64,000 bases of DNA from a candidate division CPR2 bacterium GW2011_GWC2_39_35. Lineage in GTDB: Bacteria; Patescibacteriota; CPR2. Below are positions 1-64,000 of this stretch, piece after piece. The stretch spans positions 153,284 to 217,283 of the forward strand of contig LBWX01000003.1 in NCBI GenBank assembly GCA_000995065.1, in the 5' to 3' direction. How positions within the stretch are numbered: the first letter of the stretch is position 1; the number at the start of each line of letters is the position of its first letter. The notes beneath the pieces were generated by a model, which made no database searches, was not told the DNA's origin, and worked only from the letters and a program-made list of their open reading frames with translations. Made by a program: the position numbers and the translations under genes.

Positions 1-203
1 ACAAAAGAGATCACATATCTTACAAGCAATACATTTACTTATATCACAGTCTACTGCCGGGGTTAGATAAAAACCAACATTATCGTGGGAAAAATTTAGA
101 CATTTCTGGGGACACTTTTCGACACAAACCCCGCAACCTTTACACTGATCCAAATCGATGGTCCATTTTTTATCGGAACTTTCAAACGTCACGGGTTTAG
201 GCA
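1..203 (-). CDS. porD: 2-oxoacid:ferredoxin oxidoreductase delta subunit (4Fe-4S ferredoxin), 3' part truncated by window edge
   Basis: Reverse-strand translation from ATG at 203: MPKPVTFESSDKKWTIDLDQCKGCGVCVEKCPQKC...CIACKICDLFC, with two CxxCxxCxxxCP ferredoxin motifs; immediately downstream of gamma subunit. Confidence 0.6.
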
Positions 204-790
204 TGTACCTCCTCCTCTCTCGTTTCCCGAAGTTCATTTCGAAGCATTGTTATCCCGGCATCCAAAGCTTTAAAGTTTAATTGATGCATCGCCGGATTAT
301 TTAAAACCTTAGCCCCTAATTCTTCCTCTAGGGCTTTTCTTACGATTTCCTTCGTTAAACCATCTACCAAACTTGTAATAGCACCTAAGTAAATTACGTT
401 AAAAACTTTTAAAGTTAAGAATTTCTCTGCGTATTCCTTAGCATCCATTCCGATTTTCTTACAATTTATGTGTTCGACATCCTTTTTAGAAATCTGGCCT
501 CTCTCGTAAATATAAATTGTTTCCGGAGTTACGTATTGTTCTGTTCTCTTGACGGCTCTTTTACACAAAACTACCAAGATATCGGCTTTAGCAAATTTAG
601 GAAATGGAATCTGATGAGTCGAAATCTGATTAAAACCAACCGAAACTCCACCCCTCTGTTCAACTCCATAATTTGGAATATAAGTAGTTTTTCTACGCGC
701 CAAAAAAGCGGCAATGGTAAGGGTTTTACCAATTACCTGAACTCCTTGACCGCCCTCACCGGTAACAATTAATCTTAAAGGTTTTTCCAT
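197..790 (-). CDS. porC: 2-oxoacid (pyruvate/2-ketoisovalerate):ferredoxin oxidoreductase gamma subunit
   Basis: 197 aa; LIVTGEGGQGV N-terminal motif typical of POR/KOR gamma; operon context with alpha/beta/delta. Confidence 0.75.
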   Translation of the reverse strand: MEKPLRLIVTGEGGQGVQVIGKTLTIAAFLARRKTTYIPNYGVEQRGGVSVGFNQISTHQIPFPKFAKADILVVLCKRAVKRTEQYVTPETIYIYERGQISKKDVEHINCKKIGMDAKEYAEKFLTLKVFNVIYLGAITSLVDGLTKEIVRKALEEELGAKVLNNPAMHQLNFKALDAGITMLRNELRETREEEVHA

Positions 791-796
791 AATATT

Positions 797-1063
797 TTAG
801 GCCCCTTTTAACGAGAGTTTAACAATAAAAAACCAGAAGATCGCCGCCACAAAAAACAAACTAACGATAATAAGACTAGCTGATAAAAACTTAGATTGCA
901 CCACCCTGGCATCTTTAAAATGAGCATAGCCAAAAACCGCAAATGCCACACAAACCGCAACCAATAGCGACAAAACAAGATTAGTAAAAATAGGCGCTAT
1001 ATCCTTTGCAATATCACCTATTTTGCCCATTATTTGTACTATTAAGTCAGCTTGTTCCGTCAC
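797..1063 (-). CDS. small hypothetical membrane protein (2 predicted TM) inserted between POR beta and gamma genes
   Basis: 88 aa ORF with two long hydrophobic stretches; overlaps beta-subunit gene end by 17 nt. Confidence 0.4.
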   Translation of the reverse strand: MTEQADLIVQIMGKIGDIAKDIAPIFTNLVLSLLVAVCVAFAVFGYAHFKDARVVQSKFLSASLIIVSLFFVAAIFWFFIVKLSLKGA

Positions 1064-1769
1064 GATTAATCTCTCCTAATTTGTAAACTTCTTCCATAGT
1101 TTTTAGAAATTCAAACGATCCTTTGGCATCGGTTTTCCAATTTGTGGGACAAATTGACAAAGCTTCCACAAAGGAAAAGCCCTTACCTTCCATCTGATGA
1201 GTAATGGCCTTTTTAATATATTTTTTAAGCGTCATCGGGTTAGAGACTGAACCTCTTGCAATATATAAGTCACCATTTCCGATTTGAGATACTAATTCCG
1301 GCCCCATTAAAGGGCTTTCCAAGGTAAAATCACCGTTTGGTGTACTATCGGTAACTTCATGAGGCATTGTAGTTGGTGCCGCCTGACCTCCGGTCATAGC
1401 ATACAAAGTATTATTAACCGTAATGACCGTAACATTTTCTTGTCTTAAGGCTGAATGAAGCAAAGATTGAAGCCCGATAGCATATGCTCCGCCATCACCG
1501 GTATAAGCAATAACGACCGATTTTGGATTGCCTCGCTTTATTCCCACAGCTACCGGAGTTGTCCGGCCATGATGGGTCTGCACCGTATCGACATCATAAA
1601 AATCCCAAGCTAGAAGCGAGCAGCCGATATCTATGGAGAAAACCGCATCTTTTTGAATACCCAATTCGTCAATAGCCTGACCAAGCATTTTTAAAACTAT
1701 GCTATGTCCGCATCCTGGGCAAAATTTTGCCGGCTTTGTTTCTTTTTTATAACAACTCGGCACGCTCAT
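1047..1769 (-). CDS. porB: 2-oxoacid:ferredoxin oxidoreductase beta subunit (TPP-binding)
   Basis: 240 aa; CPGCGH Cys motif and GDGG TPP-binding region; overlaps alpha gene by 4 nt. Confidence 0.85.
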   Translation of the reverse strand: MSVPSCYKKETKPAKFCPGCGHSIVLKMLGQAIDELGIQKDAVFSIDIGCSLLAWDFYDVDTVQTHHGRTTPVAVGIKRGNPKSVVIAYTGDGGAYAIGLQSLLHSALRQENVTVITVNNTLYAMTGGQAAPTTMPHEVTDSTPNGDFTLESPLMGPELVSQIGNGDLYIARGSVSNPMTLKKYIKKAITHQMEGKGFSFVEALSICPTNWKTDAKGSFEFLKTMEEVYKLGEINRDGTS

Positions 1770-2818
1770 AAAACCTCCTGAATCTTTTCTAAGGCTTCTT
1801 CCGGAACAATACCTTCTGCCGGTTTAAAATAGGAATAATATTCGGCCTGGGTGGCTCCAAATAATGCGTCTCTTACTAGCTTTGCAAATTGGCCATGAGC
1901 AGCCTCTATTACCATTATTTTCTTAGCTTTTCTGACAGCTTTTATCATGGCTTCTTTTGGAAGCGGTCTTAAGGTGATTGGCCTAAATAAGCCAACCTTC
2001 ATTTTCTGCTCCCGAGCCATACTTACCGCCGCTTTTACGGCCTCAGCGACGCTGCCATGGGCAAAAACAATAAGTTCCGCATCACCGCAGTATAGCTCTT
2101 CATATTCGACTATTTTAGGACTCATTTTATGAAAATCTTCAATATCTTTATTTAAAACCTCTGCCAATTCATCTTCTAGACTATAACAGTTGCGGATATT
2201 TACATACTCGCCTTTTTCGATCCTTTCTTTGTCCTGCAGCATCGGCTTTGCATCTATGGTTTTTCCTTTGTGATAAATAACTTCGCCAAAGGTTTTGCCA
2301 AGATATCCATCGGACAAAATAAAAGTCGGGAAACGATAACGCCAGGCCGCATCGAAAGCTTTAAAAGTATAATCATACAACTCCTGAAGATTTCCGGGAG
2401 AATAAACAATCCTCATGCCTTCGCCATTTCCACCATGAGCGGTTAAAAAAAGCTCTTGCTGAGAAAAAATGACGGTACCAGTAGACGGGCCGCCGCGCTG
2501 AGCAATGTAAGTAACAATCGGGATTCTCATCGCCTCGGCCATAGCTAAAGAATCTTGCATTAAAATGTTTCCGGGACCAGCCGAAGCTGTCCATGCTTTT
2601 TTCCCTGCAAGAATACCGCCAATTGTTGCGAAACCTGCTGCAATCTCGTCTTCTGTCTGAAGAAAAACCAAATCTTTATCGACATCAGCACGCTTCGCCC
2701 AACCAGCTAAGATTTCAGTTGAGGGAGTTATTGGATAACCGCAGAACATGGATGCTCCGGCATCTATTGCAGCTTCGACAACAACTTCATTTCCAATTGC
2801 TAGGACCTTGTTCACCAA
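1766..2818 (-). CDS. porA: 2-oxoacid:ferredoxin oxidoreductase alpha subunit
   Basis: 350 aa; N-terminal GNEVVVEAAIDAG.. CGYPITPSTEI motif typical of POR/KOR alpha. Confidence 0.85.
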   Translation of the reverse strand: MVNKVLAIGNEVVVEAAIDAGASMFCGYPITPSTEILAGWAKRADVDKDLVFLQTEDEIAAGFATIGGILAGKKAWTASAGPGNILMQDSLAMAEAMRIPIVTYIAQRGGPSTGTVIFSQQELFLTAHGGNGEGMRIVYSPGNLQELYDYTFKAFDAAWRYRFPTFILSDGYLGKTFGEVIYHKGKTIDAKPMLQDKERIEKGEYVNIRNCYSLEDELAEVLNKDIEDFHKMSPKIVEYEELYCGDAELIVFAHGSVAEAVKAAVSMAREQKMKVGLFRPITLRPLPKEAMIKAVRKAKKIMVIEAAHGQFAKLVRDALFGATQAEYYSYFKPAEGIVPEEALEKIQEVL

Positions 2819-2824
2819 CCCTCC

Positions 2825-5023
2825 TTATATATCATATTTTAACACCATCTTTACATCCAAAGCAATAACGCCCTTATTCCTCTCGTTAACTCTTAACGGA
2901 TTTATATCCACTTCCTCGATCTCGGGAAAATCAGTCATAAGTTTTGACAGCCTAATAATCGTGTCGGAAATGGCATCAATGTCATATGCTTCTCCGCCTC
3001 TAAATTCCTGGAGCAGTTTTGAGCTTTTTGTTTCGGCTATCATTTCTAAGGCTTCTTTTTTGGTAACAGGTGCGATTCTAAAAGCAACATCATGAATTAA
3101 TTCAACCATGATTCCACCCAATCCAAATACGATAACCGGCCCAAAAATCGGATCTCGTTTGCCGCCCACAATAACTTCCTGACCTTTTCTTACCATATGA
3201 TAAACCGTAATTCCTTCGATTCTAGCTTCGGGCATTTTTTTATTTACGCTAGCCATTATTTCCTTAAAGGCTTCTTTTACTTCAGTCTTGTTATTTAAAC
3301 CAATTTTTACGCCTCCAACATCCGTTTTATGAAGAATGTCCTGAGATGTAATTTTTAAGACTACCGGAAAACCAATACTCTGAGCTGCTTCGGCCGCTTC
3401 CTCCGTATTTTTAGTTAGCTGACTTTTTGCCACATTAACGCCGTAAGAACGTAAAATTTTAGCCGCCAAACTATCCAAAGAATCGCCCAAGTTAAAGATT
3501 CCGGCAACATGTGCCTCCCTTAAAAGATTATTAACTCGGTCCTTATTAATGTTCTCTGTAAGTATAAGATCGGTCTTATCTTTTCGATCTAGATATTCTG
3601 AATATTCAAACATCGCCTCAAAAGCCCGAACCGCCCTTTCCGGAAAATCAAACGTTGGAATTTTATTCTCCGCTAGAACTTTAACACCTTCTGAGATTTT
3701 CTTTCCGCCCATAAAAGAAGCAATAACCGGTTTTTTATATTTTCTTTGCATCGCCACTATCACCTCTGCCGTTTTTTTAACTTCGGTTGTTATTTGCGGC
3801 GTAGCGATAACAATCACGCCATCCACATTTTTATCGGCGAGAACCGCCTCGAGCCCAATCTTATACCGATCGGCCTTAGCATCTCCCACAAGATCCACCG
3901 GGTTATTGATACTTGCCATTTTTGGCAATTTTCGCTCTAAATATGCTTTAGTTATCGAATTTAATTTGGCAAGCTCCAGTTTGCTCTGAAAAATGGCATC
4001 AGCAGTCATGACTGACGGTCCGCCAGCATTGGCAATGATAGCAATTTTATTTCCCTTTAAAAGAGGCTCAAAAGCAAACACTTTGGCATAATCAAAAAGC
4101 TCCTCTAAGTTGTATGCTCTTATAATTCCGGCTTTTTTAAAAGCAGCTGATACAGCCGTTTCTGAACCCGCTAGGCTTCCCGTATGGGAAGCGGCAGCCT
4201 TTGCCCCCGCAGATGTTATCCCGGCTTTTAAAACAATTAAAGGTTTTTTGGCGGTAATTTTTTTAGCAAAGCGAATAAAATTATCCCCTTCGCTTATTCC
4301 CTCTAAATATCCCAGGATTACCTTGGCCGCATTATCATTTTCCCATTCCTGAAACAAATCAGATTCATCGATATCGGCTTTATTTCCCAAAGAAACAAAT
4401 CTCGAAAAACCAATATCGTTAGCATTAGCCCAATCTAGAATAGCCGTACAAACCGCTCCGGATTGAGAAAAAACCGCAATGTTATTTTTTTCCGGCATGC
4501 TTTGGGCAAAAGAGGCATTAAGCTTTTGGAAAGTATCGATATACCCCAAACAATTTGGTCCCAAGACTCGAATTTGATGGTCATTTGCAATTTCTTTTAT
4601 CTGTCGCTCCAGCTCTTTTCCTTTTCCGCCGATCTCCCCGAAACCGGCTGAAATAATAATCGCGGTTTTTATACCCTTAATACCGCATTGCTCCAAAACT
4701 TCCGGTACGTAAAAAGCCGGCACCAGAATAACGGCCATATCTACCGAATCCGGGATATGATGAATCGTCTGGTAGCACTTGTATCCAAGAATTTCTTCGG
4801 CTTTTGGATTGACCGGATAAATTTTACCCCTAAAACCGTATCTTTTAATATTTGCAAGCACCAAGAAACCAAGCTTATCCGGATCTCTGGAAGCCCCGAT
4901 TATAGCGATACTTTTTGGTTGGAATAATAAATTCTTTTTCACATAATGCCTTAAAATATAATTACTTTTGATTCGTCTCCAAAGCTTTAAACAGAAAAGA
5001 TGCTTTAAAATGACAAAATCCAA
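2825..5023 (-). CDS. acd: acetyl-CoA synthetase (ADP-forming), fused alpha/beta domains (CoA-binding + ATP-grasp)
   Basis: 732 aa; KSIAIIGAS CoA-binding N-terminus, succinyl-CoA-synthetase-like flavodoxin domain, C-terminal ATP-grasp; annotated start at 5023 may be too far upstream (overlaps inverted repeat). Confidence 0.8.
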   Translation of the reverse strand: MDFVILKHLFCLKLWRRIKSNYILRHYVKKNLLFQPKSIAIIGASRDPDKLGFLVLANIKRYGFRGKIYPVNPKAEEILGYKCYQTIHHIPDSVDMAVILVPAFYVPEVLEQCGIKGIKTAIIISAGFGEIGGKGKELERQIKEIANDHQIRVLGPNCLGYIDTFQKLNASFAQSMPEKNNIAVFSQSGAVCTAILDWANANDIGFSRFVSLGNKADIDESDLFQEWENDNAAKVILGYLEGISEGDNFIRFAKKITAKKPLIVLKAGITSAGAKAAASHTGSLAGSETAVSAAFKKAGIIRAYNLEELFDYAKVFAFEPLLKGNKIAIIANAGGPSVMTADAIFQSKLELAKLNSITKAYLERKLPKMASINNPVDLVGDAKADRYKIGLEAVLADKNVDGVIVIATPQITTEVKKTAEVIVAMQRKYKKPVIASFMGGKKISEGVKVLAENKIPTFDFPERAVRAFEAMFEYSEYLDRKDKTDLILTENINKDRVNNLLREAHVAGIFNLGDSLDSLAAKILRSYGVNVAKSQLTKNTEEAAEAAQSIGFPVVLKITSQDILHKTDVGGVKIGLNNKTEVKEAFKEIMASVNKKMPEARIEGITVYHMVRKGQEVIVGGKRDPIFGPVIVFGLGGIMVELIHDVAFRIAPVTKKEALEMIAETKSSKLLQEFRGGEAYDIDAISDTIIRLSKLMTDFPEIEEVDINPLRVNERNKGVIALDVKMVLKYDI

Positions 5024-5096
5024 ATTTCAAATTCCAAATGAAATCCAAATGATTAAATTTCAAATAAAAAGACTTTTGACATTTGGATTTTGTCAT
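5010..5096. terminator. perfect 16-bp inverted repeat (atgacaaaatccaaat / atttggattttgtcat) with ~55-nt AT-rich loop between PfkB kinase and acd genes
   Basis: arms at 5010-5025 and 5081-5096 are exact reverse complements. Confidence 0.4.
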
Positions 5097-5152
5097 TGAT
5101 TTGACATTTGATATTTGAGCTTTGGCATTAATTTTATTTTTCATTTTCCCTC

Positions 5153-6127
5153 TCACTTTACTTTCACTGCTTGTCTCGCCTTAAATAAATCCCTCTTACT
5201 TAGCAGCCCTTCCGTTGCTCCCCATCTTCCAACAACCGATGCGGCATTCTTTGCCGCTTTTTCGAGCGAGATATTTACATCTAATCCCATTATTTGACAC
5301 GCCGTAAAGGTCGAGCCAAAAGCATCGCCTGCTCCCGTCGTATCAATAATGTGCGAAGACAAAACTTTTTGATAATACTCCATAAAACCATCACAAGCAT
5401 AAGCGCCATCATTGCCGCAAGTTACAATTACCATCTTTGGACCAAAAGATTTAAGCTCCATTAAAAGAGATTTTTCGTCATTTAAATCTAGCTTAGACCC
5501 CGAGGAAGAAACTAAATCCTTAGCCTCCTCTTTGTTTAAGATAAGGATTTCTGTTTCTTTTAAGAAATCGGCCAATTTTTTATAACCCTCTGAAAGCTGG
5601 ACCGATCCCGGATTCCAAGCTATTTTAATCTTATGAATTTTAGCAAAGTTAAAAATTTGGGGGACTAGAAGATCGGATTTTCCAGTTAAGGAGCTAACGT
5701 AAAACCAATCCGTCTTTTTTAACGGCCGCCAATTGTTAATAACCAGTTCATCATTTGCCCCTCTGTAGTTAAAAATTATGTGGTCCTTGCCGGCTACTAC
5801 TATATACCCTAAAGCCGTATGATTTTTCAAAGTTTTGTTAATAAAGGTTGTATTGACCCCTAAATTCTGCAAATCTGAAACCATAGCGCTTCCGGTGCCG
5901 TCTTTACCAATACTTGCCACCATGGCAGCCTTAAGCCCCAATCTGGCAAAACAAACCGAAGAATTATGAGCCCCGCCGCCATAAGTAAAAAAAGCCTCGT
6001 CAGGGATAATCTTCGATCCATATTCAAAAGCGAGAAGCGTTTCCTTTTTGTTTTCTATAATCTCACCTTTACAGGTTTTACAAAAGATATCTCTGGTGGC
6101 ACCACCAATGCTTACCACGTTAAACAT
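5153..6127 (-). CDS. PfkB-family carbohydrate kinase (ribokinase/phosphofructokinase-like)
   Basis: 324 aa; GG di-glycine region and DTTGAGDAF ATP/anion-hole motif of ribokinase superfamily. Confidence 0.75.
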   Translation of the reverse strand: MFNVVSIGGATRDIFCKTCKGEIIENKKETLLAFEYGSKIIPDEAFFTYGGGAHNSSVCFARLGLKAAMVASIGKDGTGSAMVSDLQNLGVNTTFINKTLKNHTALGYIVVAGKDHIIFNYRGANDELVINNWRPLKKTDWFYVSSLTGKSDLLVPQIFNFAKIHKIKIAWNPGSVQLSEGYKKLADFLKETEILILNKEEAKDLVSSSGSKLDLNDEKSLLMELKSFGPKMVIVTCGNDGAYACDGFMEYYQKVLSSHIIDTTGAGDAFGSTFTACQIMGLDVNISLEKAAKNAASVVGRWGATEGLLSKRDLFKARQAVKVK

Positions 6128-7379
6128 GCGTTGTTATCCTTCCGGATTTTTTTAAGACTGTTTTAAAAATTTCTCTCCCCCTTAGATGTTTTAGGGCGCC
6201 AAAACGACAACCCGTCTCGCCGAATTCACAAATACTATCTCTATTTTTACCATCGTAGATTAGAAAAGGAACCGGATCTTCGGCATGATCCTGAAGCTCG
6301 CATGCCGTAGTATGATCACCAGATATAAATATTAAAGTATTTTTTAGCTTTCGGAAAGCCTTAAGCTCTCGGTCTATTTTTTCAATCAATATCTTTTTCT
6401 CCATATAATCTCCTCGCTCTTCAGCACAAGTATCGACAGCCTTAAAATGGAGATAAACAAAATCATGATTTTTTAAAGCCTTTTTGGCCGCCACAACTTT
6501 GCTTTTATAGTTAGAACTGCTAAGACCATTAGCGCCATTCACCTTTATAAAATCCATCCCTAAATACCTTGCGATCCCAATATAAAGAGGCGCTCCGGCT
6601 ACCGCAGCAGCCCTTAAACCATATTTTTCTTTATAAGAAGGAACCTTAAAAAAGGTGCCGGATCCTCTTGTTAAAAGAAAATTAACGGGTAAAAGCCCTT
6701 TTTTAATTCTTTCTTCATTTAAAGGTAAGGTATTTAAATATTTATTGACTTCAAGCTGATATTTCCACAATGCCTTTGCGGTTTTAACGGAAGCCTGGGA
6801 ACTATCCAAGGGTTGAGGGTGCAAAACCTTGGCGTCCTTTTTGTGAGGGCCATCTTTATGGGGGTCCGTGTCCGACACCATAGACGAATGAGCATGAACA
6901 TTCTCGCTCAAATCTTTACCGCTTATAATAAGTACGCCGCGATGAGCCAAACCGGAGTAAATTTCAAAATTAAAACCGTCCACCTCCCTAGTTCCAATTG
7001 CTTCAGAAAATTCTATTGTTCTAGAAATATTCCCTGCCCGCGGATCCACAACTCGCAAATCTTCGTCTACCGTGCCGAAATCAACTCGTAAGGCAAGATC
7101 CCCGGGATTTAATTTGATCCCAAGCCCCAAGGCCTCCAAAACACCGCGTCCGGGATAGTCCTTAATATAATGATAGCCAAAAAGAGCCAAATGACATTCT
7201 TCGGAAGTGGGATAGACGCCTTTTGGCAAGGCATTTTGGACTCCGCAAATACCATTTTGGGCAAAAAAATCCATGTTTGGAGTCCGAGCCGCTTCTAGCG
7301 GCGTTTTACCCTCCAAATTTTTTATGGGCCTGTCGCCCAAACCATCTAAAATTACAAAAAGAATTTTTTTAAACGCCAT
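6120..7379 (-). CDS. apgM: 2,3-bisphosphoglycerate-independent phosphoglycerate mutase, archaeal type
   Basis: 419 aa; N-terminal ILFVILDGLGDRP metalloenzyme motif and overall ApgM-like sequence; overlaps neighbours on both sides. Confidence 0.85.
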   Translation of the reverse strand: MAFKKILFVILDGLGDRPIKNLEGKTPLEAARTPNMDFFAQNGICGVQNALPKGVYPTSEECHLALFGYHYIKDYPGRGVLEALGLGIKLNPGDLALRVDFGTVDEDLRVVDPRAGNISRTIEFSEAIGTREVDGFNFEIYSGLAHRGVLIISGKDLSENVHAHSSMVSDTDPHKDGPHKKDAKVLHPQPLDSSQASVKTAKALWKYQLEVNKYLNTLPLNEERIKKGLLPVNFLLTRGSGTFFKVPSYKEKYGLRAAAVAGAPLYIGIARYLGMDFIKVNGANGLSSSNYKSKVVAAKKALKNHDFVYLHFKAVDTCAEERGDYMEKKILIEKIDRELKAFRKLKNTLIFISGDHTTACELQDHAEDPVPFLIYDGKNRDSICEFGETGCRFGALKHLRGREIFKTVLKKSGRITTHV

Positions 7380-8085
7380 CTCCCTTTAGTTTTCTTAATT
7401 TTTTATAAAGTATAAACGACGGATTGGTAATTAAAATAAACGAGAGAAAAGTGACTAAAATGCTACTTATTATTGGCAAGGATGTAAGAATAATGCTAAC
7501 TACGATTATTGGCAGATAGAGAACGACGAGAGTCACGAAAATTTTTCCCTTATAGCCGCTTGTAATTGCTTTACTCTCCCTTAAAGCCTCTAGGCCTCGC
7601 TTTCCCTCAGAGACATAAATATAAGGCGCCATAAAATACATCACCATAAAAATAAAGCCCGGAATTATAAGCAAAATAAACCCTAGAAGAACTTTTAGGC
7701 CGTAAAGAATAGTTACGAAAAGAAATCCCCAGAACTTTCCTTTTGTTTCCTTAAAGATTCCGGATAACTGGCCCTTAATTAGATTCTTACCCGAAATAAT
7801 CTTATCCAAAGACTGTAGATACATCAAAAGAGGGTAAATCGAAAGGATCGAAAGAAATATTACAAGAACAAGGACAAAAAGATCACTAATAAGTTCTTGG
7901 CCATTTGTATCGTCAAAGAATAAACCGCCAAGACTCGCAATTAAATTTATCATGCCAGTTATAGCAATAAGAATAAGAAGAGGTTTAAAATTTGTCTTAA
8001 ATAAACCCCACGATTCACCAACTAAATCAATAATTTTAGGAAAACTATTTTCTTCGGAAGCACTCTTGTTATTTCCTTTACTCAT
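7369..8085 (-). CDS. hypothetical polytopic membrane protein
   Basis: 238 aa, ~6 hydrophobic segments; translationally overlapped with apgM inside the glycolytic operon. Confidence 0.5.
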   Translation of the reverse strand: MSKGNNKSASEENSFPKIIDLVGESWGLFKTNFKPLLILIAITGMINLIASLGGLFFDDTNGQELISDLFVLVLVIFLSILSIYPLLMYLQSLDKIISGKNLIKGQLSGIFKETKGKFWGFLFVTILYGLKVLLGFILLIIPGFIFMVMYFMAPYIYVSEGKRGLEALRESKAITSGYKGKIFVTLVVLYLPIIVVSIILTSLPIISSILVTFLSFILITNPSFILYKKLRKLKGDGV

Positions 8086-8128
8086 TACGATCCCTTTACA
8101 AATTAGTTATTTATATTGTACCAGTTTT

Positions 8129-9391
8129 TTAAGATTTTATCTCTGCTTCGATCTCTAACAATCTGTTATACTTAGCCACTCTTTCCCCTCTCGCCGGAGC
8201 GCCGGATTTGATTTGGCCGCACCCGCAGGCGACTACCAAGTCTGCTATAAAATCATCTGTGGTCTCACCGGACCTATGAGAAATTATAGGTTGAAATTTG
8301 GCTTTTGTGAGCATTTTTATGGCCTCTACGGTCTCTGTTAGAGTACCAATTTGATTGTATTTTATGATAGCGCCATTTGCTAACTTTTTAGAGATTCCGT
8401 CTTTAATTCTTGCCGGATTGGTTACAAAAAGATCATCTCCAATAATTTGGATTTTTCGGCCGTCCACTTTTTCTAAGCGCTCCTTTAAATTTGCCCAACC
8501 CTCAAAATCGTCTTCAGCCAGAGGATCTTCAATGGAGAAAATAGGATAGTCTACAATCCACTGGAAATACATGCCGGTCATTTGAGGCGCCTTTAAAGAA
8601 ACGCCTTGGGATTTAATATAATAATAACCTCCCTGACCATCAGTTTCTTTATATAATTCTGTTGCCGCAACATCCAAGGCAATAAAAACATCTTTACCGG
8701 GAATATAACCTGCTTTTTCTATGGCTTCTACCAAAAGTACCATTCCAGCTTCATTGTTTTCTAAATTTGGAGCAAATCCGCCTTCGTCTCCAATCATCGT
8801 GGCCAGCCCCCTGCTTCTTAACACTTCTTTTAAAGATTTATAAATTTTGGCTCCGGCCTCTATTCTTTTTGTAAAATTGTTGCCCATCACCGGAACAACC
8901 ATCATTTCCTGAACATCAACATTGTTATCGGCATGCGCTCCACCATTTATAATGTTTAAAAGTGGCTTAGGAGCAACATAATCTTCATTAAATTCAAAAT
9001 ACTTTTGAAGAAATCTGTAAAGCGGCATTCCTTTGTCTAAGGCTGCTGCTCTGGCCGCTGCCAGAGAAACACCTAAAATCGCATTGGCGCCTAACCTGGA
9101 TTTATTTTCCGTGCCGTCAAGCATCATCATTGCTTTGTCTATTTCCCAAAGATTTCCGATTTCATTTCCTTTAAGGGCATTAGAAATCTCTTCAACGTTT
9201 GCTACGGCTTTTTTTACTCCAAAACCATCCGCATCCCTTAGCTCATGAGCTTCGTGAGCACCTGTCGAAGCCCCGGATGGCACACTAGCCTTGGCCATTT
9301 TCCCATTGTCCAAGATAACTGTCACTTCGACAGTTGGATTGCCTCTAGAGTCATAAATTTCCCTCGCCTTAATTTCTCTAATTGTTGCCAT
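8129..9391 (-). CDS. eno: enolase (phosphopyruvate hydratase)
   Basis: 420 aa; MATIREIKAREIYDSRGNPTVEV N-terminus and SHRSGETTD active-site region. Confidence 0.95.
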   Translation of the reverse strand: MATIREIKAREIYDSRGNPTVEVTVILDNGKMAKASVPSGASTGAHEAHELRDADGFGVKKAVANVEEISNALKGNEIGNLWEIDKAMMMLDGTENKSRLGANAILGVSLAAARAAALDKGMPLYRFLQKYFEFNEDYVAPKPLLNIINGGAHADNNVDVQEMMVVPVMGNNFTKRIEAGAKIYKSLKEVLRSRGLATMIGDEGGFAPNLENNEAGMVLLVEAIEKAGYIPGKDVFIALDVAATELYKETDGQGGYYYIKSQGVSLKAPQMTGMYFQWIVDYPIFSIEDPLAEDDFEGWANLKERLEKVDGRKIQIIGDDLFVTNPARIKDGISKKLANGAIIKYNQIGTLTETVEAIKMLTKAKFQPIISHRSGETTDDFIADLVVACGCGQIKSGAPARGERVAKYNRLLEIEAEIKS

Positions 9392-9392
9392 A

Positions 9393-10865
9393 TTATTTTA
9401 TCCTTTTTACTTCACCAAATATTTTAAAACCTGCGTATGAAAGAAGCATAACAAAGGCTATTAAGAATAAACCATAAATAATTTTTTTTATCAACTTTTT
9501 AGCGTCAACCTTCTCGTTGGGAATAACAATGTTATTGCTTTCCCCGGAAAAATCCAGATGCCTGGAATCGCTGCGACCATCCGTTCCTAAATTCTCTTCG
9601 ACTGCCCCATATACCGGATAATGAGGTTTTGATGGATTAATATCATTTATACTATATGGTTTATCTGCAGTTGTTTCTTTACGATCTTCCTCCTTCTCAT
9701 ACGCCATAATATCCGGCTCTTTAGCTTCTTGTAGTTCTTTCTGTGCTGGCTTGTTTTCTGCCTTTTCTTCCGTCCCTTTTGTTTCATTACTATCATTTCC
9801 AAATTGATCAAGTTTAGCAAAATGAAAATTGACGGCACTTGAATCGAATTTTTGCTCCCCAGAATTATCGACAAGTTCTTCCTCGGCATCATTATTAGCA
9901 CCGATTTTAGAAATTGCTTCGTCTAGAAGAGACCTATCTTCAATCGTTTTACTGGAAACACTATCTATCTTGTCATCAATGTTACCTAAAATATCTTGAA
10001 GACCATTCTCGGGTACTAAGCCTTTGGAATCTTCTTCGTTATCCTCATCGCTATTATTTTTTAAAGCTTCGCTTTGCGCTGTATCTTCGTTATCAGAAAT
10101 ACTGCTATCTAAATCTGCAGAAATAAAGCTATTATCGATTTCGATAACCGGCTCTAAAGCCTTCTTTTGTATTTCAGCCAAAGCTTCGTCGAAAGGAGAA
10201 TCAGTCCTAGTATCAACACCATCTTCCCCTTCGGAGGGTAGATTGACGGTTAGATTTTGATTCGTGTCTTCGGTTTTAGCTTCAAGCTCTTCGGTAACAA
10301 CTATTTCTTTATCATCTGCCACTAAATCTATGTTTTCTGGCCCATTAGGCAGAGTCTCCTGATCCACCATGCCTTCAGTCAATTTTTCATTAATTTCTTC
10401 TGGAACTTCAACCGTTTCTAAAAATTCCGGCTCTTTCTTGGTTGGAAAAATCTCATCGGAACTATCTTTTAAATCTTGTTTGATAAGATCTTCATAGTCA
10501 TTTCCATAGAATTCCGCCTCATCCGAATCATCACTATCGCTCAGTTCTGATGGATCATACTCTTTAGCCAAATCTTCTTCGATCAACTCCTCATAATTAT
10601 CGCCTTCGTAATCATTAACATCGTTTTCCTTGCTACCATCAGATTTAACCGGAATCGAAACTTCTTCTCCAAAAGAAGCGTAATTAGATCCATGGAACTC
10701 AGTATCGTCTTCTTTCTCTGCACTTTCGATATTTAAAGAAGATCCCGAAAAATCATTATCTCCCGTGTTATTTATTTGGCCCCTAGATTTTGATGCTTCA
10801 AGAATCTGGTCAAAATCTATGGTACCTATCTCTTCGTTTTCTTCTCCGAAGGTTCCTTCTTCCAC
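9393..10865 (-). CDS. polyacidic (Asp/Glu-rich, low-complexity) protein with single C-terminal transmembrane anchor
   Basis: 490 aa; >30% D/E over most of length, C-terminal IIYGLFLIAFVMLLSYAGFKIF hydrophobic helix; stop abuts eno start codon. Confidence 0.6.
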   Translation of the reverse strand: MEEGTFGEENEEIGTIDFDQILEASKSRGQINNTGDNDFSGSSLNIESAEKEDDTEFHGSNYASFGEEVSIPVKSDGSKENDVNDYEGDNYEELIEEDLAKEYDPSELSDSDDSDEAEFYGNDYEDLIKQDLKDSSDEIFPTKKEPEFLETVEVPEEINEKLTEGMVDQETLPNGPENIDLVADDKEIVVTEELEAKTEDTNQNLTVNLPSEGEDGVDTRTDSPFDEALAEIQKKALEPVIEIDNSFISADLDSSISDNEDTAQSEALKNNSDEDNEEDSKGLVPENGLQDILGNIDDKIDSVSSKTIEDRSLLDEAISKIGANNDAEEELVDNSGEQKFDSSAVNFHFAKLDQFGNDSNETKGTEEKAENKPAQKELQEAKEPDIMAYEKEEDRKETTADKPYSINDINPSKPHYPVYGAVEENLGTDGRSDSRHLDFSGESNNIVIPNEKVDAKKLIKKIIYGLFLIAFVMLLSYAGFKIFGEVKRIK

Positions 10866-10908
10866 CTAAACCCCTTTTTACCTCTGGCAACGTATATTAT
10901 TTAAGAGA

Positions 10909-13272
10909 TCATATGTGAAAGTTCTTCCTAACTTCAGACAATTCTCTTAAAAGCAGTTTTTCCTCGACAGAAGCAATCAGCCTTCTGGTAGATTCGATAA
11001 CATCGGGACTTACAGAAACTGAGGTAACGCCGTATTCTACTAGTTTTTCCGTAATTTCCGGGTAAACCGACGGAGCCTGGCCACAGATGGAAGCTGTTAC
11101 TCCTCGCTCCCTACAAACTTCGATAATTCTCTTTAAGGCAATTTGTACGGCTTCGTTTCTCTCGTCATATTCTTCAGCCACAACAGACGAATCTCTGTCT
11201 AAGCCCAAGATAAGCTGAGTTAGATCGTTAGAGCCAATCGAGATGCCGTCAATGCCGCAATCGATGAATTTATCAATGAGGAAGACCGTGGATGGCACTT
11301 CTACCATAATCCAAAGTTTAAAGTCCGGACCTCGCCTGAGACCCGCATCCTCAACTAATTTTTTAACTGCCATAAATTCATCAATTCTTCTTACAAATGG
11401 AATCATTAAATGAAGATTCGGATTGTTTTGGCGTACTTTTTTTATGGCTTCAAGTTCCATATTAAAGAGTTCCGGCTCTTTCATATACCTAAAGCAGCCT
11501 CGGTATCCAATCATTGGATTTTCTTCATGCGGTTCGTCCTCGCCGCCAGGAAGGTTTCGATACTCGTTTGTTTTAAAATCAGTAGCCCTGTAAACTACCG
11601 GTCGCGGATAAAAAGCCGACGCAATTGTCTCTAAGCCTTCAGCCAATTTGTCGATAAATTCCTGCTGCCTGCCTTCTTTATGGAATTTGCGCGGATGTTC
11701 TTTGATGTATTCCATAATGATAAACTCGGCCCTTAAAAGTCCAACGCCATCCACATTTCTCTTAGCCATTTCTTCCGCAAGTTCCGGTTCGCCAAGATTT
11801 AAATAAACTCTAGTTGCGGTAATCGGCTCGGACATGACAGCCGAAGCAGCGGATCCGGAAACGGTTGTCGCCTGCTTTGTTTCCACAGCTTCTTTAATAA
11901 GACCTTTATAAACCAAGCCGCGGGAACCATCCACAGTAACGGCATCATAAGCTTTTAGAGTTTCGGTCGCAGTTTCGGTGCCAACGACGCAAGGAATACC
12001 AAGCTCTCTGGAAACAATAGCCGCATGACAAGTTCTTCCACCGGCGTCGGTTGCAATCGCCGAAGCCCTTTTCATGGCCGGAACATAATCCGGCGTTGTC
12101 ATCTCGGTAACCAAAACATCACCTTCAAGGATTTTATCAATTTCATCTGGAGAGTGGATAATTTTGACCGGGCCACCACCCATACCGGCGGAAGCAGCCG
12201 AGCCTTTTAAGATAATTTCTTTTTCAGTTGTCGTTTCCGGAGTACCCGAAGTCTCTTCTGTTTTTGCCCCGGCATCACCCAAAGTAGTTACCGGCCTGGA
12301 CTGAACCATATATATTTTTCCCTTATAGACAGTGTATTCCGTATCCTGAGGCTTGCCGTAATGCTTTTCGATGTTTAAAGCAATTTGGGATAGCTGTTTG
12401 ATTTCGTCATCCGTTAGCTTTTGTTTATCCTGAAGATCGACCGGCACTGGCTGAGCCGCTTTCTGAAGAGCGCCCGGATCATCAGTATCAGAAGAACCAG
12501 ACTCTCGGTTTAACATCCAAGTTTGCTTGTGGATTTCTTTATTAGAAATTTCCAAAGTCTTTTTATCCACAAGGTATCTGTCCGGCGTTACCGCCCCAAG
12601 CACCACTACTTCTCCCAAACCATAAGCAGCTTCGATGGAAATATGATCGAGATCATTATTGGTTGGATCAATAGTAAACATAACGCCCGCTTTTTCGGCA
12701 TCAACCATTTCCTGAACCGGAACCGCGATTCCAACTTCAAGCTGACCAAAACCCTTATCTGACCTATAATAAATAGCTCTGGCTCCAAAAAGAGAAGCAT
12801 AGCATTTCTGTACCGCTTCTACTACCGCATCATCACCAAGAACATTTAAATAAGTCGATTGCTGGCCGGCAAATGAGGCATCAGCCAAATCTTCGGCGGT
12901 TGCCGAGCTTCTGACCGCCACGTAAAGCTTTTCCCTATCACCCTTTAACTTGTGATAATTTTCAATAATATCTTTTCGTAAGTCTTCCGGCATAGAAGAC
13001 TTAATGATAAGATCTTGGATTTTTTCCGCTCTGGCCTGAAGATCTTTAGAATCTTCAACGTCCAAACCCTCCAAGATGGTTTCGATCTTTTCTTTAAGAC
13101 CGGCCTTTTCTAAGAAATAAAAATAGGCTTGAGCAGTAACATTGTAGCCGTTAGGAACCGGAATGCCTGCCTTAAGCATCTCCCCCAAATTAGCCCCTTT
13201 TCCGCCAACGGTTGCGCCGTCGCCCTTGCCTACTTCGGAAAACCAAAGAATATTTTTTATTGCTTCAGTCAT
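10909..13272 (-). CDS. ppsA: phosphoenolpyruvate synthase (pyruvate, water dikinase)
   Basis: 787 aa; N-terminal GGKGANLGEM ATP-grasp motif, central phosphohistidine domain (GGRTCHAAIVSRELGIP), C-terminal PEP-utilizing TIM barrel. Confidence 0.85.
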   Translation of the reverse strand: MTEAIKNILWFSEVGKGDGATVGGKGANLGEMLKAGIPVPNGYNVTAQAYFYFLEKAGLKEKIETILEGLDVEDSKDLQARAEKIQDLIIKSSMPEDLRKDIIENYHKLKGDREKLYVAVRSSATAEDLADASFAGQQSTYLNVLGDDAVVEAVQKCYASLFGARAIYYRSDKGFGQLEVGIAVPVQEMVDAEKAGVMFTIDPTNNDLDHISIEAAYGLGEVVVLGAVTPDRYLVDKKTLEISNKEIHKQTWMLNRESGSSDTDDPGALQKAAQPVPVDLQDKQKLTDDEIKQLSQIALNIEKHYGKPQDTEYTVYKGKIYMVQSRPVTTLGDAGAKTEETSGTPETTTEKEIILKGSAASAGMGGGPVKIIHSPDEIDKILEGDVLVTEMTTPDYVPAMKRASAIATDAGGRTCHAAIVSRELGIPCVVGTETATETLKAYDAVTVDGSRGLVYKGLIKEAVETKQATTVSGSAASAVMSEPITATRVYLNLGEPELAEEMAKRNVDGVGLLRAEFIIMEYIKEHPRKFHKEGRQQEFIDKLAEGLETIASAFYPRPVVYRATDFKTNEYRNLPGGEDEPHEENPMIGYRGCFRYMKEPELFNMELEAIKKVRQNNPNLHLMIPFVRRIDEFMAVKKLVEDAGLRRGPDFKLWIMVEVPSTVFLIDKFIDCGIDGISIGSNDLTQLILGLDRDSSVVAEEYDERNEAVQIALKRIIEVCRERGVTASICGQAPSVYPEITEKLVEYGVTSVSVSPDVIESTRRLIASVEEKLLLRELSEVRKNFHI

Positions 13273-13467
13273 TTATCACCCTCCTTTTAGTAAAAATTTA
13301 CTTAGCTTATTTATTGATCAATTATTTTTAAACATCTAAATACATAAAACAAACAACTAGCCGTTGCTAAAAATATTATAAACCCTTATCTAAGAGGAAG
13401 GAAGATTAATATTTTTTATAAAGAAGTTTTGTTTTCCCAATTTAGATTTTGGGGTTATTATAGATTC

Positions 13468-14751
13468 ATGAAAACAAAATGGATCATGTTTGCCGCGGTT
13501 ATTTTTTCGCTTTGCCTTAAAAATGCAGTTCTGGCGAGCAACGAACAAGAGTTCCTTTGGGGGGTCGCCACATCCGCCCATCAGATTGAGGGGGGAGATA
13601 TCCCCAGCGATTGGTACGAGTTCGAAAAACAAGGAAAAGCGCCGGATGGCAGCACCACCGAAAAAGCTGTGGACGGATATAATTTAGCATTTGAAGACAT
13701 CAAACTCTTAAAAGAATTGGGCGTAAATTCCTATCGTTTTTCTATCGAGTGGGCAAGAGTGGAACCGGAAAATAACAAATTTGACGAGGCAGCACTTAAG
13801 CATTATCACGATTTAATAGTTGCGCTAAAGAATAATGGCATCACTCCGGTTGTCACCCTTCATCACTTTACTAATCCTAAATGGATTGCGGATAAAAGTA
13901 GCTGGACTAACAAAGAAACGGCAAACGAATTTGTAGAATATGCGAGGAAGATAATTGACCAAAACAATAATGACGTTACTTATTGGATTACAGTAAACGA
14001 GCCAAATGTTTTCTTAAGTTATAGCTATATCTTTGGCAATTTTCCGCCTTACAAAAAGAAAGATATTTTGGTTTACAAAAAAGCCATAGAAAATGTCTTT
14101 GAGGCTCACCGTCAAATTTACCGATATATCCATGAAAAAAATAATAAAGCCCAGGTGAGCATCGCCTACAATTTTAGCGACTTTAAGCCGAAAACGTACC
14201 GGCTAATTGATGTTTTATCAGCCAGAATTTGTAATTATGCCTACTCCTGGTACTGGACCGATCAGGTTAAGAACGAGATGGATTTTGTGGGCATTAATTA
14301 TTATTTTAGCCGTTACGTTGGCCTCGACTATCCGTTTTCTTCCCAATATTACAAGTACACCGACGTTTCCGAATGGAATCAGTGGCCGCAAAACATCCAG
14401 CCCGAAGGCTTGGAGCATATTACCCTTATGGCCCATAATCGCTACAAAAAACCAATAATTATTACCGAAAATGGATTACCTGATAAAGATGATGATAAAA
14501 GACCGGATTTCATTAAAAATCACATCGAAGCTTTAAACACCGCAAAAAGCAAAGGGGTCGAAATCAACGGCTATTTCTACTGGTCTCTAATGGATAATTT
14601 CGAATGGTGGGGCGGCTATAAAGATAAATACGGTCTTTATGAAGTGGATTATAATACCATGAAGCGGCGTCCTCGCCCCAGCGCATTTTATTACCGAGAC
14701 CTTATTATGAACTATCAAAAGAACGAGAATTTATCTCTACCGACATACTAA
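13468..14751 (+). CDS. glycoside hydrolase family 1 beta-glucosidase with N-terminal signal peptide
   Basis: GH1 signatures TVNEPN (acid/base Glu) and IITENG (nucleophile Glu); start chosen at MKTKWIMFAAVIFSLCLKNAVLAS (ORF-track start 13429 is alternative). Confidence 0.85.
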   Translation: MKTKWIMFAAVIFSLCLKNAVLASNEQEFLWGVATSAHQIEGGDIPSDWYEFEKQGKAPDGSTTEKAVDGYNLAFEDIKLLKELGVNSYRFSIEWARVEPENNKFDEAALKHYHDLIVALKNNGITPVVTLHHFTNPKWIADKSSWTNKETANEFVEYARKIIDQNNNDVTYWITVNEPNVFLSYSYIFGNFPPYKKKDILVYKKAIENVFEAHRQIYRYIHEKNNKAQVSIAYNFSDFKPKTYRLIDVLSARICNYAYSWYWTDQVKNEMDFVGINYYFSRYVGLDYPFSSQYYKYTDVSEWNQWPQNIQPEGLEHITLMAHNRYKKPIIITENGLPDKDDDKRPDFIKNHIEALNTAKSKGVEINGYFYWSLMDNFEWWGGYKDKYGLYEVDYNTMKRRPRPSAFYYRDLIMNYQKNENLSLPTY

Positions 14752-14789
14752 CACCCATTTCGCACTTCCTTATTGTTCGACTCCTCAAA

Positions 14790-14846
14790 GAGGGTGGAGA
14801 ACTTAAATCCCCGAATTTCAGGGCTCCGTTTCACTTCGCTCGAAGA
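14790..14846. repeat. dispersed intergenic repeat family (tattgttcgac ... gtggagaact ... cgtttcacttcgctcg), copy 1; related copies at 53120-53190 and partial at 23177-23193
   Basis: 16-mer cgtttcacttcgctcg present three times in window; copies 1 and 3 share additional upstream blocks. Confidence 0.6.
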
Positions 14847-14956
14847 GTAATTATGGGTCATTAATACCAAGTGCGAAATGCGTGATTAAAAGATCTAATA
14901 ACAGTCTTCATTCTAGTATTTTGCTTTTTTATCCACAACGATTATCCACAGAAAAA

Positions 14957-15823
14957 CTAGGCTTTTCCACAGCTACCAAAAAGCTTCAACTTTTCATCCA
15001 CAACCTTCTTTACTTCTTCTTTGGCTGGACCCAAAAAATTATAGGGTACATGCTCTTCCGGATTTTTCTCCAAATGTTCTCTTATAGAATTTGTAAAAGC
15101 AAGCCGGAGTTCGGTATTAATATTTACCTTGGCAACGCCATTAAAAATGGCTTGCCTTAACTGTTTTTCGGGACACATGGAGCCGCCGTGCAAAACCAAA
15201 GGAATGCCAAGAAGGTGGTTTATTCTGCTTATCCTTTCAAGGTCTAGCTTTGTCTCCCCCTTATAAGCCCCGTGTGATGTTCCTACAGAGATTGCCAATG
15301 AATCTATTTTTGTCTCTTTATAAAAAAGCTGGGCTTCTTCCGGATTCGTAAAAAAATCGGAACGGTTTGAATCTTCGCCTTCGAATTTAGGTGTTAAGAC
15401 CTTACCTACTTCTCCCTCAACCGACACTCCATGCTTATGAGCTAATGCCACAACTTTTTTAGTCACATTCATATTTTCCTCGAAGGGAAGACCCGAGCCA
15501 TCGATATGAACCGAGGTATAACCAGCTTCGATAGCTTCCCGAACCGTTTCATAACTATCCCCATGATCTAAATGAATCGAGATTGGAATATTATACTTTT
15601 CTGCCGCCCGTCTTACAATAGCTGCCAGAAGTTCCGCCCCCGCATGATGCATCTCGGACTTTGACGATTCTACAATTACGGGCGACTTCTGCTTTGCACC
15701 AGCCTCGATAATTGCCATCGCAATTTCCAAGTTGGGCGCATTAAATCCCCCCACCGCATAACGGTGATAATAAGCATGTTCTAAAATTTTTTTGTTATTT
15801 GATAGCATTCCCAACTTACCCAA
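14957..15823 (-). CDS. fba: fructose-bisphosphate aldolase, class II
   Basis: 288 aa; YAVGGFN N-terminus, HLDHG and HGGSG metal-binding motifs of class II aldolases. Confidence 0.85.
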   Translation of the reverse strand: MGKLGMLSNNKKILEHAYYHRYAVGGFNAPNLEIAMAIIEAGAKQKSPVIVESSKSEMHHAGAELLAAIVRRAAEKYNIPISIHLDHGDSYETVREAIEAGYTSVHIDGSGLPFEENMNVTKKVVALAHKHGVSVEGEVGKVLTPKFEGEDSNRSDFFTNPEEAQLFYKETKIDSLAISVGTSHGAYKGETKLDLERISRINHLLGIPLVLHGGSMCPEKQLRQAIFNGVAKVNINTELRLAFTNSIREHLEKNPEEHVPYNFLGPAKEEVKKVVDEKLKLFGSCGKA

Positions 15824-16058
15824 TCATAGATTTAACAACAGATAAAACGGGATATTTTAAAGCAATTAGAACCACTGTAGCAATTAAGATTATTTTAATT
15901 GCTTTTCCAATACTCCATTTAAGTAAAAAGGCTACAATAACCAATACCACCGGAACGGTATAGACGCCCAAACCCAAGAAATTGTCTAAAAGCGTAAGCC
16001 ATTCTGGAACTTTACTTACTTCAGCCGCGATTCTAGATGGATCGACATTATTTGGCAT
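15816..16058 (-). CDS. small hypothetical membrane protein
   Basis: 80 aa, two hydrophobic helices; overlaps fba start by 8 nt. Confidence 0.4.
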   Translation of the reverse strand: MPNNVDPSRIAAEVSKVPEWLTLLDNFLGLGVYTVPVVLVIVAFLLKWSIGKAIKIILIATVVLIALKYPVLSVVKSMIG

Positions 16059-16197
16059 TTTGATCTCCTGTAATTGAGTTTACTTTTAAATTTTAAGTTG
16101 AAATTTTGCCTTTTGAGTTTTGAATTGACAGAGACGAGATTGCTTTGTCGCTCCGCTCCTCGTAGTGACATACGTCACCTATATTAAAACAAGCTTC

Positions 16198-16977
16198 TTA
16201 TTTGGTATGCTTCTCTGCACCTTTAATTATTTTTGCAAATTCGAAATGGTCGACTGAAGCTCCACCCACAAGCACGCCGTCAATATCCGGGTCATCAAAG
16301 TAAACGTTTGCATTCTTTGCTTTAACGCTGCCGCCATACAATACTCTCATTTTCTCCGAGATTGCTTTTCCAAATAATTCGGCAATGGTGTGTTTAATAT
16401 CTTTTGCAACCTCAGTAGCCCTTTTGGCGCTGCAATTTTTACCGGTACCAATGGCCCAAACCGGCTCATAAGCAATAACCACTTTAGCTACTTCGTCTTT
16501 GGTTATAAGATGGAGGGCCGCTTGAAGCTGAGATAAAATGGTAATCTTAGAAAATCCATCGTTAAAATCCTGCAGAGTGTCGCCAACGCACAGTATTGGG
16601 GTTAGGCCATGACGAACCGCCGCTGCCACTTTTTTAGCGATTATCTTGTCAGTCTCCAAGAAATGAATTCTTCTTTCAGAATGACCAACAATCACATATT
16701 TACATAGCCCTTTAAGCATGAGGGGCGATATTTCTCCAGTATAGGGGCCTTGCTCTTCGTAAAAAACATTCTGGGATCCAAGCTCAATATTGGTCCCATT
16801 TACAGAGATATTAGCGGTATATAAATCCACAAAAGGCGGACACACTACGATCTCTACTTTCTTTATGTCTTCTACTTCTTTCTTTAGTTTCTCCAGCATT
16901 ATAGATGTCTCCGGCACAATCCCGTGCATTTTCCAATTGCCGACAACAAGTTTTCGCTTTACCATATATACCCTCAC
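16198..16977 (-). CDS. tpiA: triosephosphate isomerase
   Basis: 259 aa; VVGNWKMHG and VGHSERR, AYEPVWAIGTG motifs. Confidence 0.9.
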   Translation of the reverse strand: MRVYMVKRKLVVGNWKMHGIVPETSIMLEKLKKEVEDIKKVEIVVCPPFVDLYTANISVNGTNIELGSQNVFYEEQGPYTGEISPLMLKGLCKYVIVGHSERRIHFLETDKIIAKKVAAAVRHGLTPILCVGDTLQDFNDGFSKITILSQLQAALHLITKDEVAKVVIAYEPVWAIGTGKNCSAKRATEVAKDIKHTIAELFGKAISEKMRVLYGGSVKAKNANVYFDDPDIDGVLVGGASVDHFEFAKIIKGAEKHTK

Positions 16978-17276
16978 TGTTTAAGATATAAACCTATAAT
17001 TAGTATAGCATAAGACGAGTCAAAAATGTCTAATATCTAATTTCTAATTGACTTACTAAAATCCCAATAACTGACTTACTAAATCCTAATATCAAAGTCT
17101 CTTCGAGTCTAAGCCTCGGAACCGAAGGCCTAAATACTAAACAAATTCGAATGAACAAAATTCTAAACTTTTGGATTTAGAACATCTAAATTTAGATATT
17201 GCTTGGAGTTTATTATTTAGTGCTTAGGATTTTTATTTATTGAGACTCGATTAGAAATTAGGATTCAGAAATTAGA

Positions 17277-17300
17277 AATTGCTAGTTTTCCTGAAGAAAA
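17277..17300 (-). terminator. hairpin gctagttttc-ctgaag-aaaactagc immediately 3' of pgk
   Basis: 10-bp perfect stem directly after pgk stop codon (minus strand). Confidence 0.45.
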
Positions 17301-18473
17301 CTAGCTTACTGCTTCTACTCCCGGCAATCTCTCTCCTGCCAAGAAGTCTAAGGTTGCCCCACCGGCCGTAGAAATATAACTAAAATTTTCTTTTAAATTT
17401 TCCGGAATGCTGGAAATAGTTTCGCCGCCCCCAATAACGCTATAAGCACCACTCTCAGCAACCGCCTTTGCAATTGCATGATTTCCCCTATCGCCACCAA
17501 TCTCAAAATATCCAAGAGGGCCATTCCAAACTATGGTTCCGGCAAACTTGATCGGCTCTATAAATTTTTCGATCGTTTCGACACCAATATCCACAATAAT
17601 ATCGTCATCCTCGAGATCCGCCACATCCTTCAAAATCTTCGGGGCGTTTTCTTTAGCCTCTTTTACCACAAAAACATCATCCGGAATTAGGACCTGAATC
17701 CCTTTTTGCTCCGCTTCGTACATAAGATTATCCGAAAATTCTTCCCAATCTTCTTCTGCAAACGACTTGCCGATATTATACCCTTCACCGGCCAAAAACA
17801 CATCCGCGCTACCGCCGCCAACTAAAATAACATCCACAAATTTAAGCATATTTTCTAAAACTCTAATTTTATCCGAGACCTTTTTTCCGCCAATGATGGC
17901 CACCACGGGAGTCTTTGGATTCTTGGTTACTTTTGATAACGCTTCCACTTCTTTTCTAAGTTGGAATCCCGCATAAGAATCCATAAGTTTTGGAACGGCA
18001 TCTACCGAAGCATGCGCCCTGTGAGACACCGAAAAGGCATCATTAACATAGATATTCCCCAAGGGTGCAATTTTCTTGGCAAACTCCTCGTCATTTGCTT
18101 CTTCCTCCAGATAAAAGCGCAAATTTTCTAAGATCAAGACATCGCCATTGTCCATATCACCAACCATTTTTTCCGTCTCTTTCGACAAAATATCCGGCGC
18201 GAAAGAAATAGGATGATTTAATAAGCTTTCTAAATGTTTGGTAATCGGTAGGAGCGAGAATTTACTATCCGGCTTGCCATCGGGCCGGCCCAGATGAGAA
18301 AGCAAGATAACCTTAGCACCTTTTTCTCTTAAATAATTAATGGTATCTAAACTAGCCTTTATTCTTGTATCATCCTCAATTTTGCCATTCTCTAGAGGAA
18401 CATTATAATCAACGCGTACCAAAACCCGCGCATTTTTTAAATCATAATCGTTAATATCGGTAAGTAATCTCAT
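17301..18473 (-). CDS. pgk: phosphoglycerate kinase
   Basis: 390 aa; RVDYNVP N-terminal motif, GGGA.. nucleotide-binding regions. Confidence 0.9.
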   Translation of the reverse strand: MRLLTDINDYDLKNARVLVRVDYNVPLENGKIEDDTRIKASLDTINYLREKGAKVILLSHLGRPDGKPDSKFSLLPITKHLESLLNHPISFAPDILSKETEKMVGDMDNGDVLILENLRFYLEEEANDEEFAKKIAPLGNIYVNDAFSVSHRAHASVDAVPKLMDSYAGFQLRKEVEALSKVTKNPKTPVVAIIGGKKVSDKIRVLENMLKFVDVILVGGGSADVFLAGEGYNIGKSFAEEDWEEFSDNLMYEAEQKGIQVLIPDDVFVVKEAKENAPKILKDVADLEDDDIIVDIGVETIEKFIEPIKFAGTIVWNGPLGYFEIGGDRGNHAIAKAVAESGAYSVIGGGETISSIPENLKENFSYISTAGGATLDFLAGERLPGVEAVS

Positions 18474-18636
18474 GAGACCTCCTTTGATTCATAATAACCA
18501 ATGTTTTAAATTTTCACTATAACAATTTTGCTAATTATTGGCCTAATGGGTTCAAATAATCTAAATAGGCCTATGAGTTAAATGTTTTAAATACCCATTA
18601 AGCCTACTAGACCCACTCAAGCCAACTTAGCTTGGT

Positions 18637-19635
<999 letters not shown>

Positions 19636-19748
19636 TTACACCCTCCTTAAACTAAACGCTTGTCTGAAATAAGTATATCACTTCCCAAAAAAGCTTCAAT
19701 TAAAAAATTACCCGATTTGCTTTTACCAAGGTAATTTTGATATAAAAA

Positions 19749-20714
19749 TTACTCCTTTTCTTTTTTGTTCGATTTCGGTTTTTGAATCATTCCCATAAGC
19801 CAAGCAAAACTAACCAAAATAAGACTAGGCCCTCCGGCATAAATACTATTATTAATGATGGCCTTTTTCATATTCTTGGGGTCAATCAGCTTCTTCTCTG
19901 ATGTATTTGAAGAAAGATAAACTTCCGCCGCAACACTTCTTTTATCTCCACTTACTGCATAAAGTTGATGTCTTCCCTGCTCTAAATCCACATCAGCTTC
20001 CCAAACACCATTTTCACCCGACTGTATTTCTTTTTTTACGGGACTAGAAAAAACAAGAACTTTAAGATCGGTACTTGCTTTGGCCGTGCCTCTTACTTCA
20101 ACTTTAAATTTATTATCCTCAATTTGTCCAACCTCTAGTTCATTTACCCTTAAATCCTTATCGACTTCTATTTTTTCCAATTCTTCTTTTGCACTAGTAT
20201 TCTCTTCTTTTGTTAAAGCCTTGTCCTTATCAACTTTTTTCTTAGCGGTTAAAGAGGCCGAAGATTTAAGGGTGCCGTCATTGTCCTCGCTCCTTGCTTT
20301 TTTATTTTTAACTTCAAGTTCGATGGCAGTCTTTGAAGGCGCGCCGGTTTGGTAATAAGCCGTGACATACAGATTGTAGACGCCGTCGTCGTATTCAATT
20401 GTATCCCATTCAAATTCCCCAAGTCCATTTGCTATCCGAACTTCTCCCTCAGAAATAGCATCTCCATTTTCATTTTTGCCGGATAGATACAAGGCTTTGG
20501 CTCCTGGGGCTGCAACAGTAATTTTTTTCTCTCCAAAAACTTCTTCCCCCGCCTTAGGTGAAATGATTTGAGGCAAGGGGTAAACGATAAAATTTTGGTC
20601 TTTGCTCTTGGGGTTATTAACTTGATCTTGAAATTTATTTATCCCAAAAAAAGCGCCATATGCGGCTGAAAAAGCAACAATTAAAATAGAAAGAATGATT
20701 TTGAGGACCTTCAT
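19749..20714 (-). CDS. hypothetical exported protein with N-terminal signal/TM and C-terminal membrane anchor
   Basis: 321 aa; hydrophobic N-terminus, Lys/Glu-rich coiled middle, C-terminal GGPSLILVSFAWLMGMI helix followed by basic tail. Confidence 0.5.
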   Translation of the reverse strand: MKVLKIILSILIVAFSAAYGAFFGINKFQDQVNNPKSKDQNFIVYPLPQIISPKAGEEVFGEKKITVAAPGAKALYLSGKNENGDAISEGEVRIANGLGEFEWDTIEYDDGVYNLYVTAYYQTGAPSKTAIELEVKNKKARSEDNDGTLKSSASLTAKKKVDKDKALTKEENTSAKEELEKIEVDKDLRVNELEVGQIEDNKFKVEVRGTAKASTDLKVLVFSSPVKKEIQSGENGVWEADVDLEQGRHQLYAVSGDKRSVAAEVYLSSNTSEKKLIDPKNMKKAIINNSIYAGGPSLILVSFAWLMGMIQKPKSNKKEKE

Positions 20715-20717
20715 TTT

Positions 20718-21125
20718 TTATTTCTTCTCCATCTTCGGCGCGAACAGAACATATTCCCCATTATTAGCATTTGTAACTTCTACAACATAATAAGAACTAT
20801 CGGAAGGGTCTGTCGGAAAATCTTCCGTTGGCAAATAGCTGCTTGGAAAATTTGAGCTAGAGTCTTTTCCGTAAAAAACACCTGAATTGCCCTCTGCCTG
20901 TCCTTTAGTTAAACTACGACGACCATTCACAAATTTCCCATGCCTCGACTTATAAGTTTCAATGACGTTTTTTATCTTATCCAAATCGTCACTTCTCACT
21001 TTATTACGAGTATCAACCGCCACACCATTAAGCCTTATAGCAATGAGGGCAATAAAGAAAACACCAACTACCGTAACGAGCATTATTTTTGCAATTAAAT
21101 TATCTTTAGATAACTTCTGAAACAT
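20718..21125 (-). CDS. hypothetical protein with N-terminal transmembrane helix
   Basis: 135 aa; IMLVTVVGVFFIALIAI helix near N-terminus. Confidence 0.45.
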   Translation of the reverse strand: MFQKLSKDNLIAKIMLVTVVGVFFIALIAIRLNGVAVDTRNKVRSDDLDKIKNVIETYKSRHGKFVNGRRSLTKGQAEGNSGVFYGKDSSSNFPSSYLPTEDFPTDPSDSSYYVVEVTNANNGEYVLFAPKMEKK

Positions 21126-21211
21126 TTCTTCTCCTTAATTTTGAATTCTTTTCTTATTATAGAACATAAGTAAAAAAAGTATAACCCCTCAAATAATGTG
21201 GGTAATTATTA

Positions 21212-21251
21212 AATGACGGTTTTTATACGATCGTTTAATTTTCGTCATTTA
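21212..21251. promoter_or_regulatory. conserved 40-bp palindromic motif (copy 1)
   Basis: aatgacggtttttatacgatcgtttaattttcgtcatttaa. Confidence 0.5.
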
Positions 21252-21438
21252 AGAGATCGTTTTGTTGGTTTTTGGTGATTAAATGCGGGAAAACTATAGC
21301 CTCGAAAACTCTTTACAAATTTCCATTTTTCTGTTAAATTATTAGAGTTGAAAATAGGAAATAGAAGGTAGAAAACAGGAAATAATTAAGAATCAGCCTT
21401 CTATTTATTAGTCACTATTTCCTATTTACTTGACTTAT

Positions 21439-21515
21439 GGCCCCGTCGTCTAGTGGCCTAGGATATCAGGTTTTCATCCTGAAGATCGCGGGTTCGAATC
21501 CCGCCGGGGCTGCCA
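21439..21515 (+). tRNA. tRNA-Glu (anticodon TTC)
   Basis: 77 nt including CCA; acceptor stem GGCCCCG/CGGGGCT (one G-U), anticodon stem TCAGG/CCTGA with loop TTTTCAT, T-arm GCGGGTTCGAATCCCGC. Confidence 0.85.
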
Positions 21516-21558
21516 ATAGAAAAATCAAAGATTTTTACTGATAGCTTATAGCTATTAT

Positions 21559-21590
21559 CAAAATGGCTTTTTTAAAAAGCCATTTTGATT
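21559..21590. terminator. rho-independent terminator after tRNA-Glu (caaaatggcttttttaaaaagccattttg)
   Basis: 13-bp inverted repeat with A/T tracts on both sides (bidirectional). Confidence 0.55.
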
Positions 21591-21659
21591 TTGCGGATTT
21601 AATAGTCAGAGCAAATTTTAGCTTCATTTCGAGAAGCAATCCCTCTTACTCTACTTATT

Positions 21660-22412
21660 TTAAATTTCCAACACTTTACTTATTACAGCTTCGGCAATTA
21701 ATTGGGATGGATTGATGATATCCGATTCGTTTGCTTTATCCCCAAGAAGAAGGGGAATTTCGGTACACCCCAAGATAATGCCGTCCACTCCCTCTCCGCG
21801 AAGATAATCTATTGCGTCGCAAGCAACTTTAGAAAATTCCTGGGGGTCTCCTCCCTGCTGCACCGGATAAATTCCTTCTTCATCAAGTTTGTATCCCAAC
21901 TCAACTGGTAACAAAACGGATTCGACTCCTATTTTCTTTAGGGGACCCTGGAAAAGCCCTTCCCTTAACGTGACTCCAATTGCCATTACTCCTACTCTCC
22001 TGCAATTTCTTCTTTTGGCCTCTTGGATTGCGACATCTACCAAACTAAGTAGTGGCTTTCCGGCCGCCTTCTCGATTTCCTTTGCAAAGATATGTGCGGT
22101 ATTTGATGTACAAATTAGAAAATCAGAGTTTTTACCTACAAATTTTGCAGCCTCCAAAAGAGTAGGCGAAGGTTCTAGCGCATCGGGATACGAGCCATCA
22201 GAGTTAAGAATCATTGGAGCTTTATTTACCATCCTAATATCCATCGGCGGATAACCGCGGTTACCGTATTGTGGGACAGGAAAATCTACAGAAGCCCGAA
22301 ATATTCTGTTCAATATATCAAGAGTCGCCCACTGCCCCATTCCACCAATAACCCCAACTCTTTTTAGGAAGGGAACTTCAGATTCATGATTTGCAATTAT
22401 TCTTTGTGGCAT
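21660..22412 (-). CDS. Asp/Glu racemase family protein (aspartate racemase-like)
   Basis: 250 aa; VGVIGGMG N-terminal and GCTE C-terminal motifs of PF01177-type racemases. Confidence 0.7.
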   Translation of the reverse strand: MPQRIIANHESEVPFLKRVGVIGGMGQWATLDILNRIFRASVDFPVPQYGNRGYPPMDIRMVNKAPMILNSDGSYPDALEPSPTLLEAAKFVGKNSDFLICTSNTAHIFAKEIEKAAGKPLLSLVDVAIQEAKRRNCRRVGVMAIGVTLREGLFQGPLKKIGVESVLLPVELGYKLDEEGIYPVQQGGDPQEFSKVACDAIDYLRGEGVDGIILGCTEIPLLLGDKANESDIINPSQLIAEAVISKVLEI

Positions 22413-22413
22413 A

Positions 22414-23094
22414 TTAATTATTCTCCTCCCACTTTATAAGCCGGCCGTCTTCTATGTAGGCGATTCGGTTAGCAATAGATTTTATGCGGTCGTCATGACT
22501 TACGACAATAATACTTTTGCCATGATCCAAGGCAACAGAACTTAATAAGTCCATAACCTCCCTACCCGTCTTTTTATCCAAATTGGCTGTCGGTTCATCG
22601 GCTAAGATTACCGTGGGGTCGTTCATCAAGGCTCTGGCAATTGCTATTCTTTGTCTCTCTCCGCCTGATAAATCATTAATATCGGCGTTAAGTCTCTTTT
22701 CTAGACCTAATGCAATAAGTAGTTCCGTCGCTTTTTTCTTTTTGTCCCTCACTCCAAATCCGGCTATCATCACGTTTTCTACGGCTGATAAATTAGAAAG
22801 CAAATTAAAAGATTGGAAAATAAAACCGATGTTTTTTCTTCTAAACTTAGTTAGATATTTAGGACTTATCTTTTGCATCTCTTTACCCAGAAACAATAAA
22901 TTACCGGACGATGGCGTTAAAAGCCCGCCAAGCATGGTAAGAAAAGTGGTTTTACCGCTTCCGGATGGTCCCATTATCATAAGCAGCTCCCCTTCTTTAA
23001 GGGAAAAATCGATGCCCTGAACTGCCCGCACTTCGATTGGCTTGCCGGCGTCAAATACTTTGGTCAAATTTTTGGTTTCTATAATTGTTTTCAT
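22414..23094 (-). CDS. ABC transporter ATP-binding protein (FtsE/LolD/MacB-type)
   Basis: 226 aa; Walker A GPSGSGKT, signature LSGGERQR, Walker B ILADEPT. Confidence 0.85.
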   Translation of the reverse strand: MKTIIETKNLTKVFDAGKPIEVRAVQGIDFSLKEGELLMIMGPSGSGKTTFLTMLGGLLTPSSGNLLFLGKEMQKISPKYLTKFRRKNIGFIFQSFNLLSNLSAVENVMIAGFGVRDKKKKATELLIALGLEKRLNADINDLSGGERQRIAIARALMNDPTVILADEPTANLDKKTGREVMDLLSSVALDHGKSIIVVSHDDRIKSIANRIAYIEDGRLIKWEENN

Positions 23095-23122
23095 TTTTTA
23101 TCTTTTATAAGTTCTATATGTT

Positions 23123-23176
23123 GTTTTAGTTCTCGACTTCGTTTTAGTTCTCGACTTCGTTTTAGTTCTCGACTTC
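23123..23176. repeat. tandem repeat: 3 perfect copies of 18-bp unit gttttagttctcgacttc, followed by a degenerate fourth copy gtttcacttcgctcgaac
   Basis: read directly in the 152-bp spacer between ABC permease and ATPase genes. Confidence 0.8.
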
Positions 23177-23246
23177 GTTTCACTTCGCTCGAACAGTATT
23201 TCCTATCGACCCATTGACCCATTAACCGATTCGCCAATTTGCCTAT

Positions 23247-24356
23247 CTATGCCCTAAAAACCTCCGCCGGATCAATCGACATAAGCCTCTTAAGCGGAAT
23301 TAAAGAAGAAATAGCCGCCATTACCAATGTAGCGATACATACAAAAATAAAATTAGCCGTCGGTACCTCGTAAATAAAATCCGGGACTTTGCTTTGAACC
23401 ACATCAATAATTAAGGGCATCAGCAAAATTCCGATGACAAGCCCTACGATTCCGGCGATAACAGCTTGCATTACTGCCACCAAAAAAAGTTGCTTGTTTG
23501 TATAGCCTATCGCCTTTAAAACCCCGTACTCCTTTGACCTTTCCAAAACTCCGGTAAAAATAGTGATGCCGATTACCGCAAGCCCGATAGAAAAAGCAAT
23601 AACCATCAGAACCCCCAGAATCGGCAAAAAGGCATTTTTTACGATTCCGGCATTAGTGTCCATGAGTCTTTGCTTAGTTATAACTTCGATATTGGGAATC
23701 TTGCCAAGCGACACCTCGGCTTTCCCAATGTCCTTAGCCGAAACGACAAAAAAATTAACATGAGTTTTGGCATCCGCAATCTTTATAACCTCTTCCATTT
23801 GAGCGTAGCCATAAGTAAAACCAAGGAAGTTTCCGCCGGTACTAATTCCAACAATCTTGTAGTTAGCATCTTTAATAATCAAGCTGTCACCGACTTTAAG
23901 CTTGTTTTTGCCGACAAAAGATTTATCAACAATAATCTCGCCTTTTTGTGGCTTACCCTTACCATCAATCACCTCAAAAGGTCTTATAACCCCCTCTTTA
24001 TCCATACCGATTAGAGCCAGGAAATTATCCTTCCCGTTTACATCGAGGCTTACCTGATGCACCAAGAAAGGCGTCACCCGGCTTACCCCTTCCGAGTTTT
24101 TAATTTGAGTCTCAAGGCTTTTGGGAATAACCGAAATTCCGCGGCTTAGATCGATATTTCCTTTGGTACCGATCCAATAATCGGATTCGATAACCTTCAA
24201 AAATTTTGTCATCTCGGCCCGCCAGCCCTCGTAAAGTCCCATTAGAATAAAAACCAAAATCACCGAAAGAGTCACTCCGCCGATGGTTATCAGAAACCTA
24301 GTTTTTTCTTTAAATAAATTGCGCCTGGCGATTAAAACAATGCTCATTCTAAACAA
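23247..24356 (-). CDS. ABC transporter permease, FtsX/MacB-like (4 TM with large extracytoplasmic loop)
   Basis: 369 aa; N-terminal TM, ~200-aa loop, three C-terminal TMs typical of FtsX-like permeases. Confidence 0.8.
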   Translation of the reverse strand: MFRMSIVLIARRNLFKEKTRFLITIGGVTLSVILVFILMGLYEGWRAEMTKFLKVIESDYWIGTKGNIDLSRGISVIPKSLETQIKNSEGVSRVTPFLVHQVSLDVNGKDNFLALIGMDKEGVIRPFEVIDGKGKPQKGEIIVDKSFVGKNKLKVGDSLIIKDANYKIVGISTGGNFLGFTYGYAQMEEVIKIADAKTHVNFFVVSAKDIGKAEVSLGKIPNIEVITKQRLMDTNAGIVKNAFLPILGVLMVIAFSIGLAVIGITIFTGVLERSKEYGVLKAIGYTNKQLFLVAVMQAVIAGIVGLVIGILLMPLIIDVVQSKVPDFIYEVPTANFIFVCIATLVMAAISSLIPLKRLMSIDPAEVFRA

Positions 24357-24404
24357 AGTATAGATTTAAAATATAATGCTGTAAACAACTAAGAAAGCAG
24401 CCAT

Positions 24405-25058
24405 TTGCGCCTTATCCGCATTATGCTAAAATTATTAAAGTTAAACAGAGAAAATATGGCCGAATCAGAATTAATCCAAAAAATCGAAAAAGAAGTTTTT
24501 GAAATTGCCAACAAAAATGGTTGGGAATGGTTTTACAAGGTTCATATGAAACCGATGGTAAAAAGCGCTAACGAATTATTAAAGCTTTATCCGGAAGCCA
24601 ATAAAGAAATCGTAATTATTGCCGCCTGGCTTCATGACACTGCCAAAATTTACGCAAAAGATATTATCGAATTTGAAGAGATTCACAAAACCCATCATCT
24701 TGAAAGCGCAGAAGTCGCGAAAGATTTGTTATTAAAACACAAGGAACTTACAGACGAAAAAATTGAAGAAATATTAAGCTGCATTATAAGACATCGAAAC
24801 TCGAAAGATTATCCGGCTAAGACTTTAGAAGAAAAGATTGTCACCGTGGCCGATACCTTATCTCACTTTAGAGGCGCGATTTATCTTATTCATTTTAAAT
24901 TCTTTCCGGAACATAGCTTAGAACAGATGGCTCACGAAGCTTTAGCAAAATTAGACAGAGATTGGCGTGACCTTAAGCTCTTACCAGAAGCGCCAAAACT
25001 GGCCGAAACCGAATATCAAGTTCTAAAAAAGATGCTAGAGAGCTACCTCGAAGATTAA
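24405..25058 (+). CDS. HD-domain phosphohydrolase
   Basis: 217 aa; AAWLHDTAK HD motif. Confidence 0.7.
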   Translation: MRLIRIMLKLLKLNRENMAESELIQKIEKEVFEIANKNGWEWFYKVHMKPMVKSANELLKLYPEANKEIVIIAAWLHDTAKIYAKDIIEFEEIHKTHHLESAEVAKDLLLKHKELTDEKIEEILSCIIRHRNSKDYPAKTLEEKIVTVADTLSHFRGAIYLIHFKFFPEHSLEQMAHEALAKLDRDWRDLKLLPEAPKLAETEYQVLKKMLESYLED

Positions 25059-25070
25059 CTCTCACAAAGT

Positions 25071-26195
25071 CTAGTGATAAATCCTTTGATTGTTAATGCC
25101 CAGGTTAGTTAAGACTTCATAACTAATTGTGTTTCTAGTTTTTGCAATATCGTTGGCACTGATAGAGATTTTCCCTTCGGTACCCAAAATTGTAACTTCA
25201 TCGCCTGTATTTATATTAACGCCATCCGTTATATCCACCATCATAATATTCATGCAAACATTTCCCACCACCGGGAATTTTTGGCTATTTATGATCACTT
25301 CGCCCTTATTTGACAAGAAACGGCTCACGCCATCTGAATATCCGATTGGTAAAATAGCAATCTTACTATTCCTTTTGGTTGTAAATGTCCCGCTATAGCC
25401 AATAGGCGTGTTTTTAGAAATATCTCTTATTTGGATAATTCTGGTCTTAAAAGATAAGGCTGGCTTAAGATCCACTTTGCTTTTATCAACATTGTCCGGA
25501 CAAATCCCATAAAGCATGATTCCGGGGCGAACCATATTAAAATGAGATTGGGGTAGGGAAATAGTAGCGGCACTGTTGGCCATATGGCAATACTTTAGAG
25601 AAATGGCATTTCTTTCTAACTCTACTATAACATTATTAAACTTTTGAATCTGATTCTTGGTAAACGCCTTATCCGAATCGGCGCTATCTGCCTGCGGACA
25701 ATGACTATAAATCCCCTCGATTTCGATGGCCTTTAAACTGTTTAGTTCTTTTGCAAAATCCAAAACTTTATCAATCGGCAACCCATACCAACTCATACCC
25801 GTATCCACTGCCAAATGGACTTTAGATTTCTTTTTTTGTTTTTCGGCTTCGTTGCCAAGGACTTTCGCAAAGTTTTTGCTATAAAGAGACAATGACAAAT
25901 CATACAAAATAGCTTGATCTATTCTATCCGAAGGCGTGTCATAAAGAACCAAAATAAGCCCTTTTATCCCTTCATTTCTAAGCCTAATGCCTTCTTCAAC
26001 CGTCGCTACCCCAAAAGCATCAATTCCTTCATTCTTACAAGCCTTGGCAACTTCAATAAGTCCATGACCATAGGCTTCGGCCTTAATAATGGGCATCACC
26101 TTAACACTCTTGTCGACCAAATTCACAATCTGTTTGATGTTGTGCTGGATAGCTCCCAAGTCAATTTCTACCCAACAATTATTTAATTTAACCAT
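25071..26195 (-). CDS. alr: alanine racemase
   Basis: 374 aa; PIIKAEAYGHG PLP-lysine motif. Confidence 0.85.
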   Translation of the reverse strand: MVKLNNCWVEIDLGAIQHNIKQIVNLVDKSVKVMPIIKAEAYGHGLIEVAKACKNEGIDAFGVATVEEGIRLRNEGIKGLILVLYDTPSDRIDQAILYDLSLSLYSKNFAKVLGNEAEKQKKKSKVHLAVDTGMSWYGLPIDKVLDFAKELNSLKAIEIEGIYSHCPQADSADSDKAFTKNQIQKFNNVIVELERNAISLKYCHMANSAATISLPQSHFNMVRPGIMLYGICPDNVDKSKVDLKPALSFKTRIIQIRDISKNTPIGYSGTFTTKRNSKIAILPIGYSDGVSRFLSNKGEVIINSQKFPVVGNVCMNIMMVDITDGVNINTGDEVTILGTEGKISISANDIAKTRNTISYEVLTNLGINNQRIYH

Positions 26196-26257
26196 GAAAG
26201 TATTTTACAACAAAAAAATCATACATAACACTTTAATACGGCCAGCGAGCAAAAGAC

Positions 26258-26815
26258 CTACTTATATTCTCTTTTCGGAAAAAAGCGGACGGTTTCTTTG
26301 GCCTCCCGGCTTTCTATTATCTCCGCATATTTGTAGGGAGCAGGAATGTTAAAAAGGGTTAAATCTGCCTTTAATACAGGGTTATACACAATAAGCGTGC
26401 CATAGTTAAATATCCTTCCCCAGAGGTTTTGACTAACCTTGACCGTTTCGATTCTCTCGGTAGAAAAAGCGGTTTCAACAATCCTTATAATTCCGTTTTC
26501 TTCGATTATCTCGTAGGGCATAATAATATACTCTAAGTTCGCCCACCATAAGACAATATAGGAGACAAAAAAAATGTTTATTATCTGAACAGTAAGCCCT
26601 CCTGCAATAAGGAGGATTTGCGGCGAAACAAATTGACTGACTTCGGATAAATAGGCATTAATAAGAAGAATAACTGCCATCGATACCAAACTAAGGACCA
26701 ATTCCAACATCAGTAAATTAAAGATAAGAATTACGATACTTTGCCTTAAGTTGTAGCTATAACTGCAAACAGGCGCATTAGTTTGGTTTTTGGGCTTTTG
26801 GCCAGTGGCTTTCAT
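26258..26815 (-). CDS. hypothetical membrane protein with bacterial PH-like (DUF304-type) C-terminal domain
   Basis: 185 aa; two N-terminal TM helices then soluble beta-rich domain. Confidence 0.45.
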   Translation of the reverse strand: MKATGQKPKNQTNAPVCSYSYNLRQSIVILIFNLLMLELVLSLVSMAVILLINAYLSEVSQFVSPQILLIAGGLTVQIINIFFVSYIVLWWANLEYIIMPYEIIEENGIIRIVETAFSTERIETVKVSQNLWGRIFNYGTLIVYNPVLKADLTLFNIPAPYKYAEIIESREAKETVRFFPKREYK

Positions 26816-26871
26816 GGCCTAACTATAGCAAAAATCCGGATAAAATAAAGATTTTCTGTTAACATTACTTT

Positions 26872-27369
26872 TCACTTTACCCCTTCGATTTTAAGCAACA
26901 TTTCTTTCCACCTCGTTTTTCCGCTCCAGCCGCCTAAGCTACCATCGCTTTTTAATACCCGATGACAAGGAATAACAACCGGAATGCGGTTTTTGGCCAT
27001 AGCGTTCCCCACAGCCCTAGCGCCATTTGGCTTGCCGCACATTATTGCTAGTTCTCTATAAGAAACCGTTATTCCGGCAGGAACTTTTCTTAAATTTTGG
27101 TAAATTTGTTTCTCTAGATCGGTGGCCCAATCCAAATCAATTTTGATGTCTAAAAAATCTGCTTTCTGTCCTTTAAAATAATTGGATAATTTATTGCAGA
27201 GCTCATTTCCAACATCTTTACTAAACGTAACCTCGCCAAATCTTTCATAAATCTGTGCCTCTAAATAACTTCTATTTTTCTCGGGAAATAAAAGACCAAC
27301 GAGCTTTTGATCTCGAAATAAAACCGCCCCGCCACCCCATTTTGTTTTATAAATGTTATAAACTGTCAC
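26872..27369 (-). CDS. ogt: methylated-DNA-protein-cysteine methyltransferase
   Basis: 165 aa; IPCHRV active-site motif. Confidence 0.85.
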   Translation of the reverse strand: MTVYNIYKTKWGGGAVLFRDQKLVGLLFPEKNRSYLEAQIYERFGEVTFSKDVGNELCNKLSNYFKGQKADFLDIKIDLDWATDLEKQIYQNLRKVPAGITVSYRELAIMCGKPNGARAVGNAMAKNRIPVVIPCHRVLKSDGSLGGWSGKTRWKEMLLKIEGVK

Positions 27370-27598
27370 TCTCAGAGATTAACATAATCTTGGCTTTTAC
27401 CAAAAAGATAACTCCAGGTAGAGTTCTTCAAACATATCCTTTTAAATCCGCCAAAAGTGTTTACCTAAGACAGTTTGAAACCAACATTCTACCTAAATAC
27501 CGCTTATGTCCTTTACAGCCAAGCGTTGAGGTGGTAAAATATTGTCCAAGTCTAGCACCTTTCACAAAATATTTCTCAAGCACACGATCGGAGGTAGT

Positions 27599-28132
27599 AT
27601 GTCGTCTCAAAAAGTTATTGGTATCATCGGATTCAATCCAACAGACAAGAAGATCGAAGAGAAGATCGCAACACAGGCCAGAAAAGCAAGTAGAGAACTC
27701 GGCCTATCCAGGAGCTTTAAAGCGATAATTGCACCAACAACTTCAGCTGAACAAATAGCCGAAGCTGTGCATGCAAGCGAAATCAGCTATGCCGATTACC
27801 TTGGCATCCCGCGTAAAATCAGCAAGATGGCTAAAGGGTTGCTCCAGAACGCTGGAAGAGTAAGCGACACAATGCTTGTGAGGGATATCATTAATCACCC
27901 GCACTTCGACGAACTTGCAATACTAGGGCATAACCTGCAAACTGCAATTAGCCTGCACGACAACAAGGATACCTTGTTTGTCGCTCCCAATATCAACGCC
28001 CTGATTGCAAGCATACTTGGACAGAATAATGGCGTGTTACATATGGCACACCGGCTCGTGCCCAAACCAGGCAGAATCACTGTCTTTAGAGCTACTGCTA
28101 ACGGACTATTGACGCCTATCAGCCTTGCATAG
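27599..28132 (+). CDS. hypothetical protein, compositionally atypical (GC ~47% vs ~37% flanks)
   Basis: 177 aa from ATG at 27599 preceded by GGAGG (ORF track gives 27542); no family recognised by eye. Confidence 0.5.
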   Translation: MSSQKVIGIIGFNPTDKKIEEKIATQARKASRELGLSRSFKAIIAPTTSAEQIAEAVHASEISYADYLGIPRKISKMAKGLLQNAGRVSDTMLVRDIINHPHFDELAILGHNLQTAISLHDNKDTLFVAPNINALIASILGQNNGVLHMAHRLVPKPGRITVFRATANGLLTPISLA

Positions 28133-28191
28133 TCAACTCTCTGTCTGATGTTCTTTGGTGCTTAGACTAGCAACATAATGTTTACCCCGCT

Positions 28192-28253
28192 GGGCAATGT
28201 GTTCCTTAAATACAAATCAACACGTATTTGTATACATTAAGGAACACACTGCC
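28192..28253. repeat. long imperfect palindrome / hairpin (26-bp stem, 3-nt bulge, 7-nt loop)
   Basis: gggcaatgtgttccttaaatacaaat ..caacacg.. atttgtatacattaaggaacacactgccc. Confidence 0.65.
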
Positions 28254-28275
28254 CGGCACCTAATCTTTAAGCAAC

Positions 28276-28297
28276 GCAAGAATTTCTTGCTTTTTTT
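28276..28297 (+). terminator. rho-independent terminator (gcaaga-att-tcttgc + T7)
   Basis: short GC-containing stem followed by ttttttt at 28291-28297. Confidence 0.5.
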
Positions 28298-28426
28298 ATT
28301 TACGGAGGACACTTAATGCCTTTAAGGGTCGCACCCTAAGAAGGGAACGACCCATTATGAACCCGGTCATAAACTTTTGAATTTTGACCTGTAATTTTGA
28401 CTTTCGATTTTTGAACTTTGAATTAT

Positions 28427-31426
28427 TTATACTTCCGTTAGCGTAAACGGACAGATTTCTTTATAGGCGCACCAGCCACATTCGCCGAATCCCGGGTTTG
28501 CCTCATAGTTATTTGCCTTAATACCGTCCACAACCCTTTTTATTTCGTCCATAACTTTGTTTATATCTTTCTCATTTCTTACCGATTCTCCCACAATTCC
28601 CTTATCAATAAAATCCAACGTTAATTTATCGGGTATCTTACCCTTAGTATTTAAATATGCGAGGGAATAGATGGATAGCTGGCGATTTTTTTTCGCTTTA
28701 TCATTCGCTTTTTCTTTAGACTCCACATCCGAAGTCTTAAAATCCCTGATTTCTACCATCTCCCGGCCTTCATAGATAGCGTCGTAGCGGCCCCGGATCT
28801 TAACATCTAAATCAGGAAGAGCTGCCATAAACCATTCCTCAAGTTTGGTAGGATTTCGCTTTAATTCTTCTTCTCTTTCGAAAAAATTCGCTAACGCCTG
28901 ACGCCCAAATTGAAACCGTTGCTCTTCGTGTTCTCTGGTTACAAATCCCTCTGGATTCCAATTTTCTTCAAACGCCCGCCAAACATCATCCAGATTTACC
29001 TTAAAACCGCCCATTTTCCGGGCAAAATATTCTTCAACCGCTTTATGGATAGCGCTGCCGTAAACCACGGCATGGAAAGTCTTAACCGGCACTTTTAAGA
29101 TATGCAAAAACTCAAATTTTTTAGGGCAAGACAGGTAGTCATCTATCTGATGAGGGCTTAAGGTAAGCTTCCTCTCCGTATAAAATTTCTTTGGAAGCGC
29201 AAAAACCTCTTTAGGCTTTTCAAACTTCCTTATTATTTCCATGTCGGACAATTTATATTTTGCGACATCGACTTCAGGAAGATTTAAAGATTCCAAAACA
29301 AATTGGGAAACTTTTCTTCTTCTGGCGCCACCGTAATCTTCGGCCGACGTTAGATAAAGCTCTTCTTTAGCCCTGGTCATCCCGACATAGTAAAGTCTTC
29401 TTTCTTCCTGGACATGCACATTTCTCTCTTCTCCCTCGGGCAGAGTTTCTTTTACCAGCTCATCCGGAATTTGGATCGGGTCGGACCGCCTATTCGTAGG
29501 GAAATGTCCCGCTACCGAGTTTACCAAGAAAACAATCTTAAACTCTAAACCTTTAGACTTATGAACGGTAAGAATGTTAACGGCCTCTAAATCCGGATCA
29601 ATCTCCGCCGTTGCCGGATCCTCGCCTGCTGCCATTAAGGCTTCGATGTGCGCTTTAAAATTGACCAAATATTTATCTTGAGACACATGCTCGAACTGCA
29701 TTACCCTTTCGAAAAATTTGGAAATATTGGAGACCTTTACCTGAGCCTCCACCACTTCTATCGGCGTTTTATCCTTGTTTCCTTTACCAAGCGCCGCATC
29801 TGCCTTCCCTAATAAGTCCTTTAAATAATCCGTATCTTTTAAAAAAGCATACAAAACCTGGCCCGTGGTGTCCTCCTTGGATAACTCCCGAAATTTTTCG
29901 AGATCCTTAAGAACCCTATCTACTTTTTCTCGAGGCATACTAAAAAGATTGTCTTTTAGTTCTTCGATCTCGTCCGCTTTTCTCATTGACCATTCCAGAG
30001 ACCTTCTTTTTATGCTGGCATATGAGTTAAGAGTTACCAAGTCGGAAACGGGAATCCCATAGATCTCGGAAGCTGCTAAGTGATAAAGAGAAATGGAGTC
30101 CAGGGGATCGACAATTGCTTTTACAAAATTGATCATAAGCCGTATCTCCGGCCGATCGTAAAGACCAGATGACCCATCGAATTTATAAGGAAGACCATAG
30201 CAGGTTAAAGCGCGCATAAAAGGCTCGGCACTCGAATTTTTGCGGACTAAAATAGCAAAATCGTTTAATTCATATCCCTTTTTTAGCTTTTCTTTTATAG
30301 TACCAGCCACTTTGTCAGCTTCGGAGGATAAAGAATCGCAATGAAAATGAGCCGGAATAATGCCGCTACCTTGAGCTTTTAGTTTCTTATCAATACCGTA
30401 TCTGGATTCTAAACGATCGGGGTCATTGTGTTTTACCAAGCGATAAGCGCCATCTAAGATGGGTTGAGTCGAACGATAATTCTGGGTAAGTATTATCTCT
30501 TTGGAGCCTGGATAATGTTTTTTAAAATCTAAAATGTTAGAAATAGCAGCGCCCCGAAAGCGATAAATGCTTTGGTCGTCATCTCCTACGACCGTAATAT
30601 TTCCATTTTCGCCGGCAAGCATCTTTACCAATTCGTTCTGGGCAAAGTTGGTATCCTGAAATTCATCCACTAGAATAAATTTAAACTGCTCTTTGTATTT
30701 TTTTAGGATTTTAGGATTATCCTTAAAAAGCTTAAGGGCAAGATTTATTTGATCGCCAAAATCGAGATAGCCGTTCTCTGCCATAAGCTCCTGATATCTT
30801 TTAAAAGCTTGAGCAATTTCCAGCTGATTTTCCCATTCTTTCTTGTCTTCTTCCAAGACTTCGGAAACCTTTTTGCTGCAAAAATCAACATACGCCTCCG
30901 GATCGATCATCTCGTCTTTGAGTTTAGAAAAGTAAGAGACCAAAGTGTCCACGTGCCTAACAGGACTCGAAAGCGGCATATAGTGCTTTAAGTCAAAAGC
31001 CATTAAGTTATCTTCGAAAAAGACAACTTGCTCCGGACGGGTTAGAACTTTAAAATTTGACGGAAGTCCCAAATCAAGCGCATTTTCTCTTATAATTTTA
31101 TCGCCAAAAGCATGAAAGGTAAGAATCCAAGTATCCACAAAACCGTATGGCACCAGTTTATCTACCCGCTCTTCCATCTCAGCCGCCGCTTTATCGGTAA
31201 AAGTTAAGGCCAAGATCTCCTCCGGCTTCGCTTTTTTTTCGGCAATAAGATAGGCGATGCGATGAGTAATAACACTCGTTTTGCCAGTACCGGCTCCCGC
31301 AATTATAAGAAGCGGTCCTTTAAGATGAAGCACAGCCTCTTTTTGCTCTTTATTAAGATTAGCGAGATCTAGGCTCGATTTCTTTGTTAACACATGAGTA
31401 TTATACGATAAAACATCAAATATCAA
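28427..31426 (-). CDS. ATP-dependent DNA helicase, UvrD/PcrA family, fused to C-terminal RecB/Cas4-like PD-(D/E)XK nuclease with Fe-S Cys cluster
   Basis: 999 aa; Walker A AGAGTGKT near N-terminus, UvrD helicase motifs, C-terminal CGWCAYKEICP cysteine cluster. Confidence 0.8.
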   Translation of the reverse strand: MIFDVLSYNTHVLTKKSSLDLANLNKEQKEAVLHLKGPLLIIAGAGTGKTSVITHRIAYLIAEKKAKPEEILALTFTDKAAAEMEERVDKLVPYGFVDTWILTFHAFGDKIIRENALDLGLPSNFKVLTRPEQVVFFEDNLMAFDLKHYMPLSSPVRHVDTLVSYFSKLKDEMIDPEAYVDFCSKKVSEVLEEDKKEWENQLEIAQAFKRYQELMAENGYLDFGDQINLALKLFKDNPKILKKYKEQFKFILVDEFQDTNFAQNELVKMLAGENGNITVVGDDDQSIYRFRGAAISNILDFKKHYPGSKEIILTQNYRSTQPILDGAYRLVKHNDPDRLESRYGIDKKLKAQGSGIIPAHFHCDSLSSEADKVAGTIKEKLKKGYELNDFAILVRKNSSAEPFMRALTCYGLPYKFDGSSGLYDRPEIRLMINFVKAIVDPLDSISLYHLAASEIYGIPVSDLVTLNSYASIKRRSLEWSMRKADEIEELKDNLFSMPREKVDRVLKDLEKFRELSKEDTTGQVLYAFLKDTDYLKDLLGKADAALGKGNKDKTPIEVVEAQVKVSNISKFFERVMQFEHVSQDKYLVNFKAHIEALMAAGEDPATAEIDPDLEAVNILTVHKSKGLEFKIVFLVNSVAGHFPTNRRSDPIQIPDELVKETLPEGEERNVHVQEERRLYYVGMTRAKEELYLTSAEDYGGARRRKVSQFVLESLNLPEVDVAKYKLSDMEIIRKFEKPKEVFALPKKFYTERKLTLSPHQIDDYLSCPKKFEFLHILKVPVKTFHAVVYGSAIHKAVEEYFARKMGGFKVNLDDVWRAFEENWNPEGFVTREHEEQRFQFGRQALANFFEREEELKRNPTKLEEWFMAALPDLDVKIRGRYDAIYEGREMVEIRDFKTSDVESKEKANDKAKKNRQLSIYSLAYLNTKGKIPDKLTLDFIDKGIVGESVRNEKDINKVMDEIKRVVDGIKANNYEANPGFGECGWCAYKEICPFTLTEV

Positions 31427-31629
31427 AACTCAAAGATCAAGGAACAAAATACAGATTAAAAGATTTAAAAATTTCTAATTTCTAATTGCTCTAATTTCTA
31501 ATCAATAACTAATACCAAAATGTCTAATTTATCACCCTCACTTTAACCCTCTCCATCTAAAGCAGAGGAATGTTTAGTCATTCTTGAATTGGGTATTTTT
31601 TAGGTCAATTAGGTCAATTAGAAATTTAA

Positions 31630-33777
31630 CTAGCTTGGTAATTTAAAAACTTTCTTACCAACTAAAACGTAAATATTTCCGCTAGCATCGGAAGTAAGAC
31701 TGGTGATCCCCTTAAAGGATTCCGAGGTCATTTGTTTTACAAAATTACCGCTTTTGTCAAAAACTAAAATTTTAGAGCTTACTTCATCAAAAATATAGAT
31801 ATTGCTTAAAGATTCGGAGGTATAAATAAGCTTTGGTTTTTCCATCTTAGGAGAGCCTTTTAATGAAAAATCCTGTTTCTTACCAGTACTAAATTTACTT
31901 ACCTGGCCATCATTTAATAAAACGTAGATGCTGCTGTCTATAGTTAAGGAAATTCCATCTCGAAGACTCAAATTCTCCTGGAAATAAGGAGTCGGCTTTG
32001 TAAAGCCATCAACTATTCTTTGATGCTTATAAATCTGACCGTCATCACCTAAAACATAAATATTTGAATAATAAGCTATCATGTCCTTCGCCTTATACCA
32101 TTCTCCTACTGGGAGTGATTGTCTTTTTATTTCTTTCCCCGAAAAACCATAAACCATTGGCTCAGCAGTCATAAACACAATTGTACCATCTTCTAAAATA
32201 TCGGCGCCTAGAGTATCGGTCGAAGAGTTATCTGTAAATACCACATCTTTGCTTTGAATAGCTACTTTGCCAACCCCAGCTTCAGAAATTAGATAAAAAT
32301 TTTTGCTGCCGTAAACAATCTTATCAAACTGCTTATCAAGAGCGAGCATCTCTTCAGGATTTACTTTAACAATGCCGTCTATTTGATCTAAGATATCTTG
32401 GAGTTTTTGTCTTAAGGTTTTGATCTCTTCGGAAAATTGATCCTTAAACTTAGAATTTTCTACTTTTTCGATAGCCTCTCTGGCTTTATCTAGGTCCGCT
32501 TTACCACCGTTTTTATCTCCTGCAATAATTTTCGTTAAAGCATCATTTTCTTTTGCGGCAGCATCGCTTAGATATACTTGATAGATTTCGTTATTTTCCT
32601 CAGGCTGCTTTTTTTCTTTCGACAAGAAATTTGACCCAATAAATAAAAATGCAGCAATCCCGACTCCGTAAATTCCAATCTTTAAGTAATCCTTTTTGAT
32701 GTATTTAAGACCGGGTAAAAATCTTTTAAAAGAGATGTTTTTCTTGCGCATTTTAACAGACATAGGGAATACGGACGCCTGATTAGAATTACGATTTGTC
32801 GTCCTATTTCTAGCCATATGCTCTCTTTTTGCTTTGGCTTTTTCAGTCGCCTTACCGGCAACTTTAGCAATTTTTATTTTTACGTGACCAAATCTTTCCT
32901 TTATATTCTTTCCCATTTTTAAGGCATCTTTGGATTTATGAGCCACTTTGTCGATAAGTGGCGACGCACTTGTAACCACCGATTCGGTAACGTTTTTTGG
33001 TTCGTCTAACCAAAATTCGTCCTGAAAATCCAAAGTGTCATTGGCTAAAGCCTCCGGATCAGTAATCTCTAAAACCATAAAAGAAAGTCTATTCTGAGAC
33101 TTTACATCTTCTAAAATATTATAAAATGTATTTACAGCTACCGAAGGCGTATGCTGAATGAGCTCATTTTTTAACTCTTCCTTTGAGATATTGTAGTTAA
33201 GACTTGGGGTAAAAAAGACTAATTTGTCTCCTCTATCTACCGAGCCACTCGCAATATTTACAAATGTCTTTAGGGGATGAAGCGCCCCTTTTGGCGATAG
33301 TCCTTCGGTGATCTGAATAAAATTCTTTTTCCTAAGTAGATGGGCTTGGGCTCCGCCAGTTTGGGTCACATGAAGCTCTTTTTCTCTTAAAACTGCAATA
33401 ACAGCACTTAACTTTCCAAGCCACGCAATTTTTCCATCTTCTGCTGCCTCAACTAAGGCCTCGTTCACTCTCCCTAAAGCGTATTCAAAACGGGGCAGCG
33501 CTTCTTGCTTATTGCTTTCATAATAGGCTTCTTTGACTGAATCCAAAACAATCTCGGCAATAACTTTCGAGCTTTCTGCATTTCCCAAGATTTCAATGAC
33601 GCCAAAAATACTGCCTTTATCCTTGTTTGCCTCTTTGTCCGGATGATATTCATAAGCATAAGCAAACCCAGGGGCATTTTTCTTGTGAGCCGATTGAATT
33701 TTTATCGTCCTTAAAATCAATTTTCTTTTCACTTGAATATTTGCCTTTATCTTCAAGTTATGATACACAAATAACAC
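31630..33777 (-). CDS. membrane protein with N-terminal PP2C/PPM-like (possibly degenerate) domain, single TM, C-terminal beta-propeller (NHL/YVTN-like repeats)
   Basis: 715 aa; PPM-like blocks GSIFGVIEILGNAESS and TQTGGAQAHLLRK, TM IGIYGVGIAAFLFIG, repeated IYVL..DG..K motifs at C-terminus. Confidence 0.5.
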   Translation of the reverse strand: MLFVYHNLKIKANIQVKRKLILRTIKIQSAHKKNAPGFAYAYEYHPDKEANKDKGSIFGVIEILGNAESSKVIAEIVLDSVKEAYYESNKQEALPRFEYALGRVNEALVEAAEDGKIAWLGKLSAVIAVLREKELHVTQTGGAQAHLLRKKNFIQITEGLSPKGALHPLKTFVNIASGSVDRGDKLVFFTPSLNYNISKEELKNELIQHTPSVAVNTFYNILEDVKSQNRLSFMVLEITDPEALANDTLDFQDEFWLDEPKNVTESVVTSASPLIDKVAHKSKDALKMGKNIKERFGHVKIKIAKVAGKATEKAKAKREHMARNRTTNRNSNQASVFPMSVKMRKKNISFKRFLPGLKYIKKDYLKIGIYGVGIAAFLFIGSNFLSKEKKQPEENNEIYQVYLSDAAAKENDALTKIIAGDKNGGKADLDKAREAIEKVENSKFKDQFSEEIKTLRQKLQDILDQIDGIVKVNPEEMLALDKQFDKIVYGSKNFYLISEAGVGKVAIQSKDVVFTDNSSTDTLGADILEDGTIVFMTAEPMVYGFSGKEIKRQSLPVGEWYKAKDMIAYYSNIYVLGDDGQIYKHQRIVDGFTKPTPYFQENLSLRDGISLTIDSSIYVLLNDGQVSKFSTGKKQDFSLKGSPKMEKPKLIYTSESLSNIYIFDEVSSKILVFDKSGNFVKQMTSESFKGITSLTSDASGNIYVLVGKKVFKLPS

Positions 33778-33930
33778 CTATTTTGCAAATCAGGGAATGG
33801 AAACCGGTATCTGGTATAAGAATTTAGTATAGAGTATTTAGAAAATGCTTTATTTATTAGCAAAAAAATTGATGGCATATAGAATTCCCGCTCAAAATAC
33901 GCTATAATCAAGTTGTAATGGAGAAAAAAA

Positions 33931-34923
33931 ATGAAAAGAATTTTAACGGGAGACAGACCAACTGGAAAACTTCATATTGGCCATTTAATCGGATCTCTAG
34001 GAAATAGGATTAAGCTTCAGAACGAGTACGATACTTTTATTATAGTCGCCGATTTTCAGGTGCTTACAGACCGCAAAGATACCGCAAAGATAGAAGAAAA
34101 TATTATCGAAATAACCAAGGATTATCTGGCCGCCGGCATTGATCCTAAAAAAACCACCATTTTTATTCAATCGCATATTCCAGCCCTTTCAGAGTTATAC
34201 CAAATTTTATCAAATGTAGTTACTGTCTCTAGGGTTAAAAGAAACCCAACTGTAAAAGAAGAATTAAAAGCGGCTCATATAGATGAAGCTAACATGTCCC
34301 TTGCCATGTTTTCTTATCCCGTTTCTCAGGCTGCGGATATCTTAGGCTTTAAGGCAAACTTAGTGCCGGTAGGCGAAGACCAAATCCCCCACATCGAACA
34401 AACAAGAGAAGTAGCGAGAACGTTTAATAAAACTTATGGCGCAGTTTTTCCTGAACCGGAAGCCCTTCTTTCTCCAGCCCCCAGAATTTTAGGACTGGAT
34501 GGAAAAGCCAAGATGAGTAAATCCCTAGGCAACACCATTATGCTTTCCGATACCCCAGACGAAATTAGAAGTAAATTTAAAAAAGCCGTTACCGACTCGG
34601 GCCGAGAAATTTATTTTGATAAAGAGCATAAACCGGAAATTTCTAATCTCCTCACTATTTTTAGTTTCTTTAGCGCCAAGAAAATAAGCGAACTTGAAAA
34701 AGAGTTTAAAGAGGCAAGCTATAGCGAATTTAAAGCTGCTATCGCCGAGGAATTGGTAGATAAACTTTCGGAACTACAAAAGAAAAGAACCGAAATTTCC
34801 GAATCAGAGGTAAAAGAAGTTCTTAAAAAGGGCACGTTAAAGTCCGCCGAAATCGTTAACGACACTCTAAAAGAAGTCCGAAAAACAATGCAGCTGGATT
34901 ACCCAAAAATATTTGGCTCTTAA
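33931..34923 (+). CDS. trpS: tryptophanyl-tRNA synthetase
   Basis: 330 aa; TGDRPTGKLHIGH (HIGH) and KMSKS motifs. Confidence 0.9.
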   Translation: MKRILTGDRPTGKLHIGHLIGSLGNRIKLQNEYDTFIIVADFQVLTDRKDTAKIEENIIEITKDYLAAGIDPKKTTIFIQSHIPALSELYQILSNVVTVSRVKRNPTVKEELKAAHIDEANMSLAMFSYPVSQAADILGFKANLVPVGEDQIPHIEQTREVARTFNKTYGAVFPEPEALLSPAPRILGLDGKAKMSKSLGNTIMLSDTPDEIRSKFKKAVTDSGREIYFDKEHKPEISNLLTIFSFFSAKKISELEKEFKEASYSEFKAAIAEELVDKLSELQKKRTEISESEVKEVLKKGTLKSAEIVNDTLKEVRKTMQLDYPKIFGS

Positions 34924-34928
34924 AATAA

Positions 34929-36353
34929 ATGAACCATAAGGCTTTGGAAAAATCATCATTTAAGCTAGGCAAACTTTTAACTTACTTTTTTATTGCATGC
35001 ATAACGGTTATTACGGCTATGCTTCTTTATTTATCTTTTTTTAAACCCCTCGAACAAGACGAGGGTGTTTTTTTGACTATTGCCAATGGGATTGTAGAAG
35101 GAAAATCCCCATACCAAGATTATTTTGATCACAAGCCTCCCGGCATTTATTTTCTTTTAGCTTCAGCAGTCTATTTGTCAGAGAATACTGCTCTTATGGC
35201 AAAAGGGATCCTCTTTTTCTTTAACTTTATCTCGTCGTTTTTAATCTTTAAAATTGCGAATGAGTACAAAAAAGGTTCTGGTTTTTTGGCTTCAGTTCTT
35301 TTTTTGTTTAGTGCTACTTTTTTTGAAACAAATCATATTATCGCCGAACCTTTTATGGTTACCTTCTTGCTCTTAGCTTTCTTGCTTATGCTTGAATGGA
35401 CGAACAAAAATGAACGCAAATACCTTGTTGGATCCGGATTGATGGTTGGACTTGCCGTTCTATTTAAACAAACCGCAATTGTCAATTTATTTATCTTTAT
35501 CCCATTTATTTACTTTGCAAAGAAAAAAATTTCTGATCTTGGCTATTTTATTTTTGGTACTATTATCGTTTGTTTTCCTTTTCTAATTTATCTCTTGAGT
35601 AAAAAAGTTGTTCAAGAAGCCATAAATCAGATTATTACCGTTAATTTTACTAGCTATCCCAAAGAAAACATGTCTATGGTATTTAATAACTTGGCGCCTC
35701 CTTTTAAAAAAACACTACCAATTTGGATCCTTTTTCTGGCCTTTGTCTTTTCTAAAGGGAAAAATATTGATCAAAAAAAATTGCTTCTTATTATTTCGGC
35801 TCTTGCACCAATGCCGTTTCTCTTAGTCCGTCATTATCCTCATTATTGGTTGCAAATAATGCCTTTTATAGCTATTGCAGCAGCCATCAGTCTAGATAGC
35901 CTCATTGGGTTTAAATCATCAAAAACATGGTTAAACTTGTTTAGGGTAGCAGTGCTTTCGATTATTGCTTTAAGTTTTTTTACCAATTTTAAGTGGTTTT
36001 ATTGGATGGCGAAAAACGTAGACCAACCAAAGCTAAAAGCAGAAAAAGAGGCCGCCAAAATGTTAAAGGAATTACCGCAAAAAAACATCCTTGCCGAAAA
36101 CCAATTCACCGGTTTTTATCTCCTCTCCGAAAAAGAAGCTCTAACTAAATATCTTTATATTACTGAAGTGAATGAAAAAGAAGCTGCCGAAGAAAAAACG
36201 ATTGAAATCCTAAAAAACAATAAGGATACAATAATTGTGTGGCCCAAGGACTTAAAATATACCTATGCCAAAAAGTTGCAAAACTACATTATCCAGCATT
36301 ACCAGCCTAAAAAAGAATTTTCGCAGTTGGGAATGATTATATACCAAAATTAG
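34929..36353 (+). CDS. GT-C fold membrane glycosyltransferase (ArnT/PMT family 39-like)
   Basis: 474 aa, >10 TM segments; N-terminal loop with DE motif (EQDEG) typical of GT-C enzymes. Confidence 0.6.
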   Translation: MNHKALEKSSFKLGKLLTYFFIACITVITAMLLYLSFFKPLEQDEGVFLTIANGIVEGKSPYQDYFDHKPPGIYFLLASAVYLSENTALMAKGILFFFNFISSFLIFKIANEYKKGSGFLASVLFLFSATFFETNHIIAEPFMVTFLLLAFLLMLEWTNKNERKYLVGSGLMVGLAVLFKQTAIVNLFIFIPFIYFAKKKISDLGYFIFGTIIVCFPFLIYLLSKKVVQEAINQIITVNFTSYPKENMSMVFNNLAPPFKKTLPIWILFLAFVFSKGKNIDQKKLLLIISALAPMPFLLVRHYPHYWLQIMPFIAIAAAISLDSLIGFKSSKTWLNLFRVAVLSIIALSFFTNFKWFYWMAKNVDQPKLKAEKEAAKMLKELPQKNILAENQFTGFYLLSEKEALTKYLYITEVNEKEAAEEKTIEILKNNKDTIIVWPKDLKYTYAKKLQNYIIQHYQPKKEFSQLGMIIYQN

Positions 36354-36364
36354 AGATTCAGCAT

Positions 36365-38446
36365 TTACCTTACCACTATCCCCGTGTTTCCAAACCAGCT
36401 CCACTTGGCCGCAAACGTATTAACATCAAAAGTTTTTGACGGATAACCATAACCAGAGTCATTTACCACAAAAGATGTCGGATTCTGAACCGTTCCGGTA
36501 AAGCCTTTTACAACCTGAACATGCATCGAGTTCACCGCCCTTATCGCTCGCCCGTTATTTTGCCACGTAACTTCGTAAGCCGGCCAAACGCCATTTACCC
36601 ACCATATAATAATCGGGTTTCCGTTGGCAATTTCCTGGGCAATTCCCTGAACTGTCCAACTTTGTTTTACTTCGACAGTCCGGTATTTAGACAAAGCCTT
36701 GGCTACCGGGTCCCAATGCGATCCATAACCCCAGCCCGGAGCTGTATTGCCGTCGATATCCCCCACAAAAGCGGCATTTGGGTCGCCCCAAGTAGCGTTA
36801 GCATCTCGCCAAGTTCCCGACCAAGTTGTCGGATCGTAACCCATCAGACCAACAAATTCTAGCTCGCCCACAGAAAGGCCCCGGTAGGAAAGTGCGTCTC
36901 TGGCAGCCGCCGCCATGCACGTATAAAGATGACTCTGCCTGTAAGAAGGAATGTTTAAAACAATAGATTGCTCCTTCGTTGTAAAAATTGCGCTAAATGC
37001 CTGAATTGAATCTAAACCATAAACTGCTTTTACGCCGGAACCAATAGATACCGCATAATTTTGACTGTATAAAAAACCACCATGCGAAAACACCATCGTA
37101 TTTCCATTCCAGCTAAAGCTTCCGTCTACTTTTGGCGTTAAAGCAAAACTGTCTTCGGCTGATTTATGATCCACCGCCTGATTAAAAGTAATTGAGATTT
37201 TAGTTCCGATGTCGACATTCCGAGCGCTATTTGCCGGATAAAAACCGGAGACAGTAACATAACCGATTGTAGTAAATGAATAAGAAAGACCGCTCTCAAA
37301 TAAGCTTTCATCGGCCGCCTTAGCCTCTTTAGAAATAGAAACAGTGTATTGGGTATTCTTTTCCAATGGGTTTTTGGGTAGAAACTTTAGAAGCCGATTC
37401 CCTTCCCAGCTAAAACCGCCATCCGCTTTCGGGGTCAAGCTAAAAGCTTTCTCCGTAGCTTCCTTATTCATGTCTTGTTTAAATTCGACTTGAATGTTGC
37501 TATTTGCCAAAACACCGCTACCGGTTGGCGAGTAAGAACTAACACCGGGCGCATCAATGGTTCTAAAAGAACTCTTACCTACTTCTTGTTTCTCGCTTAA
37601 AACACGAGTTTTTTTAGTATTATAATTATATACCGTAAGCGTCCTTAAAACCGTCAATGTATAATCTGTTCCTTTGGACAAATTTGACTTTGGCTTAAGG
37701 ATATATTTGAGGCCATCCTCCGCTACTTCTAGTTCTGCTGGCGGGCTTAATTCGAAAGAAAACTGAGCCAACTCATTATGAGACACATCTGTTAAGATAA
37801 CAATCTCCTGTTTTGGCAGTACCCCTTGAACACCGTTTGCTGGCTCTACAGCGGTAACTTTAGGTATGGGAGAAGTGAGAAAACTAAATAAATAATTCTC
37901 TTTTTTAACTCCGACAATATTTCTGATTTCTGTTAAAGACACTGTGTACCTTGTCTCCATTTCCGGGGTTTCTATCGGAATAAAACTTAAAGCACTTGAT
38001 CCGCTGTAAAGGTTAGTCTTAAAGTTCCAATTTCCTCCAAGCTCCGGACTGATCGAATATTTAAGATTTTCTTTACGAATAGGGCGATCAAAATTGATCA
38101 CTAATGGCTTGTCCTTAGTCACTTCTGTAACACCTAGAGCAGGTTCGCTTGGAAAAACTACCTTAGGTTGAGGCACTACAATACCAGCAACTAAGCCCGC
38201 AAACCCCAGAAAAAGCCCGATATTAATATATAATTTCACGTTAACCAAAAGATAAAGAAAAATACGAAGAAAATATTTAACGCGGTACAAAAGGCTAAAG
38301 TTGGCATCAAGCTCCGGCTTTTTAATCTGCTTTAACCAATTTAATAAAAGTAAAGCATTATAAATAACCATAAGAGACATAATAATAAGAAGAGAAATTT
38401 TTAGAAAGTTGGGGTTTAACAAAAATTTAAATAACTCTTTTAGCAT
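36365..38446 (-). CDS. exported protein with tandem Ig-like (SbsA-type) domains and C-terminal C39-like papain-fold cysteine peptidase domain
   Basis: 693 aa; N-terminal TM, repeated TPKADGGFSWEGN / TPKVDGSFSWNGN modules, C-terminal QSHLYTCMAAAARDAL ... HVQVVKG Cys/His arrangement. Confidence 0.55.
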   Translation of the reverse strand: MLKELFKFLLNPNFLKISLLIIMSLMVIYNALLLLNWLKQIKKPELDANFSLLYRVKYFLRIFLYLLVNVKLYINIGLFLGFAGLVAGIVVPQPKVVFPSEPALGVTEVTKDKPLVINFDRPIRKENLKYSISPELGGNWNFKTNLYSGSSALSFIPIETPEMETRYTVSLTEIRNIVGVKKENYLFSFLTSPIPKVTAVEPANGVQGVLPKQEIVILTDVSHNELAQFSFELSPPAELEVAEDGLKYILKPKSNLSKGTDYTLTVLRTLTVYNYNTKKTRVLSEKQEVGKSSFRTIDAPGVSSYSPTGSGVLANSNIQVEFKQDMNKEATEKAFSLTPKADGGFSWEGNRLLKFLPKNPLEKNTQYTVSISKEAKAADESLFESGLSYSFTTIGYVTVSGFYPANSARNVDIGTKISITFNQAVDHKSAEDSFALTPKVDGSFSWNGNTMVFSHGGFLYSQNYAVSIGSGVKAVYGLDSIQAFSAIFTTKEQSIVLNIPSYRQSHLYTCMAAAARDALSYRGLSVGELEFVGLMGYDPTTWSGTWRDANATWGDPNAAFVGDIDGNTAPGWGYGSHWDPVAKALSKYRTVEVKQSWTVQGIAQEIANGNPIIIWWVNGVWPAYEVTWQNNGRAIRAVNSMHVQVVKGFTGTVQNPTSFVVNDSGYGYPSKTFDVNTFAAKWSWFGNTGIVVR

Positions 38447-38447
38447 T

Positions 38448-41357
38448 TTAATTCTCTTTAAGCCAATCGTTATAAATGTCCCTTAAGGTCACATAAATAA
38501 CCGGGCCCAAATCCTTTTCGTACTTAAACTGATCAACATGGTTAAAGACCTCGTTTACCTTATCCTGCTCGGCACGGTTAAACCAATGCGGATGAGAAAG
38601 ATAAGTCACTTGTTTTTTATCTGTTAAGATTCCCCCCTTATAGTTTTCATCAAAACGGCTTATCATGTCTTTGGCCGAAAACCAATAAGAATCAGCCCCG
38701 TTATTCGGAACTTCCCAAACATCTAAAGCATCGTCAGATGTTTTATTTTGATCCGTTCTAGACGGCTTATAAGGCGCAGCTGTTTTAGACAAATTCCAAG
38801 GCCCCTTCTCGCTATAAAAGCTGTAAGATGTTCTCCCCGAACTATCCAACTTGATTCCTACTTTTTCTAATGACTTTAGAGTTTCTTCGTTAGCAAACCA
38901 GCCGCCAGCTCTAAAAGAGACTGGTTTCAAGAGACCTTTTTTCTCAAACCACCAAAGCGCTCGCTCCAAGATTTTAACCATCTCGGCTTCGTTGTAATTA
39001 GACGTAAGGGAACCGTAACCGTCACCACTGTCACCCCAATTTGGAGAATTTTTCGGTACCACTCCCGCATCTTTTATAAAATCATAATACATATGAAGAT
39101 GCAGTCCGACTTCCTCATCCTTAACCTTTTCTCTTTGTTTTACCCAATCGGTCAGATAATCCTGCCGATCCTGAGGCATAGACGAAACATAAATTCTTGG
39201 ATTAAAAAGATGGGTCATTGATAATCCGTGGTTATCGGCAATATTGGCCATAGCATTTAAATACACTTGGGAAACATCAATACCTTCCCAATCCTGAGTC
39301 CAAGTAACGTATAACGGATAAGAAACATAAAAACCATGTTTTTGACTTTTGTAGGTCTGGCCTCCGTCCTTAATAGTAGCCTGAATTTGATATTGGCCAG
39401 GTTTTAGGTCGCCAACATCAATAACGCCTTCCAAGATGTTGGCATCGCTCTTTTCTAAGCTTCCTTCTATCTCTGTTTTTAAAACCTCTACTTTTGTCTG
39501 AGGATCGGTAAGTTCGCTTGCCGTTTTTACCGAAACATTTAGAGTGCTGACGCCCGCAACTTTATCCGATTTTAAAATCCACAACCGATCGGTTTCAAGA
39601 ATTGTTGGATAGTGAGCCTCGTCGCCAACCGCAGTTTCGTAACCATAACGCCATTCACCCGCCATATTGCTGGCTGGTACATCTTTTGAAACCGCATTGC
39701 CGTAATAAAGATAAAGGTCTTTTATCTCTTGGCCGGCCGGAATGGATTTCGGATTCTTAAATTTTATGGTCGTATTACTTAAATTCCAACCATTTTGAAG
39801 GGAAAATTCAGCCTCCTCAAAGCTTCCGCCATTCCAAAACACAATACGAACATCTTTCCCGTTAGGCAAAGATTTTTTTTCTTTTACTAATTTTTGATGA
39901 TCAAGCGAAAATTTTAGGATTTGCCCTTTTGTAATGTCGCTAAAAGATTCTTTGTTTTTTACTATAAGCGGCCGATTAAAGGCATATTCGTCGCTCCACC
40001 AACCTGTAATTTGAGCCGACTTAACAGACTCCCTAACCTCTTCCATCGCACTAGGTACAACCATAAAAGAAACGAGTAATAAAATAAGAGATGCAAATAG
40101 AGCGTGCCTTTTTTTAATGAGGCGTTTTTTCTTTAGCGAACCATCCGACTTTAGAAAAAAGAAATTTTTTAAGTGTTTTATCTCTAACTTTGACTCTTTA
40201 TAAACCTCTTCACCAAGCCTATAGATAGCCTCGCTTTTTACTGCATCTTCCTGGTCTTCGCGAGAACCTTTTATAAAGTTTAAGGTGAATTTAAAGTTAA
40301 ATGGAATAAAAGTAGCGAGGGCCAGAGACAAAACAATCGTTAGAGCAAAAAGAAAAATAAATATTACAACCGAGCCAACCTTTGTGCCACCCGACATCTC
40401 ATATAATTGCAACAAAAAAATATGGGTCCAAAATAAAGCATAAGAATTTTGACCCAAGACCAAAAGAAAGTCACGAAGAATCGGAATTTTTTTTAATTGT
40501 GCGGTTTTATATAACAAAACGCTTGCAAAAAAAGTAAACAAAATACCGGTCAGCAAGAATGGAATTGAAGGCGGCCATCTTAGCGAGAAAAGACTTAGAT
40601 TCTTGGTAAGCCCAAAACTTAAGACAGCAATTGCCGCGGCTAGCAATCCAAAAAAAACTAAAAACTTTTTTAAAATCTGTTCTTTTTTAGAGAGAATATC
40701 AGCTGTTATCAATCTGTAGCCCCAGCTGATTCCTAAAATAAAAATAGGGAAATATTGAAAGATTGGGAAACGGTAATAACCGGGATGACCGACAAAAAAC
40801 GCTTTCCACGGCACTAAAAACTGAAACATCGGCAGCCTAAAAAGCGTGGTGCCTGCGAAATAAAAACAAGCCGAAATGGCAAACGCTAAAGGAATGGATC
40901 TCGCCATTTCTTTAAAATATTTGGGGAAAAAAGCGATGAGAAACGAGAATAGTATGAACGGCGGAATGTATTCCGTGTAAGAAGGAAGGGTTCTAAAAGT
41001 TAATATATTTAAAATAACTCCCCACTTCCAAAGACCATAAGAAGTTAGGATTTGTCCGGCCATTACAAAAAAAGCTAAAACATAATAGGAGACCAGAAGC
41101 ATTGTAAGCCTTTTTATAATGCGCTTCTTATCTAGATGCCAGCTTTCTTCATCTCTAAAATAAACAATATAAGAAACCGCGCCCGAGATTAAAAGAAAGG
41201 CCACAAAGCAAACAGTATTGCCAATTTTTTCTAAGGAAAGTAAAAATGGGCTTGTTGAATTATGAAAAAAATACACGGTATGAGCTAGAATCATTAATAG
41301 AACCGCTATCCCCCTTAGCAAGTCAAACAGAAAAAACCTTCTACCAGATTGGCTCAT
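38448..41357 (-). CDS. acyltransferase-3 (OafA-like) polytopic membrane domain fused to large extracytoplasmic C-terminal domain (possible carbohydrate esterase/deacetylase-like)
   Basis: 969 aa; N-terminal FDLLRGIAVLLMILAH signature of acyltransferase family 3, ~11 TM, ~530-aa C-terminal soluble domain with HLHMYYD / RAGGWF / HPHWF blocks. Confidence 0.55.
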   Translation of the reverse strand: MSQSGRRFFLFDLLRGIAVLLMILAHTVYFFHNSTSPFLLSLEKIGNTVCFVAFLLISGAVSYIVYFRDEESWHLDKKRIIKRLTMLLVSYYVLAFFVMAGQILTSYGLWKWGVILNILTFRTLPSYTEYIPPFILFSFLIAFFPKYFKEMARSIPLAFAISACFYFAGTTLFRLPMFQFLVPWKAFFVGHPGYYRFPIFQYFPIFILGISWGYRLITADILSKKEQILKKFLVFFGLLAAAIAVLSFGLTKNLSLFSLRWPPSIPFLLTGILFTFFASVLLYKTAQLKKIPILRDFLLVLGQNSYALFWTHIFLLQLYEMSGGTKVGSVVIFIFLFALTIVLSLALATFIPFNFKFTLNFIKGSREDQEDAVKSEAIYRLGEEVYKESKLEIKHLKNFFFLKSDGSLKKKRLIKKRHALFASLILLLVSFMVVPSAMEEVRESVKSAQITGWWSDEYAFNRPLIVKNKESFSDITKGQILKFSLDHQKLVKEKKSLPNGKDVRIVFWNGGSFEEAEFSLQNGWNLSNTTIKFKNPKSIPAGQEIKDLYLYYGNAVSKDVPASNMAGEWRYGYETAVGDEAHYPTILETDRLWILKSDKVAGVSTLNVSVKTASELTDPQTKVEVLKTEIEGSLEKSDANILEGVIDVGDLKPGQYQIQATIKDGGQTYKSQKHGFYVSYPLYVTWTQDWEGIDVSQVYLNAMANIADNHGLSMTHLFNPRIYVSSMPQDRQDYLTDWVKQREKVKDEEVGLHLHMYYDFIKDAGVVPKNSPNWGDSGDGYGSLTSNYNEAEMVKILERALWWFEKKGLLKPVSFRAGGWFANEETLKSLEKVGIKLDSSGRTSYSFYSEKGPWNLSKTAAPYKPSRTDQNKTSDDALDVWEVPNNGADSYWFSAKDMISRFDENYKGGILTDKKQVTYLSHPHWFNRAEQDKVNEVFNHVDQFKYEKDLGPVIYVTLRDIYNDWLKEN

Positions 41358-41421
41358 TTATACTTGCCCTCCTAGCTACGATCATTTATTATTATACACA
41401 TAATCATACAGAAGCGAAACC

Positions 41422-42351
41422 ATGACAACTAACCTAATATCAATAGTCTCCCCCGTTTTTAATGAGCAGGAAGTTATTCAAGATTTTCTAAAAGAAACTC
41501 AAGAAAACTTAAAAAAAGATTCATATGAAATTATTCTTATTGATGACGGTTCCACAGACAATACTCCAGATATTTTAAAAGCCATTGTCGTCCAAAATCC
41601 CAAAATTAAAGCTATCCGCTTTACCCGAAACTTTGGCCAGCAAGCGGCAATCATGGCCGGACTCCGGATGGCCAATGGAAAAGCAATTATCGTGATGGAC
41701 TCTGACCTCCAAGACCCGCCTCAATATATTCCTCAACTAATTAAAAAATGGGAAGAAGGCTACAAAATTGTTTATGCCAAAAGACTTAAAAGGCGCGATT
41801 CTTTTTTAAAAAAATTCACTGCCTCAATTTTTTATAAGCTGCTTCATTTTCTAACCGATACTAAAATGCCAAAAAATACCGGCGATTTTTACCTCTTGGA
41901 CAGAAAAGTGGTAAACGAGCTTAAGCAGCTTCCCGAAAAGTTTCTTTATTTTAGAGGTCTTACAGGCTGGCTCGGATTTAAGCAATCAGAAATCGAAATA
42001 ATTCGACCTAAAAGAATGAAGGGAACAACCGGATATACTCTTAAAAAAATGATGCGCCTAGCAACAGACAGCTTGCTTTCCTTTTCCAATAAGCCCTTAA
42101 GAGCCATCACCTACCTCGGTATGATTGTTTTGATGACTGGCATAGTTTTAGGCTTGGCTCTTTTATTTAAAGCTTCTTTATTTAAAGAACAGACCTTATC
42201 TCCCATATTGCTTGTAACAATCATTATTCTTAGCGGCCTAAACCTCATCTCTTTAGGGATCATCAGCGAATATTTAAGCCGGATTTTTTTCCAAACCCAA
42301 GACCGGCCTCTTTATGTAATCGAAGAAACTTATGGTTTTAAAAAAGAGTAG
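41422..42351 (+). CDS. family 2 glycosyltransferase (polyprenyl-phosphate sugar synthase, DPM1/ArnC-like) with C-terminal TM helices
   Basis: 309 aa; ISIVSPVFNE, IILIDDGSTD, DSDLQD motifs; two C-terminal TM. Confidence 0.8.
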   Translation: MTTNLISIVSPVFNEQEVIQDFLKETQENLKKDSYEIILIDDGSTDNTPDILKAIVVQNPKIKAIRFTRNFGQQAAIMAGLRMANGKAIIVMDSDLQDPPQYIPQLIKKWEEGYKIVYAKRLKRRDSFLKKFTASIFYKLLHFLTDTKMPKNTGDFYLLDRKVVNELKQLPEKFLYFRGLTGWLGFKQSEIEIIRPKRMKGTTGYTLKKMMRLATDSLLSFSNKPLRAITYLGMIVLMTGIVLGLALLFKASLFKEQTLSPILLVTIIILSGLNLISLGIISEYLSRIFFQTQDRPLYVIEETYGFKKE

Positions 42352-43621
42352 AAAAGTTGGTATTATTGGCAGCGGTATCGCCGGCCTTGCTTGCGGCTAT
42401 TTTCTCTTAAAAGAAGGTTTTGAGGTTGTAATCTATGAAAAAGACCAAGAGCTTGGCGGGCTCCTTAAAACGACTACAACCCAAAAGAATGTTAGAATAG
42501 AAAAGTTTTATCATCATTTTTTTAAAACCGACACTGAACTTTTAGAATTAATAAAAGATATTGGACTAAACCCTAAGGTCATCTGGCAAAAAAGCACTGT
42601 TAGCTTTTACCGTAATCATCAATTCTCCAACTTAAATACTCCCCTAGACTTACTAAAACTGCCTTTTATATCTTTTACTTCAAGGTTAAGATTCGGCATC
42701 GCAACCTTAATCCTTAAACACGCTACCAATCTAAACAGATATGAGAGCATGACGGCTAAGGAACTCGTCAGTAGATGTTTTGGTAAAGATATTTGGGACA
42801 AAATTTGGTCTCCTTTGTTTGAAGGCAAGTTTGGAATATATAACGACAAAATTGGCGCCGCCTGGCTCTGGTCAAGAATTAAAACTCGAACTAGTTCCAG
42901 AAGAAACGGCAAAGAAACCCTGGGTTATATTAAAGGAAGCCTTTGGGAACTAGTGAGTGCCCTCAAGGAAAATATTAACAATAAAGGCGGCAAGATAATT
43001 ACCGGCAAAGAAATAAAAAGTATTCGTTCGTTAAAAGATAAGTTGATTATAGGAAACGAAGAGTTTGATTTTATAATAAGCACAATTCCCCTTAACGACT
43101 TCATAAAAATCGCTCCCCTTACTACCAAAGAAAAGGTTAGGCTCGGAGAAATTTCTTACCTCGGAGCTATCTCTACCTTAATCGAGTTAAAATCAAAACA
43201 AACAAATTATTATTGGAACAACGTCTTAGACTCTAAAATTCCCTTTAAAGGCATCATCGAGCACACAAATCTTGTAAGCCCCGAGGAATACAAAAATAGT
43301 CATCTACTCTATCTTAGCCATTATTTACCAAATAATTCTGCCTTCTTTAAGTCTAACGATAAAGAAATTAAAAATACTTATCTTAACTATCTGGAAGAAA
43401 TCATTCCAAACATCCGCAAAGTAGTAATTAGCATCCAAGTATTTAAAGAGAGTAATGCTCAACCGGTAATTTATAGTAATTTTAGACCGCTACATAATTC
43501 CACGTCTTTAAAAAACCTCTTTATGACGAGCATGGCGCATACTTATCCATTCGACCGGGGAATGAATGAAGCCATAAAAGAAGCAAAAAAAGTTGTAAGG
43601 CTAATAAATTCTGATAATTAA
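42332..43621 (+). CDS. FAD/NAD(P)-binding oxidoreductase (amine-oxidase / protoporphyrinogen-oxidase-like fold)
   Basis: 429 aa; N-terminal VGIIGSGIAGLACGYFL ... EKDQELGG dinucleotide-binding motif; overlaps GT2 gene by 20 nt. Confidence 0.65.
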   Translation: MVLKKSRKVGIIGSGIAGLACGYFLLKEGFEVVIYEKDQELGGLLKTTTTQKNVRIEKFYHHFFKTDTELLELIKDIGLNPKVIWQKSTVSFYRNHQFSNLNTPLDLLKLPFISFTSRLRFGIATLILKHATNLNRYESMTAKELVSRCFGKDIWDKIWSPLFEGKFGIYNDKIGAAWLWSRIKTRTSSRRNGKETLGYIKGSLWELVSALKENINNKGGKIITGKEIKSIRSLKDKLIIGNEEFDFIISTIPLNDFIKIAPLTTKEKVRLGEISYLGAISTLIELKSKQTNYYWNNVLDSKIPFKGIIEHTNLVSPEEYKNSHLLYLSHYLPNNSAFFKSNDKEIKNTYLNYLEEIIPNIRKVVISIQVFKESNAQPVIYSNFRPLHNSTSLKNLFMTSMAHTYPFDRGMNEAIKEAKKVVRLINSDN

Positions 43622-43690
43622 GGTGAGGTTGACTGTCTTCTTAATATCCAATATACTGTAAACGTTTACTAGTTAATAAGTGAGGGATCA

Positions 43691-43990
43691 ATGGAAGAAC
43701 AAAACGACCAATTAGAGAAAAAAGGCGGCTTTAAGAAGTATTGGTGGGTTGCCTTATCCGTGTTTTTTGTGGTAATCGGGATTTCGGGCATTATCTATTT
43801 AAGCCTAATGCAGTCCAGCGAAAAGACAGCAAACAAATCTGCCACACCAACTCCGACTCCAACTAAAACCGAGCTTCAGAAAATCGAAGAAGATGAAAAA
43901 GCAATCGATACGGAAATTGCCGGAGTCGAAAAAGATCTAAAAGAAATTAATGAAAGCGAAACATCACTCGATGATGTTCCGGCTATATAG
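43691..43990 (+). CDS. small hypothetical membrane-anchored protein
   Basis: 99 aa; one TM (WWVALSVFFVVIGISGIIYL), TPTPTPT linker. Confidence 0.4.
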   Translation: MEEQNDQLEKKGGFKKYWWVALSVFFVVIGISGIIYLSLMQSSEKTANKSATPTPTPTKTELQKIEEDEKAIDTEIAGVEKDLKEINESETSLDDVPAI

Positions 43991-43999
43991 GAGGATTAT

Positions 44000-44980
44000 A
44001 TGAAAAAAACACTTTATTCATTCCTAGTCTTAGCACTCCTTCTTCCATCAGTAATTTTTGCAAGAGAAGCTAATGGAGAAGAATCAGGGAAAAATACCCC
44101 GACTCCAAGAGTAACTACTACTACCACCGAAGACGAAGATGTAAACGAAACTACTACTACAGCAACCCCGACTCCATCAAAAACAACTACCCCAAAAGTT
44201 ACTCCAAAAACATCAAAAGAAAGCCTGGAAGATTCCCTAAAAGCTTATAAAGAAGCAAGCGAAGCTAAAAAGCTTGAAAAGCTTAAAACTTTCGGCACAA
44301 AAGCGGTTGATAACAGAATCAAAGAGTTAAATAACATCATCTCTCAGATCGAAAAAAATAAGATGTTGGAGAGTGCTGACAAGACAGAACTTAAGACCGA
44401 CATCCAAAAAGAAATCGCAACCCTAGAAGCCCTTAAGGAAGAAATCACCAGCGCAACAGATCTCGAAACCCTAAGAACCTTAATTAAAAAGATCTATACC
44501 GATCACAAAATCTACGCTGTCGTTAAACCAAAACAACTGGCTATTTTAGCAGCTGCAAGAACAAAAGGCGCCGTCAATAAATTAGAAAATTTGGAAAAAA
44601 GGCTAGAAAAACTGATAGATAAAGCAAAAGACGATGGCAAAGACACTACCGCCGTAGAAAGCTATGTTACCGATTTTAAAGCTAAAACCGAACAGGCAAA
44701 AAGCTTAATCGATAAAGCAAAAGCTACTTTTAAATCGATGCCGATAAATGACCCCGCAAAAGCCAAGGTTTTAAGGGAAGAAGGCAAAGGATACCTAACA
44801 CAAGCTAAAGATCTTCTAAAACAAGCAGGCACCGATTTAAAGAAAATTATCGCTGCTTTAAAAACAGAAAAAAAGTCCAGTAATAGTAACACAGACGATG
44901 ACGATGATACTACTCCATCGACAACGCCAACACCATCTGCTACCCCAACCTCAACACCTACTCCAACAACGACCGAATAA
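44000..44980 (+). CDS. secreted coiled-coil protein with Thr/Pro-rich N- and C-terminal linkers
   Basis: 326 aa; signal peptide LLLPSVIFA, TTTTED..TPTPSKTTTPK and C-terminal DDDDDTTPSTTPTPSATPTSTPTPTTTE. Confidence 0.5.
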   Translation: MKKTLYSFLVLALLLPSVIFAREANGEESGKNTPTPRVTTTTTEDEDVNETTTTATPTPSKTTTPKVTPKTSKESLEDSLKAYKEASEAKKLEKLKTFGTKAVDNRIKELNNIISQIEKNKMLESADKTELKTDIQKEIATLEALKEEITSATDLETLRTLIKKIYTDHKIYAVVKPKQLAILAAARTKGAVNKLENLEKRLEKLIDKAKDDGKDTTAVESYVTDFKAKTEQAKSLIDKAKATFKSMPINDPAKAKVLREEGKGYLTQAKDLLKQAGTDLKKIIAALKTEKKSSNSNTDDDDDTTPSTTPTPSATPTSTPTPTTTE

Positions 44981-45002
44981 TGATTGCACTAATAATTCTA
45001 AT

Positions 45003-45031
45003 AAAAACCGCCCAGCAAAGGGCGGTTTTTA
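45003..45031. terminator. rho-independent terminator aaaaaccgccc-agcaaa-gggcggttttt
   Basis: 6-bp GC stem flanked by A5 and T5 tracts. Confidence 0.8.
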
Positions 45032-45094
45032 TTTGCATATCATAAAATAAATTAACCCAATTGCCACCCTTTTCTAAAAGCAATAGAAAGTATC

Positions 45095-45187
45095 TTTTTT
45101 CGTCATTCCCGTGAAAACGGGAATCCGGGAAAGCTTGGGAAGGAATGGGGCATCTGGATTCCCACCTCCGCGGGAATGACGAAAAAG
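45095..45187. repeat. compound palindromic REP/MITE-like element (outer 17-nt perfect inverted arms tttttcgtcattcccg / cgggaatgacgaaaaa with internal hairpins)
   Basis: direct reading; core gtcattcccg / cgggaatgac shared with second copy at 60923-60983. Confidence 0.65.
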
Positions 45188-45286
45188 TGGGTGGTTCAGA
45201 TTTAAGACAGTACAGATTTGAATTTAAGTTTAAGCACTTGATTTTTTTAACCGATAGTTTCATTATATATATAGGAGGTAATTATT

Positions 45287-45793
45287 ATGACGCATATTAA
45301 TTTAATGAAAAAAGAAAGCCAAATTGTAAAAGAAATCGAAAGAATAGAACCAATCCTGCAGTTTACTCTTTTTAATTTTATCTTTATCATTCTTGCCGAA
45401 TTTTTATCCAATCTAATAATTAATTTTACAGCTAGCCTATATTATATGCAGCACGTGAGTAATGTTTTCGCGGACCTTCAAGTAACTCACAAGGAAATAT
45501 TTTCTTTTTCGCTCATTAAATTTTCCATCTTTCTTCTAATAATATACCTGGTAAACCACCAATTAATGAAATATGTTAAATTAAAAATAAACCCGGAACA
45601 ATATGTATTTTCTTTCAGCGGCGTATTATCGGTAATATTTATTACGACAAATTTCAATATGAATCAGGGCGCCATGAAGAACTTTACCGATTTTAGCAGT
45701 GTAATTGCCGTGCTTTCAGTTGTAATCATTACTTTTACCGGAATCCTCCTTTCTCTTCCAAAAAAACCTAGGACAATAAGAAAAGAAGCTTAA
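45287..45793 (+). CDS. hypothetical membrane protein
   Basis: 168 aa; ~4 hydrophobic helices; RBS ggaggt 8 nt upstream. Confidence 0.5.
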   Translation: MTHINLMKKESQIVKEIERIEPILQFTLFNFIFIILAEFLSNLIINFTASLYYMQHVSNVFADLQVTHKEIFSFSLIKFSIFLLIIYLVNHQLMKYVKLKINPEQYVFSFSGVLSVIFITTNFNMNQGAMKNFTDFSSVIAVLSVVIITFTGILLSLPKKPRTIRKEA

Positions 45794-46101
45794 CCAAAGT
45801 TTCTTTCCACCGAGTCTAATATATTATTTAAGACGCCGGCTTCTTTGGCTTTTTTAATAGACGAATAGGTTATTATATCTCCCTTGTTTAAAATCACATT
45901 ATCTCTTTTATCCAAAATAACTCTAGCTACCGGTCTTCCTACTGCCATATTAAGACGCCTGTCTTCTGTCTCCTTTTTTGCTTCCTCTTCTTTTTCTGTG
46001 GTAATCCTTGTTAAAAATTTAAAAAAACGTTCCCAGCCGTCCCTGGTACGTTCAGTAAACTCCTCTACCCTTTCTTCGATACTCGGCTTTCTTATTCTCA
46101 T
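45790..46101 (-). CDS. hypothetical small protein (Lys/Glu-rich N-half, possible PRC-barrel-like C-half)
   Basis: 103 aa ORF convergent with upstream gene. Confidence 0.4.
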   Translation of the reverse strand: MRIRKPSIEERVEEFTERTRDGWERFFKFLTRITTEKEEEAKKETEDRRLNMAVGRPVARVILDKRDNVILNKGDIITYSSIKKAKEAGVLNNILDSVERNFG

Positions 46102-46181
46102 ACTTTATTTATATCCTGTTAGAACCCGGGAACCATTATTTAAACATCCAAAATGATTATGAATATGGTAAAATAAACATT

Positions 46182-46577
46182 ATGGAGGGTATGCTCGCCA
46201 AAAGTTTAATATTGTCTCTTCTTAAATGGTGGTATTTTGAGTCGCCGAAACAATTTTTGACACTTGCCAAAATGATTGCCAGAAAAATAATGGATAGCCT
46301 TTCTATTTCGATTATTTTAAGGACATTCTTTAGCCCTTGGAAGAAAGTCACCTCTTATAAACATAATAATTCACTAGAAGAACGAGTAAGGGCATTGGAA
46401 GACAATGCTGTTTCGAGGCTCGTAGGAGTGGTTATGAGATCGGCAATCTTAATTCTGGCTGCTCTTTTTATAGTTTTTTACATAGTAACATTGATGCTTG
46501 GCTCGATTATTTGGATCATTTTTCCGACCTTGCCGATTGCTTTAGCATTTTATAGCCTGGGATTTATTATCTCATGA
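46182..46577 (+). CDS. hypothetical membrane protein, translationally coupled (ATGA overlap) to Clp-type ATPase gene
   Basis: 131 aa; C-terminal two TM helices; stop overlaps downstream start. Confidence 0.5.
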   Translation: MEGMLAKSLILSLLKWWYFESPKQFLTLAKMIARKIMDSLSISIILRTFFSPWKKVTSYKHNNSLEERVRALEDNAVSRLVGVVMRSAILILAALFIVFYIVTLMLGSIIWIIFPTLPIALAFYSLGFIIS

Positions 46578-49048
46578 ATGAATCCACTACTACAAAACAA
46601 ATAATCATTAATTTTAAAGACCCCATTTTCGCGCTTGCAAAAATCAATAAAAAGCTTGGCAGTCCCAGATTCAAGTCGATTTCTAATATTATTATAATAG
46701 TAGGCATCATTTTCTTTGCCCTAATAAATATCCTTAAGTTAAGCGATTTTTTGATGTTTTTTGCTATAAATCTGCTAGCTATAAGCACATTTCTTATTAA
46801 CCTAAAGCTTTATTTCGACCTAAAAATTAAAAACTATGTCCCAAAAATTGAGATTTCAGTTTTAGCTGAAAAGCAAAGTCTGGGGAATCAAATCGATATC
46901 AGTCCGGTTTTAAACTTCGAAGCCGCTTTGCTTCTAAAAACAAATTGGGGCAATACCTTGGAGTCAATCTTTTTAAAAATTTGTCAAACCAGAGAAGCAA
47001 GTTTTATTTTGTATAAAGCTGGTCTTAGCACCCAATATTTTTCGGGGCTAAAAATTGATGCTTCCATAGAGGAAATACTAAAAAGAGCCCTCGAATCGGC
47101 CGCAAAAAATAACCAGCGCTTTATTTATATTAGTGATTTATTCTGGGGATTTGCCTCATCTTCTAAGATAATTCAGGATACCTTCTATAAAGCCGAACTG
47201 GACACTAAAGACTTGGAAAACCTGATATTTTGGGAAAAGACCCTGATGGCCAGAACTGAAGCTAAGAGCTTGCTTGATCCGGAAAATTGGACCTCAACCG
47301 GCGGTATTGCTAAAGACTGGTCTTCGGGATACACAATTTATCTGGATCAGTTCGGCAAAGATTTAACCAGTATGGTGTCTGGCGGATGGCTTAACTTTTC
47401 GGTTGTCTCGAGAGAAAACCTAACTAGAGAGATGGAAACCGCCCTTTCTAAGCAGCACAGCCATTTAATTATGGTTGGCGAAGCCGGCGTTGGCAAAAGA
47501 GCGCTCGTTTTAGAATTTGCCAGGAAAGTGCTGCACGGCAAGACTTTAGATCATCTTAATTTTAAAAGAATAATCGAGATTGATACAGGGCTTCTGGTCG
47601 CCGGCGCTCACGATAATGAAGGCGAGATTGAAACCAGGCTACAATTAATTCTTAACGACGCGGTAAAAGCCGGGAATGTTATCATTTTTATCGACAATAT
47701 CCATTCTATTTTTATTAAAGATGGCTACGGAACAGCTAATCTTTCTCAAATCTTAATTCCCTATCTAGAATCGGGCCGGCTTCAGTTAATAGGCGCCACC
47801 AATCTCGAAAGCTGGCATAAGATAAGTGCCAATTCCAACATTTCTTCGTTATTTAATAAACTCGAGGTGCCGGAAACAGACAAAAATCAAACTTTAAAGA
47901 TCCTTCAGGACTTAAGCTTCAAATTCGAATATAAATATAAGATTGCTATTACTTATCAAGGCCTGAACGAAACTTACAACCTGGCAAAAAAATATATTCC
48001 TTATGAGTTCTTCCCGGCAAAAGCAATTGATCTTTTGGAAGAAGCTGCTATTTTCTGCCAGAATAAAAGATCAAATTACTTAACCCCGGAATTGTTAAAA
48101 GAAGTGGTTTCTAACAAAACAAGCATTCCTGTTTCCGAAGCAAATGATGACGAAAAGAATGTTTTATTACACTTAGAACAATTTTTGCATGAACGGATTG
48201 TAGGTCAAGACAAAGCTATAAAGACAGTTGCTAGCGCCTTAAGAAGAGCAAGAGCCGGCTTAAAGAACGATAATAGACCGGTAGCATCATTTTTGTTCTT
48301 GGGCCCTACAGGAGTCGGGAAAACGGAAACCTGCAAAGCCCTGGCTAAAGCCTACTTTGGATCCGAAAGAAACATGTTAAGGCTTGATATGTCGGAATAC
48401 CAAGAAGTTTCAGCTATTCATAAGCTTCTTGGCAGCGATCAAGAAGCTGGCGGATATCTAACCAAACCTATTAGGGAAAAACCTTTTACCTTAATTTTAT
48501 TAGATGAAGTCGAAAAAGCACATCCGGACATCTTAAACCTCTTTCTTCAGGTATTAGATGATGGCCGGATTACAGATAATTTGGAAAGAACAATCGACTT
48601 TACCCACGCTATCATCATTGCTACTTCGAACGCCGGTTCGGAGCTAATTAGAGAACATTTTATGAGTAGCAATGCCGATACTCACGAGTTCGGCAAAATC
48701 CTTATCGATAAACTCTTAAAAGATGGGATATTTAAACCGGAATTCTTGAACAGATTTGACGGCGTCATCACATTTACCCCTCTATCCAAAGAAGAAATAA
48801 ATGCAGTAGCCAGGCTTTTAATAAAAGGGATAGCAAGACAGCTCGACGAGAAAGGCATAGCCCTTAAGGTAACAGACGGGGCTATAAATAAACTTTCCGA
48901 ATTGGGTTTCGATCCGGCTTTTGGCGCCAGGCAGATGAGAAGAGTTGTCCAAGATAAACTAGAAGATTTTATAGCCGAAAAAATCCTCGGCGAATCTTTA
49001 GAAAGAGGCGATTCTATTACATTTGATGTTGAGGATATCAAGGGATAA
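46574..49048 (+). CDS. Clp/Hsp100-family double-AAA+ ATPase with N-terminal transmembrane segments; first ATPase domain degenerate
   Basis: 824 aa; 2 N-terminal TM, Clp_N-like repeats, D1 Walker A GEAGVGKR (T->R) and Walker B IIFIDNIH (E->N), intact D2 Walker A GPTGVGKT and Walker B LLDEVEKAH. Confidence 0.75.
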   Translation: MNESTTTKQIIINFKDPIFALAKINKKLGSPRFKSISNIIIIVGIIFFALINILKLSDFLMFFAINLLAISTFLINLKLYFDLKIKNYVPKIEISVLAEKQSLGNQIDISPVLNFEAALLLKTNWGNTLESIFLKICQTREASFILYKAGLSTQYFSGLKIDASIEEILKRALESAAKNNQRFIYISDLFWGFASSSKIIQDTFYKAELDTKDLENLIFWEKTLMARTEAKSLLDPENWTSTGGIAKDWSSGYTIYLDQFGKDLTSMVSGGWLNFSVVSRENLTREMETALSKQHSHLIMVGEAGVGKRALVLEFARKVLHGKTLDHLNFKRIIEIDTGLLVAGAHDNEGEIETRLQLILNDAVKAGNVIIFIDNIHSIFIKDGYGTANLSQILIPYLESGRLQLIGATNLESWHKISANSNISSLFNKLEVPETDKNQTLKILQDLSFKFEYKYKIAITYQGLNETYNLAKKYIPYEFFPAKAIDLLEEAAIFCQNKRSNYLTPELLKEVVSNKTSIPVSEANDDEKNVLLHLEQFLHERIVGQDKAIKTVASALRRARAGLKNDNRPVASFLFLGPTGVGKTETCKALAKAYFGSERNMLRLDMSEYQEVSAIHKLLGSDQEAGGYLTKPIREKPFTLILLDEVEKAHPDILNLFLQVLDDGRITDNLERTIDFTHAIIIATSNAGSELIREHFMSSNADTHEFGKILIDKLLKDGIFKPEFLNRFDGVITFTPLSKEEINAVARLLIKGIARQLDEKGIALKVTDGAINKLSELGFDPAFGARQMRRVVQDKLEDFIAEKILGESLERGDSITFDVEDIKG

Positions 49049-49290
49049 TTAAAACATCAAAAGATTTGAATAACGAATTAAGAATAAAGAACAGAAATTC
49101 GGAATGTTTTGATATTTGAGATTTAATGATATTTCCGCTTGACTTTTAAATTTTAAACGATCCTAAAAAATTCGGTAGATAATTTCCAAATAATTTTTTT
49201 ATTTTTGAGCATGAAGGTTTTATTGACTTTAAATCTGCTTACTTTAAAATAGTTATATAGAGAATGCAAAGGCCTCGAGTATATATTGGG

Positions 49291-49328
49291 AATAGACCTG
49301 AGGCCGCCTGGTTTCAGGTCTATTTTTA
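49291..49328 (+). promoter_or_regulatory. terminator-like hairpin (aatagacctga..tcaggtctatt + T-run) 12 nt upstream of RBS aaggagg of next gene; possible attenuator
   Basis: 11-bp stem, GC-rich 12-nt loop, followed by ttttt then aaaaggaggagatATG. Confidence 0.35.
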
Positions 49329-49340
49329 AAAGGAGGAGAT

Positions 49341-49709
49341 ATGGCTTACTACAAATCAGTATTTACAAAATTATTCAGAGGTTTTTTTCTTGTAGGCACT
49401 TTTCATCTTCTTATTGCTTTAACTTATTTTGTTACCTTTCCGGTAAGCCAAGATTTTCTGGCAAATGCCGCATCGAGTATGGATTATGGCACTATCGATA
49501 ATTCCAATTTTGTATTCCTAATAAATTTTTTCATCCTTATTGCTAGTATCGGCCTTGCTATGCTTGCAAGCGTAACCCTAAAGCAGCTTGGATCGTCGAA
49601 AAATCAAATCAAAATCGCCCCACTTGTATTAGAACCGATAGAGATAGCTAAACCTCAAATTACAAAGGCCAAACAAACTCCAAAAAAGAAGATCATTATC
49701 CAGTTCTAG
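49341..49709 (+). CDS. small hypothetical membrane protein
   Basis: 122 aa; two hydrophobic helices. Confidence 0.45.
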   Translation: MAYYKSVFTKLFRGFFLVGTFHLLIALTYFVTFPVSQDFLANAASSMDYGTIDNSNFVFLINFFILIASIGLAMLASVTLKQLGSSKNQIKIAPLVLEPIEIAKPQITKAKQTPKKKIIIQF

Positions 49710-49844
49710 CTTCACGTATCTAGTATAAGGTATAAAGTATTAGGTATTTTTTAAATAACGTTTGATGATTTAATAATACCCTTATTTTCGAATAGTTATT
49801 TTCTTCCATACTTTTACCTAATGCCTTATACTAAATTCCCATTA

Positions 49845-52052
49845 TTATTTAGATGCTTTTCGATATGCATTTATATTCTGAGAGTTCTGGCTTTTTTCGA
49901 TGCCGGTTTCCCAGGGAATAAAGAATCCAAAGGTACAACCTTTTCCTGGCTTACTATCAAAATAGATATTACCTTTATGGCCCTCTATAACTTCTTTTGC
50001 CAAAAAGAGACCAAGACCACTGCCATCCGGCCTTATTTGTTGGGCATTTGATCCCCTAAAGAATTTTTTAAATATATCTTTTTGTTGATCTCCCGGCACT
50101 CCAATTCCCGTGTCTTTAACAAGCACAATCATTCCCTTATCATCTTTGTCCACAACAACAGTAATCCCGCCATCTCTTGTATAAAAAATAGCATTTTCAA
50201 TAAAATTAGAGATTACCTGACCCATCTTTAACTTATCAATCATCATCTTCTTTCTCTTTCCAGTCAAAACTTCTAGTTTCAAGAATAACTGCCTCGACTC
50301 TGCCCTTTCCCTCAAATGAGCCACTTCCTCAGCCGCAATTTCCGCAATATCAATAAGTTCTCCCTGCATAAAGAATTTACCCGTATCAATCCTAGAAATA
50401 TTCAAAAGATCATCAATAAGCCTCTCCATTCGGGAGGTATTTAAATAAGCCTCCTGCATAGCATTGAGCTGTGTTACCGTCAGATCGCCGAAGTCTCCCT
50501 CCACAAGCATATGAAGATAACCCGCAATAGTGGTAAGCGGCGTTCTAAGCTGATGAGATGCCATTGCCAAAAACTGATCCTTTGCCTTATCCAATTCCTT
50601 TAAATGTTCATTAGCCCTTAAAAGTTTGGCCGTTGATTTTTCGACTTTTTCTTCTAGAGTACAGGCAAAATTTTTTATTTCTTCATATTGACAAGCATTC
50701 TGAATAGCCACGGTCAGCTGATTGGATAAAATATGTAATACTTTAATGTCCTCCGGGCTGTAACTTTCTCCGGATTTCTTATGCCCAATTAACATCACTC
50801 CGGCTAAATAAGATTTTGTTTTTAAAACAAAGCTTATCCCGCTGTCATATTTCTTAAGAAGCGCTTTTCTGGGATCTGAATCGGCTAACTCGTATTCATC
50901 AAGAAGCATCTTTGTCTTAAGCATGTCAAATTCTTTAGGTGTTAGTTTTATTAGCTTTCCGAATCCAACTGCGTAAGTATCTTTTAAGTTACCTTGCTCG
51001 TCGGCAATAGCAAATAAGATACGAGAAGTTTTGATGGTAATCTCAAGCGCTCTAAATACCTTGAACAAAATTTCATGAAGTATTATTGTTGAGCTTATTT
51101 CTTCGCCGATTTCATTTAGAAATTCTTCTGACCGATATTGATTTTTGAAGAAGAACTTGTCCGTAATCTTGGCAATGAAGATTTTTATTGGCTGAAAAGA
51201 AAAAATTAGAACTAATACCACGGCAATGCGAAAAATCTGATGCCCGATGCTCACCTCTTCGCCAAAGACCAAAACATTTGCGGCATATATAAAAGCGGTA
51301 TATGCAATTGCAAGAGTCATAACAAGAAGAAAGAAAGCAAATGACTTGACAAAAATTACCTTAATGTCTATCAGACGATGCTTTACAATAGCATATGCGG
51401 TAAAGCTCAAGAAAATGAGCGCTGAGTAATTGCCGATTGCCCAGAATTGGGGAATTCCCTGAAAAAAGGGCAAAATGACGTTAAAAATAAGATTTGCCAA
51501 AACCCACACGAAGAAACCAAATAGAAAATAAACGAGCTTAGCTCTTGCATTAGCTTTAGATTTAAAATAATTTACCAAAAAACGATAGGCAATATATAGA
51601 AACCAAAAAAATATCAATGAGAAATAAGCATATGCGCCCTTCCCCAAAACAGGAATAGCTCCATACTGCGTTACCGCCATGTTTTTTACCATGAAATTGC
51701 CGGAAATAGAAATAGTAAATAAAAAAAGGCTCGAAAATATTAAAAAGAAATCCATTTTAATATTTTTCTTGTATTCCTGTAAAAAAGAAGTAGAAAAAAA
51801 ATAGAAGGGGATAAAGAAAAGAGCGACAACACCATATGCAATTCTACCCCAAAGCGGATCCGTAGTAATAAAAATAGAATTTCCTAAATAACATGCAAGG
51901 ATCCACAAGAACAAAAAAAGCGAGGTCCAGAAAAAAAATACGTTCACCTTGAGTCTCGAGTTCGAGGAAAGAACCCAAAAACCGAGCCCCAAACAAAGTA
52001 TTCCAACTACGATTGTCAATATTGCGTTAATCAAAAAAAATGTTTCTGCCAT
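49845..52052 (-). CDS. sensor histidine kinase with N-terminal multi-TM (7TMR-type) sensor, GAF-like linker, HisKA and HATPase_c domains
   Basis: 735 aa; ~8 TM; H-box MASHQLRTPLTTI; G-boxes DTGIGVP.. GSGLGL. Confidence 0.8.
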   Translation of the reverse strand: MAETFFLINAILTIVVGILCLGLGFWVLSSNSRLKVNVFFFWTSLFLFLWILACYLGNSIFITTDPLWGRIAYGVVALFFIPFYFFSTSFLQEYKKNIKMDFFLIFSSLFLFTISISGNFMVKNMAVTQYGAIPVLGKGAYAYFSLIFFWFLYIAYRFLVNYFKSKANARAKLVYFLFGFFVWVLANLIFNVILPFFQGIPQFWAIGNYSALIFLSFTAYAIVKHRLIDIKVIFVKSFAFFLLVMTLAIAYTAFIYAANVLVFGEEVSIGHQIFRIAVVLVLIFSFQPIKIFIAKITDKFFFKNQYRSEEFLNEIGEEISSTIILHEILFKVFRALEITIKTSRILFAIADEQGNLKDTYAVGFGKLIKLTPKEFDMLKTKMLLDEYELADSDPRKALLKKYDSGISFVLKTKSYLAGVMLIGHKKSGESYSPEDIKVLHILSNQLTVAIQNACQYEEIKNFACTLEEKVEKSTAKLLRANEHLKELDKAKDQFLAMASHQLRTPLTTIAGYLHMLVEGDFGDLTVTQLNAMQEAYLNTSRMERLIDDLLNISRIDTGKFFMQGELIDIAEIAAEEVAHLRERAESRQLFLKLEVLTGKRKKMMIDKLKMGQVISNFIENAIFYTRDGGITVVVDKDDKGMIVLVKDTGIGVPGDQQKDIFKKFFRGSNAQQIRPDGSGLGLFLAKEVIEGHKGNIYFDSKPGKGCTFGFFIPWETGIEKSQNSQNINAYRKASK

Positions 52053-52058
52053 TTTTAT

Positions 52059-53033
52059 TTAGCTCTTGCTTACTATTTGTAATATTAATAATTTTTCTAA
52101 TTTTTGTCCCAATTCTCTTATTTCGATTAAGTCTTTAATGTCCTTTTTGCCGCTAATATCCTTGTAGCACTCATCCCAAACATTCATTAACTTTTCTTCT
52201 AGCCTATCTCTTTTTATCTTCGCTATAAGTTCTTCACTACTTATTGCTTCCAAATTATCGACGTCTAAAATATTAGAATCCAGCGCATAAGCAAAAATCA
52301 AGCTTGTCAAATCCTTCTCGTCTATTTCCCTTTCCCACGTACTGATCCAATTTCCAATCCTGCCCATCTTCTGTGCCTTTAGAATTATGTCTCTTATTTC
52401 TTTTAATTCTTTAGGCGTTAATCTGCCGTTTCCGGCCATTAATTCCATAATATTATAAAGCATCATTTGCATCGAGCATGGAAAATAAGTCCAGTAATTT
52501 TCCGCGCTTATTAAAAAAGGGTGGCTGCTCACTAAAATAGCAAATCTCATAGAATTAAATATCTGGTCAATTTCAAAGCTAAGAATGTTTTTAAAATCGC
52601 TATAAAAAGGAAAATTGGCTATTTTTTTATTAATATGCCGAAAAATATCTAAAGCAAATGTCGAAAGAGTATCTAAATTTTCCCTCCCTAAATAATTATC
52701 GTTAGAAATAGCTTTGTATATTTCTTCTAAAAGCTCGCTGTCTTTTTTTAAATCCGCAATATCGTCTATGATGACGACAAACATACTGAATAAAAATTTT
52801 GCTTCCTCAACGTCTTTTTCATAGCTTTTATCATAATCAACAAAAGGAGAGACATTTTTAATAACACAATAGGTAAACGGCCATATTATGTTACTTCTTA
52901 CTCCGCCGGCCTTTACGTATTCATCCACCCATTTTTGAATGTTTTGAGGTAAAGGCACGCTCATCATGTTATCTAACTCAGACCTGATACTTTCCGGACT
53001 TAGTTTCGATTTTATTTCTTCGATTTTCCTCAT
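52059..53033 (-). CDS. class I terpene synthase-like protein (putative terpene cyclase)
   Basis: 324 aa all-alpha; DDIAD (aa 90-94) and NWISTWERE (aa 228-236; N..T...E = NSE/DTE motif), 138-aa spacing as in bacterial sesquiterpene synthases. Confidence 0.5.
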   Translation of the reverse strand: MRKIEEIKSKLSPESIRSELDNMMSVPLPQNIQKWVDEYVKAGGVRSNIIWPFTYCVIKNVSPFVDYDKSYEKDVEEAKFLFSMFVVIIDDIADLKKDSELLEEIYKAISNDNYLGRENLDTLSTFALDIFRHINKKIANFPFYSDFKNILSFEIDQIFNSMRFAILVSSHPFLISAENYWTYFPCSMQMMLYNIMELMAGNGRLTPKELKEIRDIILKAQKMGRIGNWISTWEREIDEKDLTSLIFAYALDSNILDVDNLEAISSEELIAKIKRDRLEEKLMNVWDECYKDISGKKDIKDLIEIRELGQKLEKLLILQIVSKS

Positions 53034-53119
53034 AAATATATTTTATCATTTTAAAGCTACCGCTGAAACCAAAAAAACGTAAACAACTTTTTTCGTTCAT
53101 CTTTCGCTACTTGTGTGCT

Positions 53120-53190
53120 TACATATTGTTCGACCTTGTGGAGAACTGCATTAAAGTACTTCTAGACCACGTTTCACTTCGCTCGCCATA
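53120..53190. repeat. dispersed intergenic repeat family, copy 3
   Basis: atattgttcgaccttgtggagaactgcattaaag...cgtttcacttcgctcg. Confidence 0.6.
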
Positions 53191-53390
53191 CCATCCGTAT
53201 GGGAAGAAAAAAGCAACTGCTCAACCCCATCGTCATTGCGAGGAGTTCATACGACGAAGCAATCTCGCTCCAGTTCCAGACAAAGATCGCCACGCTCATT
53301 TCATTCGCTGAGGGTGACAGTTGTGAGCAGTTACGAATAAAATAGGTAGTTTAGGTGTCAAATGCGAAAGTCGCGTTCAGTAGTATTGGA

Positions 53391-53912
53391 TCAATTGGAT
53401 ATTGTATTTAAACTTTCTAACCTCTCTAGAGCAATAATAAACCACGGCGTATATTTATCCGGATTCTCTTCCATGTCTTTTTTGAGATCATTAATGTTTA
53501 CCCATTTCCAATCTGCTACTTCCTCTTTAACGGGTTTCACGTCTCCATCATACTCCCCGATTAAAGTGGCGCAAACCTCGGACTCCGCTCCCACATCTTT
53601 ATAGGCGGCATGGTACTGAAACTTATCTGCCATTTTCAGTTTGCAGGTAAATCCTAATTCGTCCAACAATCTTCTTTCCCCTGCCTTCTCATAACTTTCA
53701 TTCTCCCTTGGATGGCTGGCACAGGTATTGTCCCATATAAGAGGCCAAAGCATTTTTTTCTCGCTTCTTTGCTGAATCAAAAGTTCACCCTTTTTATTAA
53801 AAATAAAATCTGCAAAAGCCCGATGAAGCTTTCCTTCATCCAGATGCGCTTTTACTTTTTCTTCCAATCCAATATTTTTGTCGTTTTCATCAACCAGTAT
53901 TACCTTTTCCAT
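53391..53912 (-). CDS. idi: isopentenyl-diphosphate delta-isomerase, type 1 (Nudix fold)
   Basis: 173 aa; HRAFADFIFN, NTCASHP Cys motif and WKW/E-rich catalytic region typical of IDI-1. Confidence 0.8.
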   Translation of the reverse strand: MEKVILVDENDKNIGLEEKVKAHLDEGKLHRAFADFIFNKKGELLIQQRSEKKMLWPLIWDNTCASHPRENESYEKAGERRLLDELGFTCKLKMADKFQYHAAYKDVGAESEVCATLIGEYDGDVKPVKEEVADWKWVNINDLKKDMEENPDKYTPWFIIALERLESLNTISN

Positions 53913-53913
53913 T

Positions 53914-54945
53914 TTATTTTTCCCTCTCGATTACAAAATTTGCAAGACCGGATAAAAGTTCCCGCCACTCATTTTTCGGCAAACTCTTAAGCTCGCCCCT
54001 GGCTTTTTCGACATAATTTCTAGCGATCTTGGCGGCTTTTTCTTTAGCTTTAGTTTTTTTAATTAATTCGATCACTTTTTTTACTTCGCCCTCTGTGACC
54101 GGATGATTGCTGTTTAAAACGCCATGAATTTTTTCTTTATCCTCGGCACTTAATTCCTCCAAAGCTAGAAGGATCACCACGTTGCCTAGTTTTTTTTCAA
54201 TAATATCTTTGCCGACCTTTTTGCCAAACGATTTTTCATCCGCAAAAATATCCAAAATGTCATCTTGAACCTGGAAGGCCATTCCCAAATTAAAACCATA
54301 ATTTCCAAGCATCAAAATTTCCTGCCAGTGTCCGCCGGCACAAATTCCGCCAGCTTCACAACTAGCCTTTAGCAAAACAGCCGTTTTTTTACTTATCATT
54401 TCAAAATAGTCTTCTTTAGAAATGTTTTTATACCTGTTTTTTGTAACAAAAGGCTCGTTCTCCCGTCCGGAACGCTCAAACGAAACATCAGTAATCTCAC
54501 CATCAGCAATTGCCTTTAGGGTTTTAGCTAGAAGCTCTGTTAGTCTAGAAACATTGGGAGATTTATTTGCACCCTGAAAAACAGAAACTGCATAATCTAT
54601 TCCGGCACACTGTGCCATGGAATTTCCGTATTTTGCCCAAACGGTCGGCTCATTCCTTCTAAAATCGCTGTGGTCGATCATGTCGTCTATAATAAGAGTG
54701 TAATTATGAAGGATTTCTAACGATGCGGCCGCATGAATGACATCTTCCAGCTTTCCTCCCAAACAAAGACAAGAAGCAATGGCCAGACCCGGTCTAATTC
54801 TTTTTCCCCCAACCTTCATTTGGTGATCCAAAAGCTCATGATTTCTTGCACCAACACCATCGTTTAAAAGATCTAAAATTACCGGATCAACCGCTTGGCT
54901 CCACTGGGTCAAATAAGTTTTTACGCTTTCTTTAGTAATAGGCAT
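53914..54945 (-). CDS. short-chain polyprenyl diphosphate synthase (FPP/GGPP synthase-like)
   Basis: 343 aa; first DDxxD LIIDDMIDHSDFRR with Tyr at -5, second QVQDDILD. Confidence 0.85.
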   Translation of the reverse strand: MPITKESVKTYLTQWSQAVDPVILDLLNDGVGARNHELLDHQMKVGGKRIRPGLAIASCLCLGGKLEDVIHAAASLEILHNYTLIIDDMIDHSDFRRNEPTVWAKYGNSMAQCAGIDYAVSVFQGANKSPNVSRLTELLAKTLKAIADGEITDVSFERSGRENEPFVTKNRYKNISKEDYFEMISKKTAVLLKASCEAGGICAGGHWQEILMLGNYGFNLGMAFQVQDDILDIFADEKSFGKKVGKDIIEKKLGNVVILLALEELSAEDKEKIHGVLNSNHPVTEGEVKKVIELIKKTKAKEKAAKIARNYVEKARGELKSLPKNEWRELLSGLANFVIEREK

Positions 54946-54957
54946 ATTTTTCCTTTC

Positions 54958-57135
54958 CTACGGTGTCGTAACCAGCATTCTTTTCTTTGGATCTGCCTTT
55001 ATTATAGATTTTATCGGAATTCTAAAGCCAAAAACCGAACCCTTGGAACTAGACCTAAAGATTATCTCGCCGCCATGATCTTCCACTACCCTTTTAGCCA
55101 AATAAAGGCCAAGGCCATTACCATCCGGACGCAAGCGCCTGGCGTTATCCGCCCTGTAGAATTTAGAGAACAATTTATTTTGCACTTCTTTTGGAACACC
55201 AATGCCGGTATCAATTACCTCAAAGACAAATTCGTGTTTATTGGCCGCGGCTCTTACAGTCACTCCGCCCTTTTCTGTATAATAAATCGCATTATCAATA
55301 AAGTTCATTATGACCTGACGAATCTTATTCTCATCGGCCTGAACGGTTGACATCTTTTTAGGGCACTCAAACTTAAGCCACAAGTTTTTGGTTCTAGCCT
55401 GATGCGCTAATTGTTTAACTTCATCAGCAATCATAACTTTCATATCAAGATCCTTGGGATCGATAAAGAATTTGCCCGTACTCATTCTGGACACATTTAG
55501 AAGATCATTAATTAAAGTCACCATCTTATTAGCGCCCTGAAATGCCTCATTTATAAAGTCAAACTGGCCAACCTTGATTTCTCCCGCATCCCCTTCTAAA
55601 AGCATGGATAAATAACCCTTAATAGCTGTAAGCGGAGTGCGCAGCTGATGAGATGCCATGGAGATAAACTCATCTTTTGCCTTGTCAAGTTCTTGCAGAT
55701 GGTCGTTAGCTTCGCGAAGTTTTTTGGTCTGACGCAAAACCTCCGCCTTCAAGGTGATGTTAAACTTCTGGATTTCCTCATACTGCTTGGCCCGCTGCAT
55801 CGCCATGGTAATTTCCGGCTCCACAATCTCTAAAATCTGGATATCTTTTGCCGCATACATATCCCCCGACTTTTTTTCACCCAAGAACAAAATGCCGGCA
55901 AATTGGTGATCCTCCATAAGCCTAACGGCTACCGAAGTCTCATATCTTCTTAAAATAGATTTGAGCCTGCTTCCTTCTTCTAATTCGTCATATACTGCAA
56001 TTGGAAAGCGGCTTAGATATTTAATGTCGCCGTATTCAACTTCCGGCGCTTTTTTGTAACCGATAGACTGAACAGAATGAATATGCCCTTCCTCTACTAC
56101 TACAAACATGCCTTCTAATATTTTAAATTGCTGCAAAATATGATCTAAGCTTTTATAAAGAAGCTCGGTTAAGACGATATTGGTACTTAAGATATGGTTA
56201 GTTTCCCTAAGAAAAGCATCCGGATCATACTGCTCTTTAAAGAAAATTTTATCCGTAACTTTGGTAAGAAATCTCCGTAATGGCTGAAAGGTAAAGGCCA
56301 TTACCATGGCAAGAATGATTTGGATGATTGTATGCGTCATAGAATAACCCTGCTCCGGAAAAAACAATCTCTGAACTGCAAAAATCGTAGTAGCATAACC
56401 CCCGGCAAGAATGATGACAAGCAGCGTATATGCCAAAGATTTGGCAACCACCATCCGAATGTCCATAAGACGATGTTTAACAATGGCGTAGGCTATGCCA
56501 CCAATCATAAAAACAAAACCATAAATCCCTAAACGATTAACTGTTTCATTAACTATCAACAGCCTAGGTATGATTAGGTTAGTTGAAATTGCAATTGTCG
56601 CAGATAAAGATAACCCCATTGTTATATAAAGTAATTGCGACCTAGCCACTCCTCGAGAAGAAGACAATTTTTTAATAAGAATAGTGATTCCCACAAGAGA
56701 TAAGGCAATTAACATGACAGAATAAATAATAAATAAAGGACCCTCTTGAAAATCTATGCCCATATCTTTAGAAAAATGTACGCTCTCAATAATGTACGAT
56801 GAATAAGCTAATCCAGAAAAAACAATTGAAGCTATTAACGATACTATCCAAAGAGTATTCTTTATCTTACTCTCAGACTGAAAAACCAAGCAGAAAGAAA
56901 AAAAGGTAAACGATGTGATTAGACCAAATGCAAAATCTGTCCTTACAAGATAACTAACTAAAGCAACATTCAATGTCTCGCTTTCAAAAAAAATAACCAA
57001 TGACCAAATAGATAACGCTAGTGTAAGCAAGAAGAAGATAAGGTTGGAGGGTTTTTTTGAATTTCTAGAAAAAACCAGGAGACCAAGAAACAAATTTAGA
57101 GAGACCGCTATAATTAAAAGCGCATAACTAATCAT
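54958..57135 (-). CDS. sensor histidine kinase, paralogue of 49845-52052 (multi-TM sensor + GAF-like + HisKA + HATPase_c)
   Basis: H-box MASHQLRTPLTAI; same architecture; start set at MISYALL (ORF-track start 57171 overlaps upstream gene). Confidence 0.8.
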   Translation of the reverse strand: MISYALLIIAVSLNLFLGLLVFSRNSKKPSNLIFFLLTLALSIWSLVIFFESETLNVALVSYLVRTDFAFGLITSFTFFSFCLVFQSESKIKNTLWIVSLIASIVFSGLAYSSYIIESVHFSKDMGIDFQEGPLFIIYSVMLIALSLVGITILIKKLSSSRGVARSQLLYITMGLSLSATIAISTNLIIPRLLIVNETVNRLGIYGFVFMIGGIAYAIVKHRLMDIRMVVAKSLAYTLLVIILAGGYATTIFAVQRLFFPEQGYSMTHTIIQIILAMVMAFTFQPLRRFLTKVTDKIFFKEQYDPDAFLRETNHILSTNIVLTELLYKSLDHILQQFKILEGMFVVVEEGHIHSVQSIGYKKAPEVEYGDIKYLSRFPIAVYDELEEGSRLKSILRRYETSVAVRLMEDHQFAGILFLGEKKSGDMYAAKDIQILEIVEPEITMAMQRAKQYEEIQKFNITLKAEVLRQTKKLREANDHLQELDKAKDEFISMASHQLRTPLTAIKGYLSMLLEGDAGEIKVGQFDFINEAFQGANKMVTLINDLLNVSRMSTGKFFIDPKDLDMKVMIADEVKQLAHQARTKNLWLKFECPKKMSTVQADENKIRQVIMNFIDNAIYYTEKGGVTVRAAANKHEFVFEVIDTGIGVPKEVQNKLFSKFYRADNARRLRPDGNGLGLYLAKRVVEDHGGEIIFRSSSKGSVFGFRIPIKSIIKADPKKRMLVTTP

Positions 57136-57721
57136 AAACAATTCCTCGTCTCCAATTTTTAACATAAACATTCTGAATTTGGTTTTGCTTATCAGGAAAT
57201 TTTGAATTACTAATTATATCGATAGCCTTTTTTTCAACACCTTTATATTTTAACTGTAATACATTTATTAATTCATTGCCAACAAAACCTTTTCCTTTAC
57301 TCTGATGATAGAAATTTAAATAACTATAATCTAATAGCCCTAGCCTTAAAAAGTACCACACAGATATGAGCAAAGAACAAGGAATATGACCCTCTTTATT
57401 ACTAATATAACTTAAGTAACTTCTTTTTGCTTTACCTTCGTTTATTAATTCAAAAAAAGGCTCTTTAAGCTTAACTAGCTCGGACTCAAATAGTACAAAA
57501 TCTGGCATAACGTTTGAATGCTCGAGATTGGATAAGTACTTATCTATGTTTAATTTCTGCCTTGTCGGATTATAATCATCAATTAAAAGTGCTAGACTAT
57601 AAGACAAACCTTTTTCGCCAATACTTATGGTTATGTCCTTAACTGCCGGGATCATACCATGAGAACGAATATTTTTTTCATCAATATAAATATGAGCAAA
57701 CTCAATGCTAAAACTTTCCAA
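57128..57721 (-). CDS. hypothetical protein
   Basis: 197 aa ORF, no recognisable motif. Confidence 0.4.
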   Translation of the reverse strand: MESFSIEFAHIYIDEKNIRSHGMIPAVKDITISIGEKGLSYSLALLIDDYNPTRQKLNIDKYLSNLEHSNVMPDFVLFESELVKLKEPFFELINEGKAKRSYLSYISNKEGHIPCSLLISVWYFLRLGLLDYSYLNFYHQSKGKGFVGNELINVLQLKYKGVEKKAIDIISNSKFPDKQNQIQNVYVKNWRRGIVYD

Positions 57722-58894
57722 TTATTTGCCTCCCAAAATTAGCTTAAGCAAAAATTGGTTAGTTGCTGCTTTTTCAAATAACCAACCCCAAAATTTAGGA
57801 AAAGGAAATGAATAAAAGGGATTTGTTGCCTTAAATAAAACACCATAATTACCACTTTCTTTGTCTCCAACAAAACCATTTTCAACTAGCCTAACTTTCT
57901 CTAATCCGAAAGATTCATACATCCGAATTTGCGGGTCAAGCGCAACCTCTTTACCATCCTTTATAATTCTCTTGCTATAATATTCCTCTGGAGTCATTTC
58001 CTGTCTAAACTTATGAAAGTCTGGCATTCTACCACTAAAATATGCCATTTTTTTGCGTTCTGCTATTAATTTCCTCCCCGCCGCCGCAAAAAGCCTATCT
58101 ACCAATTCCAAACCTCTAACGTCAGGGCTTGTTGTTAATGCAACACCATAAACATACCTACCGTTAGAATCAAATGTAGTATCAAGTGTCCCATTATCAG
58201 TTGAGTCCTCCCAAGATGTAAAATCCTTAATTCCTTTATTGGTAGGCATTAGGCTTAAAATTCCTTTAACTTTTCCATCCATATCAGCAACAAAAAACCA
58301 TTCTTTACTATTTTCTATCCTTTTTCCCATCATCTCCCCAGTAGCCGTAACTTCTTTAGAAATGTCACCATACCTATCATTATCAACCTCTAGTATGTCC
58401 TCCAGATCTGATATTTTAACATTTCTTATAATAACTTTTTTTCTATTGAAAATCCTATTGAATTCTAGCGGAATGCTTGCTATTAACAAAACAATAGATA
58501 GTTCAACAAATAGTAATGAAGAGATTAAAGGAGGCAACTTATCCCATCCACTAACCAATAGATAGGCTGGAGGAACAAAAGCAGCTATCCTGTTCAACGT
58601 AAATCCCGTATACACTAACTCATTTTCGAATGTTACGTTCTGAAAATCTAAATTAAAAATATGATTAAGGCGCAATTTTATAATACCACTACCAAGAATC
58701 ATTAAAATAATGCCGATATTAAAAAAAATCTCACTAATAATTAATATGGTTAAAAAAAACATTGGATCAATACCGTATTGCTCATTAACAACGTTAAAAC
58801 CTTTTACAATAATTTCAAAAACTAGCCAACCAATGATAACAAGGGTTGTTAACAATACTATCTTTGAAAGTCTTTTATTTTTCCCTAGTTTCAT
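57722..58894 (-). CDS. membrane protein (4 N-terminal TM) with C-terminal GNAT-like acyltransferase-type domain (tentative)
   Basis: 390 aa; hydrophobic N-terminal third; C-terminal YVYGVALTTSPDVRGLELVDRLFAAAGRK block reminiscent of GNAT motif A. Confidence 0.4.
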   Translation of the reverse strand: MKLGKNKRLSKIVLLTTLVIIGWLVFEIIVKGFNVVNEQYGIDPMFFLTILIISEIFFNIGIILMILGSGIIKLRLNHIFNLDFQNVTFENELVYTGFTLNRIAAFVPPAYLLVSGWDKLPPLISSLLFVELSIVLLIASIPLEFNRIFNRKKVIIRNVKISDLEDILEVDNDRYGDISKEVTATGEMMGKRIENSKEWFFVADMDGKVKGILSLMPTNKGIKDFTSWEDSTDNGTLDTTFDSNGRYVYGVALTTSPDVRGLELVDRLFAAAGRKLIAERKKMAYFSGRMPDFHKFRQEMTPEEYYSKRIIKDGKEVALDPQIRMYESFGLEKVRLVENGFVGDKESGNYGVLFKATNPFYSFPFPKFWGWLFEKAATNQFLLKLILGGK

Positions 58895-58930
58895 AAATAA
58901 ATCTGGTTACTTTCATTATTTTTTTATTTA

Positions 58931-58995
58931 TACTCATGCCCAATCTCCCTCGCTATCTCTGACCACTAGCAAATCACGCACTATTTCTTCCATCA
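58931..58995. repeat. ~65-bp direct repeat copy A (degenerate duplicate of the 3' end of plsC); partner at 60280-60345
   Basis: tactcatgcccaatctc + cgctatctc + gcactatttcttc blocks shared with 60280-60345. Confidence 0.6.
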
Positions 58996-59209
58996 TTTAC
59001 TATTTATCCCATTATACCCTACTTACTCTAAATAATTAAATACAAATCCTTTTGCTAAATATTCTTAAAAAAAGGGGCAGTTCTCTCTTTAAATATTAAT
59101 CTCCTATTTTATTAATAACCAATCGCCTACCCACACAAATAACAAAAATAGCCTCCAAAATCCTGCAACATTTGACACCTCCCGAATCTCGCCAATCAAT
59201 TATTTTAGG

Positions 59210-59249
59210 ATGACGGATTTTCTACGATCGTGGTAATTACGTCATTTAA
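59210..59249. promoter_or_regulatory. conserved 40-bp palindromic motif TGACGG-N-TACGATCGT-N-CGTCATTTAA (second copy at 21212-21251)
   Basis: two near-identical occurrences in intergenic DNA, internal ACGATCGT palindrome flanked by TGACG/CGTCA inverted arms. Confidence 0.5.
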
Positions 59250-59424
59250 CAAGGCGCTCGCTTTATGAATTTTATCCTAATAACCGCTAAACTTTTTCTT
59301 GACGTTCCAATAGTTTAGGATTACAAGTTTAAAAACATATGTAATTATCGTAATATAATGACACGCCCATCTTTAAGAAGAGAAAAGCTATTTTGATAAG
59401 CAATGACTAACTAAAGGAGCTAAT

Positions 59425-59835
59425 ATGAAATTTGCGGTTGCTACAAAAGCTGTTATCTTAAATCCAAAAGGAGAAGTTTTAATACTAGTAAAGAGCAATA
59501 AAGATGAAATTAACCCGAAAACTGCCGATATCCCTGGAGGACGTCTAAAATTCAGCGAAAAAATTGAAGATTGCTTAAAAAGGGAAATTGAGGAAGAAAC
59601 TAGTATAAAAGAGATCAATATCATAGCACCTTCCAAAACATGGAGCCTAATAAAAGATGATATGCATCTTGTAGGAATCACGTTTGCTGTAACTACTAAT
59701 ACCTATGAAGTTAAGACAAGCTTTGAACATGAAAGCTTTTCTTGGCTATCGCCAGAAGAAATTTTAGAAAGCAATCTTTCGGATTGGATAAAAGAAGAAG
59801 TGAGGGCAGCATTAAAAATAGCCAGCCAAAACTAA
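59425..59835 (+). CDS. Nudix hydrolase
   Basis: 136 aa; Nudix box GGRLKFSEKIEDCLKREIEEETS. Confidence 0.75.
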   Translation: MKFAVATKAVILNPKGEVLILVKSNKDEINPKTADIPGGRLKFSEKIEDCLKREIEEETSIKEINIIAPSKTWSLIKDDMHLVGITFAVTTNTYEVKTSFEHESFSWLSPEEILESNLSDWIKEEVRAALKIASQN

Positions 59836-59879
59836 AAAACGGCCCCAAAGCCGCTTTACTACCTTAATCTTTCTTAAGC

Positions 59880-60155
59880 TTATGCCATCTCCGGCATTTG
59901 AATGAATTTCCTAATTTTTTTTATCTCTAGACCTTGTTCATCTTGCCGTTCAATAACAGCATTTAGTTTTCTTTCTATTCTATCATTGCTCATTTCTAAA
60001 TTCTCAACCCTTTTTTCTAACCCACCCATACTATGCTCTAATTTATCCATTCTGTTCTCTAACCCGTCCATCTTATCTTCCAAACGAACAATATGCGGCA
60101 AGACAACTTGCTCGAAACCTTCGTTAAATAAATTAATCATCTCTTTCTTATCCAT
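59880..60155 (-). CDS. small coiled-coil protein with repeated LE..M(D/E)KLE heptads
   Basis: 91 aa; LEDKMDGLENRMDKLEHSMGGLEKRVENLEMSNDRIERKL. Confidence 0.45.
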   Translation of the reverse strand: MDKKEMINLFNEGFEQVVLPHIVRLEDKMDGLENRMDKLEHSMGGLEKRVENLEMSNDRIERKLNAVIERQDEQGLEIKKIRKFIQMPEMA

Positions 60156-60263
60156 AAAAATAATATACCTTCTGTTAGGACCTAAGTCAACAAAAAATTA
60201 GCCGATCTAAAGAAATGTACACACCCGGTGTGTACAGCCTAGACACAAAAGCAATTACTAAGG

Positions 60264-60884
60264 CTAAGTTTTGTGCTCGTACTCATGCCCAATCTCACGC
60301 GCTATCTCAGGCATTAAGATGTCGTGCACTATTTCTTCGGGTGTTTTGTCAGCAATTTCTTTATAGGAAATCGGTTCCAAGAATTTAACCCTACAAATCC
60401 GCTTTATTCTGGGAAACTTATGATGCCTTCCAAAAACGTGATGCGAATTTTCTATAGCTACAGGCAAAATATCTACCTGATTTTGCAGAGCCATTCTAGC
60501 CACGCCCCTATATGCCTTAAGCGGTTTTCCATCGTAGCTCCTGGTTCCTTCCGGGAAAAGAACTAAGATATGGCCTCTTCCTAAAACATCAGCCGCTGCC
60601 TGATAAACCATCTTCTTATCTTTACTAAAACGATCCACCTTTATTTGTCCGGTTATACGCATAATAAACCTAAAGAAAGGGTTTCTATAGATCCAGTCTG
60701 CCGCCAAAAAGAAAAGTCTTCTTCTAACCGCCGCACCAAGAAATGCAAAATCCAAATAACTCGCGTGATTAGCTGCAATTATAATCGGCCCCTTTCTGGG
60801 AATATTATGCTTTCCCTCAACCCTTTCTATCCAAAAAAGTTTAATCAGGGGGCTTAAAAGAATTTTTAGAACTCGATACAGCAT
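60264..60884 (-). CDS. plsC: 1-acyl-sn-glycerol-3-phosphate acyltransferase
   Basis: 206 aa; NHASYLD (HX4D) and FPEGTRS motifs. Confidence 0.8.
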   Translation of the reverse strand: MLYRVLKILLSPLIKLFWIERVEGKHNIPRKGPIIIAANHASYLDFAFLGAAVRRRLFFLAADWIYRNPFFRFIMRITGQIKVDRFSKDKKMVYQAAADVLGRGHILVLFPEGTRSYDGKPLKAYRGVARMALQNQVDILPVAIENSHHVFGRHHKFPRIKRICRVKFLEPISYKEIADKTPEEIVHDILMPEIAREIGHEYEHKT

Positions 60885-60922
60885 ACGCTTATAATACCAT
60901 TATATGTCTTTTTAAGAAGTTA

Positions 60923-60983
60923 CTGGATTCCCGCCCCTTCCATCTTCGCTAAAGCTACGCTGGACAGGTCGCGGGAATGACAC
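60923..60983. repeat. second copy of REP/MITE-like palindromic element (ctggattcccgcc ... gcgggaatgacacg)
   Basis: shares ctggattccc and gcgggaatgac arms with 45150-45185. Confidence 0.6.
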
Positions 60984-60995
60984 GAGAGAGACTAT

Positions 60996-62456
60996 CTAGT
61001 AAGCCTTGGCAAAGATTACTCGCTTGTCAGATTTTTGGCTGCAGAGAATGCATTTACCTTCTTCTTCTTTCTCGTCAAAAGGAATGCAGCGGATAGTGGC
61101 TTTGGTTTGCCGCTGAACTTCGGCTTCACATTCCTCGCTACCGCACCAATGAGCCCTTATAAATCCGGGGTTCTCCTCCAAAATATTCTTAAACTCATCC
61201 CAATCGTCAGTAATATGAGTGTTGTTACTTCTAAAATCCAAAGCCTTTTTATAGAGATCATTTTGGATAGTTTCCAAAAGATCATTTGCATAGATGCCTA
61301 TCCTCTCGTCGCTTACAAATTCCTTTTCTCCAGTATCCCTTCTTACTACAACCACCGTATTTTTAGCGACGTCTTTCGGTCCGATTTCTATTCTTACCGG
61401 CACTCCTTTTTTCTCCCACTCGTAGAATTTAGGACCCGGGCGACCTTCTCTGTCATCAATATGAATGGTGATGCTTTGATCCCTTAAAGAATCAGCCATT
61501 TCTTTAGTTTTCGACATCACCGCTTTTTTATCTTCTTCGTTATCCCAAATCGGCACAATTACCGCCTGGACGGGCGCAATTTTTGGCGGCAACACCAAAC
61601 CCTTATCATCACTATGAGTCATAATGAGACCGCCAATTATTCGGGTACTCAAACCCCAACTTGTTTGCCACGCATACTGTTCTTTTCCATCCGAGTCCGA
61701 AAATTTGACATCAAAGGCCTTAGCAAAGTTTTGGCCCAACATATGAGACGTGCCGGACTGAAGAGCCTTACCGTCTTGCATCATGGCTTCGACAGTCGTT
61801 GTGTAAACCGCTCCGGCAAACTTTTCGGATTCCGACTTAAAGCCGCTAATTACCGGCATAGCCAAGTAGTCCTCTGCAAATTTCTTGTAAACGCCTATCA
61901 TTTCTAGTGTCATTTCAGACGCCTCTTTTTCTGACGCGTGAGCCGTATGCCCTTCCTGCCACAAAAATTCGGTGGTCCTTAAAAATGGCCTAGTCCGCAT
62001 CTCCCACCTAACCACATTTGCCCATTGATTAATAAGAAGTGGCAAGTCCTTGTAAGACTCGATCCATCTGGAATAAGTGTCATATATTATAGTCTCCGAC
62101 GTCGGACGAACAATTAGCGGCTCATCCAGCTCCCCGTCCGGAATTAACTTGCCGTTTTCTTCTTTTAGTCGATGATGGGTAACAATAGCGCATTCTTTGG
62201 CAAAACCTTCTACGTGCTTAGCCTCTTTTTCGAAAAAACTTTTAGGAATAAATAAAGGGAAATAAGCGTTTTTGACCCCCTTTTCTTTAAACATCCCGTC
62301 TAACGTTTTTTGTATATTTTCCCAGATGGCGTAACCCTCCGGCTTTATAACCATGCAGCCTCTAACAGGCGAGTTATCAACTAAATCAGCCGCTTGAATG
62401 ACGTCTAAGTACCATTTTGAATAATCTTTTTCTCTGGAAGTTATCTTTTTATCCAT
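60996..62456 (-). CDS. proS: prolyl-tRNA synthetase, archaeal/eukaryotic type
   Basis: 486 aa; class II motifs, C-terminal Zn-binding domain with Cys cluster (HWCGSEECE ... CILC). Confidence 0.9.
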
Positions 62457-62578
62457 TTTTTCCTTTGGTTTACTTAAGCATTTTACTAAATAATTACCCA
62501 GATTCCAAATCGAAAAGTAAATATACTTTTCTTAAATCCCAAACTCGCCTTGACGTATACTCGTCAAAGTAAGATAAT

Positions 62579-62980
62579 TTGGTCATGAAATCAACCGGAC
62601 TATCAACCAAAATAAACGAAAAAAGAAAGAAGCAACCCCTGCACCGAAGCTTTCAAAGTGCTTTTAGAGGCATAAAACACGGCACGGAAGAGCGTAATTT
62701 CTTGATCCATTTATTTTTTGGTTTTTTAGCCATCAGCCTTTCTTTTGTCTTTAACTTAGATTTAATCGAAAAAACTATCATTGTGGTTCTAACCGCTCTT
62801 GTCTTGGGGGTAGAGCTCATCAATTCCGCCATCGAAAGATCTTTAGATTTTATAACTACCGAGCATCACCCCGAAATTGCTAAAATTAAGGAGCTGATGG
62901 CCGCTGTAGTTTTAGTGTTTGTTGTAGCTGCCTTTGTTGTAGGTGTCCTCATCTTCTCAAAAGCAATATTTCTTAAATAA
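62579..62980 (+). CDS. dgkA: diacylglycerol kinase family (DgkA-type; could be undecaprenol kinase)
   Basis: 133 aa; EERNFLIHL catalytic-region motif, three TM. Confidence 0.7.
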   Translation: MVMKSTGLSTKINEKRKKQPLHRSFQSAFRGIKHGTEERNFLIHLFFGFLAISLSFVFNLDLIEKTIIVVLTALVLGVELINSAIERSLDFITTEHHPEIAKIKELMAAVVLVFVVAAFVVGVLIFSKAIFLK

Positions 62981-62982
62981 TT

Positions 62983-63651
62983 ATGAGAAAAAAATATTTA
63001 AAAAAGTTTCTTGTAGATTCGTTAATTATTATCACGGCAATTATCGTAACGCTTGCCGTAATCGTTCATGTTTTCCCGGTTTTATCTATTGATGTCGAGA
63101 TTTCTAGAAAAATTCAGGAGAACGGTGGTTCAATCCTTCTTGAGGCCATGAAGCTTATTAGTATGTTTGGAAATGCCGCCGGATTGCTTACGACGGTAGC
63201 TTCAGCTTCCGCCATTTTTTATTTTTTTTCTTATCGCCGAGAGGCATTATTTCTCATTTCAACCATAGCCGTAGATGCTGCAACGCTGGCTATAAAATAT
63301 ATTGTCAACCGTCCCCGGCCCGATTCCAGTCTGGTTAGCATCTATGCCAAGGTTACGGACCCTGGCTTTCCAAGCGGACATGTTGTACATTACACCGTTT
63401 TTTTCGGCCTGATTTTTGTTTTCATGCTGCGCCTTAAGAAAATTCCTATACTCACCCGAATTCTTATAAGCTATATTTGCCTTAATCTGATTTTTTTAGT
63501 ACCGATTTCCAGAATTTATCTGGGCGTACACTGGCTTACCGACGTTATCGGCGGATATTTAGTAGGACTGTCTTTTCTTATTGTGCTGCTATACTTATAT
63601 TTTTATCCTAAGACTTTAAAAAAGCTATCCAAGAGATTTGACATTAAATAA
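62983..63651 (+). CDS. PAP2-family membrane phosphatase (phosphatidate / undecaprenyl-diphosphate phosphatase-like)
   Basis: 222 aa; KYIVNRPRP, PSGH and later H/D-containing C3 region (YLGVHWLTD) = PAP2 motifs. Confidence 0.75.
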   Translation: MRKKYLKKFLVDSLIIITAIIVTLAVIVHVFPVLSIDVEISRKIQENGGSILLEAMKLISMFGNAAGLLTTVASASAIFYFFSYRREALFLISTIAVDAATLAIKYIVNRPRPDSSLVSIYAKVTDPGFPSGHVVHYTVFFGLIFVFMLRLKKIPILTRILISYICLNLIFLVPISRIYLGVHWLTDVIGGYLVGLSFLIVLLYLYFYPKTLKKLSKRFDIK

Positions 63652-63690
63652 TATTCATAACATACAATCTCTAGTTTAATAAGATGTAAA

Positions 63691-63719
63691 AAGCCAGGTG
63701 CAAATAATTCACCTGGCTT
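63691..63719. terminator. bidirectional terminator hairpin aagccaggtg-caaataatt-cacctggctt between convergent genes
   Basis: 10-bp stem with flanking A/T. Confidence 0.6.
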
Positions 63720-63738
63720 CTTGCCAAAACTCTAGCCT

Positions 63739-64000
63739 TTAATATGGCTTTTCTCCGATGGCTGCAATATACCAACCATCCGGTCTACCATACTTTAGGG
63801 TAGCATAGCGAAGATAATAAACATCCGTCTGAACCGGATTTATATCTTTGTCGGACAAACAATCATGAAGGGGTTGATTAATCTTTTCATATTTGACCCT
63901 AAAAGTAGCAATTTGCGGTCCAAATAGATCGCTGCCATTGCCCTTATTTTCAACCCTCTTCACGTCAACAATTTCGTAGGTATATAGCTCAGCTGAAAAG
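63739..64000 (-). CDS. hypothetical protein, C-terminal part (gene likely continues beyond window end)
   Basis: ORF reading into window edge, stop at 63739. Confidence 0.3.
   Translation of the reverse strand, partial: FSAELYTYEIVDVKRVENKGNGSDLFGPQIATFRVKYEKINQPLHDCLSDKDINPVQTDVYYLRYATLKYGRPDGWYIAAIGEKPY

Follow-up and report, generated by a model that had tools for sequence, protein, structure and literature searches.

How did a Nudix hydrolase gene and a small coiled-coil gene come to lie just downstream of plsC in a groundwater CPR2 bacterium, between two copies of the end of that gene, and how did plsC stay intact? The first-pass annotation of the window (the whole 64-kb stretch of DNA that was analysed) proposed an insertion that duplicated, or recombined through, the 3' end of plsC, with flanking repeats of an attL/attR-like kind and no integrase retained. 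The features on which the answer turns are collected in Table 1.

Table 1. Features of the plsC locus, in window coordinates, from the 390-aa gene to the start of plsC
Feature	Position	Strand	Basis
390-aa gene, membrane N-terminus and acetyltransferase-like C-terminus	57722..58894	-	PHROG acetyltransferase match, 2.1e-9
Copy A, displaced and decayed plsC 3' end	58920..58990	-	1-nt insertion, premature stop, invariant M and P changed to V and S
ORF-free stretch, 434 nt, from the relic to the Nudix start	58991..59424		Stops in all six frames
Nudix hydrolase gene, 136 aa	59425..59835	+	Pfam NUDIX, 1.4e-14
Terminator-like hairpin between the convergent coiled-coil and Nudix genes	59836..59857		Terminator scan
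Coiled-coil gene, 91 aa	59880..60155	-	Weak DUF7310 match, 2.4e-7, below the curated cut-off
Promoter-like TTGACT-N17-TATATT, just upstream of the coiled-coil gene	60162..60190	-	Consensus scan, 10/12, consensus match only
Terminator-like hairpin element	60205..60250	-	Terminator scan; 1 copy in the 64-kb window
plsC, intact, 206 aa, 1-acylglycerol-3-phosphate acyltransferase family	60264..60884	-	Pfam Acyltransferase, 1.9e-30; NCBIfam AGP_acyltrn domain, 2e-27
Copy B, functional last 24 codons of plsC (EEIVHDILMPEIAREIGHEYEHKT and stop)	60269..60338	-	Repeat alignment, translation

The direct repeat on which the proposal rests is not a product of chance. Copy A, near the start of the 390-aa gene, and copy B, the 3' end of plsC itself, are identical in 54 of 71 aligned columns (76%), rising to 48 of 60 in a core region (80%, with 11 mismatches and one gap, a single 1-nt indel), and they have in common the three exact blocks already listed in the first-pass annotation, TACTCATGCCCAATCTC (17 nt), GCACTATTTCTTC (13 nt) and CGCTATCTC (9 nt). 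That annotation had described a repeat of ~65 bp and ~75% identity at 58931-58995 and 60280-60345; its existence stands, but its limits are now those of Table 1, reaching ~11 nt farther toward the stop codon. At the other end the similarity stops sharply at 58990/60338, at the GAAGAA of EEIV, and the duplicated part of plsC comprises the last 24 codons only. Far from falling below random expectation, the local alignment of the two copies scores 35, against 12.2 ± 1.3 in shuffles (shuffle maximum 18), which places it ~17 sd above them. The 17-mer occurs in the window only in A and B, even when 3 mismatches are allowed (0.11 expected), and blastn of the repeat against the window (E = 2.4e-8) gave no further match.

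Read on the minus strand, copy B retains LMPEIA and GHEY, residues that never vary in the PlsC alignment, and the whole protein aligns end to end with the PlsC of four relatives (L007, L008, L009 and L017) at 54-57% identity. Copy A had been described as a decayed version of this C-terminus, and translation bears this out: MMEEIVRDLLVV is read in one frame and, past the 1-nt insertion, SEIAREIGHEYK and a stop in another, and the two frames together match the end of PlsC. With the one frameshift corrected, the relic reads EEIVRDLLVSEIAREIGHEYK and stop, corresponding to PlsC residues 183-203, and its AREIGHEY is shared with copy B, where L007, L008 and L017 have AK(E/D)LGHEY. The relic derives from coding sequence; its stop lies 32 nt from the ATG of the 390-aa gene. 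We also considered, and rejected, the idea that it is what remains of a complete plsC pseudogene. Neither at the DNA nor at the protein level does similarity continue past the last 24 codons, tblastn of the ORF-free stretch with four PlsC proteins matched residues 183-206 and nothing more, and the rest of that stretch scored 14 against the rest of plsC at the DNA level, compared with 11.9 ± 1.4 in shuffles. The residual similarity along the rest of plsC expected of a whole-gene duplicate was not found.

Could the similarity nevertheless be accidental, or the contig a chimeric assembly? The probability of either is close to nil, and this reading is already effectively refuted. The only points in its favour are an AT-rich background and the fact that some assemblies break at 59816-59857 and 60686-60738. 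Chance is opposed by the alignment score, by the restriction of the 17-mer to two sites and by the match of both relic frames to the PlsC C-terminus. As for a chimera, the places where contig ends recur are assembly gaps (59816-59857 is a break or N-gap in several assemblies), bridged by scaffolds in which the gene order is unchanged. The arrangement is real, and no assembly artefact, because assemblies from different samples and pipelines share the same sequence across the whole region. It was identical in all strains sampled, with no intermediate and no presence/absence polymorphism of the segment. Two apparent departures were set aside: a 2.4% divergence in the plsC of L020, met in a search for recombination breakpoints, consisted of runs of N, and L006, listed as a "95% relative", was the same organism with identical DNA.

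An insertion at this place predicts relatives in which plsC is directly followed by the 390-aa gene, and such an empty site, foreseen in the first-pass annotation, is present in both L007 and L008. In L007, plsC occupies 5902-6546 and the 390-aa homologue, 64.6% identical to ours, 6642-7820, with a 95-nt spacer between them; in L008 the corresponding positions are 1866-2510 and 2614-3750, with 45.8% identity and a 103-nt spacer. The genes after the 390-aa homologue include a histidine kinase in both genomes and a 197-aa gene in L007 only. The two spacers are well conserved mutually and bear a promoter, and no such spacer is present at our locus. The spacer after copy B was tried as the ancestral plsC-to-390 spacer and rejected, its similarity to those of L007 and L008 being not significant (p = 0.2-0.5). 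The gene context of a shorter 390-aa homologue, P0008, was uninformative.

The other two relatives are organised differently. In L009, plsC (5001-5627) is followed by an 81-aa gene on the opposite strand, a second plsC (6570-7184) and then HAD and histidine kinase genes. Both L009 and L017 have a different Nudix gene upstream of plsC, on the opposite strand; these were considered as relatives of the Nudix gene studied here and proved unrelated to it. Two genome-collection scans and one metagenome scan for closer relatives yielded nothing beyond L009, L017 and a further contig of the same organism, and in none of the relatives did the Nudix and coiled-coil genes occupy the same place without flanking repeats. 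Judged by gene order, the 390-aa gene is most probably the ancestral downstream neighbour of plsC. The polarity is not strictly proven, as L007 and L008 may instead have lost the segment when its flanking repeats recombined. Taken together, the empty sites in two relatives and a repeat far above chance support what had originally been proposed: DNA was inserted between plsC and the 390-aa gene, and a copy of the plsC 3' end stands on either side of it, the distal one being dead.

What was inserted is short: 1,348-1,349 nt now separate codon 182 of the ancestral plsC from its last 24 codons. Starting from plsC, the order opens with a second, intact and in-frame set of 24 codons and a terminator-like hairpin. 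Next come the promoter-like site and the coiled-coil gene, then another hairpin and the Nudix gene, which converges on the coiled-coil gene, and last ~430 nt that do not code. With this second in-frame tail in place, plsC stayed functional. The hairpin nearest plsC has the stem-loop TGTACACAC-CGG-GTGTGTACA at 60216-60236, followed by ATTTCTTT, and lies 16 nt past the plsC stop. In one strain there is a SNP at 60163, within the promoter-like site.

The coiled-coil protein has conserved ends (FNEGFEQVVLPHI and DRIERKLNAV..RQDEQGLEIKK) and a variable coiled-coil middle; a search of 5.8 billion proteins found 6 cluster representatives including this one, rare and patchily distributed across phyla, and none of the other 5 adjoins plsC or a Nudix gene. 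Its actinobacterial relatives occupy a stable chromosomal setting, with SpoIID/SLH genes on one side and an ECF sigma factor gene on the other, and no match was found in phage, plasmid or viral collections. The Nudix protein is 58% identical to an orthologue in the CPR2 bacterium GW2011_GWC1_39_9 and matches the PADLOC candidate family PDC-S07 at 3.4e-14. Its gene lies within ~3-7.5 kb of orthologous thioredoxin and AMP-ligase genes both here and in L010, another CPR2 genome, and it may therefore be an old resident of the neighbourhood and not foreign cargo. As a test of phage origin of the cargo, the PHROG matches were generic.

The first-pass description of the remaining contents, the two genes and an ORF-free stretch of 530 nt (58895-59424), was accurate. 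This stretch contains the palindrome ATGACGG-N6-TACGATCGT-N8-CGTCATTTAA at 59210-59249, with one related copy elsewhere in the window at 21213-21252, and a TATAAT at 59011-59016 on the minus strand. A hidden RNA gene was sought in it, but neither an Rfam family nor a tRNA matched and the folding energy showed no excess (z = 0.55 and 1.28), nor were remnants of the genes neighbouring the locus in L010 or L007 found there. A sub-threshold Rfam match to CsrC was seen elsewhere in the inserted segment. The GC content of the segment is 31-36%, against 30-33% for the 390-aa and 197-aa genes, and gives no compositional sign of foreignness.

The explanation that we tentatively prefer, at a little less than an even chance, is a homology-assisted insertion in which the arriving DNA carried a plsC tail of its own and displaced the resident tail downstream. 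Two routes could have led to this. One end of a linear fragment might have recombined homologously with plsC while its other end was attached illegitimately (homology-facilitated illegitimate recombination). Alternatively, a circularised piece of DNA that included a plsC tail might have integrated by a single crossover. Both processes are documented (PMC3240628), and the first has been proposed for displaced 3' gene remnants at Vibrio T6SS and Rhs loci (PMC5361080). Either would place new DNA beside plsC, provide a homologous C-terminus in frame and leave a short direct repeat, with no integrase needed. The displaced old tail, a useless fragment, has since gained the frameshift, the premature stop and the changes at invariant residues. 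The 390-aa gene, its promoter-bearing spacer lost, would presumably now be transcribed from within or through the inserted DNA.

The two junctions are of the kind that such an event should leave. On the plsC side, copy B is continuous with the gene and is followed immediately by unrelated DNA. On the right-hand side, the break at the outer limit of the repeat is abrupt, as expected of an illegitimate joint, because the rest of the ORF-free stretch has no similarity to plsC. The hairpin offers a further hint. It is single-copy here, and a related motif of ~36-45 nt (GAAATGYACACACCCGGTGTGTAC..TAGACACA) occurs 3 times in 12 kb of L010, a CPR2 genome, flanking the Nudix orthologue on both sides, which hints that the segment came from a different genomic background. 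Three viral matches to a degenerate form of the hairpin pattern are likely due to chance. Several observations weigh against a foreign origin: no donor with plsC, hairpin, coiled-coil and Nudix genes in this order and lacking the relic was found, there is no GC contrast, and the Nudix gene is apparently syntenic. In addition, ~20% divergence would make recombination within the 71-nt tract alone inefficient, and the anchor would have to lie further upstream in plsC.

The same motif could be given a more specific role. In L010 two direct copies bracket the Nudix orthologue, and one of them truncates an Hsp70-like gene, an arrangement that would suit a site at which small gene cassettes recombine in CPR2 bacteria by a system with no integrase of its own. 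The Nudix gene, alone or together with the coiled-coil gene, would then be a cassette moved in trans and the plsC tail one of its landing sites. We consider this highly improbable.

For homology-assisted insertion, an indication that one tail came from elsewhere lies in the differences between the two copies. Six fall in 12.3 synonymous sites and six in 47.7 non-synonymous sites (pN/pS 0.26; Fisher p = 0.009 against equal rates, on 12 differences in all), and arginine is preserved, as CGT in one copy and AGG in the other. This synonymous excess fits tails that diverged partly while both were coding, that is, with one copy coming from another lineage. Codon tests of which copy is the foreign one were suggestive but underpowered, and PlsC showed no clear incongruence when its pairwise identities were set beside those of the 390-aa protein and the histidine kinase.

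The codon comparison bears directly on a simpler possibility, that ~70 nt of the target were duplicated in situ during an insertion not guided by homology, through staggered-break repair or template switching, with copy A neutral ever since. No outside donor of a plsC tail would be needed, the AREIGHEY shared by the two copies against the relatives would follow naturally, and six changes in the tail of the relic all have G/C in B and A/T in A, the pattern that decay should give in an AT-rich genome. Nor can the codon test reject it: neutral decay of A with B under constraint predicts a pN/pS of ~0.5, and 12 differences are too few to separate this from 0.26. However, a copy that had always been neutral should have accumulated roughly 15 non-synonymous changes where 6 are seen (a rough calculation with a wide error), and about half of the synonymous sites differ, yet the reading frame of the relic is still recognisable. 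Copies A and B (80% identical) are also nearly as distant from each other as each is from the tail of L007, which is 73.8% identical to both. We know of no transposition chemistry that produces target duplications of ~70 nt, and here one would have to have arisen with neither terminal inverted repeats nor a transposase. We rate in situ duplication as quite unlikely.

Mobile elements of the usual kinds were searched for in the segment, and no integrase, transposase, terminal inverted repeat or tRNA was found; its only ORFs are the Nudix and coiled-coil genes, and in this the earlier statement that no integrase was retained was right. An insertion sequence or MITE is a poor match: the ends of the insert have no inverted repeats, there is no transposase, and the repeat is both long (71 nt) and diverged. 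Other copies of the segment, for which a search had been advised, were not found in the 64-kb window, and no insert at the plsC tail was found in other genomes by two genome-collection scans and one metagenome scan.

Integrase-borne elements deserve separate consideration. Prophage e14 of E. coli encodes its own integrase. In the manner of e14 or phage 21 in icd, an element whose attP carried a replacement plsC tail might have integrated here, with its integrase and most of its cargo later deleted. The layout is indeed that of e14, which supplies the 3' codons of icd and leaves a pseudo-3' fragment, icd' (163 bp), at the other end (PMC6379469, PMC13626634). As at an att site, direct repeats stand at a gene's 3' end, plsC is kept whole while the distal copy is dead, and relatives have empty sites. 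The 17-nt exact block might be the core, though it is equally compatible with plain homology between conserved coding sequences, and the 430-nt ORF-free stretch might be decayed element DNA; the rarity and patchy distribution of the coiled-coil gene and a hairpin motif typical of another genome would also suit imported cargo. Against this, the segment contains no recombinase ORF or detectable remnant (searches of the 430-nt stretch, with plsC and neighbouring-gene proteins as the queries, gave no match), and nothing is integrated at the plsC tail in the other genomes scanned. The coiled-coil protein has no phage, plasmid or viral relative and is stably chromosomal in Actinobacteria, and the Nudix gene looks syntenic within CPR2. 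An att remnant is therefore unlikely in our view. The "attL/attR-like" description fits the layout, and nothing shows site-specific recombination: there is no recombinase, no second copy of the segment in the window, and the repeats are ~20% diverged with 17 nt as their longest exact block.

A last alternative is a two-step gene displacement. A second complete plsC, a paralogue or xenologue possibly accompanied by the upstream lipid and ProRS genes, might have arrived ~1.3 kb upstream of the resident one, with the coiled-coil and Nudix genes already the upstream neighbours of the latter, and the redundant resident would then have been deleted except for its last 24 codons. L009 shows that tandem plsC paralogues with a small opposite-strand gene between them do exist, and both L009 and L017 have an opposite-strand, though different, Nudix gene upstream of plsC. 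A Nudix gene apparently native to the thioredoxin/AMP-ligase neighbourhood would be explained, as would a synonymous excess suggesting that both copies were once functional. This scenario, however, has to assume two events and, on top of these, a tandem duplication or an arrival at this location by coincidence, and the first 182 codons of the supposed resident have left no trace. In its plsC type the relic clearly agrees with copy B, whereas the second L009 paralogue is only 36-40% identical to plsC1-type proteins, and the identity matrices show no sign that the present plsC is xenologous. We regard such a displacement as doubtful, but worth keeping in mind.

Genomic islands and prophages at the 3' ends of tRNA and tmRNA genes obey a logic similar to that of the insertion at plsC: the element carries the 3' end of the gene, the gene stays intact and a partial duplicate marks the other boundary. 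DLP12 at argU is an example (PMC6379469). Our locus differs from these in its protein-coding target, its diverged repeats, its tiny insert and the lack of an integrase. The e14 and phage 21 insertions in icd are closer, since there too the insert sits in the 3' end of a housekeeping protein gene and supplies a slightly different functional tail, a short fragment at the far end (icdC or icd') is what is left of the original one, and direct repeats flank the insert (PMC6379469, PMC13626634). However, e14 is a 15-kb prophage that excises (PMC13626634), and its icd tails are nearly identical over a repeat of 163 bp, whereas here a 1.35-kb insert with no recombinase or evidence of excision is flanked by 71-nt repeats that are ~20-24% diverged, the displaced tail being frameshifted. 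The displaced 3' ends of Rhs and Vibrio T6SS loci resemble our locus in the mechanism that we prefer: homology to a conserved gene anchors one end of the incoming DNA, an illegitimate joint fixes the other, and no integrase takes part. The module lands immediately behind the conserved portion, and the former 3' region, moved downstream, is left as an orphan remnant (PMC3240628, PMC5361080). In those loci, however, the displaced ends are variable toxin domains under diversifying selection, with immunity genes retained, while here both tails specify one and the same C-terminus, a conserved part of a lipid enzyme; the cargo has no relation to plsC, and only one event can be seen.

The locus is thus a real but ordinary rearrangement scar of a known type, and no new kind of system. 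Its relic is a molecular fossil of the former adjacency of plsC and the 390-aa gene in this lineage, an adjacency still seen in two relatives. A presumably essential lipid gene tolerated an insertion into its tail because the new DNA brought a replacement, and the event separated the 390-aa, 197-aa and histidine kinase genes from plsC as well as from their conserved promoter region. Mechanisms of rearrangement in CPR bacteria are hard to observe directly, and this locus provides a concrete, datable change of gene order without visible mobile-element machinery.

In this groundwater genome from the Rifle aquifer (PRJNA268031), named in public records as a candidate division CPR2 bacterium, a displaced and decaying plsC tail marks the place where 1.35 kb was inserted between plsC and the gene that used to adjoin it, which encodes a 390-aa protein. 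The first-pass annotation was correct in this finding, and as a description its interpretation is essentially right.

Features of the plsC locus and of related loci
Locus	Feature	Position	Strand	Remarks
Window	ProRS	60996-62456	minus	
Window	plsC	60264-60884	minus	
Window	perfect 9-bp hairpin, then ATTTCTTT	60216-60236		first element past plsC stop
Window	TTGACT-N17-TATATT site	60162-60190		between first hairpin and coiled-coil gene
Window	coiled-coil gene, 91-aa product	59880-60155	minus	
Window	second hairpin	59836-59857		between coiled-coil and Nudix genes
Window	Nudix gene, 136-aa product	59425-59835	plus	convergent with coiled-coil gene
Window	ORF-free stretch, 430 nt			beyond Nudix gene, last part of segment
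Window	390-aa gene	57722-58894	minus	then 197-aa gene and 7TM histidine kinase, minus
L007	plsC	5902-6546		
L007	390-aa homologue, 64.6% identity	6642-7820		then 197-aa homologue and histidine kinase
L008	plsC	1866-2510		
L008	390-aa homologue	2614-3750		then histidine kinase
L010	hairpin-motif copies	2848-2883, 5713-5744, 6425-6460		all same orientation

The direct repeat of the plsC 3' end, already noted in the first-pass annotation, was recovered alike by repeat search, MAFFT and local alignment. The displaced copy (copy A, the relic) aligns over 58920-58990 with the last codons of plsC itself (copy B) over 60269-60338, with 54/71 identities over the whole tract and 48/60 in its core; the alignment has a single 1-nt indel, and its exact blocks measure 17, 13 and 9 nt. 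The limits first proposed were slightly off: the similarity ends at 58990/60338, not 58995/60345, and runs ~11 nt further toward the stop codon. Chance similarity is excluded, as the 17-mer is limited to the two repeat sites within the window with 3 mismatches tolerated (0.11 expected) and shuffled sequences reach 12.2 +/- 1.3 where the real alignment reaches 35. Copy A, translated from the minus strand, yields MMEEIVRDLLVV; past the 1-nt insertion, a different frame yields SEIAREIGHEYK and a stop. Both match the PlsC C-terminus (PEEIVHDILMPEIAREIGHEYEHKT, stop). A blastn search of the window gave no second copy of the segment between the repeats.

With the relic masked, the other 430 nt of the ORF-free stretch contained no plsC-like DNA (score 14 versus 11.9 +/- 1.4), and tblastn with four PlsC proteins as queries matched residues 183-206 alone. 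The duplication is therefore limited to the plsC tail, and the relic cannot be the terminus of a full-length plsC pseudogene. An assembly artefact at the locus was excluded. Contig ends or N-gaps recur in independent assemblies at 59816-59857 (the Nudix/coiled-coil hairpin) and 60686-60738 (inside plsC); these are assembly gaps, perhaps from micro-heterogeneity or a drop in coverage. One strain, which differs by SNPs at 60163 and 60880, has scaffolds that bridge them and keep the gene order. One assembly (L006) is the same organism as the window, and the apparent strain divergence of another (L020) consists of runs of N.

Homologues of the 390-aa protein are few: a search of 5.8 billion proteins gave 14 cluster representatives, this organism's own included. 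Two are on contigs (L007 and L008) where plsC directly precedes the homologue, which is the empty site that had been predicted. The plsC-to-homologue spacers (95-103 nt) are well conserved mutually (score 32 versus 9.2) and include a promoter-like block, TTGACC / TATATTAC; in the window this block is missing, and just 32 nt separate the relic stop from the start codon (ATG) of the 390-aa gene. Taken with the two empty sites, the relic shows that plsC and the 390-aa gene once adjoined each other in the window's ancestor. The relatives could instead have lost the segment via recombination between the repeats, which would alter the timing of the event, not its nature. Genome and metagenome scans for plsC loci gave three more only. 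Two relatives (L009 and L017) have a third arrangement, with a small opposite-strand gene after plsC, beyond which L009 has a further plsC paralogue, distantly related, and then HAD and histidine kinase genes; the plsC-to-kinase interval is thus generally variable. The tandem paralogues of L009 (5001-7184) share 39% identity, the small gene between them encoding 81 aa; upstream of plsC, both L009 and L017 carry a thioredoxin gene and an unrelated Nudix gene. The order plsC, 390-aa membrane/acetyltransferase-like, 197-aa and 7TM histidine kinase is kept even though identity between these relatives and the window is just 44-65% (window 54958-58894; L007 5902-10584; L008 1866-5162; 197-aa gene in L007 only), which suggests that the genes work together as a lipid or envelope module. 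No Pfam family was found for the 390-aa or 197-aa protein.

The segment, at 31-36% GC, resembles the genes on its left (window, 38%). It has no recombinase or transposase, in line with the earlier remark that no integrase is retained, and its ends lack inverted repeats. An att-type element, as first pictured, shares its layout with e14 in icd, whose 3' codons come from the prophage while a pseudo-icd' fragment of 163 bp remains at the far end (PMC6379469, PMC13626634). No recombinase supports such an element here, and it is quite unlikely. The ORF-free stretch gave no Rfam match, tRNA or excess folding energy, and no similarity to genes neighbouring the relatives' loci. A palindrome of 36-40 nt at 59210-59249 (ATGACGG-N6-TACGATCGT-N8-CGTCATTTAA) occurs twice in the window, the related copy at 21213-21252 being 33/40 identical, and both copies are found in intergenic regions of unusual length (~530 nt). 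This composite palindrome, not found in the relatives' loci compared, could be an operator or other regulatory site. The 21213-21252 copy is ~190 nt upstream of a tRNA gene (~21440-21515, Glu by anticodon reading).

The Nudix protein has an orthologue (58% identity) in CPR2 bacterium GW2011_GWC1_39_9 (L010), whose gene is ~3 kb away from AMP-ligase and thioredoxin genes. Orthologues of these two (64% and 53% identity, respectively) are present ~7.5 kb from the window Nudix gene, which speaks for the latter being an old resident of this neighbourhood. The protein matches PADLOC candidate defence family PDC-S07 nearly full length (3.4e-14), and its Nudix box reads REIEEETSI, with Ser replacing the usual Gly by our reading. 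The coiled-coil protein has just five other cluster representatives, and no relatives in viral, phage or plasmid collections. In L013, a relative of L010, its gene follows the same 269-aa and 125-aa pair that precedes the L010 Nudix gene, so the convergent coiled-coil/Nudix pair may be ancestral in CPR2. The coiled-coil gene of Aquicultor-like actinobacteria always lies between a SpoIID/SLH gene and an ECF sigma factor gene, the latter followed by a DUF5667 gene. Family members (window, L016, L040, L042) have invariant termini, FNxGF and RxERKxNxVxxRQDEQGxEI, and differ in the length of the coiled-coil part between them; contigs with the gene are mostly < 10 kb. Downstream of the L013 homologue is a ~230-nt MITE-like unit (in 6354-7023) bounded by 20-nt inverted repeats, AGAGCCTGTTCAAAATCTCA / TGAGATTTTGAACAGGCTCT. 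Assembly L026 has a 52-nt frame-breaking deletion in the coiled-coil gene (window 59938-59989), either a strain variant with an inactivated gene or an assembly error, along with a SNP at 59235 within the palindrome and an N-gap at 59241.

The hairpin element adjoining copy B (60205-60250) is single-copy in the 64-kb window. Its motif, GAAATGYACACACCCGGTGTGTAC..TAGACACA (36-45 nt), has three copies in 12 kb of L010, where two direct copies flank the Nudix orthologue and one of these two cuts off an Hsp70-like N-terminal fragment; a dispersed element of REP or terminator type is one possible identity for the motif. The truncated ORF (L010 5636-5902, minus), starting MYGIDFGTSNTVVCFYDG and judged by eye an Hsp70/actin-like ATPase N-terminus, ends after ~50 codons exactly at the motif and resembles what a rearrangement junction would leave of a gene.

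Over the first 20 codons, copies A and B differ at 6/12.3 synonymous and 6/47.7 non-synonymous sites (pN/pS = 0.26; Fisher p = 0.009 versus equal rates), with arginine preserved by CGT versus AGG. This pattern fits tails that would have diverged partly while both were coding, i.e. one imported. A simpler model, with A neutral and B constrained, has an expected ratio of about 0.5 and cannot be rejected with only 12 differences. The clearly derived changes of the relic are M>V and P>S at residues invariant in PlsC; it also has H>R (the histidine is retained in the other tails compared), a frameshift and an early stop. Copy B has one derived change, L>I. The L007 tail shares 73.8% identity with each copy, and the two copies share 80%; identity matrices of PlsC, the 390-aa protein and the kinase did not clearly mark plsC as xenologous.

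Random insertion is implausible for a homologous tail that is in frame and replaces the old one exactly at its cut; the event must have been guided by homology, or the tail carried by an element. We tentatively favour homology-assisted insertion as the origin of the segment, at somewhat less than even confidence. The segment could have been inserted by homology-facilitated illegitimate recombination, or a circularised fragment could have integrated by a single crossover; both processes are documented (PMC3240628), and the former was proposed for displaced 3' remnants at Vibrio T6SS and Rhs loci (PMC5361080). Displacement in two steps through another copy of plsC is, in our judgement, unlikely, and duplication in situ with later decay very unlikely. 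The plsC scar is a fresh instance of an already known kind of scar, and its value is modest, lying mainly in a documented machinery-free rearrangement in a CPR genome.

Follow-up and report, generated by a model that had tools for sequence, protein, structure and literature searches.

PaaX-family transcription factors pair a winged-helix DNA-binding domain with a Cas2-like dimerisation domain, and in Escherichia coli the phenylacetate catabolon has PaaX operators at its Pa, Pz and Px promoters. On the actinobacterial plasmid pAL1 the regulator MeqR2 reportedly binds a TGACG-containing palindrome, in work by Niewerth et al. (J Bacteriol, 2013). Other palindromic elements are found in REP/RAYT systems, which have tens to hundreds of imperfect hairpins per genome, a conserved 5' tetranucleotide and a RAYT gene, while NrdR boxes are two 16-bp palindromes with the consensus acaCwAtATaTwGtgt. 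The E. coli PaaX operator is TGATTC(N27)GAATCA (PMC9493321), and PaaX-related regulators govern quinaldine catabolism on pAL1 (PMC3534580). The E. coli sequence was also read directly in the paaZ-paaA region of strain K-12. For the Candidate Phyla Radiation (CPR, Patescibacteria), whose members cannot be grown alone, almost nothing is known about transcriptional regulation, and the literature yielded nothing useful on the motif string described here or on CPR in combination with PaaX.

The DNA analysed, referred to as the window, is a 64,000-nucleotide stretch (GC ~0.38) of a Rifle groundwater genome belonging to CPR2, or Candidatus Howlettbacteria. It contains two exact matches to the pattern ATGACG-N8-ACGATCGT-N8-CGTCAT, in which 20 bases are specified. 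Site 1 (21213-21248) reads ATGACG GTTTTTAT ACGATCGT TTAATTTT CGTCAT, with its central palindrome, an inverted pair of ACG half-sites, at 21227-21234, and is embedded in a longer palindrome from 21210 to 21251 (TAAATGACG...CGTCATTTA). Site 2 (59210-59245) reads ATGACG GATTTTCT ACGATCGT GGTAATTA CGTCAT and has its centre at 59224-59231. The pattern did not occur in 100 dinucleotide-preserving shuffles, there is no third copy in the window when up to 3 mismatches are tolerated, and no further copy lies in the 10 kb past either window end, giving a total of two in 84 kb. The central octamer ACGATCGT is restricted to these two places in the window, in which four one-mismatch half-sites were also counted and the heptamer AATGACG occurs 17 times, well above the expected 5.8. 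Two copies of a palindromic motif had been recognised in the initial annotation, and the exact matches confirm them; the strings quoted there have 41 nt and begin at 21212 and 59209, which puts its positions off by one. Its inverted arms also stand, as ATGACG/CGTCAT rather than TGACGG/CGTCA, the extra G of TGACGG being unmirrored.

At both sites the outer arms form 6-bp inverted repeats separated by a 24-bp spacer, and each inner ACG of ACGATCGT lies 11 bp from the ACG of an outer arm, as read from the sequence. The 8-nt spacers are T-rich on the plus strand and pair at 3/8 and 4/8 positions only; as they are not complementary, the element is a three-block palindrome and not a hairpin. In direct orientation the copies share 83% identity over 40 nt (repeat family D8), and they show no similarity outside those 40 nt. 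Within them the spacers have diverged (6/8 and 3/8 positions identical) whereas all 20 constrained positions are intact, and this combination looks like selection on the motif rather than recent duplication. Such block-wise conservation, with arms and centre invariant and the spacers variable and unpaired, is what would be expected of protein contacts on duplex DNA.

No intergenic gap in the window is larger than the two in which the sites lie (534 and 530 nt). Both gaps are flanked by divergently oriented genes, and the gene context is as first described. Site 1 begins 88 nt upstream of the ATG of a minus-strand gene for a GspG-like pseudopilin (20718-21125, 135 aa, weak match to TIGR01710), the first gene of an operon with 19749-20714; on its other side, 190 nt downstream, is a plus-strand tRNA-Glu(UUC) gene identified with Rfam (21439-21515). 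Site 2 lies between a minus-strand gene for a 390-aa membrane/acetyltransferase-like protein and a plus-strand Nudix hydrolase gene (59425-59835, PF00293), whose ATG is 180 nt past the end of the site. For site 2 the candidate target is the Nudix gene; for site 1 it is the pseudopilin operon, tRNA-Glu or both. A 13-nt inverted repeat (21352-21364 and 21415-21427) is found directly upstream of tRNA-Glu, and just 3' of this gene a perfect hairpin with a 16-bp stem between A and T runs (21557-21589) is probably a bidirectional terminator.

Compared with the E. coli PaaX operator, the window sites share a design in which the centres of the 6-bp inverted repeats are spaced by about three helical turns (33 bp in E. 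coli, 30 bp in the window), a T-tract follows the left arm, and a short palindrome occupies the centre (TTAATTAA in E. coli Pa, ACGATCGT in the window). A PaaX-family winged-helix protein is common to both, bound to the operator in E. coli and associated with the motif by gene adjacency at other loci. The two differ in half-site (TGATTC against ATGACG) and arm spacing (27 against 24 nt), in the invariant, G+C-containing centre of the window motif, and in the window context, which is not an aromatic catabolic cluster. The different half-site points to a different specificity subgroup and does not argue against the family-level design. Closer in both geometry and centre are the anthranilate/quinaldine-type PaaX sites of actinobacterial plasmids (pAL1, Rhodococcus plasmids), with the form ATGTCG-N8-ACGATCGT-N8-(CGACAT) and a position in a divergent promoter region beside the regulator gene. 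Unlike the window sites these have ATGTCG arms, the right one degenerate, and the genes they control are catabolic genes for CoA-thioesters.

Matches elsewhere were collected by scanning public genome and metagenome collections with the bare DNA pattern, which gave 22 + 13 stretches representing ~20 independent loci, many of them high-GC. In five low-GC, CPR-like loci (L015, L019, L025, L028 and L029) the match is a perfect palindrome of 36-46 bp, with spacers that vary between loci yet stay complementary (fold z -7 to -8). That of L025 lies upstream of tandem MazG genes and that of L028 about 110 nt upstream of a ribonucleotide reductase gene, while those of L019, which adjoins IMP dehydrogenase, and L029 lie between convergent genes; L028 and L029 each have a separate canonical terminator beside the palindrome. 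These loci carry little weight as evidence, since a half-pattern match suffices to select a perfect palindrome and long perfect hairpins are common in CPR DNA (stem of 16 bp or more, roughly one for every 57 kb examined).

The informative locus comes from the phylum of the window itself. In Candidatus Howlettbacteria (L024/L027/L033), five CGATCG-centred sites of the same geometry occur within 1.2 kb, in non-coding, strain-variable DNA around the gene for a 175-aa protein that has a PaaX_M (Cas2-like) domain behind a winged-helix-like N-terminus. Unlike E. coli PaaX and the full-length regulators of the actinobacterial plasmids, this short form has no PaaX_C effector domain. An example of a PaaX-like protein from Howlettbacteria is PIP30803.1. 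The site at L024 position 4216 matches all 20 specified bases and also has the asymmetry of the window sites, with ATGACGGTTTT on one side. One site overlaps the likely -35 of the PaaX-like gene, a Ham1 gene also lies downstream of a site, the arms co-vary, and the sites closest to the PaaX_M gene carry different arms, TGAGCA/TGAACA. A C/A-rich tract adjoins the site in both the window and L024, and was rejected as part of the element because, relative to the site asymmetry, it points one way in the window and the other way in L024. Around the cluster the 5' end and upstream region of a ThiF-family gene recur in several copies (L024 2849-2996 and 4046-4137; L033 1239-1380 and 5916-6018), and the contigs with this locus tend to stop just downstream of it, which suggests that its surroundings are a repeat-rich, strain-variable island.

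When the L024 protein was searched with tblastn against the loci collected, matches were obtained in L034 and L020 (Segeticoccus), both high-GC and both brought into the analysis through the DNA pattern alone. Each encodes a full-length PaaX+PaaX_M+PaaX_C protein with the site within about 450 nt of its gene, and the arms in both are identical to those in the window. In L034, where all 20 specified bases match, the motif comes 14 nt beyond the PaaX gene, and a gene for an MFS transporter begins about 90 nt downstream of it; in L020 the gene about 60 nt downstream of the motif encodes RidA and is convergent with that for PaaX. A PaaX-family gene thus lies within 1 kb of the motif in 3 of the ~20 pattern-selected loci (L024, L034 and L020), and the PaaX profile gave no additional match in any other collected locus, including the window, L025, L028, L015 and L019. 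PaaX genes occur at most about once per genome, so that by our estimate, which is not a computed statistic, this frequency is far beyond chance.

The association also holds in the reverse direction. A tblastn search of a plasmid collection with the L034 PaaX protein returned 68 records, of which twelve actinobacterial plasmid PaaX loci were sampled. The pattern ATGWCG-N8-ACGATCGT-N8-CGWCAT was present with no more than 4 mismatches in 20 at 4 of these 12 loci, against 1 of 204 shuffled loci. All four sites, including that of pAL1 of Arthrobacter sp. Rue61a, are in the RidA/fumarylacetoacetate-hydrolase (FAH) divergent promoter region beside the PaaX gene, a position that matches that in L020. 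The pAL1 sites lie at around 19743-19778 and 22597-22632 of NC_009453.1. Variants on pAL1 in which TGACG and CGTCA directly abut (ATGACGGTCGTCAT and TGACGCACGTCA) suggest that the recognised unit is the (TG)ACG half-site, and the centre of the window sites, ACG-AT-CGT, may accordingly be read as an inner pair of the same half-sites.

No PaaX-like gene is found in the window and the 10 kb on each side of it (84 kb), and no other transcription factor gene is evident from Pfam matches to the unassigned window open reading frames; the Howlettbacteria relative at L024 does encode a PaaX_M protein. Viral contigs gave neither a match to the motif nor a relative of the CPR PaaX-like protein.

The surroundings of site 2 differ from those in related genomes. 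In the relatives L042 and L043, where the orthologue of the 390-aa gene shows 64% and 47% amino-acid identity respectively, the acyltransferase gene lies immediately upstream of that orthologue, whereas in the window 1.3 kb lies between them. This lineage-specific insertion (58960-60268), which holds site 2 together with the Nudix gene and a DUF7310 gene, lies near the acyltransferase 3' end and is flanked by a direct repeat of roughly 70 nt (58921-58990 and 60269-60338, family D9). The copy at 58921-58990, at the insertion edge, is a frameshifted minus-strand relic of the end of the acyltransferase gene, covering its last ~24 codons (EEIVRDLLV / EIAREIGHEYK*). As the insertion is absent from the relatives and is flanked by the repeat, site 2 came in with the inserted DNA; the arrangement looks like a site-specific integration that restored its target gene, but no integrase is present. 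A repeated hairpin, GTACACACCCGGTGTGTAC, at 60217-60235 of the window is common to different CPR2 genomes: it occurs five times in 20 kb of L047 (at about 6854, 9711, 10423, 18533 and 20303) and in L024 (2786-2832), and its positions are the ends of genes and the L024/L047 strain breakpoint.

It had been proposed that an operator should recur elsewhere and be conserved upstream of orthologous genes. The motif does occur elsewhere, as described above; it is missing in the equivalent regions of L042-L045, which hold the closest relatives of the flanking genes, and in the DNA upstream of the Nudix homologues in L047-L051 (54-58% identity). For site 2 this lack of conservation upstream of orthologues follows from its location in lineage-inserted DNA. 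Across the region no strain of this species differs from the others, and the relatives lack the motif, so that classical footprinting supports neither side.

Several known classes of element were considered for the two sites. Against Rfam 15 at the gathering score, the window gives tRNA-Glu alone and five related loci give tRNAs alone. Scans found no terminator-like site at either locus and no promoter-like site above shuffle expectation, and inspection by eye found nothing consistent with sigma-54 -24/-12 elements or a short leader peptide. The site centres lie roughly at -80 to -117 from plausible promoters, the promoter calls, made by scans and by eye, being weak and ambiguous. An intrinsic (bidirectional) terminator was rejected, as there is no terminator-like site and both sites lie between gene starts rather than ends. 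CGATCG and GATC occur at expected frequencies, so the motif is not an artefact of restriction-site avoidance. A parS/ParB centromere site was rejected because the sequence is unlike the 16-bp TGTTNCACGTGAAACA and the window has no ParB homologue; among the motif loci a ParB-like neighbour is found at L015 and possibly L019 only. Control by NrdR or LexA was considered because of the ribonucleotide reductase context of L028; the span between outer elements (30-32 bp) is also similar to that of NrdR boxes. Both were rejected on sequence, the motif having no resemblance to the NrdR consensus, and no NrdR gene (zinc ribbon plus ATP-cone) is present among the window open reading frames examined.

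Among the alternatives to a PaaX-type operator, we regard as unlikely a hairpin or cruciform palindromic element, REP-like or tied to mobile DNA, that spreads with or marks variable DNA. A nuclease or transposase would recognise its conserved CGATCG loop and stem base in single-stranded DNA or RNA, or the whole would serve as a structural element or terminator. The perfect palindromes of the five low-GC loci, two of them between convergent genes, suit such an element, as do the co-varying arms of L024, the arrival of site 2 in an insertion, and the place of the L024 cluster in a strain-variable region full of gene fragments on contigs that tend to end nearby. REP elements are likewise extragenic, hairpin-capable palindromes, but the motif has no GTAG-type 5' tetranucleotide and a very low copy number, with only two copies in 84 kb, and no RAYT, transposase or HUH-nuclease gene was seen, the window open reading frames examined including none that is RAYT- or transposase-like. 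The window copies are moreover poor hairpins with unpaired spacers: folded as RNA, they have a base stem that is separated by an 8x8 internal loop from a short apical stem, at -12.6 kcal/mol (z about -3) on the plus strand and -9.9 and -4.8 kcal/mol on the minus strand, where copy 2 has a z of only -0.6. Some of the perfect-palindrome matches may themselves be chance picks, given how frequent such hairpins are, separate terminators stand beside the palindromes of L028 and L029, and the association with PaaX genes is left unexplained. The initial annotation also suggested a small structured RNA, taken here as a plus-strand cis-regulatory or small RNA in which a U-rich internal loop would separate a base stem from an apical stem capped by a GAUC loop. 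Both copies share orientation and lie 180-190 nt upstream of a plus-strand gene, and G.U pairs improve the plus-strand fold. However, that fold is only modestly better than those of shuffled sequences, no Rfam family matches, no promoter-like site lies upstream and no terminator downstream of either copy, and the internal loop is not conserved; perfect DNA palindromes elsewhere do without G.U pairs, which argues for a constraint on duplex DNA, and the high-GC relatives lie in promoter regions beside a regulator gene. The suggestion thus found no support, and we consider an RNA highly improbable.

An operator for some other CPR DNA-binding protein, for example a regulator of the nucleotide pool, to which PaaX adjacency elsewhere would be unrelated, also seems improbable. 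It would fit the sites upstream of Nudix (window), tandem MazG (L025), Ham1 (L024) and ribonucleotide reductase (L028) genes and the one adjoining IMP dehydrogenase (L019), and the lack of a PaaX-like gene in the window, L025, L028, L015 and L019. On the other hand, no alternative regulator gene is consistently adjacent, ParB and Replic_Relax neighbours being seen once each, the PaaX-adjacent L034 site and L024 site 4216 match the window motif at all 20 specified bases, and the nucleotide-metabolism theme comes from few loci, some of which may be chance palindromes. Very unlikely, in our view, are non-functional leftovers of duplication or of horizontally acquired DNA, that is, orphan sites in a genome without the regulator. 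Site 2 did come with inserted DNA, no regulator gene is nearby and the sites are not conserved in relatives, all of which such leftovers would explain, but they would hardly keep 20 of 20 constrained positions intact in both copies while the spacers diverged.

We therefore hold, with moderate confidence, that the two sites are operators of a PaaX-family (PaaX-like) transcription factor or repressor, and operators of this type are the most likely explanation, ahead of an RNA element or a repeat that arose by chance. The initial annotation's proposal of an operator bound by a dimeric regulator is thereby retained and sharpened, through gene adjacency, to a PaaX-type one, with binding as a prediction from sequence. 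A dimer, or a dimer of dimers, would contact the outer arms, ATGACG and CGTCAT, through its winged-helix domains; as the arm centres are 30 bp apart, about three helical turns, both arms would lie on the same side of the DNA. The central ACGATCGT would supply the inner inverted ACG half-sites, so that the protein might contact the duplex at four ACG elements on one helix face. Occupancy would be expected to block or modulate the adjacent divergent promoters, and one regulator, presumably encoded elsewhere in the genome, might thereby control the Nudix gene through site 2 and the pseudopilin operon, tRNA-Glu or both through site 1. Several observations count against such an operator: the 84 kb contain no PaaX-like gene and no other evident transcription factor; the sites seem to lie far upstream, unlike the classical promoter-overlapping placement of repressors, with uncertain promoter calls; the half-site and arm spacing differ from those of E. 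coli PaaX, and in L024 the arms closest to the PaaX_M gene are different; several other CPR matches are perfect palindromes between convergent genes, a better fit to a hairpin element; and the nearest relatives lack the motif upstream of the orthologous or homologous genes.

An operator tied to a defined regulator family amounts to a concrete hypothesis for work in vitro, with one protein and one 36-bp probe, and the motif provides a search pattern for regulon reconstruction across CPR genomes. The occurrence of PaaX-type geometry and of the same centre in distant phyla helps to show how a poorly characterised repressor family, for which no PaaX-DNA complex structure is available (PMC9493321), reads DNA. 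More speculatively, and with considerable doubt, the short PaaX-like CPR proteins, which have the winged helix and Cas2-like domain without the effector domain, may form an undescribed regulon, with the operator ATGACG-N8-ACGATCGT-N8-CGTCAT kept from Actinobacteria to CPR and controlling genes of nucleotide-pool sanitation and supply (Nudix, MazG, Ham1, ribonucleotide reductase) and possibly DNA-uptake pilus genes.

Some further features were noted during the analysis. At one locus in ten mycobacterial species (Mycobacterium, Mycolicibacterium; L001, L003, L004, L007, L009, L011, L013, L014, L016 and L017) the sequence TGACGCTCATCACACGATCGTGCCTGCCCCGTCA is conserved, with a thioesterase-like open reading frame on one side and one with a RecG-wedge-like match on the other; this is perhaps another such operator in a distal position, or else no more than coding sequence. 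The window encodes two paralogous HisKA_7TM histidine kinases (49845-52052 and 54958-57171, repeat family D2) 5 kb apart, and no response regulator gene was found among the window open reading frames examined. A compound palindrome with inner hairpins (TTTTTCGTCATTCCCG...CGGGAATGACGAAAAA) occupies 45096-45186 in a 306-nt gap, and its outer ends share AATGACGAAAA words with the motif arms. Finally, a 36-nt direct repeat with the core CGTTTCACTTCGCTCG is present in three intergenic copies (14817-14852, 23166-23201 and 53160-53195, family D1) and could be another regulatory or repeat element.
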